From Psilocybe cubensis (Eukaryota), in the NCBI GenBank assembly GCA_017499595.2, contig CM039001.1, positions 1,674,001-1,738,000 on the forward strand: a stretch of 64,000 bases of DNA, written 5' to 3'. Positions 1 to 64,000 of this stretch are shown here, in pieces. A program made the translations under genes and the position numbers. The stretch's first letter is position 1. Every line of letters starts with the position of its first letter. The notes below the pieces were generated by a model that worked only from the letters and a program-made list of their open reading frames with translations, did no database searches and had not been told where the DNA came from.

Positions 1-32
1 CTTCATATCCTATGTCTCTCACATCATTTTAG

Positions 33-136
33 ATGCTATTCAGAAATCAAGTGGTAATGCTCTAGAACCACTTTTCAAAGTATCTTCTTCGCGTAGACAG
101 GAGCAAAAGGATGACGACGACGAGTTTGATATGTAA
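33..136 (+). CDS. Last exon of a gene entering from the left edge (...DAIQKSSGNALEPLFKVSSSRRQEQKDDDDEFDM*), product unknown
   Basis: ttttag acceptor at 27-32 followed by an open frame ending in an acidic tail and TAA at 134-136. Confidence 0.55.
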
Positions 137-186
137 AATAATGCAAACTGGTTTACAACTTGATCTACAATTAATAACAGAAGTAA

Positions 187-3100
187 TTATCCAAACAAAC
201 GAAAGCGTATGATTGTCCGTTGACCTGGTATAAAACGATGAGAATGGTCAGGAAGAACAGCTATCTCAAGTTCGCATTGCATGGTCTTTGCCAATGTGCT
301 AATCGATGTCTGTCCGTCGTTTTGTTTGGGCCGCAGTATGGGTACGGGATAAAAGCAGGAATAACGGATGGAAATGCCTCCTCCTTCCAATTGCGATACC
401 AGTCTCTTTGGACTAGAGTGAGAACGTCAGTTTAAAAACATGTAGAGATCTTTCGTAGACACTCCCACCTGAATTTGATCCTGCCTACATATTCAATTTC
501 CCGTTTGAGTTTCAAAGCATTAGCGTCCACTTCCTCTTTTCGTTTTAGAATATCGAAATCAAGAGCAACCACAGAGAATTCGCCATCAAAGGCAAACAAG
601 GCATTGGCAGAACGTGGCTGGTTGAACAGAAAAAAGATTGACTGCACTTGTAGGAACCCAGACAATCGACTCTTAAAATCAAGTAACACGGCAGTGAAAC
701 ATTTGTATCGTTGATATGGACCCGGTCCCCGCGGCTGTCCAGACAGTAATCTATCAGGTTTACCGGCGATTGAAGGAGAATCTAAATACACACCCTTTCC
801 ATAGGCTTCTTGCTACCCCGGTGCAATAACTTAGGTCCATCAGGGTATCTATCAATCGACGGAGTTCGGTTTACAAGCCAAAGTCGCCTCGCATTACATT
901 GACTACAATCCCTCGATGTAGGATTCATCATTCCACAATCGAGGCTGCGACATCGACTGCTTGCACCTGCACTTTCTATTCTAATGAGATAATCCTGCGT
1001 GATTCAGTTCAATATAATGGAACAATAGCTGACGAATTTTATTAAGCTTACAAGTGACCGCAGCATGAAGTTAGCATCTCCGACCACTAGCTTTCGGCGG
1101 GAAGAAGTGGACGGTGACAAAGTAGTCTCCAAATTTTCTTGTTTCCTTCGCTCTGTTCGGCGAATGCGACACAAAGAGCACATTTTCCACCGATACTCAT
1201 TCACTGGAGGGATAATGAAGGTGCAAGTTCGAATAGCACATAGTCGAGCTCCCGGAACCAATCTGATCACACCCTTATATACAGGCATTTCTGTGGCAAG
1301 GTCCTACTCAAAGGTCGTGTCAGTAAAAATTTCCGACGGACGCAAATTTAGAGACATACCGTAGCTAACGGTGTACCCATACTTTGCGAATCCATCAATT
1401 CATCTTCCAACCGTAGATCAATTCTGGGAAGATTTTGCTTCCTGCGCTTATAATCTCGATTTCGAGCGCGACACAGGACGCATGACTTCCAACGCGACCC
1501 AGTAGGCAGAAGTTGCTCGCACCTCTGAGAAGAGCACTTCATAGTGTATGCACCCATCGGCCGTGGTGGTATCCGGATCTTGAAACCAGTTAGCACAGAG
1601 GGGCGCGACAACTAAAGATCTGGCTTCAATGGAAACGCTTGCAATATTGCAATATGAACTTACCTTTGTTTCTGAGCCCGACTCCGAATCCGAGTCCCTC
1701 TCGGGAGATTCAGTTAGGTCACTGAGATCACTATCCCACCCAGAAATCTGTTCAGCCTCGCCAAAGGTTGCATTATCCTGTTTGCAATCAGAAGAACTAG
1801 CAATTCCATGATTGACGCCAGACTTCGAATCCAAGGGATCTTGTGAGCATTCCTTCGACACCTCCGAAGATTCTTTTGGGATCAATATTGCTGCTTCAGG
1901 TGCTTCAGGTAGACCGACTTCAGCTTCCACTATCCCATCAAGGTTGAGATAGTCCTCTAGCTCAGGGGCATTGCTATTGTGTTGTTCAGCACTCGAAGAT
2001 AATTTGTTTATCTTGAACTGCACAACCTGCCCATCTGAGGATGGGCTTGTGACGGGTGGTTCTGGACTTGTAGAAACCTTTGCATGTCCTTCGATTTCAT
2101 CCGCCCAAGAAACACCTTTCTTCTTGACTTTGCTAGAGGTCGAAGGGCGAGACACTGTCGTGTTCCAGGCCAGATTGGATTCGGTGATTATTTGAGGCGT
2201 CGTTCGTATTTTCGCACCCTCCCTCTTAGCCTTCCACTCGCGTTTGACGCACGACAAACACCTGCTGGCAAATGAGCCACTAGAGACAATGCCGGTACAA
2301 TTACTAGTGGAGCATAGCTTCAATGTCCGAACGCGCTTACATTGCAAAAAAAATCAGAAACGAGTAGTTGGCAATAGAACGGCAGATGAGCTCACTTTTT
2401 TGGAGGGTTTGAGTGATACTGGATCTAGAGATTCGTTCAAGATTTGACCATTGGGTGGACAGGGCAACGCAGCCGACGTAGGATCCGTCAAATCTATAAT
2501 AGGGGGGTGAGATAGTTTTTGACGTTTCGTCGGAGGTTCTTCTGTCTTTAGAAAACCTTTTAGCCGTTCTTGTGAATTCGGTGTCAGTGGCGAAGTCGGT
2601 GGGCTGATCCCCGGGTCCTGGGAACGCTGTAAGGGCGGGTATGATGCATAGGGCGTCTAACTTGCCTCGGGATACTTAAGCTCTAGATTCTCCAGATCGA
2701 CGTCGTCGTCAGCATCTGGCTCATCTTTGGAGGCATCCTAGCTATTTATTAGATAAGTGAATTTACAACAAAAAATTGGGTATACATGAATGGGTATGCC
2801 ATTTTGGGAGCCACTGGTACTGGCGCTTGTCTGTCGGGCATGGTCATTTCCACTGGAAGAAACAACGGATGTAATGCTCTTTATCCGACATTGGGAACAA
2901 GGGTCTCCGTTACTGGTATGAGGGCACGAAAAGGTTGGCACACTAGATTTATTGCTAGTTTCAGGTGTATGACTTGAACTTGACTGGAAGACTGGCATGT
3001 GAACAGGTTCATTGATCGTAAACGTATTTTTGCTTACCACAGTGGGAACACCGTTGAGCACAATTTCACCCCGAGAATTGAAGTATTCCACGGGTCGAGG

Positions 3101-3608
3101 CCGAGCTTGAGTAATCTGAATTGGCCTCTCACGTTCATTTTGATGGGATACTGATAGGTAAGAGCGCATGCTGCTGGCTTGTGAAAACGGTTTTGAGGCC
3201 CGGTCCTGTAGCAAAAAGTTAGTGGAAATCATTTTCATTGAGTGATAAGACTTTACCATTGGCATAAGGTACTGCGCACGCTGTAAGGCGACCAGTTAAC
3301 TTTGCCGGAATGGAGAAATTGATCATACATACCACTGAGGAAGGGATTTCCTTTCTCATAACTTCCGCATTCATTTGTCTGAGACTTTTTCTTTCCAAAG
3401 CGCCATGACGCCCTGAAATATTCCTCACAACCCTTTCATGCGAAAAAGAACGCGCCCGCATTGCAGCTACACATTGATCGCACATATTGCCTCTGAACGG
3501 ACCCGTTATTATTGTTGTGCAATGTCTTTCTGAGCATACGCGAACCATAGGAGTAGTTTTTGGTGCAGGAGATCGTATGGATGATACAGGAGGTTGACCC
3601 ATCTCCAT
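187..3608 (-). CDS. Multi-exon hypothetical protein with five C-x4-C-x(9-14)-C-x2-C putative zinc fingers and a compact C-terminal domain
   Basis: Chain of minus-strand ORFs (3219..3608, 2738..3265, 1448..2347, 1348..1611, 1004..1288, an exon near 795-990, 432..791, 187..390) separated by GT-AG intron-like gaps, with a recurrent Cys motif. Not all junctions were traced. Confidence 0.7.
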
Positions 3609-4333
3609 TGCGCGCCAAACCTAGTATCAAGAGTCGACAAACAGCTGCCAAAAAAGAGAAAGCTAGAAATCAATAGCCAGAGTTGAAGAAAAGTCGTAAA
3701 TTCGGTTTTCTGTGGCCTGAGTTGTCGACGCGAAAAAAAAGGTGCTCCATTTAGTTGAAAAAAAATTCCAATTACGGAGTAGCTATCTTTTGGGTTCCGC
3801 GAATCAGACGCCCTGAAAATTGCAAGAAAACGGCATATTATTTGCGTCACACTAGCACCTTATATGGTAGTCACTGACGCCATCTGTCACAGAGTCCCGT
3901 GCTAATGATGATTACATCATGATGGCAGTTGTGTTGGGTCGGTCTTGCCGGTATCCTTGATTCCTGCCAACTGCTTAGTGTAGCAATGTACACCACTTCT
4001 AGTAAGTTGCTTGCTGGTGCTTCAGAATTGAGGTTGACCATCATTATGGCGAGTTGATGACAATGATGACAGACACCGACAGTCCGCTCAACGATCCTGC
4101 ATAACTCGCTCCATCCTGAGTGGTTGAAACTCTCTGATGTATACTACCCCATGGTACAAAGGAATGATTAAATCCGTTGATGGTGGAAGTAATTGCGGCG
4201 CATGGCTGTGCTTTGCCGACAACGTAAAAAGGCGCCTTCAGTGAGCCGTATTCCTTAGACTGGACTCTCATCTCCCCCTTCAGCACCGTCCGTGACGGAA
4301 AGACTCAGGTTAAGTCTTTGTGCTCTTTACATC

Positions 4334-5447
4334 ATGGCAATTCAATTCTGGAGCTGGATCTTCATCATCCAAACACTTCTATTCCAGACCGGCTGTGCTC
4401 AACCCACTCCAAATCACAATTATGGAGTGCTTACTAGCAGAGCATTGGAGAGCGTTTTCATGTCTGTGTCATTTTATAACCATCAGGCTATCGTACTAAA
4501 AACTTGTATTCAGTCGCGGTCTTACGAAGGCGGAAAAGGCTCGGAATACTTATATTGCATTGGCCATTGCCGCCAGTGTGGTTTTGATTGCGGGTCTGAC
4601 TGGTCTTCTGGTACTGCACTTGAGGCAAAAGCAGACTGTCGCGGAGCCTGAATCGGCGGGTATCCCAGCTGTCAAGCCACACTGGTGGATGGTGGAAGGC
4701 AAAAATGAGAAGATGCTGGATTGGCGGTGGAGATTGAGCCATGGGGTTTCAACGCCTGGGCATATCATCCACTCTTCTGAAGGGACCTCTAAGATTGATC
4801 GTTTAAGAAAGGCCCTTAATATTCCCAGGAAGACCTCAGATGTCCAACCTATTCTTCCAATGCACCGCCCACAAGTTGCCAGCCCTACCGAGACCTTGAA
4901 CCTCCCAATGCAAACCATGGATAACATACAACCAATTTACCCGGCTGCGCTTGAACGCGGTTACAAGGACGTTCAACCACCTCAGATTCCTGCTGTTACA
5001 ATTGCCACATACGATGTCAACAAACGATCGAGGCGCAGTCCAAATGTTCCACCCAAGGCTATTGTTATCCAGAGCGGCCGCTCGACGCTTTCGCGCTCTT
5101 TGGCTCGTAGTGGTGCCCCAAGATCTCCTGCAGGTCGCCGCTGGTTGCAGAGGAATTCATTCAGACATCCTTTCTTGCCCCTCAAGGACTATGATGTCAC
5201 GAGAGTATCAACACCAGCTGATCCCCAACTCGGAATTGGGTACGGATCCAAGGCTCACGAATCCCGCATTGTGACACTCATACCTGCCGGTGTTCCTCCT
5301 AGTTCACTTAATCCTCCCCACCAGGCCAGGGCTCCAATCAGAAAGCCCGCCGCTCTTCGATTACTGAACGACCCCTCAAGACGTGTTCGCGTTGGGTTAC
5401 CATCTTCTCCTCGACCAGTTCGCGCTTCTCCTCGACCTGCTGTTTAA
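4334..5447 (+). CDS. Single-pass type I membrane protein (signal peptide, TM helix, Pro/Arg/Ser-rich cytoplasmic tail), function unknown
   Basis: MAIQFWSWIFIIQTLLFQTGCAQP signal-like N-terminus; one intron near 4463-4513; hydrophobic IALAIAASVVLIAGLTGLLVLHL followed by RQKQ; ORF 4560..5447. Confidence 0.7.
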
Positions 5448-5564
5448 GTACATCGTTAAATGTATCATAACAGTGTACATTTAAACCAATGATAAGGTTA
5501 CGGTATAGCAATTTTGGTCATACATGATACATCGCATCAGTATGTTTGAATGTAAGTAGGCCTT

Positions 5565-7204
<1,640 letters not shown>

Positions 7205-7329
7205 GGTTGAATATACTCCTAGGTGCAGCCTGAAGTTAAAAAGAGAAACCGGAGCGGTCTACACAGGTCTACCACCTATTTAAAAGAGATTTGCCTGAGC
7301 TCAGGACATCGGCCGAGAGTAGCCGACAG

Positions 7330-7388
7330 ACGCGACCATCACGTGGAAGCGCGTTATTTCTGTGTTATGGTTTATTGGCGCGTCGCGT
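7330..7388. promoter_or_regulatory. Cluster of four ACGCG/CGCGT (MCB-like) cores plus a CACGTG E-box in the LYS12/CDT2 divergent promoter
   Basis: ACGCG 7330, CACGTG 7340, CGCGT 7350, 7379 and 7384; cdt2 is an MBF target in fission yeast. Confidence 0.5.
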
Positions 7389-7468
7389 GCCTTCTTAAAC
7401 GAGAATTCCGGCGAATGGGCAACCTACTCCGTAACTCTATCCATTGATACCCAATTTCATACTGCACA

Positions 7469-9281
7469 ATGCTTCCCAGTCCCAGCTCATCACCGCGAGC
7501 AGCACTCGCTCCATGTACAAATACGCTTCGAACACCCCAAACTACTAAATCCGCCAAATATCTACCTACGCCACCCATCGAGAGCAAAACCAAAAGACAC
7601 CGCCCAGTCGAGCACAAATCAGTGAATAAATCGCACAAGCGTTTAAAACTCGAAGAAACAGAACTGTCCTCGGACAGCGAACAGAGTGATTATGACGAGG
7701 AAGAAGATGTCGCTATGAAGGAGCCTGAAAGTCGGGTGCCACATGTCAAAGTCAGAAAGAGCATACCGCACCATTTATTTTCGCGTTTCATAACGTCTCC
7801 TGTGATGGTATGCAGGGGACAAAGATGTAAGTAGCTCTTTGCAATATTCAATTTCCCAAGTTAATGGCTTTAGTAGCATCTTCTCTTCCAATTCTACAGT
7901 CTTTTGTGTCTTCGAACAAATCCGACGTGTTTAAGTGTCACTCAGTAGGAGGAGATACATATCTAACCCCACCTTATGCCTGCTCGTATTCGTCTGGTAA
8001 GTGATTGTCACCCTATAGGTGTACACCGCCTCACAAATGTCTAGATGCGAAAGCTGGAGGGAAACCATTGCTGGCAGTCGCGACCGAACAAGGCACTGTG
8101 CACATCTTTGATACAACGAGGAGAAAGGACTGGGACTGCGGTGAGCAACATATTCAGACGATCGTCGTCCTTTTCTTACATTCATACGAAACTTAGAGAT
8201 ACCCAGAACGACTTACCAGCCGCATTTCAACGGCATATTCGATATCAAATGGAATCTCGATGGCAGGTCACTGGCGACTTGTTCTGGTGACCAATCGACA
8301 AGAATAACGTCCGCAGAAACAGGTGTAATAACCAATGTACTCCGCGGACATACGAGCACAGTCAAGTGCTTGTCATGGGATCCTTCCAATACATCCTTAT
8401 TGGCGACAGGCGGTCGGGATGGTGCCATATGCCTTTGGGACCTGCGGGTGGGTGAACGTGTCCATGATACGGAAACAACAGCTTCAGCCCCAGTAATGAC
8501 GATCTTTGGTGCACACGAAAACACGACCGTTAAGAGCAAACCAAAATCTCGAAAAGGAAAACAGAACCCATCACCTCGCACAGTTACCAATTTACTGTAC
8601 CCTGGATCAGAGCCTTTTAGCATAGTTAGCAGCGGTTCGTTTGACGGGTAAGTTACAACTGCGTCTTGATGTGAGTAATTTGCATGCTCATGCTACTGTT
8701 TTAGCATACTTCGCTGCTGGGACTTGCGAACACCTGCTACCCCGAAAAAAAAGACCGCAAAATTAAGCGTCCCAACAGAATTATATTCTTCTCTGATCGA
8801 TCCAACGACACGGACTTCTAAACGAGCTAGGGGCATTCTCAGCATGACCACCGGGACGGGGCCATCCGCAGGGCTTATATTTGCCTTCAGTGCTGACTCT
8901 CGAATCCACATCTACGATCTTCCGAGTTTGAATGCCCACAATGCCTCTTACTCCCACGAGAACCTCCAAACAAGTTCCTTTTATGTAGGGCTGTCAGTTT
9001 CACCTTGTGGACGATGGTTGGCATGCGGAGGAAGTCCAAATACGGGAAACAGTTTTCTCTTTGACGTTGAGAACGCTTCGGGGACAAGTTCAATACAAAG
9101 CCAAGGAGTTGAGTTAAAGGGGCAAATGGGGGAAGTGGGGAGTGTTGATTGGGCTGCGGAATCGCTGGCTACGTGTGCGGACGATGGTACTGTCAGAGTG
9201 TGGAGACCGGATTTAACGACACACATCAAATGCCGCGAGCAACCAGAGGAAAGTAGTTGGGACTGGAGTTGGTCAATGTAG
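7469..9281 (+). CDS. CDT2: WD40-repeat CRL4 substrate receptor, Cdt2/DTL homologue
   Basis: LLAVATEQGTVHIFDT, HFNGIFDIKW, SGDQSTRI, GHTSTVKCLSWDP..LLATGGRDGAICLWDLR, SSFYV.LSVSPCGRWLACG are typical of the DTL/Cdt2 WD40 repeats. Confidence 0.8.
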
Positions 9282-9446
9282 TCGTTTCAGTTGAAAGCTA
9301 GTTGTATTACGCGTGAAGGTGTGCACTGCGCGATCGGTGTTTGCATGATGAGCGTGTGAGGAAATATTATTATACAATTAAGGTATCCAGATCACCGTGG
9401 AGGGCAACAAAATGTTTAGAAAATAATGGGAATGGCAATGGGCCAT

Positions 9447-10333
9447 TTACTTCTGCTGTATTGCATTTACAAGCCTAGGCACATACCAAGGTCACTCATA
9501 GATGTTGACCCACAATATTTTGAAGACTTACCAATCCAACCCTTCTTCTAAACCTTCGCCTTTGGTCGCACAACTTCCCCTGACACTCCATGGTCGTGTC
9601 TTCTCCCCACCTGCAAGGCCAAGCTGCTCACTGATTTCTTCAGGCTTGAGAGCACCTTCGACGTCCTGTTTATTGCAAAACACCAATAGGGGGGCGCCCT
9701 TCAATTCTTCTTCCGACAGCATCGTTAGAAGCTCGGTACGCGACGTTGTCAACCGAGAATGGTCTGATGAATCAATGACATAAATAATTGCTGAGGTGTT
9801 GGGGAAATAGCATCGCCAATATGGCCTGCACGATGTCGTACCGTGATTAGTCAGGGTCGGGGATAGGTGACTACGCTCACATACCGGATACTCGACTGGC
9901 CACCGAGATCCCAGACTTGGAATTTGATGTTTTTATACTAAATTATGTTTATTCAGTACGTGAAGTCCAGCAACCGCCGAAACAAATACCTGTACTGTCT
10001 CGACGTTGAAACCAATTGCTTACAGTTGATGTGTCAGCCTTCAGCTTCACAGCAGACAAGGGATATAACTCACTGGGTATTGTGGAGACAACTTCGCCAA
10101 TCTAACCAGGATATTGAGAAAGACGAATTGTCAATATTAATGGCCATACCTGAAGTCTATAAAGGATAGTTGTCTGGAACCGACACGAATCAGTACCAAA
10201 CCATAATCGACTACGTAGCACAGACCTTTCCAGCAGAATCCAGCCCTAACATGAGAATCCGGACGTCCTGGTCCTTGCTCCATCGAACCAGCGAGGACAA
10301 AGATTGAAAGAGAGATGATATTGAGAGACCCAT
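9447..10333 (-). CDS. ARL1: ADP-ribosylation factor-like GTPase Arl1
   Basis: MG myristoylation start, [73 protein letters not shown]; several 24-30 nt exons. Confidence 0.93.
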
Positions 10334-10534
10334 GATTGAAAAGGACGGAAGGTATATGGGAGTAAATAACAAACAGGCTTTGGGCGGCAGTGCATCTCTT
10401 TCTGGGAAACGCTCGGCAGAAGAGTTCCCAAATTCATAAGCACGTGAGAGACGCGCGATAATACCTCGTCGATCCAATTTCGTTTTCTAGTAACTTTGCA
10501 TCTCTTTTCTGACTCTAACTCCCCGACAGATACC

Positions 10535-11626
10535 ATGGGAGCTTCCCCAACAAATGTAAAGGACTCAAAGGATGTCAAAAAGTCAAGCAAGTCACGCAAA
10601 AAGTCAAGGAAAGCCGCTGTCATCGTCGAGGTATCTGAAGATACAGCGGGAACTAGTACTACGCCAAAAGAGTCCACTCTGAGCACAAACATTCTTGAAA
10701 AGACCGGTGTAGACGGCGTGGACACCGAAACTGTGTTTGAGAACAAAAAGGCGCTGAAGAGGGCTATCAGGGCGGCCAGAGTCCGCCGACCTGCAGACGA
10801 AAATGCTGCTTCGAAAAAGGAATCGGGCAATAAGCGTAAAGACAGGGCAGAAGATGCAGCATCCGATGAACCTCCAAAGAAGAAACACAAAAACAGGACC
10901 GAGTTTGCAGACCCGAGAGTTGACACAACATTAAATCCTCAATCAAGTAAAGGTGCACTTCTTCAGCTTTCGGAATCTTCAAGTTTGTGTTCTCACCGTT
11001 AGCGTATTGAATTGCAGCCTTGGAATATGCCTTCACTCAGATGAACCGACCTTCCAAATGGAAATTTAACAAGGCTAGACAAAATTGGCTTATTCGAAAC
11101 ATATGGGCGCCTGAAGCTGTGAGTTTTAAAAGCCTTGGATTATGCATCATCTGACATGCTTCATTTTCAGTTACCGGACGTATATGTACCTCTCGTCGTA
11201 AAATATTTGACCAACGTCCAAGGAGGATCGAGGCAGGTGAGAATCAATCTCTGACTTCGACCGTGACTGGTGCTTACCTTGATTCAAAAGAAATTGATAG
11301 AGTCTTGTCAATCATATCTCAAAGTAGAAGAAAAGCAAGATTCAGCGCAGGAAAATACGGCTCCATCAACAATTTCACAAGCAGAAAAAGAAACTACTAC
11401 TTTAAAATCGATACTAAAACCAACACCTGGACCTTTGATTCCTGGGCCTCTTATTGACACACCCTCTGCACCTTCAGCTGGGCCTGAAGGCTCAGGGATT
11501 CCTGCCTCAGGTGCGATCGTACCTGCATCCGAGGCTCCCCTGTCAGCCATAGCACTTGCAGATATCAGACGTACACGGGCGCAAACCTTACTTGATGCAC
11601 TGGGTGGGCCTAAAGAAATACCATAA
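10535..11626 (+). CDS. WKF-domain (DUF2373 / C7orf50 / yeast YCR016W-like) Lys-rich nucleolar protein
   Basis: ALEYAFTQMNRPSKWKFNKARQNWLIRNIW...VVKYLTNVQGGSR after a basic low-complexity N-terminus. Confidence 0.8.
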
Positions 11627-11913
11627 CGCCAGCACTACGAATTTGTTGATGCTAAAGGGCTGTATCATTACTATTAACAAAACTAGGTTAATTATCTATA
11701 CCATCTATTGAAAAGAGAACAATATCACGGTATCAATGACATTCACGTTAACTATCTATGCAAAATGTATGTTGCAAATAATCGTGTATTCACTTTTAGA
11801 TTTCCATAAGGCGCTACTATCCAGATTCTCCAAACATCACGCAACACCGTGATTGATGCCGCGCATCTCCAATTTAAGCACAAACGGGCTTGACTTGTTC
11901 ACCCATCATAACT

Positions 11914-13997
11914 ATGTCAGACGACGAACTTAAGGTCGTCGCCATTACTGGCTTCAAGTCCCTGATATCGTCAAGAAAATTACACACCCCAACGACGTCA
12001 ATGGACCTCTTAACCAGCGTAATGACTACCAAAATGCCAGCTGAATTGCTTCCAAACTCGCCAACACCCAAATTCCGTCTTACAGACCTTGCCCGCTTCG
12101 AGCGCATAGTAGAGGATCTCTCGAGCACATGGAGTGATGGTGTACTGTCATTCTCTCGAGATGGGGCATCTGGAAAGATGATAATATTGGAACTAGGGCT
12201 AAATTCCCCTTGTTCTGGCGCTCATCGACCTCTTCTTGGCGCTGCAAACCCTTCCTCGAATTCTGCTGGAGGTGGCCTGGCTGTCCTTGGGACAAGGAAG
12301 AGGAAGAGAGTTATAGATGAAGACGCAGACTCTGCTGCTGGAGACGACGATGACGCGTTGCAGGAAGATGAGGGAACCACCGTTACGTCGACCTCGACAC
12401 TAGCCAACCTGAGCGCTGAAATGAAGGAGGTTTACATGATTCTTCAGAAAGGTACAGCTAAAGGGCGACTCCTTGCTGAGCAGGTACTACTTGCTGTCTT
12501 CTCTCTCCCTTAATTGAATCTGACATCACGATGATCTTACTCGAATAGTTTCATTCGCGGGACGAGAACTTTGACCCCATTTGTAGTTACATCACAAAAG
12601 AAGATTGTGCAAAAGCTCACAGAACATCTTCAAAAGCTTCCAATTCTGCTCCACCGAGTATCTGTGAACGTGTACATTTCCGCCCCCTCATTCGACCTCA
12701 TACAGATGTGACACTAGGGCATTGTTCCTATCTCAACACATGCTATTCTGAACCTACCTACGCCCAGTCACCTTCACTCCCCCCATTCCCTGGTTCGAGC
12801 AACGTTCATGGTACTGTCCCTCTCAATACTCGCGGTCCAACCTCGCTGCCGTCCGGTTTGGGTGCGGGAGGACGGGGAAAAGAGAAAGCACCGTGTCGGT
12901 ATCTTCATTACGAAGTGGACTGGGATGGAGGTGACGGTGACTGGAAGAAAGAGTCGCCACCAAAAAAGAAGTTTCACAGGTTGAGGATAGGACTGGGTCC
13001 CAATGGTAGGATCACCAAACCGGTGTGTTCTTATGTTATCTTTTTGTTTACAACTTCTTAACACTAGATACAGCTCCCACCGCAATGGATAAACTGCGAC
13101 CTCCGCACATTTGATTATTCTACATTGGGCAAATTTCACGTCATTATGGCCGATCCACCGTGGGACATCCACATGAGTGTGCGTTGTTTGTCTTCTTTCA
13201 GTACCAAGTGATTACTGATCTTCTGACTGCTACCAGCTTCCTTATGGCACTATGAACGACGACGAGATGAGAAAAATGCCTATTCCCATGCTTCAAGACG
13301 AAGGGTTCTTGTTCTTGTGGGTAACAGGTCGCGCCATGGAAGTCGGCCGTGAGTGCATGCGAGTTTGGGGATACACTCGCGTGGATGAAGTAGTATGGGT
13401 CAAAACAAATCAAGTAAACGACATTCCTTTCATTTCCTGATACACTCGTACTCACATATCCCAAGCTGCAACGCGTCATTCGTACAGGCCGTACAGGGCA
13501 TTGGCTTAATCACACGAAAGAGCATATGCTCGTTGGAGTTAAAACAGTCTTGGACGATAAAGGCGCGTTGAAATTCCCCTCGTGGGCAAATCGTGCGTTG
13601 GATACGGACGTGATTGTGTCTGAAGTACGAGAAACGAGCAGAAAACCCGATGAAGTGTATGGACTCATCGAAAGGATGTGTCCAGGGGGGAGGAAGGTAG
13701 AGATATTTGGCAGAAAGCATAACGTTCGGCCAGGGTGAGTGTACAATCAAAATTTGTAACATCAAGCTGGCCTGTGAAATATTTATCCTTTTCCCTTACC
13801 AGGTGGCTCACACTGGGCAACCAGCTGGGAGCAGATCAGATATTCGAAGAGGATTTGGCGCTTCGCGTCAAGGCCAAGTACACCTTGTCCCTTGCCATCT
13901 ATTCCAAGATCAGTATTTGACATTTTTTGCTTGCAGGTACCCCGACAGGCAGATAAACGCGCCTATGACCTACAAAAACAATACTCGCGCGTCTTAA
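11914..13997 (+). CDS. IME4: mRNA N6-adenosine methyltransferase catalytic subunit (MT-A70, METTL3/Ime4)
   Basis: [95 protein letters not shown] fingers upstream. Confidence 0.93.
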
Positions 13998-14396
13998 CAC
14001 AAATTTATTGACTACATCACGTTCTTACGATTTTGGGACATTGGTATGATTTGCTTTCGAAACTATGCCTTTTTTATGCTTTCCACTGCATCTTATTACT
14101 TTGTACGACATATAATTGTGTAACATGCCCTCTACGGTTTTTTTGTAACTTATATCCTGTACTTGGACACCTATATATATCATATTCAAATACTTATTTA
14201 TCACTGAGGTTTGATTGCGGAATGCTTCGGGTTACGATTATTATATACAGCTAATATCTATATCTATATTTGATCTCTACATTAGATGAGCTATCTACCG
14301 GTCCATACATCAATAAAATATAATCCACCATACAATATCTTCCCAGGGCAACAACAACGTCAGAGCTGCAGAATTGGATTAAATGCAAGGTATAAA

Positions 14397-15829
14397 TCAT
14401 TGTCGCTCCAGCTCTTTGACAAGCAAGGCGTTCACTTCATCCTTGTTATCCAGATATACTGCAAGATAGTATGCTAATCAGCAAGTTTCAGGTTTCAATC
14501 TCAAAACCAGACTAACCATGATGACCCGCATTTGAAATTATGTACATCCGTCCGTTATCATTGCCTACTTTTCGCAGGCGTTTCACACTTTCCTGCCCAC
14601 CTACAGGGTCCATCCAGTCGTGGTCACCATATACGAATGTGACCTGCATGTCTTTCGGAAGTGCAGCTATTCGGTCGACAAGGGGCATGCGCGCATGGGC
14701 ACCTGGCTCCAGAATGTGAGAGATGCAGTATTCACCAGACCCTTTTGCGAGTGTGATGTTCATGATATAGTCGTGCATGTCGCGTGTTTCCTCTTCTGTT
14801 AGTCCAGAGAAACGCCGAGATGAGTACTACACAAAACGTCAATATGACACCGAGATAGCGTTCAATAAAAAAAAGTACCTTGCCAATGAGCATGGGACCC
14901 CAAACGAATGTAGAGCGGACGAGTTGGAAAGGACTCCAACCCTCCTCCCAGAGATAAGTGAAAAGGCGACGAGTTTTGCTTTCACGAGTCTTATTCTCTT
15001 TCTGCTCCTGACGAATACTCTTGACGCGGCCGTCCGTTGCCCTGTGGAAAGTAGAACGCTCATTTGAGGATGTTTTTGAGTCCGTTGAGACATTTGGTGG
15101 TTCATCGGTCAGTTCTCTCGATGGCTCTTCGTAGTTCGGACCTCGCGGTACACCAGCAGGCGAGAGAAGTATGAGCTTGTGTACTCTATCTGGGTATTTG
15201 AGCGCATACGCAACACTGAAATAAGCGCCGAGGGAGTGGCCGATCAGGGTCATTTTGTTGAGAGACATCTTGGTGCGCCAGTCTTCGAGAGAATCGATGA
15301 AAAAGGACTCTGCTTCTGCAACACGACTCTGCACGTTGTCCTTTTTGGCCTTTACTGAGAAAGGCACGCGCGCAGAGCGACCCATACCCAACCAGTCGAG
15401 CGCAAAGACAGAAGAACCATGGCGGCCCGCCCAATCTGCGAGAGGTGGAAAGTTGTGAAAGAAAAAGCCAAGACCAGCACCATAGCCATGCAGCACGACT
15501 GCAGGCGGGGGTGCTGCAGACGATGGGGCGGTGGAGCGCATAGAGAAGGTGTTGATGTAGTGATTGGCAGGGGTGAGCTGAACGCGGGACGAGGTGGCAA
15601 CGACGGGATCTGAGGGGGCAACCTGGGACTGGGAAGCTGATCTAAAGAAGGAAAGACGGCGCAACAGCCGCTCTTCGCTTATGGCGCTTTCCTTCTCGCC
15701 AACGTGCCACCTAGTAGAGAGATGGTTAGCAGACAACGGAGATTAGAGCAGTGAGCAGACAGACCAGCTACGGACGCTTGCAGTGAATGCTGCGGGGATC
15801 TCTCGGGCTGGGGGCAGCTGGGAATCCAT
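14397..15829 (-). CDS. ABHD4/5-family alpha/beta hydrolase (Cld1/Ict1-like lipid deacylase/acyltransferase)
   Basis: VLHGYGAGLGFFFHNF, ALDWLGMGRSAR, FIDSLEDWR, GHSLGAY nucleophile elbow, YGDHDWMD, AGHHVYLDN (HX4D). Confidence 0.85.
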
Positions 15830-15995
15830 TCTGCGAGAAAGGAGGGATCTGGAGAGGGAGGCCGTGGTGGGAGATGAGGAGGAGGTTAAGTAGCTGGTGC
15901 ATCAGTTTATTAATGACCGACTGCCCATATGCCGTCCACTTATGAACCCTTTCGGCAATTCCACATCTTCCCACGCTGCCTTTCTCCCAACCACC

Positions 15996-17515
15996 ATGTA
16001 CAACGGTATCGGTCTGACTACTCCCCGCGGCAGGTTCGGTCGTTTATGGTCTCTTTGTAATAGTCTCTTTCTAATCTCTCTACAGTGGCACAAGCGGCTA
16101 TGTCGTCCGCAACCTTTCTTCACTGCGCGTTCACGAGAGGAACAACGACAAGTCCGCCTGGGATGCTGCTCCCCCAAAGCACAGAGAGCCCGATGAGGCC
16201 ATTCTCGAGCACGAGCGGAAAAGAAAGGTAGAAGTCAAGTGTCTGGAGCTCAGAGATGCCCTCGAAGATAAAGGGTGTGTTGTCTTTTTTATTTTGTATT
16301 CGCTCTGCTCAAACCTACCTAATCATCAGCATTGATGAGGAAATTATCGAAAAACAGGTCGATGACCTTCGCCAAAAACTCCTCGCCAATCTCTCCGCAA
16401 TGGCGCCTCCCTCGCACGGCTTCAAGCCTTCAGATACCCATGGCCAGGCCGCCGCAAAAAAGGTCGAGCTGTCCAAGATGGCCCGTGCATTCGGCACCCG
16501 TGCAGACTACCAAGAAGGAGAGGCATTTGACAGGGAAAAGCAGGAGGAGAATAAAATAAAGCGTATGGCAGAGCGCGAGGAGCGGGAAAGGGCTAGGCTC
16601 GAAAACAAGGCCAAAATGGCCGAACAAAAGGCAAAATGGGAGCAGGAAAGGAAGGAGAGGGATATGCAACGCAAGAAGGAACAAGAAAAGGCGAGAGAAG
16701 AGAGGGCCGATAAAGCTGCAAAGGATATGCCCCCTCCGCCTTTGCCTACTGGTCCAAAAAGGGATTATGTGGATAGGGACAGACCTAGTGACCAAGATTA
16801 TCGACGCAGTCCACCCCCTCGCGGTCCCCCACCACGCAGCAATGTTCGTGGGGGCAGGGACATGCCTCCACCCCCTCGCGGAGACAGACAAGGACCCAGT
16901 GGTCGCTCCAAGCGAGACAGGGGATCTCCATCTAGATCCCCATCCCCACCCCCAAGGAACAGAAGACGCGTGGACTCACGCTCCTCCTCGCGTTCTCGTT
17001 CTCGTTCCCGGTCATCACGCTCACCCTCACGTTCTCCTCCGCGCAACGCATCTCGCCGATCTCGTTCAGCTTCAGCTTCACCTATGCGCATTGCCCCCCC
17101 TTCGTCACATCGCGGACCACCCCCTTCACATACTAGAGGTCCTGGCCCAAGAGGACGTGAACAGAGAGGACGCTCGCTATCCAGATCACGTTCTAGAACT
17201 CCACCGCGTAGAAGACGGGATTCTCGTTCGCCCTCAGTATCGCGTTCAAGATCCAAGTCGAGGTCCCGTTCACCTGGCAGGAGACGCCCACCCTTGCCGT
17301 CGTATCGTTCAGGTTCTCCCCCACCACCTTCGCGAGGTGAACGCCCTCCACCTCCATTACCCACCCCTCGTGACGAAGAACCCGTTCGAGGACGAGAGAG
17401 GGATTCTGGCAAACGAGGTGGCCGATCACGGTCAGCATCCACGGGGTCTTCAATGAGTGTTAGCTCCAGGAGTGAGAGCTCAAGAAGCAGAAGCCGGAGT
17501 GGAAGCCGTGACTAG
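15996..17515 (+). CDS. CWC21: Pre-mRNA splicing factor Cwc21/SRRM2 (cwf21 domain plus RS tail)
   Basis: [47 protein letters not shown], long Arg/Ser-rich C-terminus. Confidence 0.93.
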
Positions 17516-18037
17516 TTGAAGGCTTTACTTTGTGATGGGGTGTCCTGAAATAAAATATACTGATGTTATAACTGACTGGTCTGATCATACCACTTTGAAT
17601 AATTAACTCTTCCCATGCTCGGAGAAATAGGAAACTGAGAGGCTGTTTAATTATTGCAATGCTGAACTGGCAAACGTGTACTATAGGATGCATTGCATCT
17701 GCGAGGTTTCGCCTCTTGCTGCGTTCATCCTCGTTGTTCGCCGTTAACTTGTAAGGGAAATCACAGAATTCCATGCGTGAAATGCTCTGTAACCAGCAGC
17801 GCCCCGGCACAAAAGTACAGCGATGCAAAGCAAGTATGGGTCTTGTTATAAACGGATATGATCATGAGCAAGTTGCAAGCAAGCGCTCGTCAAGGTCTAT
17901 ATCCGACAATTCCGAGCCTCATGACAGGATCCGAACCACTAGCATAAAGCAAAGTGGCTGCTACCACTATTTAACCTCTTCCTCTGTTTCCCCAGGCCGC
18001 GACCACCCAACTCTCCTCTTCCTCCCAACTAACCCTC

Positions 18038-18058
18038 TGACTCATTGTTCTGACTCAT
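18038..18058. promoter_or_regulatory. Tandem Gcn4/CpcA (cross-pathway control) response elements
   Basis: Two TGACTCAT copies (18038-18045, 18051-18058) about 270 bp upstream of an amino-acid biosynthetic gene. Confidence 0.7.
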
Positions 18059-18320
18059 TTGCCTGGAACCAATACTTATACAGTCGCTTTGCGGTCAATT
18101 GATCGGTGGAACGAAAATTTACGCCCCTAACGCGACTTGCCGGTACGTTTCGTCGTTGTCTGTATCGCTCCAAGAACTCATAAAGATGGCTTTTAGACCT
18201 GTACGTACGTTTCTTTATGGCCGCTCTTTCTGTGCAATATTGTCTCGGTCAACCCGAAATTGCAACCTATATTGAAATCCCTGCTTTTCAACAGTTCCAT
18301 AGTCATTTTAACCATCTACG

Positions 18321-20452
18321 ATGAAGCCCAGCCAAAATCTACCTCTACATGCGCTTGCACGCAGGACAGGGAAAATATCTGGGTCTAACAACAACGTACT
18401 CCTTCGCAGTCGTGGTGTAGCTACAGCCGTACGTACCATCACAATCATGGCGCACACCACTACCGTGCCAAGAAGTCACTCTTTACCTATGCACTCATTT
18501 CGCTTTTATGAATTTAGCCTTCCACCGCATACCTTGCCCCCACCCACAAGCCTAAATCCCCACCCTCCGCTGCGACAGCAAATACTTTGGCTTTGGGCAA
18601 GGAGTACCTCCTCCCCGTATACGCGCGGCCCGAGTTTGTCCTAGCCCACGGAAAAGGCTCCTACGTGTGGGACGTCGACGGCAACAAATATCTGGATTTC
18701 AGCGCGGGTATTGCCGTCAACGCGCTTGGACACGCTGATGAAGGCGTATTGCAGGTGTGTATATTTTCCTTTATTCTATTTCTCTACGGCTTTGGGCCTA
18801 TGGGAATAAATGGATACCAAGTATCAATAAATGGCTGGATGGTTGGATATCTCCTGGTGCCCATTGGTTATCAGTGAATCTATTTTGTTTGAGCGATCGC
18901 TGCCGAATTTTATTTTTGCATCTACACTGTTAAAAATAGGTTGGGATGGTGACCCATCCTCCATTCTCGAGGCTCCGAAATCTGTGCTTTGAAACGTTTA
19001 TTTCTCATCATCGAGGGAGTCTGCATCTTATTCCATGGTATTCACTCGACATCTCCCACGTATGGGCATTGATTGCCTCTCCCGGAAATGGGTAGACTTC
19101 GGGGCGGGATGTATCCTGAGTACCGTCGGGTCGGTTACTCGTCGCGTCATGACTCTTTCTTTCCACCATCTTTGATATCGTGTGGAGGACAACTCTGATC
19201 ATTTATTAACCCTATCTTTTTGGTATTCTTAGGTTTTGACAGAACAAGCTGGAAAGCTATTGCATACGAGCAATGTGTACCATAATGAATGGGCCGGAAA
19301 ACTTGCCAAACTGCTGGTCACTCTCACGCAGACTGAGGGAGGACTCGGCTATGCTGCTGGTGCCAAAGCAACTGAAACAGGTTCAGGAGGTGCAAAAGCA
19401 TTCTTTGCGAATTCAGGAACCGAGGCAAACGAAGGGGCGCTGAAAATCGCGCGTAAAGTTGGAAAGGAGCGCTGGGCGGAGGCCAACGGCAAGAGTTGGG
19501 ACGACCCAGCTTGCACCAAGAATCGTATAGCTTGCTTTGAGAATTCATTCCATGGGCGAAGCATGGGTGCTCTGAGCGTCACGAGTAACCCCAAATATCA
19601 GAAACCATTCGCGCCCCTTATTCCTGGCGTGGATGTGGGCAAACTGAACGATTTGGCTGGACTGGAGACCCTGGTGGGCGAGGACACTTGCGCGGTGATC
19701 GTTGAGCCTATCCAGGGTGAAGGAGGTATCAATGATGCCAATGTAGAGTGGCTGCGAGCATTGCGGAAACGATGTGACGCGGTAGGCGCTGTGCTGATCT
19801 TCGATGAGATACAGGTATGTTGATACCCATATGTGTCGAGGTTAGAGTGCTAAAGTGGACCGCGGTAGTGTGGGCTGTATAGGACAGGCACCCTCTGGGC
19901 GCATTCAAGCCTGCCTGCTGAATGTCACCCCGATATTGTGACGATGGCGAAGCCACTTGCGAATGGGTACCCCATTGGCGCGGTCGTGCTGAGGGACAGT
20001 GTTGCAGCTACTATGACACCAGGTATGTGACCATTACAGACAGACGAGATGGCTACTTGACCAAAATAGGTACACATGGGACGACATTTGGAGGATCACC
20101 ACTGGCGTGCGCAATTGGACACTATGTCGTGTCTCGGCTTTCGTCGCCAGAATTTATTAGCAAGATGACGGACACGAGCAAATACCTGGGCGAACGGCTG
20201 GAGGCACTGCCGAAATGGTACCCGGGTCTTTTGGAGGAACGCGTGCGAGGACGAGGACACATCCGGGGGCTCGGATTCAAAGACGTGGAAGTACCTGGGA
20301 GGATCGTAGAACTGGCGCGGGAGCGAGGGGTGTTTGTGCTTACTGCTGGGAAGAATGCGGTGCGACTTGTTCCCAGCCTGAATGTGGGGAAAGAGGAGGT
20401 TGATTTAGCGGTCGATGTGCTTGAAGGCTGTCTGTCTGTATCATATCATTAG
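18321..20452 (+). CDS. ARG8: Acetylornithine aminotransferase, mitochondrial (class III PLP enzyme)
   Basis: [105 protein letters not shown]; Arg-rich acid-free presequence. Confidence 0.92.
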
Positions 20453-20602
20453 CCGGAGAAACATATAGATAAATATAGCCGGATCAGGTGATTTCAAACG
20501 GACGCAATGTGATTGGCTCCCAATTTCCGAGAATAGTAATCTGGCGGGCACAAAAAGCGTGACAGCGCAAATTGGCTTTGACCTGACTCTCCCCCACCCA
20601 CC

Positions 20603-22962
20603 ATGGACAAGCTCTCGTCCCTCACCCGCTTCAAGAAATCCTGTCCCTTCCTGGGCAAGACAAAGACAGCAACCCTTCGCTCGCTGTCCACCGCGTCGTC
20701 CCCGAGGTATCCCTCCTTGTCCGCACTCACCGAGCGCGCTACGAAATGCCCTGTCATGGGCCCTGCTCTCAATGTGCGCTCCAAGGAGATCGTCGCCGGC
20801 TATGCTAGCGTCGCAGCCAATGTCGACGTCGAAAAGATCCACAAGGAAAAGGGCGTCTTCCCCCCGCCCGGCGCTACCGTCGAGATGTGTCCCCATGCCT
20901 CCGCTGCTAGGGCCGCCGCCGTTATGGCCGATGATCTTGCCTCTGCAGCTGCTGCAAAGAAGGGGTCCAAGGCCAAGTCGGATGCAGAGGTCGCTGCTGC
21001 TGCTGGCTGCCCATTCCACGCCAAAGCCGCTGAAGATGCGCGCAAGGCTGCTGCTGCCGCCGCCGCCCCTGTCCCCGCACCCTCGCACAAGGCCAAGCAC
21101 CACACCGGGTTCGACTACGAGAGCTTCTACGTCAACGAGCTCGACAAGAAGCACAAGGACAACTCCTACCGCTACTTCAACAATATCAATCGACTCGCCG
21201 CAAAGTTCCCAATCGCCCACACCGCCAGCGTCAAGGATGAGGTCGAGGTCTGGTGCGCCAATGATTATCTTGGCATGGGTAATAACCCCGTCGTCCTCGA
21301 AACCATGCAGTATGTATTCAAATTACTCTGTTTTTTTTTCTGAACCCTCCTAACTGTTCTGTCTCCCTTTTCTTAGTCGCACTCTTGACAAGTACGGGCA
21401 CGGTGCAGGAGGTACTCGCAACATTGCCGGCAATGGTGCTATGCATCTAGCCCTCGAGCAGGAGCTCGCTAATCTCCACCGCAAAGAAGCTGCTCTCGTC
21501 TTTTCTTCCTGTTACGTCGCCAACGATGCTACGCTCTCTACACTCGGGTCCAAACTTCCAGGCTGTGTATATTTTTCGGACACAATGAACCACGCTTCCA
21601 TGATTCAAGGCATGCGACACTCTGGCGCTAAGCGCGTCTTGTTCAAGCATAACGATCTCGAGGACCTGGAATCTAAACTCAAGCAATATCCCAAGGAAAC
21701 CCCTAAGATTATTGCATTTGAATCGGTGTATTCTATGTGCGGCAGTATCGGACCCATTAAAGAAATTTGCGACCTTGCGGAGCAATACGGCGCACTTACC
21801 TTCTTGGATGAGGTGTGTTCTCTTCTCCTTCGTCATGATTTATTACTCATGCCATATTAGGTTCATGCGGTCGGTTTGTACGGACCCCGTGGTGCCGGTG
21901 TTGCTGAACATCTGGATTACGATGCCCAAGCTGCCGCGGGTGACAGTCCGTTCCCCATCAAAGGCTCCGTTATGGATCGCGTTGATATCATTACTGGTAC
22001 GGATATCATCACGTTTATTGTAGGCCATAACACATTGACAGACGTACTATTACAGGTACTCTTGGAAAGGCTTATGGCGCCGTCGGTGGTTACATTGCTG
22101 GCTCGGTTGACTTTGTGGACATGATTCGCTCCTACGCTCCCGGTTTTATCTTCACCACCTCACTCCCCCCTGCAACCGTAGCTGGTGCTCGTGCTAGTGT
22201 CGTTTATCAGAAGAACTATGTCGGCGACCGTCAATTGAAGCAGGTAAACGTTCGGGAAGTTAAGCGCCGATTTGCTGAACTCGATATCCCCGTTGTGTGC
22301 GTTTGATCCTTCTTCTCTCTGAAATGAAGTGAATTAAGACTGATTATCATTTCATTAGTCCCGGTCCTTCACACATTGTACCTGTGCTTGTTGGTGATGC
22401 TGCCTTGGCTAAAGCCGCGTCGGACAAACTTCTTGCCGAACATGACATCTACGTGCAATCAATCAACTACCCAACCGTGGCGCGCGGCGAGGAGCGTCTC
22501 AGGATCACTGTCACTCCACGTCATACTCTCGAACAGATGGAAGGTCTGGTCAGCGCTGTTGACCAGGTCTTTACTGAGCTCGGCATCAACAGGCTGAAGG
22601 ACTGGAAACTGGTCGGCGGACGCGCTGGTGTCGGCTTGGCAGACGGATCCGAAGAGGTAGCGCCGATTTGGACCGATAAACAGGTTGGCCTCCTCGATGG
22701 TACAACTCCCCCCACCCTGAGGAACGGGGAAAAGGCGATCGTGGACAGTGATGCAGTCGCCAAGGCTCGTGCTGTATTTGACCCACTTTTGGGACCTATC
22801 AGCGGACCCATTCAAGGCACTCGGACTGTGCAAACTGGAAAGAAAGAAGAAGTGGTCGTGCAGGCGAGACAGAAGCTTCCCTTGATCAAGACGGGTGCCG
22901 CTAGTGTTCCTCTGCGCGAGGATATTCCTGTACCGCCTCCTTCCGTCACTGCTTCTGCGTGA
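20603..22962 (+). CDS. HEM1: 5-aminolevulinate synthase, mitochondrial
   Basis: [92 protein letters not shown]. Confidence 0.96.
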
Positions 22963-24787
22963 GCACCATCTGGTGTCTTTCGTTCCTCAGCCTCTTATCT
23001 TTCCATTCATTTGCAGTTACCTTGTCTAGTGTTTCTCGTCATATCTCCCCACATGCTAGAGTCGTACACCCTGCTTTCCTTATCTCTTTTCGCCTTTTAC
23101 TCTGGGTTGCTAGTAACCCGTCTTAGGCATCGCAATTTGCTTTGTTGATGTATTTTTTGTTTTAAACTTTTTACGCGAAGTAAAGAAACCATATATCATT
23201 TCTGGCTACCTTTTCGAGTTTTTGACGTCGTTGTATAGTTGTAGTTTTGAGAGATTTGGACATGGAAAATTATAAAAACCATTGTCAGTGTTGCGCGTAT
23301 AGGTATCCGCGCACTTTACTTGTGCGCCCCAGTTCAAATCACATCAGCGAAAGGGATTAAACACCTGACACCTCTTTCTTGCTATTACCACCAAGGCCTG
23401 TGCTAGATACATTTGTCTATTGCACTTGCATGCGTTCAAGAAGACAATTCCATGTGTCAATTCGAATTCGTTATGCTAAGGAAGCCCATGGACCAACTAA
23501 AAAAGTCAAAAATTCCCCAACACCAGGTTCGGTTTGACAATTAGCTCCGTGCACATTCGGTGGAATATACATGAAACAAAAAGGAAAGATAACGATGGGG
23601 TCGGGGTCGGCCCATTTAAGTTGTGTGGATGGATGGATTTTATCTGAGATTTCCTCCAGCTATTTGGGAACTTGAACCGGCATTAGCCAAAAGGAAGGCA
23701 GAGGAATGTTGATGAAAGACTGGATTCTCCGAAAGATGAAGGCTTCTTGCAATCTCGGGCACTTGAATTGACGAGCCCCGGTCTCAGATATCGAAGCATT
23801 GTACGTTTAGTTGTAATGTCATTCGCTCCACGTATATCGCACCTCTGGAGTCTGCGATGTTTATGACCAATGATGTCTCTGGAACGAATCCATCGGAAGA
23901 TCCGATGAAGATTGAAGCGCAAAATCGTCACTGTGACCTCACTGCATTTGCAATCATTGAGATGTTTCCAATACAAACCCTCTGATTGGTTGAGTTGGCT
24001 GCCCAGTGGGTGTAAGATGTGTCCCGAGAGGGCAATCGATCATCCAAACAAATATATGGGCTCGTGTATATCCTTTTCTAGCAATGGACACGGCGCCTAA
24101 TATTTGATGGGATAACATGTCATCATGTAAGCGCTGGAGCCAGTGTATATATTATTTAGTAACGGGCCAGCCAGAAATTATCACACAACTGGCATCCACA
24201 TTTTCTTTTCGATTTTCATCGCATCCGGATTGTTTTTAACAGGTTCCCTTTGTATAGGTTCATTGCTCCAAGTGTTGAATTCCACGGGATCCCAGGGTGA
24301 TGCGTTGATGGGACACTTGTGCCAAACCTGGATAGGTTGGATTTCAATAGTCGCGAGTTCCCCATCCTGCCCCGTATGGGACAAATGTTCTTGCTATATA
24401 TATCAAATGATCATGTCGGGATGTGGTAACAATTATGGCCCAACTATTGTATTCACGTCACTATGTGAAGGGATTTCGTTACTGTTATCCTTACGAAAAT
24501 TAGACGAGAGCGAACTCTACTTTGCCTTGTTGGCAGTTTTTAAATTTGTCCTGTGTTCGACAGCAGATTACAAGAAAGACCAAGCACAGCTGCTGTAATA
24601 ATAGCATTTACACTCAACTATTTAGAAACACGATACAAAAAATAGTGTATGGACTCGCAAAGAACAACTTGATAATCTGATGATGGTCTATTAACAAAGG
24701 CAGTGCAATATTCTAGATCGGACAAAAGTCAAGAACCGAAAAGCAATGAAACAACAGAAACGCACCTATGGCTTGGGGAGTGTCCAT

Positions 24788-25582
24788 TTACCAAGGAACC
24801 TCTTTGCCAGCCCAATCCCAAACCTTGCCGCGTTGCTGCAGCGATAGATTTTCAACGACGTTGATCAGATTTGTGGCTGCATCTATAGCCTCAAAAGACT
24901 CTTGTCTGACAGCAGAGTCCCAAAATCCCTTGCTCAAGTCGGTCTTGACAGTCCCAGGGTGCACGCCAACACACATAGCCTTGGCACTGCTCTGCTCAAG
25001 GTACAGATCAAAGGTTTTCATGACCTGGTTGAGCGCCGCCTTGGAGGAGCGGTACGAATACCACCCGCCACGCATATTATCCTGGATAGACCCAACCCGC
25101 GCTGAAACATGGGCCCACTTGGCCGGGGTTTCCAAATTCTTGATGGAGGGGCTGGGGAGGAAGCGCGAAAAGTGCTTTATGATGAGCATGTGCGATATCG
25201 TGTTGATCTGGAAAGTCTCCTTGATAGCGTCCCAGTCTAGATCAGAGGGCTTCTTCTCAGGTACGAGCATGCCCCCTGTGATGAATGCGGTGTGGATATA
25301 TGCGTCTGTCAACCCCTTTGCTTCGAGCGACTCGTTGAGGCTGTGGGCCGCAGACGCAATGCTATCCTCTGACGTGAGGTCGAGATGAAGAAGGTTCAGG
25401 CGTTCAGGATCAACCTTTTCTATAGGCTCGAGTATCAGTTTCTTAATCTCATTATCTGTCGCCCCCGTTCGGTGACTGGCATAAACAGGCAGGTTTGTGG
25501 TGCGCAGATACTGGCGTGTGAGTGCAACACCAAGACCGCGAGTGGCACCTGGGGTGACGAGAACAAACGGATTATGGGGCAT
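24788..25582 (-). CDS. Short-chain dehydrogenase/reductase, CsgA/C-factor-like, intronless
   Basis: TPGATRGLG Rossmann motif, SARVGSIQDN..GGWYSYRSSKAALN (YxxxK), VHPGTVKTDLS, WDWAGKEVPW. Confidence 0.88.
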   Translation of the reverse strand: MPHNPFVLVTPGATRGLGVALTRQYLRTTNLPVYASHRTGATDNEIKKLILEPIEKVDPERLNLLHLDLTSEDSIASAAHSLNESLEAKGLTDAYIHTAFITGGMLVPEKKPSDLDWDAIKETFQINTISHMLIIKHFSRFLPSPSIKNLETPAKWAHVSARVGSIQDNMRGGWYSYRSSKAALNQVMKTFDLYLEQSSAKAMCVGVHPGTVKTDLSKGFWDSAVRQESFEAIDAATNLINVVENLSLQQRGKVWDWAGKEVPW

Positions 25583-25914
25583 AGCTGAAAAGATAGACGT
25601 GATTCATTTTTCCAATGGTGTTTTTTATACAGACATGGTCGCTGAAACAAATCTGAGCTATTCTCGTCCTGGACGCGCCGCCTTTCTCGTCACGTGCCGG
25701 GGGATACCTGTACAGATCATGAAAGGACAACAGTTCGATAGCAAAGGTCGGCTGGGAATTACAGGAGATATTAGCTAGTGTATAGTAAGTACAAATCCTC
25801 AGTAAATAACAGAAGGGACAGAGAAAACCAAGAAAACTGTTGCACACAAGTCCGTTGTTAAATAAGGGAATCACCAGGCGTCCTTCATAATTCATTCGTG
25901 AGTCGGTGAGGATC

Positions 25915-26786
25915 CTACTCATCGTCCATTTCTTCGATCTTTGCGTTGAGAATCTTGACGATTCCACTCATCTTCTCCACCTCTTTGGCGACAGATGCCT
26001 GGACGCGCTTCATCGAGGCCTCAATGTCATTAACGGCTTTGACGAGCTGAAGACGCGTAGGCCCCTTGGCGACCCGGCGCTTCTTGTTATGCCTAGTCCC
26101 GGAGTCGTGTTCTTCTTCAACAGTGCTGCCTTCTCCGTCGAGATCGTGGTTGTCTACCGCGCCGTTTTGCGGAGCGCTTGCTGGCGCCTTGCGCTTTGAC
26201 GGAAGTTGAGAAGGCGCAGCACCCTTGCCAGCCGGGGCTTTCGCGCCCGCCGTTTCCGCGGGCCTCTTGGGAGCAGCTATTCACGGGCAAGAGATCAGAC
26301 CAAGGCGCTGAGAGAACGAGCAAAATGAAGACGTACGTGCGGGCTTGGGAGCAGTGGTTGCGCTTTTACGAGGAGGCCCGGAGCTGTTGGAGCACTTTTG
26401 CTTCAACCGTTTGCAGTATTCGCATCGGGAACCCGCCACTCCCTTGCAGGGCTTGCCGGTGCGCGCGCAGCGGTCGCAGGGCTTTGGCGCGTTTGGTATG
26501 TTTGTCTAAATGGTGAGGTGTAAGGGATCTAGCGAGTGAAACTGGGCGCAGATGGGGCACCCACCGTAGTAGCTGCTGCTGCTGCCGCTGCAGGCTTGGG
26601 AGCGGGAGCCGGCGGGGGCTGATTGTCCAACTCGTCTCCTTCAGCATCTGCGTCGGCGTCATCGGGGTCTTCCTCTACTGGCTTGCGGTTGTGCTTGTGG
26701 GAGGCGGGTGGGACAGCGGGGTTCTCTCTGACGCGCGATGTCGCGGGGGGTACGATCTCGAGACTAGCGCTCCTGGACTTGGACAT
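25915..26786 (-). CDS. Small (~250 aa) Zn(II)2Cys6-cluster protein with NLS and C-terminal coiled coil, three exons
   Basis: Exon 2 (absent from the ORF track) encodes CDRCARTGKPCKGVAGSRCEYCKRLKQKC at 26392-26478; in-frame GT-AG joins; KKRRV NLS; ends AKIEEMDDE*. Confidence 0.8.
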
Positions 26787-27275
26787 GGTAGAGGAGTAAG
26801 TAAATACAAAGGGGGACAGCGGGGGACTGAAAGGGAGCGGTGGTCGACAAAGGGAAAGCGCACTTTGTCTGGCGGGCGGGAGTGGCAGAAGAATGAAGGG
26901 CGCTTTGGGAAGAGAACAAAGCGTGCGTCAATGTCATTTTATTACGTAAGCCACTCATCGGTCACATCACATCACACTTGCACTGACGCACTCTGGACGC
27001 CAAGACAGTCATGGGCGCCAACTGGGACCCACTACTCCTATGATTTTCTGCTCCAAGTCTTCTCGCGAGTCTTCTCCAGAGCGCCCAGTCTGCTCGCTGC
27101 TCAACACCTCAAGTCGCCGTCGGTCAGATCCAGCAGATTGGAAAAACACACCGTCTTTGGCAAGCGCGAGAATGGACTCTCCGCGAAAAGTGGATTCCAC
27201 GTGTCGTGTCAAAAGAATCTCTCTTGTTTCCACATGTACAAAATTAAAGTTACCGCAAACATCCTCCGTCCGCCG

Positions 27276-30200
27276 TTAAGCTTCTTTGTCAACAAACGCC
27301 CCTTCTTCCTCGCTCCAGCCAAACGTCTCGGGCGCAATCCCCAGCTGCAGCAACATCGTTCCCAGTGTCGGCTGTCTTCCTTCTTCCTCTCTCGGGCTCT
27401 CTGCACTCTCAGATGCCTGCCTTTCCTCTTCTCCAACCGGCACCACATCCCAGCCCCAGTTCCTGTCCTTCTCCTCCTCGCCTTTTGTCTTCTTTGCCTC
27501 TCGTCCTTCATCCCATCCCCAGCTCTCTTCCACTGCCCGTTTCTTTCCCTTCTTGTCATCTTCTGCTGCGTTCGCGTTGTCCTTCACCGCGTCCCATACC
27601 TCCCAGGCAACCTCCTTACCAGCCTCAGACCACTTGTTCACAAGTCCTTCGAGAACTTCTTCTTGCACGTCTTCTCTGACTTTCAGCGCCCGCCTCAGAA
27701 GCTGCAGCTTTCGTTCCAAAGACTGGATTGTAGGCGTCAACCTCACAAGCGCCGCTTCGTCTGCTGTTGTTGACGACGAGGCAAGCGGCGATTTGAATTG
27801 TGAGGACGCCCTTGCAGTCCTGTGCTTTATCTTCGTATCCGCTGGCTGAGACGAAGATGAAGCAGCAGCGGCGTTTGGTACCTTCGCCGTCTCCGCCGCC
27901 GCATCTTTGAGAATTGCCGAGTTGGCGGATGATATTAGTGGCCCAGATGATGGTGTCGGCGGCTTTGGGGCTAAGCGAACAGGGGCGTGTATGACAGGTG
28001 AACGAAATGGTCTCGAAAGTTTCTTTTGCTGTTGTTTGACTCCAGCCAGTGTGGGGCGTTTGGGGTTGGGCACCACATTCTTTGGTACTACCTGTCGATT
28101 TTGTGCCGAACTCGATTTGGCTTCAATAACAGGTGGAGGTGGACGTATAGGTGGGTTACTGGGTCCAGGTACCGGTAGATCAACCTCAGACGCAGTAAGG
28201 TTGAGTTCAGGTGGGGGGTATTGCTCGACATGCTTGGGGGGTTCGGCCGTTGCATCTAAAAAGTCCTGAACAAATGTTGGGGGAACCAGGGCACCCGATA
28301 TCGAACTCATATGGTGTTGCGGATTTATATGTTGTTGAGGAGCAGGCAGTGGAAAGAAGTCATTGGATATATGCTAATAACACCTCAATGCCATGATAAT
28401 TTGGATGAAAGCATCAATCAACGCACTGGATTCATATTGCGGTAAGGCCCATGGTCCAAAGGGTAATGAGAATAGGCGGTGTATGTTTGCTCCGTGTAGA
28501 AATCCTTAATTATCGTAAATGAGTGGTAAAGGGGCACTATCTCTATCGCATACCTCTTCAACACCTTCGGAAAGTGTTTGACTATATTCTTCGGGAACCG
28601 TTGGTGACGAGGTGGGAGGGGTCTGAATAGACCTATCCATGGGATTTGAGCTGGAGATCGGGCTTGAACTTTGCAAATAGTTTGAAGTCATCGATGGGGA
28701 TGGCGGAGGCGAAGAACTAACAAGCTCTTGTATACCCACGACATCCGTTCTAAAGTCCTAGGGAGATCAAAGAAGTGTGAAAATTTCTCTTCTCGGGAAT
28801 GCATACTGACATACCGGACTATGCGCTCGGACAATTGTCGCTGGTGTAAAATAAGGGTTTGATTGGGCACATTCAATATGCTCAAGTGGCGAAGACGAGG
28901 GAATGTCAGAGTGATGGGGGGCACAGCCCATGCCCATTTCTTCGTGAGATTGACCTGCTTGCTTTGTCGAGCGGAGCGTAGTATCAATATTGGTGGTATC
29001 AGGGCCTTGGGCCGATAAATTAGACGCATTTTGAATCAGATTTTGAGTTGAGCGTACCTGAAATCGCCAAGCCACGAATCGCAGATGAGCTCGAGGTATC
29101 CGGCCGATTCTCCAGACTTATGGAGAAGTCAACTTTCGCGTCTCTCTCCTTGTTCTCGGTCACTCCATTAAAGATCGTCCGTGGGAGAATGTCGTCAGAG
29201 TGACCCGCGGTGGATTTAAAACTCTCTCGCAATAAGCTAGGTAACCCTTCACAGGATTCAAAGTCAACCCGATGAGAAAATCCTGGGTGTTCCTGTAAAA
29301 CAAATGAGGAATTAAGCACCAGAGCCGAGATGTTGATAATAGACGAAGCAGTCCATACTACTCCCGAGCATGGTGGTTGCGATCGTTCCGGATCCATTTG
29401 AAAAGGTTGTCTCGTCAAATGTCCACTTTCAAGAGGGCTCGAGGAGCGTTTATTCTCAAGCGTAGCAGGCGGCGATTCGACACAAGAGGTTTTGCGATAC
29501 ACTTGAGCTTCTCCGTATTGGAGCAGGCTAGACTCAGAAATTATTTTATGCATGCGCAACGCAAGGTTTTCCTATTCAACGAAGCGAAACCCTCATGTGA
29601 GTGGGGTTTACGACATTGAACAGAAATGTAGAGCATACATGGCTAGGATCCAGAGAACCCTCGGCAGCTGGCGAGTCGGATTTTCAGGAAGTTAGTCTGT
29701 CAGCACGTACGATTGAAAATAAGAATATTCCGCTGACAGATCGAAAGCAACGCATCAGGCCGACGTAGTGCAACCTGATCTGCGTAGTCATCGTCTGACA
29801 AGGAAGAGCCGCATTTTAGCATTCAAATACTCCGACATAGTCTCCTTCAAGAGCCATGCTTAACCTTGTGAGGTAGGTGGTCCATGGCCAACAATCTAGA
29901 TTGATATCTCCTTGAAGCATCGAAGGGCAGGAACGTAAGGGCAACATACCTTATCTGATTCACTATCGGAGTCAGAACTTGGATTCGATCTACCTGAATC
30001 AGCAGGACAGGTCCATAAGGTCACAGAGCTAGAGGTTAGGTCTTCTTTTTTAAAACACGGAGCAGGATAAGACTGAGTGTATATGCATGATAGTTGTGAG
30101 ACGGAGTGCGCATATACTCAATTTGGAAAATTACTTCTGAAGGCGTCAACGCTTCATGACAAGTTCCAATTTTAATGCCAGAGATGCTATGAGAGGTCAT
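27276..30200 (-). CDS. SFR1: Sfr1/Mei5-like recombination mediator with a long disordered N-terminus, about ten exons
   Basis: C-terminal LVNKWSEAGKEVAWEVW...TLGTMLLQLGIAPETFGWSEEEGAFVD resembles the Mei5/Sfr1 domain; upstream ORFs join in frame through GT-AG introns back to ATG 30200 (MTSHSISGIK). Confidence 0.7.
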
Positions 30201-32089
30201 AAGAAATGTGTAGAAGCGGTGACGACCGGGAGATGGGTTTCAATATGTCAAGAATTGTCCAGAGAAAACAGCTGGCAGTTAACAGAGCCACTTTAGGTTG
30301 TTCGTTCAGATCCTTTGGAAGGAGTTCGGTAGACAATTGTGCAAATAGCACCGTTTTAAAGACGTGGCAAAAGTATGAACTGTTCAGACGAGAGAATTTG
30401 AGCACCGAGATGGTAGGAAGCGAAAAAGATGCAAATGGTCAGTTAAAATCCACTGGCGCGTTTGGCAAGAAAGTCACAGGAGTGTGAGGGTCCTCCACGT
30501 GATAGCGTTACTAACGCGAGAGGTCTAATTTTAGCTTGACGCGCAGCACTCATGGAAAACGATAACGACGCGACCAATCCGGGTGAAATATTTGGATAAC
30601 TCGTATATGAAGCTATAATATAGCTAATGTATAATCGTTAGAAAGTGTATCTGTATTCTTACTGCAACACTGACATGACTTTGTATTAGCTTAATAGTTT
30701 TCCTACTTGTTCATCTCAGATTGTTCAAGTTCATTGCATGGAAAGTCATAACCAGATTAGGATATCTATCGAGAAGAGCATAAATAGCCACTGAAGGTAA
30801 ATTCGGTCGTCTCGAGGGAGAGAATTGTATAATTATAAGGCACACGTGGTGCAAAGGTGAGTTCTAAGCCGGCGGATTAGTCCATATCGACAGACTTGAG
30901 CGACGACTGCGGGATCCTAATTCTCCAATATATCGGTTGCATGCGTTGTTTCAAAGAAATATCTACTGTATGAGTAATATAGTATTAATCGTTATAGAAG
31001 GACATGTTTGCTTTAGCATTGTTATGCCAGTGTGGGATGTAATGTTTCCGAATCGCAAGGTCTGCTATTTCCACAATACGAGTGAATATAATTACTTTTC
31101 AATCACGAGAGTCCTTCGAATGAGTGGAAAGCAAAAAGACACGTATTTTAAGAAGAAGATTCTGTCGACATGCTGGCGTCTGAAAGCCATGTCGAACGTG
31201 TCGTTTTGTTTGAAAAAAGATGGTATAGAATAAACTGACCATGGAACTAAAAAAACCGGGTTCTGTTTTTGCCAGTAATGGTCGCTTGAACAGCGATAAC
31301 ATGGTAAAAGGGATAACCACGCCTATAATATGTTAATTTTGCTCATTTGCATCCAAGACTTGAATACTATCCAAGCTAACCTTGCCCAACCTACTCAAAA
31401 CAAAATCCTGACTACATTGAGATTTTGTTCACAATGTTGGTTGTCTTGCGAGTTATTTTGCGATAATTATATCACACCGCTCATTTCGACTGCAAATATC
31501 TAAAGACATCGCGGGCCGCGGACTAGGACATCATTGTGAAAAATTCATCCCATGATACCTGGAAATTTCACTATCCGGTTTCAAACTGTGGATTTCCCCA
31601 TTTTGCGGGGTCTCTGTGAGCCATCTATTTCGAAGCATCCTCAAAATAGCACCAACAACTTTCAATGAACTTGAATTTCGAGAAGTTGTATAGAGAGGTT
31701 GTGCATGTCGATCAATTACTCCGATAATTATTGATCATTTGAATTGTCGGACAGTCTGCTAATGTCATTTCCTACCATGGAGACCTTCGCTGGACCATCG
31801 GGATGGAGAAAAGCCCACGTTGAGTGCGGAGAATATAAAGTAGACAATAACGCGTCGCCAGAGCTGAACTTGAGTCCGCTAGTATTTGTTGGACGCCAGA
31901 ATGGAATGGATGTCATGTCCGGAGGATCTGATATAATCCTAGCAAGCGCTGGATTCCTGATTTCTGTCCCTGTGGTTGCCTCGAAATAGATATCTATTAT
32001 CTCCAAGTTTGTAACAAGATTATATCGTGGTTTTACAAGTGACAAAACGGAAAGACCCGCCGAAAGAACAAGGAAAGGCAGATTTAGCT

Positions 32090-32806
32090 TTATCTTCTTC
32101 CTGTTTGTACTCGCACACGAGGGTCGCCTTTTTCTTGTCGTTTACGGAGTTTTTCCTGTCTTTTGCTTCCTACAGGCTCTTTTTCCGTGGTGCTTTCCGC
32201 GGGACCGCCGGACCCTTTTCCCAGAACCAAAGGTGAGATCACAGATGTCCATAGCTTAAACACAGCGTATAAGGGAATCTGGGATGCCTATCAGAAATAC
32301 AAACTTGGGAGGGTTGTAGTCACTCACAATCATGTACAACCACCAAAACCATTCGCCAAATGCCCCACTACCAATTTGACATGCCCCTGAATTGCGTAGA
32401 ATTGTAGATTTCAAAAAGTTAGTAAGTAAACATGACACTCACAAGTGATGTATAGAATATCAAAGCACCATTCTGTTACTCCAGGCTGACTTAAATCTTC
32501 GCCAGAGGATATTAAAGTGCCGGTTGTTGGATCGCGCCGAGGTGAGCCTTGCTTGATGAGATAATTGGAAAGGAAGAACGCCGGAAAGAAAGTGACTATA
32601 TAGATAGCCAATGACCCTTTAGAAGGGGGAAGAGAACTCTTTCTAAATAGGAAACGAAGCACAAGGGAGAGGAGGGTAGGCAATATCATGCCGAGCCTCA
32701 GAGTTTTCACAGTCGATTCATTTTGATTTGCTATTCATTCAGTTGAATCGTATGAGTATACAGAGATTGTGGGCTCACCAATTCTTTTCCCGCTGGCATT
32801 TGCCAT
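32090..32806 (-). CDS. SND2: SRP-independent ER targeting protein Snd2/TMEM208 (DUF788)
   Basis: MANASGKRIANQN, LISSGEDLSQPGVTEWCFDILYITW, WFWWLYMIIPLYAVFKLW, SKRQEKLRKR tail. Confidence 0.9.
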
Positions 32807-32968
32807 CGTTTTGAAAAACTGTAGAGACGAGTCACTGGTGTAACTTGGGAAGTTGAACTCGAGGCCGCGACGGCAACTGACCTGTTTTCAATTTCATTTA
32901 CATCACGTGACCAAAATCTCATGAAATCACTCGTTCTTACGCTCAAACCTGCAATCTATCCTCTAACA

Positions 32969-35629
32969 ATGGCAAGCACTGAAGGGTCTCCAATACAATC
33001 CGATTCTTCTAATACGCACGCGCGTCCACAAACTAAGACTACCAGATTACTTGTGCAAGATGCTTTAGAGGTGAACAAACGACTCCAACTGATACTCACA
33101 GAACGCGCCGAACAATTAGAAAGGGAACTAAAAGAGGCGGACCTACTTTTGGTGAGTTTTCAAGCCGCTTTATTGAACTGAGTTCTAAAGACTGTCATAG
33201 GACGCATCTAATGCTGATGAAGGAGATGAGGATCCAGAGCCCGAGGTCCTAATACCTGGCGCGAAGAAGGCCACAGCTCCAATCCCATCCAGCGAGTTTC
33301 TCAGTGAGGTACCTCCCACCAAGTAATCTCAATCAAGATATAACCTCACATTACCGCTCAGTCATCCCCTTTTTATGTTGAATCCATAAAACGGACTGCA
33401 TACATCGCCAACATTACTCCACATCCAAGTAGGTCAAGATCAATATTCCTAGCAAGCTAAAACTAAACAAATATGTGTTTTAGTGAAGGCAAAGGAATTA
33501 GAGGCGCTGGCTTCCGCCGTACGTCAGGAGAATGAACGCCTGCAGGCTTACTCGCGCTTACGATCTGAGTGAGCGTCGTCGCGTTTTTTGTCCCAATTTT
33601 AACTTAGAAGATTTCAGTACTGGATCACACACTGAAATCGACCTCATCAACAATGTTGAAGGATTAGATTGGACTAGGATCGCCGAAAAGGTATGCGACG
33701 TGAAATCCTTGTTAAATCAAAACCTATAATAAATGCAAGGCAGGTTTCCAGTTCATCAACAGTAAAAAGAACCCCAACAGAATGCCGTATAACTTGGATT
33801 GGAGACCGACATCCTCGCATTAACCATGCTGAATGGACATCTGCAGAAGTCGGAAATCTCAATGCCATTGTTTCGGAATACGTTAAACTGAAAAAGCCAT
33901 TGGACTGGGTCAAAGTGGCGGAAACGCTCGGGGTACGCTTAGACTTTTGTATGGTGGGCAACTTCAGGCACTTAGATGTTTTCCAGACAAATCGCACGCC
34001 AATTGATTGTATGAGACACGGTCTTCCCCCTCATCGTCATAATTGGACACCAGAGGCAGACCAAAAGCTCATTAAAGCCGTACAAACATGTGGAATTGAT
34101 AATTGGCAACTGGGTACGCCCACGCATCATCATGTTGATATGTTTATCTCAAAAATTGCCTATTTATATAGTGGCTAGAAATGTTTCTGAATACGCCACT
34201 GCCGGTCAATGCCAAGGCCGTTGGCAGAAGACTCTCAATCCGGCCTTAAGACGGGGAGCTTGGACAGAAGAAGAGGATGAACTGTTGCGAAAGGCAGTGG
34301 CTGGGTACGGGAAATCATGGGCGCAGGTATCAACAGCTATTCCTGGAAGAACAAACGACCAGTGTCGAGAACGTTGGACCGAGCATGTCAATCTTTCCTC
34401 GGTCAAGATAACCTGGTCCGAGGCGGAAGACAAGCAATTAATTGAACTAGTAGAAGAGCTTGGGAAACAATGGAAATCCATCAGCCTCAAAATTGGAGGT
34501 AACAAGACCGGCCAAAATGTAGGTCGTTGGTTTTTTTTCATTGTACTCAACCATTCTCAAATTTCGTCAGTGTCGAATGCGCTATGATAAATTGAAAAGG
34601 CCTACCAATTCTAAAGGCAAGACGAAACGAAGTTCTTCTCTGTCGGTCGTGAATTATGTAGGCCCCATTTCCAATGAAGCCGGCCCTAGTCGACTATCGT
34701 CCGTTGAAAGCTCTGCGCCAGGCATTTCCACAATAACGTTTTCAACAAATTTAGGGCAACATTCTTTTTCTCAAACACCAGAACCATCCCGTTCAAAAAC
34801 CGCTACCGTCGACACAAATCCTCCCAGACCACAATCCGTCATACAGAGTCCCACTACCGAGGAATCCGTTCCGCCGGTTGAAGCTCGTGGTGGTCCAACT
34901 TCTGCTGTCGAATCTACCGACCCGGAGCATGCCGATTCCAATCAGCTTTCTAGCCTCTCTGAATCTGAAAGTGCTCCCAGAAAACGAACAAAGGCGGTCA
35001 AAGTGTCTGTACCCGATGTGACACAATCTGGAGAGGTGGCCCCATCGACGAAACCTCGGCCTAAGCCTCGTCCAAGGGTTTCCAAAAAGGCAGCTGCAGA
35101 AACACCAGACCCGGCAACTGTATCAGAGGACAATAATTCAAATGTAAATTTTACCCCTACTTCTTCGACGAACGTTTTCAAACCGGCGACTTCCAAACCC
35201 GCGAAGCCTGCAGGTGTGACGCGAGGGAGAAAACGAAAGAACGCGGATGATGCGGGCCCTGTGGTAGATAAGCCACCTCAAAAGAAGTTCAGGACATCAA
35301 AAAATGGTGACAAACAAGCATCGGCCAGTACGGCGGCGATATCCACAGAACCTTCAAATAACACAACAGAACAACAGACTGAATCGACTCCAATGAACAT
35401 GAGAACGGATACTGCATCGCGCAGCGGTGACCTTGATGATAACGTATCTGACAGTTCATTAGCACCTTCTGGTATTCAAGAAACCTCGCCACTCAGACGG
35501 GGACGTTCTCGTAAGTTGGTATCCGAGAATAAGGGCGAAGCAACTATTCCATCCCATTCAACTGCGCCTGCTGATTTAACACCGAAAAGACCACGCGGCC
35601 GTCCTCGTAAGGTGCAAGCCTCCGGATAG
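32969..35629 (+). CDS. Multi-repeat Myb protein, SNAPC4/SNAP190-like, with C-terminal AT-hook
   Basis: N-terminal coiled coil (ALEVNKRLQ..), one half plus four Myb repeats (LDWTRIA..CRITW; WTSAE; WTPEAD; WTEEED..GRTNDQCRERW; WSEAED); tail KRPRGRPRK. Confidence 0.7.
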
Positions 35630-35804
35630 ATAGAAACTTGATTTATGCGAGTAGTAATCAATTATTTCAGATGGCATTCTCATAGGTCTGGAGTTGAACG
35701 TAAACCTGAATTATATATTACACTATATTGGACTACTTTGTGAAGTGGAAGCAAGATTAACGGGTAAACAATGAGAGCATGGCACTCGTGAATAAGGGAG
35801 ACAT

Positions 35805-36773
35805 TTATTTGGCACCGACCTTCCATCTTTTCCTTGGTTGGACGTTCATCTCCCAGTTGACGATATGACCGAGGAGTTCGCCGTCTTCTTGATTCATGTT
35901 ATCCTCTGTGGCGAGGAGAAGATTTTGGAGCGATTCTTGAACAAGAGCAGCTGTTTTTAGTTTCTTCTCAAGTGACGGTAGGGCGGCTTTCTTTGGAGGC
36001 GATGCCTGTGAAGCGAGAAAAATGAGAAGAGAGTCAAATCCGAGGATCGAGAAAGAGTGCGTACGGGAGTTTGAAGGTAAGTATGCTTGGGTGGGAGATT
36101 TGGAAAGTAGGGAGGCAGATTCCTGAGAGTGGTAGGAGTATTCGTGGGGGCATCTTCATCGTCTGAGGGAAGAAGTTGAGGCGAAGGAGAACGAGAAGGT
36201 GGGGGAATAAGGGTTGCAGGCTTTGCGATGTTCTTGTCGGCTGCTAAAACATTGGGGTATCAAGGATTGGAATGATAGCAAGGAGAAGAAAAGACGTACA
36301 TCGCTTCCTCTTGGACGTGGCTTTCTTGGTCTGGTAGAGTTCTTTGGGAGGAATGTCAAAGTCCTCACAGGCTAGCAAGACATCCGAGGCGATCGCACTG
36401 GCGCGGTTTGCGAGATTAGCATACTCATGGGCGCGTTGGAATAGCTGTTGGACAACTGAACATGGTGAAAAGGACACATCAACCACGGAGAAAGGTGGAA
36501 CATACATGTTGCTACTTCGACCTCGAGACGCTCAAGGGCAGGCTGTACGGCCCTCTCAAAGCCAGCATTCTGGAGCTCGAGAGTAACGAGTCTTTGTATG
36601 GCTTTTGAAGCTACGCGGGGGGTGACGGAGGGCTCAGGAGGATCCTGGTGGAACTCTGCTGGATCGAGCTTCTGGGGCAGCTGTTGCTGGAAGGGGGGAT
36701 AGTAGGCCATTGGAGTAGCAGCGGGAGTTGCAGGAGAGGGATAGTGGTTGGGATAATGGCCAGATTGGTACAT
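35805..36773 (-). CDS. TAF8: TFIID subunit Taf8 (bromodomain-associated histone fold plus TAF8_C)
   Basis: LQNAGFERAVQPALERL..AHEYANLANR histone-fold/BTP region, LPPYFPNLPPKHTYLQTP, VQESLQNL. Confidence 0.85.
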
Positions 36774-36864
36774 GTCCAACACTTGTGAGAGTTTGCGGTC
36801 AACTAGGTCCGATCGCGAGTCAATTATCAGCCGCACCCGCTTATCTACTTTGCTCACTCATCTT

Positions 36865-37620
36865 ATGCCTCCAACTGCTGCAGAGTACGCCGCCAGACAG
36901 GAGATCCCCGTCGCTCAAGTTCAGTCTCGTGCTCCACGTCCAACCATCGTTGGCCCCGACACTCTCGAGCAGCCCTTTCCAATATACTTGGTTGGCCCTG
37001 TCCAGAAGGGCTTTGGTCGTGGCGGAAAGGATCTCGGTTGTCCCACCGGTTCGTGTCCTTCCTTGTCGCTATATCTCATTCGTTCAATTCTGCTCTTAGC
37101 AAATCTACCCGACGACTCAATCACACCAATAAGTTCAGTCGCAAAGACCGGTGTATACTACGGCTATGCTCAGGTTCTTCCTCCTCAAGACCACTTGAGT
37201 GATTTCCACAATGCCGATCTCAAAGTCTTGCCCATGGTCATGAGCCTAGGATGGAACCCATTTTACAAGAACAAGGTGCTCACTGCTGTAAGTATCCCCC
37301 TGCGTTGTGTCGCCCATCCCTCATGGTCAGAAATTAGGAAATTCACATCATGCACAACTTCAAGTCCGACTTCTACGGCTATGAAATGAGAGCCGTCGTG
37401 TTGGGCTATATTCGCCCAGAGCTCGACTACATATCAAGAGGTTGGCTGTTCATCCTTGTCCCCTTGTCACCAATTCACACTCTTTGCAGAGGCGTTGATC
37501 GAGGATATCGAAATTGACAAACAGGTCGCTCTCAACTGCCTACAACGACCGGCATACCAGATATACGCCAACGATAGCCATTTCCAAATACCAGAGTCAG
37601 AGTTCAAGGCGAGCATGTAG
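36865..37620 (+). CDS. FMN1: Riboflavin kinase
   Basis: GPVQKGFGRGGKDLGCPTANL, GVYYGYA, MVMSLGWNPFYKN, EIHIMHNFKSDFYG, GYIRPELDY, LIEDIEID. Confidence 0.95.
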
Positions 37621-37788
37621 ACTTTTAATGATATTCTAGACATAGAACCGTGATGAGGTCGAGCGCGGCGTGTTGTATAGCTCATACCACTGGTATTAGA
37701 TGACAGGACTCCAACATAATCTTGACACATATTAGACATTAGCAGAATATCTAGGATTGGATCTAGACAAGGGAACCCACAATAATAA

Positions 37789-38454
37789 TTAGCCTCTTCT
37801 GGCCTTCTTTGCTCTCGTTCCTCCGATTTTTATTGGTGTCCGATCTGTGACCCGAGAAATAAGAGGCCGGATTGGATCACCTTCAGCTGCCAATAAAGCT
37901 GTTTTCATAGCTTCCCGTCCTTCACCAAAGCCCTTGAAGAACAGTTGCAACTTGAAATTTTCGTGGCCATGATAATACTCCAGGATTCTGCCGAAAATGT
38001 GTTTGGCACATTGATAGCCAGCTTCAAACTTTGCACGGTTGGCCTTTTTGAATTTGTTTTCAGTGCTTCCACCAGAGCACCACGCAATAGTAGAGCCGTC
38101 TGGTTTGGTGAATGTGACAATGGTGTTATTGCGAGAAGAACGGCAGTGCAGTTTGTATTCTGGGAGCTCTGCTCTTGTTGCTGCACGAGGGGGCTGGTTA
38201 TACCTTGAAGCAAGGCCTAACATGTTGGATTTTGCATAGAAACCACCGGCTGCGGTTGGCGGGCCATCGACCTGTGGAGGCTCAGCTATATTGAAGGGAG
38301 TCGCGCTGGCTGGCCCACTGTCTTCCTCAAGAAAGTCGGCTATGACAGGTCCGGCAGCATTCGCCCGCGAAGTTGATGAGAAGGAGGCAAAAAGGCGAGG
38401 ACATGTTCTGAGAGCGGAGCGGGTGGACGAAGAGGACGCTCTGAGGGCGAACAT
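37789..38454 (-). CDS. Mitochondrial ribosomal protein uS11m (yeast Mrps18-like), intronless
   Basis: Mitochondrial presequence; SSRNNTIVTFT, SGGS..FKKANR..EAGYQ, KGFGEGREA, DRTPIKIGGTRAKKARR. Confidence 0.9.
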   Translation of the reverse strand: MFALRASSSSTRSALRTCPRLFASFSSTSRANAAGPVIADFLEEDSGPASATPFNIAEPPQVDGPPTAAGGFYAKSNMLGLASRYNQPPRAATRAELPEYKLHCRSSRNNTIVTFTKPDGSTIAWCSGGSTENKFKKANRAKFEAGYQCAKHIFGRILEYYHGHENFKLQLFFKGFGEGREAMKTALLAAEGDPIRPLISRVTDRTPIKIGGTRAKKARRG

Positions 38455-38604
38455 GCTTTCACGCGAATCGATACATTCTCCGCCAATTCCAGACGCGACC
38501 TTTGGCCTTTAAACTCCGCTTGCCCTCTTCGGAAGTCGCCGGAAACGCCAACCGTGCTCGTTCCAGTGCGCACTCCGCACATACCTTACCGCACCTTTAT
38601 CGCG

Positions 38605-38948
38605 ATGTCGGTCAGTTTGTTTCTCCACGACCGTCTATATAGTATCTGATCTCTCTCTGCAGCTCTCTACCACCTTCTACAACGCCTTCTTCAAGCGAAA
38701 CAGTGCGCTTTTTGTGTCTTCGCTTTACCCGCAACTCATCAACCATCCTTTGCAGGCGTGTTCGTTGGAACTGTTTTCGCCGGAGCATTCGCCTTTGGAA
38801 TCGGCTTTGACATTGGCGTTTCCAAATTCTACGACACCTGGAACAAGGGAGTGAGTCATCTTCTCTCCGTTGCTTTACTCACCCTTTCTAATATCTGCTC
38901 CAGAAACAATGGAAAGATATCCGTCATAAATACGTACAAGAAGAGTAG
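38605..38948 (+). CDS. QCR9: Cytochrome bc1 complex subunit 9 (UQCR10)
   Basis: Four exons give MSLSTTFYNAFFKRNSVFVGTVFAGAFAFGIGFDIGVSKFYDTWNKGKQWKDIRHKYVQEE*. Confidence 0.93.
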
Positions 38949-39464
38949 ACTGTCCTACCTTATGTTCACATACTACCAAAACCACTATAGACTCTCACTG
39001 AAAACGGAAGGCTTGTCAAACAACACCATGACCGCGTTCTACAATCCCGGAAGCTGTTCTACGTCGGGAGCCTCAAATTCTCTTGCCTCAGACACCATCA
39101 TACCATTGAATAACTGGTTTCATGATTGAGTATTGTCACCATGCCAGGAGTAAGAGTCGGTTCTGTGACCCTATTCTTTGGGAAAAGTTGCCACTTTCGA
39201 CTGGAAGTGATTTTTTGTGCGCTGATGATCTTGTCCCGTTGTCACTGAATCGAAGCTGGATGTAAATTTCTGGCACTGAACAGAGTGCGCTTTGTGACTA
39301 TAGTATTTAACTATAAACCATGCATTAGAACGATTCTGTTTAGTTAATTAGCTGAAGATTAAGTGACATATCAAGGCCGTGACAGAGCTGTGATTTCAGC
39401 GTGAATCGTCATCACGCGTCTGGTCGTCCAAACCATACCTACAACCACCAGGACCGTCCATAAA

Positions 39465-40435
39465 ATGTCCAGAGAAAGGTCTCCATCGCCCCACAAAGAT
39501 GCAGATATGGAGATAGACTCCCAGTCTCCGACAGATAAATCAGACTCAAAAGTTGTCATAGTCACAAACCTAACACGCAACGTCGTTGAATCCCACCTCA
39601 AAGTCGTCTTCGGCTTCTATGGTGAAATAACCAAAGTCGACCTTCCGGTTTTCGGAAAATGTGCGCAATACTTTCAGTGCTTGGTTTCAATTAATTTCTA
39701 ACCGACTCTCCATTAGCTGGCCAAAATAGAGGGAAAGCTGCATTGGAATTCGCCGAATCCGCTTCAGCCCACAAGGCGGCTTCGCATATGGATGGAGGCC
39801 AACTCGATGGAAACGTACTAAAAGTCGAATTATCCAATCTTCCTATCCGTTCCACCTCACGATCACCAGCACGACCCCCGCCCCGAGGACCCAGGAACGG
39901 GAGGGACAGACCAAGAAGCTTTTCTCGATCCCGCTCCCGGTCGCGTTCTCGTACTCGCTCCCGATCACCTCCCCCGGGCTTCAGACGCAGAGGTGGAGGC
40001 CCAGATCCGCGCGACAGAGACCGCAACCGTGATTCTTTCCGCGGAAGACCGTTTGGCCGTCGAGGACCCCCGCCACGCGATATGTACCGCCCCAACAACC
40101 GCTCGCGCACGCGTTCACGCTCGCCTATCCGCCGGGGACCATCTGACAGACCGCCGCCGCCGAGGAGACGTTCTCCAAGCTACACCCGCGGTGGTTATGG
40201 GCGTCGTAGGTCAAGATCAAGAAGCTATTCTGTCCGCTCCAGTCGCTCTCGCACACGCTCGCTTTCGCGCTCTCGTTCGCGGTCGATGTCATACTCTAGT
40301 GACTCGCGTTATACCCGAAGCCGTAGCCGCTCGAGGTCGGTGAGGTCGAGGTCAGGAAGCAGAAAGAGGAGCAGGAGCAGGAGTCGAAGCAGGGACGATA
40401 TCAGGGACAGTCGATCTCGCTCCCCAGGACCTTGA
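39465..40435 (+). CDS. RNPS1: RNPS1/SR45-like RRM protein with RS domain (ASAP/EJC)
   Basis: IVTNLTRNVVESHLKVVFGFYGEI..NRGKAALEF..AASHMDGGQLDGNVLKV, then an RS-rich tail. Confidence 0.88.
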
Positions 40436-40607
40436 TCGAATTGTAACAGACACGTATGCGTTGAACTTAATTTTCTTGCCTGTCCAAAAATCTATACCTT
40501 TCTTAACAGTTGTCACACACTTTACTTAAATTCTTTGTGCTTTCTCCGAAAATAAATACGGGTGTATATTCCAGTAGCTCTACAATAATCAAGATAGGCT
40601 GCAGATA

Positions 40608-43600
40608 CTAGTCGCTGACGATGGAATCATCATCCGCTAAAAATGGTCTGCAAACGCGAAAAAAGTCAAGATCAGGTTATTGGACTACAAAGAAACAAGC
40701 TACTGACGTATATTCATAATCATTGCGAATGGCATTCGACATCCATTCTTCGTCTGCCTCCTGTTGCGGAAATCCCGCCCCACCTGCAATGCTCAGCACT
40801 ACTGGTAAAAGAACCAGTCCATGCAAAGCGCCCGAAATAATCAAAGTTAACCACATCCTGAAGTAATAAATCTATAACAGCTTTTAGTATTCGGTGTGTG
40901 CACCAGCAGAACGTCAAGTAATTACCTCCAAAAGCTTGGATCGCGTGAGAGCAAGTACCGACATCCCTATTAATTTTGTGAAAGTGATACCGGAGAGAAC
41001 CTATGGTGATAATTAATATTTTTGACACGACATAAGCAATGTGTACTTACGGAAGGCCCTACATCCACCAAAGCTGTCCACATCCTTTCGTCGCGCTCTT
41101 TCTGACCAGACGGATGGTCAACGGGAAATCCAGTTCCAGCACTCATAAAAGCCCTGGCAACATGCGCACAAAATTCGACGGCTATGCCTAAAGAGATGAC
41201 CAAGTTGACGAGACTGATAGCATTCAAACTGATGCCCCAAATGGACATGACACCCATTACAGTAACCACCGTCAGAGAAACAACGCCTGTAACAATAACA
41301 CCTGTCCTCCAGGATCCCAAAAGTAGGGCTGTGACGATGAGTACGGCAGCGAGACCCAAACCCAATATTTCTTGGGTAATGGCGACAATATGCGCATACT
41401 GATCGAAAAAGACGTAGAAAAGAGAATATGGGAATACGGTAGTACCTGTGTCGGCTGAAATCTCATCCGCGATTCTATGTGCCGCGGCAAACGCGTTGAT
41501 AAAGTCTTCCTGGGTCTTCAGAGGCGAATGGAAAGTACGGAAATGTGAAGCGTCGACCTTGTTGCCGAGTTCGTTGAGAGAGATTGCAGAGGCAAAGGAC
41601 GCCTTGCCTCCTAATGGGCAATCCTCGTCGGTAGGAGAATTACGCCATTGTTTGAAGTATCTCATGAATTCTTCGTTCTCAGGTAAACCGTCCAGAGTAA
41701 TGTTCCATCCCGGTTCTTTGCCAAGGTAGCATGGCTGGCAGTCGTCGTCGTCATCGCGAGGCCTGCAGAATACAGAAGGGTCATCTATGCGAACACGACA
41801 GCATGATGTAATACTGGGGTTGAGCCAGCCAAAGAAATCGTCAATCCAAGAAGCCGTTGGCTCCGCAACAAAGGATGACTCCGGTCGCTTCCTTTCTGCC
41901 TCCAGCCTGTTTGCCAATGAAAAGTCGTTGCATGTCGTAAATCTTCCACAAAGAGCTCTCTGACCATCACGCTGAGTCACGTCGACATCCTTGGAGACAA
42001 AGTAGACTGGAGGACCAATGTCCAAATATGCATCAAGGTTGTCAAAGTAATTGACCAAATATGACTCAGATGGGAGTGCCAGTCGTTGATCTATGAGAAT
42101 ATGAGCCAAGAATATTTGCACAGATTATTGTGAATCTTACCCAAACCAAGCTGAATGTGTTGCATTGAAATTATAGATGCAACAAAAACACCAGAGAATG
42201 TTATCAACACCGCAGCTTTAGTGAAAGGTTTCAACAGGAAAGGGGCATAATATCGGCGAATGAAACGAGCAATTGACCCCAAGCCGCTACCAGTATTGGG
42301 CATATCCAACAAGGCAATTCGAGATGGCAGTCGGATACACGGGAAGCAGTCAACTCGACTGTCCTGCATTGAAAGGTTAGTTAGCACAGATTTGAAAGGG
42401 ATATAAAATAGCGTTACCTCGTATCTCTTGAGATCCAATAGTAGAGCGCTCATAAACACGGTCACTTGAAGAATAGCATTCAACAGGACGCTACCAGCAG
42501 CGTAGAGCGCAAAGTTACGGACGGCCGGCATTGGAACAAGGGCTCCAAGAGCAAATGCCAGCGTTTCTGTGATAGTGCTCAGTAATATCGACGGGCCCAT
42601 CTTTGCCAGTGTCCGTGCAACACGTTCTTCTGGGATCAGGTATAGTGGCATTGACCCTACATCGATCTCATTGTGCGTCGAGTCAAAGGGTGATCTGTGC
42701 GAATAGGTCGGCGACATTGGGGCAGCGTACCCTGGAACTTGTGTTTGTGCGGAAGCATTGGGTCCGTGAAGGAAATTCTGGCGGTCAAGTTCATGAACTA
42801 AAATAAAAACATTGTCGACACCAACAGCAAGCACTAAAAACGGTATGACTTCCGCGATAATCAGGGTAACTTTCACTCCAAGGAGGGAGAAAAGCCCAAC
42901 TGAGGTGGAAACCGAAAGGATGACAAGGAAGATGCCGAATAAGCCTAAGGTAAACTTGGACCCAACGAATAGTGACCGTGGTAGGCGAGGGAACCATCGA
43001 GGTGTCGTTCGAGAATCCACCGATAGGGAAGATGAAATGATACTTGATCGCGAAAACAGCTTCGGAAAGTTGCGACCCCACTCCATTAAAGAAGATACGA
43101 TACCGTCTTCTTCTCGACTAGCAGACCCATTGCCTAGTGTCAATGATACGTAGAAGAACATCGCCAAGTACGATAGTACTACAATTCTAACGTCAGTATT
43201 GGTGCTCTTGTTAATTTCTTCTTCCAGAGAGACGCCTGTAGAAAACGCGATTTCCAAGCCGGCTTCAGTTCCTGCTCTGTCAGAGAGATTGATCAAGTAT
43301 TCCCTCAATCTTTCCTCCCATTCCATGGCTTTTGCTTGGATTTTGGTATCCAAGGAATCGGATACCACGTAGGTAATGACCATTGCCTCGCTCTGCAGAT
43401 ATTCTTTTCTACCATCCTCAGTAACAGGCACTCCACCAAGAACGTATTGAGGGGCCAATGGCTGTTTGAATTCAGGTAAACAGTCGGCAGGTGACGCTGC
43501 ACATCTTTTCAGCTGACGGGACCAGTTATCTTCATCATAATTGTCCAAGTCGTTACCAAACCATGCAGCCACCGACTGAACAACACATGCGCCGCGCGGT

Positions 43601-45096
43601 CCTTCGGGCTTGAAGCATACATCATGGAGTGTATATCCGCTCCTTGATTCAAGTTCCTGGATCTCGGCTTCGATGTTGACCCAATACTTGAGATGCTCCC
43701 AAGTGAGGACGGGTTCCTTGTTACCGATAACTATTCCTTGAGAGGAGACCGTGTCATTTGAAGATTCTTCCACAGCTGCGGGCGCAGATGTAACAAAGAT
43801 CTGCTCCGTCCTGTAGAAAGGACCAAAATTGCTGTCAAAAAATTCTTTCTGCAGTTTGCTTTCCGAAGATGGTGATACCCATAATCTGACAGGGTCAGTC
43901 TCCACTTCAAACTGTTTCCATCCAAGATTAAGAAGGCCGACAACAAGGAAGACGATAGCGAACGTTAACCAAGGAGAAGTAGCTGTGAAAAGACCTAGTC
44001 GGTAAAAAACGCGTCGTAGAATACCGTTCAGTCGATAATGCCGTGGTTGTACGGTTTCCGTGGGGTCCAAAAGAGATGCACCACGGCCTAGATGGCGTGA
44101 CTCGGAGTGAGCACCAAGAGAATCATCTTCAAGGGTTTGTGCAAGAGAGCCTGCACCAACAAGTCCTCGGGTATGAATACGAGGCGATGCAGCGTCCACG
44201 GACAACGCCACCCGCTCGTTGGTTCTTTCTCGTCGACGCTGTATAGTTGGAATATAATATCCAATGAGGAATCCCAAAACCGCAAGAGAGTAGGTGAGAA
44301 TGAGAAAAAATGATAAGCATGTAATGCTTCCAACTTGACAGGTGGGAATTTCGTTGGGCGGTAGTACAGGGGCGATGATCGGGCAAACACTGGGACAGTC
44401 GATGCAAGTACAACGACTGGAAAGGTCATTGTCTGCACAGTTACGAGCTGTTTTGTTGAGCTGCTGAATGTCCGGTGGAGAACTAAGTGGAAAGTCTATC
44501 TGGAAGGGGCTTCCAAGCGGCTTCTCCTCCCCCAATGACTCGAGGAAGGCCGAATATTCCGTTGCCCCACCGCCAATGATATCCATGATGTAGCCATTCG
44601 TATTTCCATATTGAACGTTCTTGCAGCTGTCAAAGAAACCCTTCCCGTACTGCTCCTCTACAAAGAAGTCAAGTGATGCAACAGCTATCTTTCCGCCTGA
44701 CATTTCCTGGGTGGAAGTGATATTTAGGAAAGTACTTTGCTGTGGTGAACAGGTGAATGTGCAGAAAAAGGTGCGGAAATTGTTTCGACATGCTGGACAT
44801 GTTGATAGAAGGGGTTCGACCTGTTCAAAGTTCTGTTGCAGCGTCTCTATTTGATCTTCGCTGCAACATGTAGGGCCTTCTGTGAGTTCTGGACCACAGA
44901 CATCTTGGAGTAGTTTGCGTGCAGAACGTTTGAGCTAGGAGCTTGGGTTTTAACACTATTGAGGTGCCAAAACCGAGTGGTTACGCACCTCTACTGGTGG
45001 GCCGTCGTAAGGACAAGGTAACGGCTTGCCAAAGAACCCCTTCTTTCCACACGAACCCCGCATAACACATTTGCCATTCTGGTCAATTGGCTTCAT
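40608..45096 (-). CDS. NCR1: Niemann-Pick C1 sterol transporter; start uncertain
   Basis: Cys-rich NTD (CPACRNNF..FFCTFTCSP), ETDPVRLW, FGPFYRTEQI, sterol-sensing domain IAEVIPFLVLAVGVDNVFIL, GPPVYFV, SWIDDF, FPYSLFYVFFDQY, GIAVEFCAH. Confidence 0.95.
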
Positions 45097-45529
45097 AGTG
45101 CAAAGAATATTGGCAATAATGCAGTGGATATTACGCTTTGCCAGTCATGCGTCAGTTGTACAGGACGACGTTGAATTGGTTAGGGCAGTTCCTCAAAGTG
45201 GGACGAGAGCGTTTTGGGTTATGACGCGACGCGCATATTCACGCACGTGGAGCTTCAGCCTTCCGTAAGTAATCGAACCCCAATTTAACCTTTTCGTTGT
45301 GCTTCAAGCAGATTTGAAGGTTGTACGGCACTCCTTAGAATTCGTTTGACTGTCCAAGCAAATCTACTTTATGTTCAAAGCTGCGAATCAGAGTGACCAC
45401 TGCTGATTAGCTTTTCCTATTGTATGTCATTGGCATCACGTGGATCTGGCTTCAGTCTTCGAGATTATATTTCTCTTCACTTTTGATTTGTCATTTGTTC
45501 GTTGATTTTTCGTTCAACTCGTCGGCAAA

Positions 45530-47277
45530 ATGGAGAGTACCTCAACACCACAGGCGTCTGGCTCAAAGCCTACGCCTACCGCTTCCAAGCCACGGAAGCG
45601 ATTCATTGGAAGCAAGTCTGCTAAGCCTTCCAAACCAGGAGTACAGTCTGCAATCAGCAACCAGATTCCCCAAGACATCCTCCACGACGCACAGCTCAAT
45701 GCGGCCATCAAACAATTACCTTCAAACTACTCGTTTGAGATTCACAAAACCATTCATCATGTTCGCAAAAACAATGCTACAATGGTTGCTCTCCAAATGC
45801 CAGAGGGTCTCCAAATGTTTGCTTGCACCATAGCGGATATAATCGAACGGTGTGCAGATATCAGTAAACTCGACCAGAAGTTTTGAATGACAGTGCTCTA
45901 TAAGGTTTACTTCGGCATTGACTGTCATTATGGGCGACGTTACGTATGGCGCATGCTGCGTCGATGATTATACTGCTGTTGCTTTGGGCTGCGATATGCT
46001 TGTGCATTATGGGCATAGTTGCCTAGGTATTTATTGCTGATTATGCATCTAAACAAATAGCTAAATTTTAGTTGCAGTACCCCTGGATCAAACCACGATT
46101 AAAACATTATATGTCTTTGTCGAGATTGGCATAGATTCTAACCATCTTGTCCAAAGTATAAGAATGAATTTCCCAGATGATCGCGAGACATTCCATCGAA
46201 ATCTTTTGGACGCGGAGGAAGCAAGAGCACAAATACCTATCGGAACTCACATTGGAGTTGGCCGCAATCTTCGGATAGAACAGGCGCCTTCTGCAGAAAG
46301 CACTGTGGTGGATGAAGAACCCGTTTCCTCGACTTCACGCGCACCGACAAGATTGGCATTGGTTTCGACTATACAATTTGTAGCTGCATTGCAACGGTTG
46401 AAGGAAGACCTTTCAGTTGATCTCAGTCAACAAGAGACCGGCGCACTCTCAAACAGCCACAAATACAACCTATGGACAGGAAAATACGATACGGTCATTC
46501 CGAGGTCGAAGCCACTATCTCCAGGAGAAATTCTGGGCTGTACGGCACCCCGCTTGACTGACGTTGACGCGTTGATGTACGTACGCATCATGTTTGTTAT
46601 GCCTATTTGTAGTTCTGATTTTCAATTTGCTCCCAGTTATCTGGGTGATGGACGATTCCACCTGGAATCCATTATGATTGCGAATCCTGATGTCCCAGCA
46701 TTCCGATACGACCCTTATTCCAAAAAGTTGACGAGAGAACGTTATGATCATCGAGAAATGCAAGCCATCAGAGATGATGCTGTCCAGATTGCCCGCAGGA
46801 GTCTCGATCGACCCTTGAAAGACGGGGATGAATCACCCCTCTGGGGTGTCATTCTCGGCACTCTAGGCAGACAAGGAAATCTAAAGCAAATGCAGGTAAA
46901 TTTTGTATTTTAATTTTCCTTGTTATATGATACGATATGGATTGTAGGCAGTGGCTCATCAGCTTCAAGCTTCAAAAACGCCAATTCCGTATATTCAGAT
47001 ACTCTTATCAGAACTGTCACCTGCGAAATTGGCACTGTTCAACCCACATATCTCGACTTTTATTCAAACGTCGTGCCCGCGGTTATCTATCGACTGGGGT
47101 TATGCATTCGAGAAACCGTTGCTGAGCCCATACGAAACATCTGTGGCTGTTGGGAAAGCTTCAAGCTGGATGGATACGGCATCAGAGTCTTCTTTGGGCA
47201 TATACCCGATGGACTTTTATGCCGCTGGTAGCCCATGGGCAACGTCAAGGACAAAAGCGAGGTTCGATGATGCTTGA
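45530..47277 (+). CDS. DPH1: Diphthamide biosynthesis protein Dph1 (radical SAM ACP transferase subunit)
   Basis: [83 protein letters not shown]. Confidence 0.95.
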
Positions 47278-47725
47278 CCATAACACCATCGATCCAATAC
47301 AACGCAGAACATTACAGAAGTAACGGGGGACATATGACTGTCTCGTGATCATACTACTTCAGGGTGCTAGTTTTGACAGAAACAGCCACTATCCGTCTGC
47401 AAGTGCGCGAATCCCACGAAAGCCGCTCGATCTCGATTGAATTCCTCCTATTAATGAATCACTAGCAAAGTCGAATCATATTTAGTTCGTTCTGAAGGAG
47501 GTTGTTTTTTCATTAAGTCGTCCGATTGCGCTGTCTGGGATATAGTTAAACGATGCCAGGAATACCTCATGTAATGTATATGCGGAAAATTCCATTATAC
47601 CGCCACAAGTCGGCAACCCTGTCAGTCCCTTTTAACTGAAGCTTTTGGCTCAAGGATTTCATGGTGTATATATAAGCCGGATGGTTCAATATAGACCCCA
47701 TTCCCCTTTTATGACCTGACTTCGG

Positions 47726-49310
47726 ATGGCGAATCTGCGCCTACGGGCCCCCAATGTGAATGGTGCAAGTTTTTCTGGCTCGATCAGTCCAGACGATAAT
47801 ATTGTCCACTTTTGTCATGGTGCGTCTGCTAGTAGTCGTCTTGATTATTGTTGAGGAATAAAATTACGGTAGTGGCTGCTCTTATTATTACGGTGTATGA
47901 TCACTGTAAGATTTCTTCTGTTGAAAAAGGCATAATGGAACTTACAATGTACAGTGCTCACATTTGACTATGAGGTAAAATCATATTGAAATTGTCAGTA
48001 CAATATTGAAATGTTTCTTCCAAGGTTAAATACATCTGGGTTTGCCATTTCCACCTGTTTCGTGGTTATGATTCTGAGATTTTGTTGGTTATAAGAAGAA
48101 GAATTGGTCACAGTCGAAAGTGCTCTACATCTTGGTAGGCGTTTGTTATCATGGAAGGGATGTTTCGTTCATAATCAACTTTAGGCTCGCTACTTTGGAA
48201 ATATCCTGTTGATGTTTGTGATATTTTATTATACTTGTGTCGGTGCTTATGTATGTTTGCAGCTCTGTTTGCGTGGGTGAGTGAAAGGAGATGGGTGTCG
48301 AGGAGGAAATGACAAATTGCAGCAGTGTTTTTAAATCGGGAAGCAACACACATGGTGAATTTATTGCCTTTGGATACTCACAATGTAGTCACCATTTATT
48401 ATAGTTGTAAGTGCATTGATTTCCAATGCAAATTCGACGACTGAGTGTGCCTGATAGTTGTATGCCTCGTATTGTCGTACTCGAGAAATCTCTGACCTTT
48501 TCGCTAGGCGCCGTCGGTCTGAAATTTGTGGGCACTGGTTCGATGGTGATTATCATCATTACTCAAAGTGCGTCATCAAAGTTTTCTGTATGGATGTTGA
48601 TTAGAATAGATATTTTTAGTGATAATGCAGCTGCGAATCAAGGCGTTGTATGGGAGAACGATATCGAACCTCATCACGATCGTCTGGGTTCTGGAAGTGA
48701 CGGCGGTAATCTCACTGGGAATCGCGTCACTGGCAGCCATTGACGGTTAGTTTTCATGTTGCAAAAATTACAGAATTAACCAGCCCCAAAGTGCATCCTG
48801 TGATATTAGACACGACGACGATGTGCAACCCGACGTACCTTCCACGATTCGCGTTTCTGTTCTGGGTACCTGTGATTGTATTTGAGACGTTTTTATTCTC
48901 GCTTGCTCTGCGCATTGCGTACCAGAATTACAAAGAGATAGGGACGTGGCGAGGGGCGTCGCTGCTTTACATTGTGCTGCGGGACAATTTCAGCTTTTTC
49001 GCCTGGTATGTAGACGCTCAGGTTGTTCATCAAAGTGACTGACCGCTCTGGATGCAGTGCGTTTGGGCTGTACATTATCACTGCTACGACATGGCTGGCG
49101 GCGGACCCGCGGTACTTTACTGTGCCTGGATCGTTTTCATGTGCACTGACTACGGTGATGGGTGCACGGTTGATCCTGAATTTATGTGAGGCGTACTATC
49201 ACCCGCCAGATATGCATGGGAATGGGACGGGGCCAGGGTCAATCTGGGCAGCTGTGGCGACGACAGGGAATATCGAGTTTGTGAACTTGAGAAGAGGCAG
49301 AGCTGAATAG
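47726..49310 (+). CDS. DUF6533-type multi-pass membrane protein typical of Agaricomycetes, with many micro-exons
   Basis: Spliced VAALIITVYDHLLTFDYEVKYIWKKNWSQSKVLYILARY, QLRIKALY, FWVPVIVFETFLFSL, LLYIVLRDNFSFF, MGARLILNL. Confidence 0.82.
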
Positions 49311-49619
49311 AGTATACAAAGAATGTACATTTATATGGTGAACATGAAAGAGGCACATTGATGTGGAAGATAAGAGTGGGAAGGGCCTACGGCGAAATTG
49401 TCGCGATTAGAGAAGAGGGTGTAAAGGATAAATGCAAAGGGCAAAAATAGATAGGAGAAATTGGCGCTCATTTTGCTAGGAGAAGATAAGGAAGCAGATT
49501 AGGGGTGCGGGATATTAGCCACAAGGGGCCGGAGGGAAGCCGGAGGTACGGAAGCGTGGGAACTGCTGAATAATGAGGCAAAAGTTAGTCGCGGCGAGCA
49601 GCAAAGGATGACCTAAACG

Positions 49620-50226
49620 ATGGAGGACGACGAGACCGGCGCGAAAAGACAAATCCGACTGGAGATTGCAGACATGCGGATGGTGTGGGTGCCTGCGATG
49701 GCGGTGACTACTGGTGCGGCTATAGGACTTATGCGGGGAGGACGGGAGGCGTCGCTGCGGTTCCTTGCAGAAAACGCGCACCGACCGCCCACTACGGTGC
49801 AGGGCTGGTACTTTTACAAAAAGACGAAAAACTACAAGGTGATGCTGGGTGCGGTGAAGGGAGCCGGGCGGGACGGAGGACTGGTGGCGGGGATCGCAGG
49901 GGGCTACATGGGGCTTGAATGGGGACTGGAGCAGGTCGGGTGGGGCAGCGTGAAGGAGGTTGGGGCGGGGATTGGGACAGCAGTGGGGTTTAGTGCAATC
50001 AGTGAGTAGGCTGAGAGTGGGGCACAAGTGGACACCGCTGACGGAAGCAGGCCGGCTGCCGATGCAGGTCGCACGGCGCACGGTGGCGCTGGGGGCAGTG
50101 TACGGGCTTGTGATGAAGGGGCTCGGCTGGATGCGGGGGGGAGTGACGGCAGCGGACGGCATCCGGGGAGAGGCCGATGGGGTAGACAGTAGATATAATG
50201 TGGAGCGCGGAATAAGGAACAAGTAG
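49620..50226 (+). CDS. Conserved fungal Gly-rich membrane protein, Tim17/22/23-like
   Basis: ASLRFLAENAHRPPTTVQGWYFYKKTKNYKVM plus GxxxG helices; one 49-nt intron 50002-50050; TAG 50224-50226. Confidence 0.7.
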
Positions 50227-50233
50227 CAGCGCA

Positions 50234-52862
<2,629 letters not shown>

Positions 52863-54232
52863 GCTGTTTTCAGGTTTCTCTCTCTCTCTCTGTCGCTGCG
52901 CTGTCTGTCTTGTTATTCTGCTCGTTTTTATCATTTCTATTCCCTTTGCTTTGCTTGTATCCCCGCCTAATAGGGTTTATGAAACCCCGAATTCACTCAC
53001 CGGCCTCATATGAACACGCCACACCACACCTCATGAACTGTTTCTTTTTTCTCTCACATCATCACATTCCCCAATCCCCTATCCTATCCACTGCCCCCTC
53101 CATCAATCTTGAACACTAGCATCTGCATTCATCGCATCATTTCACATCTTACGATTGCTTCGGATAGCCTTACTTCTTTTATATCTTTTTCACGCCACGT
53201 AGGACTCGCGCAGCCAGTGCCATTCATCAATCGCATATCATCCATCCCTCAATCTCCCCCTCACCCCGTCAACCCATCCATTTAACCTCTGCTGTCAACT
53301 TTGTACATTTCATTACCATTCGCTGGACACTCTGTTTTCTTGCCCAGCACACATACTTTATGTTCTCCTTTTCTTTTCTTCGATGTGCATAACTAGGATC
53401 GTGGATTTCACAGGAAGGGTATGACTCTTCTTGTTCAACACGACCACCCAACGGACACTTGTTTCTATCATCTCTTTCTTTTCATTATCATTTTCTTTTC
53501 CTTTCTTGTTCTGAATCCAAATCAAATCAAACTGTAGTCCAAACACTCTCAACTTTTTTTTGTATGAATACATACCATTGGGTCGGAGCCCGAGCAAACG
53601 GGCTTGTAACGTCGTCTTTTTTTTTTTTCTTTACTTTCTGTTGAATGGTTTTTCCAATTACCCGCTGAAATAGTAGGGACGAAAAAAAACAATTTTTTTT
53701 TTTCAATCCTCTCTAGCATAACGTATATACTTGTGTAGATATACTTGTCCTCTATAATGATGGAGGGAAGGAAGGAAATGATGAAATGATAAAGGTATAA
53801 AGGTTGTAATTATTATTCTATGAACGAGCCTGGGTAAACATCCGCGACTCTTTGAACCGAAACCCTTTTGATACACGAAACGTGAAAAAAGGAATGTGTG
53901 TAAATGTGTGTGTGGGATACAACGCAAGATAAATAAATTAGGAACAAAAACCAAGATGTGAATTATCCCAACGGGAAAAGAAGCATTGCCGCGTCTAGGA
54001 ATATATAGAGCGAAAACGACACAAATGGGTATGTCGGTAGTGGGTTGGGTCGGTAGGAATGCAGATAATTAAAACAAACGGTGTGAAGAAAAGATCGTGA
54101 ATCTAGGATACTATGTAATGGTGTAGTCAAGACAAATGCAGAGAAACATGCTGGTAATACATATGATTTGTGAATAAGACGAAAACCCATGAAAAAAAAA
54201 AAGTATCGTCAAACCCATGGTAGACGTAATAG

Positions 54233-55745
54233 CTACCAGTCGTTAAGAGTTTGGCAATTTGGCCTTGACAAATTGAGGCCGCCACGCAATAGGGGAGGTA
54301 AGATGAGGCCGTTGATTATCGTGTTCGTCACTATTGAGTCAACATCGTGAGGTGTGACTCGACCGTACCAGACACCGGACCCAGAAGGTGTGTAAATCTG
54401 CCGAACAGATGAGAAATGAAACAAGACGAAAAGAGAATGACGGTTAGCAAGCCGCAAGTTCAAAATTAGCAAACCCAGGGAAGAAAATATTACAAAGTCT
54501 GTCTCGGCTGACAGCACTAAGCAATAAATAAGCAAGTGGAGAAAACTCACGATGGCGTTACCGGCGTATTTGTGGCCACCGATATGCGATACCTTTAAAA
54601 TAAGCGCGCGTTTAGAGTCTAGACTTTGCTTTAGTTGGGCCTCGACGTTTTCATCCCGCTCTTCAGGGGTAACATTAAGGTCTTCAAGGGGAAGCCCCAT
54701 AGTAAGCTGTGGATGTTCTAGTTGGGTGTCAGCGTCCCAACCATGTGCTTCCAGTGATTTGATGAAAGCTGTAGAGGGAGGAAAGTATGAGACGACGAAC
54801 GGGAAAGACCGTATTAAGAAAAAAGTTCTCGCCGTGTTCAAGTTTCGGAGCAGCGATCCCACACCGGTTGTCCCGCTTCTTATGTGAGCCTAAAAGTGCG
54901 AGAACATGTCAGTGTTCGTCGGAAATTAAAAAAAGACGAAAAGTCCCAAGAATAGACACGCTTACTCACAGAGCAGAATAACGCACGAGTATGGTAATAC
55001 CCATGTTTTCAAGATGCTTTTTTCGAGATAGGAGCCATCGCGGCCTATGGAGGGGTCAATGGCACTCTCCCAGAGTTCGAGGGCACCTTGCACTGAGCGC
55101 GGGACTTCGGTTACAACCTTGAAATCGGGAAACACTAATACCGACTCGTGGGCGTCTTCATGACATACGGTTCTATGACTCCCGTTAAGTACCGAGATTC
55201 GGCTCGAATCCGAGGTATTGAACAGCCCATTGACGGGTCGCACGCCTTTGGTTGGAACAGGCGAGGCAGGTTTTGGGGAGGCGGGCAATTTGGGGGACTT
55301 TGGACTCAAGCCGGAAACGACTTCGCCAATAGCGGCGGCCAGAGAGAGTTTGTCGTCCGTAATATCGCGCTCCCAATCCGACTTGCCCGTTGAAATAACG
55401 ACCTTGAATTATAAGCGAAATAAGTATAGAAAGAAATAATAATTTGGAAAAGGAGATGTTATACTTGGCGATGATATGGCTTAACAGACCCCAGCATCTG
55501 GGTGTCCATGTCGATATCAAAGCGGCGAGGATATGCTTCGTGACCTGCATGGAGGGCGAGCCAAGTAAGCTTCTCTTCTGTTATCTGATAACCAATTGAA
55601 GTGGATCTCCACCTAGGTCACAAGGGTCAGCACATGCTCTGCAGTCGGCTGTGGTGACGGGGACGTCGGAGGCGCGGAGGGTCTTGCATAAAGGGTCCTC
55701 CTGGTAGCCAAAGACGAGGGACTGCAGGGCTTTGAATCCGTACAT
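54233..55745 (-). CDS. APD1: Sucrase/thioredoxin-like ferredoxin, Apd1-type bis-histidinyl [2Fe-2S] protein
   Basis: STGKSDW, ILLCSHKKRDNRCG (C-x8-C), SHIGGHKYAGN (HxGGH), WYGRVTP; no presequence; ends in Trp. Confidence 0.85.
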
Positions 55746-55887
55746 GGTGGCACGGAAGAGAGGGGATGGCGCTGTGGGTGCCAAGGTCCCACATTTCTGT
55801 ATCAGATAAGATGCAAATTATATAAGCAATTATTCACCTCGTTACACTTGCGTTGAATTCTGTTCCTTGGATCCATTTCGTCCCACA

Positions 55888-56977
55888 ATGGAACCATCTA
55901 CTGACATGAACGAATTCCGCTATTTGCTCCGTACCTCCAAGAACATCGTTGCAGTCGCAGGCGCTGGTCTCTCCGCTGCCTCGGGTACCCATTCTTCGAC
56001 TCTAATTCACATGTGTGAGATTCTCTGATCCTCCCAGTCGCGCAGGCATCCCCACCTTTAGAGGTTCCGGCGGAATGTGGAGAAAATATAATGCTGTCGA
56101 GCTTGCTACTCCTGAGGGATTTAGCGACAATCCCTCACTCGTTTGGCAGTTCTACCACTACCGTCGGGAAGTGTGCGTACGACAAGGATCTCCCACTGCA
56201 TTCCAGTTGATAACACATCTGCAGTGCACTCAAAGCAGCGCCCAATAATGCACATAGAGCTCTATCTCTCTTTTCTTTGCCCTCAATCCGTAACCAGATA
56301 GCACCCTCTTCTACCTTTACACTTGTGACCCAGAATGTCGACGGCCTCAGTCCCAGATCAGACAAGGAAATATCGGAAATCTACCCTGAGGCTTTAGATC
56401 AGCCGCAACAGGTGCAGCCTCGACTGATTGAAATGCATGGCAGGCTGTTCGACGTCCTTTGCACTGACGAAAATTGTAGACATATCGAGTTCAACACCAA
56501 ATCTCCTATATGTGAGAGTTTGGCTGGGACTGAAATTTTGGTCGAAAAGAACACACTGGATCCTGATATCGATATACAGAGCTTACCTCGCTGTTCCCAG
56601 TGCGGCAGTCTTGCCCGACCGGGAGTTGTCTGGTTTGACGAGGTGCCGCACCACATGGATGTCATAGACAATATTATTGAACAGGCAGATCTATGCATAG
56701 TGGTTGGCACCTCATCCACTGTACGTTTTCCGGATAGATTAATGTCATTGCACTGATATTCTGCCATCGCAAGGTCTATCCTGCCGCTGGATATGCAGAC
56801 ATTGTTCAGGATAACGGGGGAAACGTAGCCGTCTTCAACTTAGAACGCAGTCAAAATGATGAAAATGCAGACTTTCTTTTCTTGGGACCTTGCGAAGAGA
56901 CGCTCTTGGATGCCTTTTCTTTGGTTGTATCACAAGACGGAAAACTGGCAGTCCAAGGTTCATCCATTAGTAATTGA
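55888..56977 (+). CDS. Class III sirtuin (SIRT5/CobB-like NAD-dependent deacylase)
   Basis: [30 protein letters not shown] (Tyr/Arg pair of desuccinylases), TQNVDGL, EMHG, Zn-binding Cys, RPGVVWF, VGTSSTVYPAAG. Confidence 0.9.
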
Positions 56978-57095
56978 CGTTGGCATCCATTTAGCACAAT
57001 ATCTAGCATTAGGTGTTATAACAGAAATAGTGTAGGAGATAAACATTGGCAATGATTAACGACCTGAAACTGTCGGAAATTGTGAGCATATATGC

Positions 57096-57755
57096 TTAAC
57101 TTATTTGATTTCTTAACACACCCGTCGTATTTTCGTCCGTCGTCTTTTCATCCGTCGGCTTTTCATCCGTCGTCTCCTTGCTTTCCTGTGTGAACGCATC
57201 CTTGTTGAAATCTTCCGGATTCAACAATCCAGATTCAGCTGCCTCTTCCAGTACCTGTAGACTGGGAAGTGAATTGCCAGTTGCTGATGTGGATACGCCA
57301 TATAAAGCCTCGATGACTTTGTTCTCCCTCTTCGAATTGCTCTTCGACCAGTTAAAGCTCGCAGCGCCATATTCAATACTTTGATTCCTGTCGTACTGAG
57401 CATATTTGGGGGCAACATCCATGTTACGCTTTGCTTTTTCCAAGTCTGACAGCGATACCCGCGTGTGGAAAGTCGAAGAAAGAGTGGGGTCGATGATGTT
57501 CTGACTGGCAGTGCGCAATGGGACAAATGCGTTGTCGATTCTTTCAGCGAGGTTCTCTGGGGTAATCCAGGACTCGGCCTGGTGATATAGAGCAATAAGA
57601 GCTCGCATTTTGGCCGGCGGCAATGTAGAGTGAGGTTGGATTGTAGATGAAGATGCACCGGAGGACGAAGCACGCTGGGACTTTTTTCCGGTCGAATAAC
57701 GTCTTGATAGATTTTGAAGACATGAAGTCGCTGATCTTGAAGTTGAAAAGCTCAT
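57096..57755 (-). CDS. Hypothetical intronless protein, probably mitochondrial
   Basis: 219-aa ORF with a Ser/Arg-rich presequence (..LSRRYS) and a folded-looking core LPPAKMRALIALYHQAESWITPENL. Confidence 0.7.
   Translation of the reverse strand: MSFSTSRSATSCLQNLSRRYSTGKKSQRASSSGASSSTIQPHSTLPPAKMRALIALYHQAESWITPENLAERIDNAFVPLRTASQNIIDPTLSSTFHTRVSLSDLEKAKRNMDVAPKYAQYDRNQSIEYGAASFNWSKSNSKRENKVIEALYGVSTSATGNSLPSLQVLEEAAESGLLNPEDFNKDAFTQESKETTDEKPTDEKTTDENTTGVLRNQIS
57122..57174. repeat. 15-bp coding minisatellite (about 3.5 copies, CCGTCGtcTTTTCaT) encoding TTDEK/PTDEK/TTDEN
   Basis: Direct inspection of 57122-57174. Confidence 0.8.
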
Positions 57756-57953
57756 GGTTTGGACGAAATAGATACGTAGTTCAAGTGTTTTTTACTTGGC
57801 CAACTTCAAAGTTCATTTGCTCAATGGCCCGCGTCCGGGACATACAAAGCCAAATAACGCGTCTCTCCGACCAATTTGGGGTCCATCAAAATTCGTTCCC
57901 CCATTTCATTGTGACATACAATTTGAAAGCAATAAATATAGATATAAGATGAT

Positions 57954-59919
57954 TTACAGATGTGCTTTGAACCCGTTCTTAGCCAACAACTCATTTTCTT
58001 TCTTTTTGAGTTCGTGTGCCCGCTTCACTAATTCGGGTGCTCGTCTTAATTCCCGTTGACCAACTTGCTGGATGTGAACAGCGTCGGGTCCCTAAAATAC
58101 AATTTAGCCTGCAACATCAAACAAATATTCAAGCTCACTTACATCTGCAATCCTGAGGGTGCGCAGACCTGCCCATCGTGCGGCAAGCTCTGTGTCTTGA
58201 GAAAGACCCTCAGCGCCGAATGATTGCATGGCACGGTCGACAACACGAAGGGCCATAGAAGGAACAACGAACTAGTATGCAGATTGTTGACAGGTCGTTC
58301 ATATTTTTGTACCTCACGTTAAAACTTACTTTGGCAATTCCGATTTCCTTCAAAGCACCCTTGGCTTTGTATTTGTCAATCTGCGAGTGGAAGTCGTTAT
58401 GCCATGGTTGCGATGATTTCAAAGCAAATTACTTACCTGAAGCGCTGCACTTAGAACGAGAAGTCGCGCCCCTTCAATCTCAGCTCGTGATTTTGCAATG
58501 TCAGCAATAACGGTCCCTGTTAAGAGCATATTGAACGGCGAGGGGCTTTACAGAGGTATAAGATGACCTACCATGTTCATGCAGGAATTTTCCAAAGGTC
58601 TTCCTGTTAGGATCAGTCACACGCTGGAGCATGAGGTTTAGTGCGGACTGTGCGATTCCAATGGAACGCATGCAATGGTGGATACGCCCAGGTCTGTTTC
58701 AACCATAAATGAATAAATATGATAGAAAGGTTGGCAAACACATACCCAAGGCGACCTTGGATGATTTCAAAACCGCGACCCCAACCAAGAACCAAGTTGC
58801 TCAAGGGAACTCGAACATTCTCGTAGATAATTTCACAGTGACCTTCCGGAGCATCGTCGTAGCCAAGAACCTTCATAGGCCGAATAATTTTAACACCAGG
58901 CGCATCAGCAGGGACAATGACAACACTTTGTTGGTTGTATGCATTCTGGTTATTTGGGTCGCTTTTACCCATGACGAGATGCAACTTTGTGCGAGGGTCG
59001 CCTGCCCCACTTATCCACCTGCAAAGCAATTGACATAGGAACGGCCACGAAGAAAAGAAAACTGCTTACCATTTATGACCATTAATCACAATTTCATTAC
59101 CCTCCTGTCTTATAGAGGTGCGAATGTTTTTGGCATCAGAAGAGGCGACTATAGTAGGCAGAAATTAGAATCACATTTTAACAGTAACGTAATACTTATC
59201 TCTCACCGTTCTTTTCTGTCATGGCGAAAGCTGATCGAATCTCGCCATTAAGCAAAGGAACTAGCCATTTCTTCTGTTGCTCAGGGGAGCCATAGCGAGC
59301 CAACACCTCTATGATTCTTTTAGACACTGGGCAGAAATGCTCGAAGGGGGTTCTCACCCATATTCCCAGTATCTGGTGCTGAGCAGTTCATAACCTCTGG
59401 TCCAAAATGTCCTGCATGGGCCAGAACTTCAGCCATGACGGCATACTATCGACAAACGTATGAAAAATATAGCCAAGTGGTGATTGAAATGTTGACAATA
59501 CCTCAAGGTTCGAGAGGGGGACGCCGAACTCTGGGTAATGAGCCTTGCTCAAAAACAGATTCCAGAGCCCTTGCTTCTTAGCCTTCGCCTTTAATTCAGC
59601 GATGATGGGAATGACGGTCTGCCATCTCTTGACTGGGTCGTCTGGGAGTTGAGCATGGACAACCTTGACTGCAGGTAATATCTCTTCCTATAGAGAACAT
59701 GGGTCAAGAAGAATATGGGTGGCAGAGACGATGCTGACCTCGAGAAATTTAATGACTTTGGCCAAGGTCTCTTTGCCGTATGGAGTGAACTTGTCCTCGA
59801 TCTGCCAAGGTTACACAGGATAAATTTATAACTTGAGTCTCTGTCTGAGAGGTCGAAGCGACACACACCATAGACCAAGAGGCCTCAGACGTATATGCGA
59901 CAATAGGATGTGGAGCCAT
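57954..59919 (-). CDS. Acyl-CoA dehydrogenase (ACAD10/11-like), peroxisomal
   Basis: [101 protein letters not shown]-terminal PTS1-like AHL*. Confidence 0.92.
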
Positions 59920-60372
59920 GGTGGTTGCAATAAGAGATGGATTCAAAGGACGTCCAAACTTGAGGGTAGGGGCCAGGATATATGTGTGGGGAACGGCAAT
60001 TCAAGTAGCCGGCCGACACATCACTTGCGTGTGGGAATTTATAATTGTCTATTTGACATTTACTTGTAATGCACAAACGGATTCAGGAGGGTTCATGTAG
60101 TGTGCATGAACACTCCGCTTCGACCATTTACAAAAGCTTATTAGGGCCAATATGACTGGCATAAATAGAATCTATTGGGTTTGTTAAATGTGGGGTCGTA
60201 AGTAGATAGAGCAGATTAATGCGTAGAATGATCAAAGTCGTAAGTTAAAACAGAAAACATGACATGACGGTGGGTTGTACAGAAGAAGCATATAAGGCTA
60301 CAAGAAAAGGGGCATACTATAAGATATATGATGTAGTCCAGGTTAATGTGGAAAGCCGAAGGTATGGAATTT

Positions 60373-63300
60373 TCAGGTCTGGTGATGCACAGTATCGTGA
60401 AGCTCGTGATGGGTATCGCCAAGGGTAAAAGGTAGGTCTGGGTCATACCCAAACGCTCCTGGATCGTAAACCTGCCATAATGAATCTTGTTCGGCAGTCC
60501 CATATCCACTGGGATTGTAATTTCGTATATAGTCGAGGCCGCGAAAGGGTAGACCGACAGCAGCAAAAGTAGACGACGGCGGTGTAGTTGACAAGCCACC
60601 CATTCCACCGTTTAGGTCGGCATTGAGATCATAAGCCCCATAACCTTCAAGGCCAGAAGTGTAATTGCCAAATGAATTGCCATAAAGAGATTGATCTGGA
60701 GAATTAGAACCAAACATTTGCTGATCGCTATTTCCATTCCACTGCTGAAGATTAGATTGGCTCAAAGCACTAGGCTGGACTCCAAATTCAAATTCATATC
60801 GATGGGGAGACGGTAGTTGCGCAGGTGATAGAGGCGAAGTGAAGTGATAGGTGTTCGCGTTGGCAGATAGTCGAGGGCTAGGGTCCTGGTTCTGCGTTTG
60901 ATCTGAAGCAGCATGAGCAGGAGTCGTTGCCGGTGACGGTAAATTGACGGATGCTGGGGAGCTGTGAGTACTGGAACCTGCCCGAGGAGCTGCTGCCGGA
61001 CTTGAAAACGATTGATAATATGGGCTAGGGCCTGATCGATCAAGGGCGTCTGTGTCGTCGTGGCCGCGCTTGCGGGAAGAGGATCTTGCCCTCTGACCTA
61101 AAGGGTTCCAAATACCAATTTAAAGCAGCGTTTGAAGAGATGTTACGCGACCACTTACCGCCATCTACTCGATAGGGAGATACAGCTGCCAAACGCCTGT
61201 TTGAGCCAGTACCAGCAGTATCACGAGACAGGGTCCTTCTCGATCTTCCTTTGACAACCCGGCCCGTAGAAGGACCTCCTGTTGAACCCGTCGCAATAGT
61301 CACAGAGCGGCGACGTTCATGTGAGGATGTTGTGGGCGTAGTTGTAGGCATAGCGTGAGCAGACGTAGGCACTGCAGCTTGTGAGTTTGTTTGCCCTCCA
61401 GACCGATCTTTGGGTCCTTTTGCTATAGCTTCGGTTGCAGTATTGATAAGATCAGTGAGAAGCTCTTTACATTTGCGAGCTCCTGGCCATTGTCCCTCCC
61501 ACGACTCTAATGCTGTCAGAGTGCTCTTTGCTTCTTCCATGGCAGCATTAGCAGCACGTTGCTCTGAAGCATGCATTGCATACAACAAAACAATCACCGC
61601 TGAGCTAAATAGATGTTGGATAAAGAACGCCAGATGATGGGAAGGCGGTACAACATGTTTCATAGAAGGCGCAAGCCGAATGCAAGAGCGGGCTGAAGAA
61701 ACAGCCTTGACAGTTGATTTCGGTGTGACGGGCTGATCCCGTTTTACTGGCAAAAGGTTGCGATGAAGGGTTGTGAGAACCGAGTAGTAATGGCTGCAGA
61801 GCACGGCGCCCATAGACACCTGCTCTTCGGTTTCCGATTGAGACTTGAAGACCGCAGGTAATTCGTCGCACCACTTCGTCAGTTCTGCGTCAAGGGATTC
61901 CACAGTCTTCTGAAGGTCTGCCTTGCGTTCTGGTTCTAGGTGATCTTTGCATACATCAAGTGCGTAAACTTGTCTCAGCACGCGACCTCCAATTTCGTAA
62001 AGTTTGATGAGTGCGACAGTGCCCGTCATAAGTGAGGGTTGCCGTTGCGTCATTGGGGCTCCTGTGAAATATTCGGGGAGATGTTCATCATCGATTTCTA
62101 CTGGGAGCTCAGCATCGCAATCGGAATCGTTGATACCAAGCGGTCGGCCAAGGGCAAGAGCCAGCATGCGGTCCAGAGTATACACACCCCACCATATCTT
62201 CCGTCGTGTCTCTTTCTCGACAGGAGATACAGCAAGGCGCCGAGGTGAGCGCTGCGCAATGTGTGATATAAAATGAACATCAGGGGACGTGTAGATATAA
62301 ATGTAGTTCTTACATGTAGCCCTAAGTCCTGTCCGGCCCGAACAGCCTGACCAATCAAAATCCATGCTTGGGGAAGGCAATTGACCGAGCATAAGAAGGA
62401 TGACATCAAAATGAAGCATTGAACATGGGCGACTTGAATGTTCGGGTGACTGATGTACTGCAGAATAAGAGCCCTGTCAAAACAAGCAGCGATGAGAAAG
62501 GGGCGTCCTGAATTAGAGTCAAAAGAAGTACCGTTCATAATAGACCATCCCCATTCCACCATCATCATGACGCTCTGTCGCCAAACGGGAGTCTGAGACT
62601 AAGTTGGCTGCACAAGCAAAGACGGCAAAAACTAGAGAAAGAAAAGCGGTCTCGGCGCGAATGACATCAAGGTCATGTTGATTATCCATGATGTGCGCAA
62701 ACTTCCGAAGAAAATAAGGCTTGTCGACGACAGGCATGAGGAAATGGAACCGCGAAAAATATGCTGCAACCTAGGCGATATGAAATTAAATTTGATTTTG
62801 ATGAACAAAATACCTTATGGCAGGGACTTACAAGTTTTTCTGCTAGATCGCGGTCAGGGAATTCAACTTCCTCGGGACCGGGTAGTGCGTGTATTTTGCC
62901 AAAAAACACAGATGCAGGAAAATAGAGTTTATTTACGCTTGGGCCGGGAGCTTGAGGATCTTCTTCCATAGGCGATATTCGATGCAGAGGAGATGAGGTG
63001 AGCGCTCTAAAGGATTGGATAAGAGACATGGTGGATGACCCTCCAATCCATCGCATGTGGCCATATTCATCAAGGGCAAGCTGTCCAAACAGCTCGCTGA
63101 CCTCATCTTCTGATTTGGCAATGGGCGAAGGGGTAGAAGATGATTCCGGCGGTGAAACCTTTGGGGCAATAGAACGCAACAAGGCCGCAGCAGGTGACAG
63201 AGCTTCTGGATTTATGGATTCAGGAAGAGTGGCTGGTGCAGAGCCATTAGGGGAAGGGGCCGTTGGCATGTGCTGCTCGAGGGCGGGGGCGATTTGAGAG

Positions 63301-63730
63301 AAGAGCGACTCCATGTGAAGCAATCGGGCTTCCAATTCCTGGACGTAGCTTGACAACGGAACACAAGCTTGAGCCATGCTGGACAAGAACACGAAGGGGG
63401 ACTCACTGTCTGCTCAACGCGGCCCTATCTTTGGTCTGCAACCAAGTACACTGGGAACCCGACGTTGCACACTGAGAGCATGTTGGCTCGCACCCATCAC
63501 ACTTGATCTTCTTGCGCCTAAAGAAATAGGAGAGAAAAAAGTCAAAAAGTGGGTCGGGGTGCGATGGAGGAGAGAGGAATGGTATGATACCTGCAGCTCT
63601 CACAGGCACGCCAGACCCGCCTCCGCTGCAACTGGAGGGGCTTTGCCGCTGCATCCTCAGTCATCGGGTCATCTTCTGGTCGTTTCTTCTTGGATGGGGC
63701 CATAGATGAGGATTCCTCGCCTTTGGCCAT
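60373..63730 (-). CDS. Zn(II)2Cys6 transcription factor with fungal-specific middle homology domain
   Basis: RRRVWRACESCRRKKIKCDGCEPTCSQCATSGSQC, YVQELEARL, WIGGSS, AQDLGLH-type motif, ETRRKIWWGVYTLDRMLALALGRP. Confidence 0.92.
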
Positions 63731-64000
63731 TGTGTGCGAGAGGGTTGTTGGTGGTGAATGAGATGAGACAAACTCGAGCGATTCGCCCAAAAGGTCCAAG
63801 CTAATAGTAAAGCAGACCACGTGATGCTATCAAATCGGACCGCGAGTCTTCCTCGAAGTGTGCGCAGATTAAAAAGGCGTGCTATGCAACTCTATCTCCC
63901 AGCTTTTATACAGAACACATATCGGCCAGGGATCCAATAATTGCCGTCCTCGTGGCTGTCATCGACTGCCTAATGACATCGTGGGGCTGTGGCTTCTCTG

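Follow-up and report, generated by a model that had tools for sequence, protein, structure and literature searches.

Short open reading frames (ORFs) upstream of fungal arginine-pathway genes are known from CPA1/arg-2, whose upstream ORF (uORF) encodes the arginine attenuator peptide (AAP). According to the portions of the sources accessible to us, this uORF is part of the mature mRNA, acts via its peptide and is conserved across fungi, including Cryptococcus and Coprinopsis cinerea (PMC7049704, PMC12230235); in the latter an AAP homologue lies upstream of the arg-2 orthologue (PMC12230235). For pine, uORFs are reported on every gene of the arginine pathway (excerpt of PMC12598765). Leaders that combine introns with upstream AUGs are described for repressed genes of the basidiomycete Cryptococcus, whose uORFs are reported in the available text to be conserved between species and occupied by ribosomes (PMC7049704). 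Our search of a limited library yielded otherwise only general papers on basidiomycete uORFs, and no listed hit dealt with a uORF of a fungal acetylornithine aminotransferase.

Two further systems bear on the locus studied here. General amino-acid control in yeast acts through Gcn4, which recognizes TGACTCA, and ARG8 is counted, in the part of the source available, among the arginine genes with a high-affinity promoter site (PMC8805717). Very short internal exons are on record from mushroom-forming fungi: as far as the accessible text goes, in the long-read annotation of C. cinerea about 9% of gene models include an internal exon no longer than 15 nt, in 89 models there is one of at most 3 nt, and uORFs occur in 26% of genes (PMC12230235).

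The locus lies in a window of 64 kb, by which we mean the whole stretch of DNA that was analysed, and shares a feature with each of these fungal systems: a short ORF ahead of a gene of the arginine pathway, a leader with introns and upstream AUGs, exact TGACTCA sites upstream of ARG8, and a very short internal exon. An earlier note had proposed the short ORF, 14 codons long and overlapping the ARG8 start codon with its stop, as a new attenuator that senses amino acids. We consider it likely that the region forms the 5' leader of an agaricomycete ARG8 gene of mitochondrial type, and that this is an ordinary spliced leader with a 4-nt exon, not a new amino-acid sensor.

Splicing was read from assembled sequencing runs. 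Five runs were found under one organism label and from two studies, and four of them were compared (X1 to X4). The contigs of X3 and X4 amount to about 41-45 million letters, cover the stretch in one collinear piece and behave as DNA. Those of X1 and X2 amount to about 18-20 million letters; both runs come from one study and are not independent. No run is on record as RNA, the RNA label of X1 and X2 being the index's guess only, and we treat these two as cDNA assemblies because five GT..AG joints are present in them that are absent from X3 and X4. As assembled contigs, X1 and X2 show neither transcript starts nor rare isoforms.

Relatives were collected by a protein-guided scan of metagenome contigs, which returned 80 loci: L001 to L022 with 69-87% identity in exon 3, L023 with 58% and the remainder with 50-55%. 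From the first 22 we compared 14. L003 and L017 were dropped for hit patterns the same as those of L002 and L016, and L005, L007, L011, L015, L019 and L022 for having no or too little upstream DNA; in the last of these, exons 2 and 3 appear joined by splicing, yet the locus begins inside exon 2 and includes no leader. The 14 relatives do not amount to 14 independent lineages, as L008 is near-identical to L010, L004 is close to L006, and a single group is made up of L018, L020 and L021. Their main ATGs were read off from the DNA that precedes the exon-2 homology, a match to exon 1 being found only in L001, L018 and L020.

The gene downstream of the leader encodes an acetylornithine aminotransferase (ARG8/argD type, a class-III PLP aminotransferase) of 487 codons, from ATG 18321 to the TAG at 20450-20452. 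Its coding sequence is open, with no internal stop, once the introns seen in the RNA contigs are removed, and is divided as follows:

18321..18428, + strand: coding exon 1, presumably the mitochondrial presequence (36 codons); 18428 is joined to 18518
18429..18517, + strand: coding-region intron 1, 89 nt, GT..AG, skipped in the RNA contigs
18518..18754, + strand: coding exon 2, with a match to NF002874 and present in the RNA contigs
18755..19232, + strand: coding-region intron 2, 478 nt, GT..AG, skipped in the RNA contigs; unusually long
19233..19814, + strand: coding exon 3, with matches to TIGR00707 and in the PDB
19815..19868, + strand: coding-region intron 3, 54 nt, GT..AG, from the RNA contigs
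19869..20022, + strand: coding exon 4, from the RNA contigs
20023..20069, + strand: coding-region intron 4, 47 nt, GT..AG, from the RNA contigs
20070..20452, + strand: coding exon 5, ending with the stop TAG at 20450-20452

The assignment to the argD family comes from several comparisons. Family models were scanned on single exons, on which whole-protein cut-offs are not reached; exon 3 alone matches TIGR00707 (argD) with an E value of 8e-52 and 176 bits, against 92.6 bits, about half, for the Orn_aminotrans model on the same exon, and exon 2 matches the acetylornithine transaminase model NF002874 (E 5e-16). Models of the argD family outscore those of ornithine, putrescine or GABA aminotransferases, and the four best PDB matches are acetylornithine aminotransferases without exception (E 1e-39). 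In tblastn, the match of coding exon 1 begins at residue 1 in L001 (55% identity), L018 (47%) and L020 (41%), and a TAA at 18309, within the spliced leader, closes the main frame upstream; on both grounds we take ATG 18321 as the start codon. The single ARG8 contig of X1 and that of X2 each skip 89, 478, 54 and 47 nt in the coding region, all bounded by GT..AG, and these four skips are exactly the introns that homology requires.

Coding-region intron 2 is some 5 to 10 times as long as the other introns of ARG8 (47-94 nt). The intron at the same position is also long in L001, L002, L008, L010, L018, L020 and L021 (357 to 689 nt) and measures 47-163 nt in the other relatives. Comparison of the 478-nt intron with the relatives' introns at this position gave nothing below E 0.08; similarity among the long introns occurs only within the group of L018, L020 and L021 and between L008 and L010. 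A scan of 17400-20700 against Rfam, with E values up to 1, returned no match; neither the leader nor this intron thus shows a known RNA. Apart from the contig that joins its flanking exons, X1 and X2 hold no contig within the intron (18843-19175).

Upstream of the start codon, the sequence and the RNA-like contigs give the following arrangement:

17847..17852, + strand: TATAAA, a possible distal TATA box (a weak hint), lying 23 nt upstream of where the longest RNA contig, that of X1, begins
17870..18142, + strand: first leader exon, minimum extent; the X1 contig runs from 17870, that of X2 from 17964
17921..17947, + strand: 8-codon uORF in weak context (cctcATGA), with the only upstream ATG of the spliced X1 leader; outside the X2 contig
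18038..18044 and 18051..18057, + strand: two exact TGACTCA sites (Gcn4/AP-1-type), 13 nt apart
18143..18196, + strand: leader intron 1, 54 nt, gtacgt...ttttag, which holds the upstream ATG of the proposed uORF
18186..18188, + strand: that upstream ATG, preceded in intron 1 by a likely branch site (actcat, by eye) and followed by the acceptor
18197..18200, + strand: microexon ACCT, 4 nt, between the two sides of the RNA joint
18201..18294, + strand: leader intron 2, 94 nt, gtacgtacgt...caacag, which holds an ATG at 18217
18295..18320, + strand: last leader piece, 26 nt, with the in-frame TAA at 18309

The sequence features given in the earlier note are all present at the positions it names. Direct reading and a script check both confirm the ATG at 18186, in the context aaagATGG, which is strong by its A at -3 and G at +4. 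The GTACGT donors at 18143 and 18201 and the acceptors ttttag (18195-96) and caacag (18293-94) are in place, with the four letters ACCT between the two candidate introns. Removal of 18201-18294 does yield a 14-codon ORF, the TGA of which (18322-24) overlaps ATG 18321-23 by two bases.

The second intron that had been suggested, 18143-18196, is used as well. In X1 (contig depth 126.9) and in X2 (depth 50), position 18142 is joined to ACCT and this in turn to 18295; both leader introns are thus removed in these contigs and the predicted 4-nt exon is retained. This joint is absent from the DNA runs X3 and X4, which run straight through. Between 18143 and 18294, the ACCT at 18197-18200 is the only one preceded by AG and followed by GT, and its letters cannot come from either flank by shifting the cut. 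Splicing of the leader is beyond chance. ACCT is a microexon, an internal segment of no more than 15 nt that is flanked by two removed introns and bounded by AG and GT (ttttag, ACCT, gtacgt). The window departs at 17 places in 3.3 kb from the strains sequenced in the DNA and RNA runs, among them 18329-18330, 18260 and 18078; the upstream ATG, the microexon and all four splice sites of the leader are free of such differences.

This microexon resembles those of other Agaricomycetes in being a very short internal exon between canonical short introns in a mushroom-forming fungus (PMC12230235, in the part available). It differs in its place in an untranslated leader, where there is no coding constraint, whereas the microexons of C. 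cinerea are discussed, in the text accessible to us, by their effect on the reading frame (PMC12230235). The 4-nt leader exon adds to the known microexons, and the ATG within the adjoining intron is unremarkable.

For the proposed uORF the same contigs have a direct consequence, as the assembled RNA of both runs lacks 18143-18196. Because the ATG at 18186 lies inside the removed intron 1, the predominant mRNA would lack the 14-codon uORF, which would then exert no attenuation on translation of ARG8. The idea that splicing could switch the uORF on or off is borne out for one of its two states: the form without it, its start deleted, is the one that was assembled, and the form that carries it is not among the contigs of X1 and X2, in which minor isoforms and short tips are dropped. 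Contigs of X1 and X2 are likewise lacking on 18177-18287, which says nothing on minor isoforms.

Conservation points the same way. In none of the 14 relatives does a uORF, read unspliced, end on the main ATG, and neither the upstream ATG nor the peptide has a counterpart in them. At the five loci with candidate leader introns (L001, L008, L010, L012 and L018) the upstream 350 nt are entirely free of ATG, so that the 8-codon uORF starting at 17921 is not conserved there either. Many upstream ATGs are found only at loci with short intergenic spacers, where 350 nt reach into the upstream gene. The attenuator claim is therefore unsupported, the start codon being absent from the only mRNA form seen and not conserved among the 14 relatives. 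In both respects, the start within a spliced-out intron and the missing conservation, the ORF upstream of ARG8 differs from the AAP uORF. Its 14-residue peptide presumably does not resemble the AAP either, as the earlier note stated. It also departs from the uORFs of Cryptococcus, conserved and ribosome-occupied in the text available (PMC7049704), in being unconserved and in that its uORF-bearing isoform is not among the contigs.

The overlap of stop and start is unremarkable: the overlapping TGA arises because the second ARG8 codon begins with A, as it does in 10 of the 14 relatives, which also start with ATGA, and at a main start of this kind any ORF ends that opens with an upstream ATG in the frame of that TGA and meets no earlier stop. 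The chance of such an overlap is estimated at about 1 in 6, from 1/3 for the frame and about 0.5 for 13 stop-free codons. The CGA codon before the stop, to which sensing of arginine had been tentatively attached, is the commonest arginine codon of ARG8 (7 of 24), and so offers no obvious pause site.

The leaders themselves have diverged too far for global alignment; a MAFFT alignment of five of them gave a mean column identity of 50% and no reliable register. Similarity was then judged by local alignment against 200 shuffles in 10 relatives. Window positions 18184-18214 match L018 2661-2688, with 1 of 200 shuffles scoring as well, and 18171-18213 match L021 195-237, with 3 of 200. The best local match in L001 (7 of 200 shuffles) is a CT-rich run, and in 7 of the 10 relatives the score was not clearly above the shuffles, 81 to 185 of 200 reaching it. 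The only block of the leader that is similar to distant relatives thus spans the upstream ATG and the microexon with the acceptor before it and the second donor after it, and at the aligned position of the ATG there is ACG in L018, ATA in L021 and, by reading, ACG in L020 as well. By these letters the block may be old, which does not hold for the start codon. In L018 (2661-2688), L020 (about 340-365) and L021 (195-237), the sequence TTTTAG (or ATATAG), 4 nt and GTAYGT stand at the end of an apparent first leader exon, with local similarity to the stretch of acceptor, microexon and donor in the window.

In the reading we prefer, the primary transcript would start upstream of 18142 and carry two short leader introns in tandem around the 4-nt exon. 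Their removal, probably sequential and in the intron-definition mode usual in fungi, would leave a mature leader of at least 209 nt, the length obtained from 17964 in X2, or 303 nt from 17870 in X1. The ATG at 18186, situated in the 3' part of intron 1, would be discarded with that intron, and transcripts retaining intron 1 would be a minor and poorly translated by-product. Control by amino acids would act mainly on transcription, via the paired TGACTCA sites of Gcn4/CpcA type.

These sites deserve some description. An exact TGACTCA upstream of an amino-acid biosynthesis gene is, by its sequence, a candidate Gcn4/CpcA-type element, and the likeness to general amino-acid control in yeast extends to the gene itself, ARG8 (PMC8805717, in the part available). 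The motif occurs 6 times in the whole 64-kb window, against 10.5 expected. A pair is likewise found in the closest relative, L001, where it lies at -443 and -415 (L001 2752-2786) and is flanked as RTGACTCAY. The flanks in the window are C...T, which corresponds to the intermediate RR/YY class in the accessible text of PMC8805717; the sites lie inside the RNA-covered stretch and are putative binding sites. The pair would offer an ordinary route to amino-acid control in this fungus. A TATAAA-type box stands further upstream of the pair both in the window (17847) and in L001 (about 2687).

The window pair falls inside the stretch covered by RNA contigs, which may mean that there are two promoters or that the factor sites lie within a transcribed leader, and which leaves room for a second, proximal start. 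Such a start, downstream of the pair, could fire on amino-acid starvation; if it lay within 18143-18185, the transcript would lack the first donor and keep the uORF. We regard this as unlikely. By reading, L018 and L020 do have a TATAAA-like box some 60-110 nt before the block similar to 18184-18214, which would then be part of a first exon, and alternative use of transcription start sites is widespread in Cryptococcus according to the portion available of 10.1101/2023.07.18.549460. No start within 18143-18185 appears in the RNA contigs, which do not show transcript starts; the corresponding block of the relatives has no ATG, so that the uORF would be specific to this lineage; and a start between 18060 and 18142 fits equally well and still splices the upstream ATG out.

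The surroundings of the gene add some observations on transcript ends. The contigs of the upstream gene end at 17618 and 17643. This gene, which ends in a serine/arginine-rich tail (window 17400-17515), is syntenic in several relatives (L002, L004, L006, L009, L013 and L014), where about 160-300 nt separate it from the ARG8 ATG, versus 808 nt in the window. On the 3' side, the ARG8 contig of X1 continues by more than 2 kb past the stop into the neighbouring transcription unit, while that of X2 ends at 20458 and a separate contig begins at 20587. The neighbouring transcripts 3' of ARG8 (20458-20700) probably overlap or nearly abut.

A second alternative, closest to what was originally proposed, would have intron 1 kept and intron 2 spliced under some condition, so that the ATG at 18186 is translated and the AUGA overlap comes into play; translation of ARG8 would then drop to the level allowed by reinitiation or leaky scanning and follow the supply of amino acids. 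This scenario we hold to be very unlikely. It can draw on the facts that both introns and the 4-nt exon are real, that the strong context and the stop-start overlap are present, and that the leader has local similarity to L018 and L021 around the very block concerned; translationally repressed genes of Cryptococcus, moreover, are said in the accessible text to pair uORFs with alternatively spliced 5' introns (PMC7049704). The same block, however, reads ACG (L018, L020) or ATA (L021) where the start codon should be, the ATG is absent from all 14 relatives and the peptide is without counterpart. To this are added the ordinary origin of the overlap, the frequency of CGA in the gene, and the lack, among the hits listed from the limited library searched, of any fungal acetylornithine aminotransferase uORF.

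The remaining alternative, a single 152-nt leader intron (18143-18294) with the four extra letters as an assembly artefact, is hardly credible: L001 does appear, by reading, to have one candidate leader intron of 122 nt (gtacgt...cctacag) and no 4-nt piece, but the same ACCT, unique in the interval for its AG and GT flanks and not obtainable by a shifted cut, is found in both runs at the depths given, one study though they are.

With the ordinary spliced leader as the preferred reading, the candidate attenuator is removed, and the finding matters little for regulation. What it does provide is the case of a housekeeping gene whose leader makes use of a 4-nt exon that was predicted from sequence alone. 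Exons as short as this will escape gene finders, and upstream AUGs in the intron-rich leaders of fungi must be judged on the spliced mRNA. It is most unlikely that mRNA with the uORF is made conditionally, be it that the 54-nt intron is retained or that transcription starts within it, downstream of the TGACTCA pair, with the AUGA overlap tying ARG8 translation to reinitiation capacity and amino-acid status. If this were true, it would constitute a second, independently evolved point of translational control in fungal arginine biosynthesis: a lineage-specific switch, gated by splicing or by promoter choice, on a gene of the arginine pathway other than CPA1.
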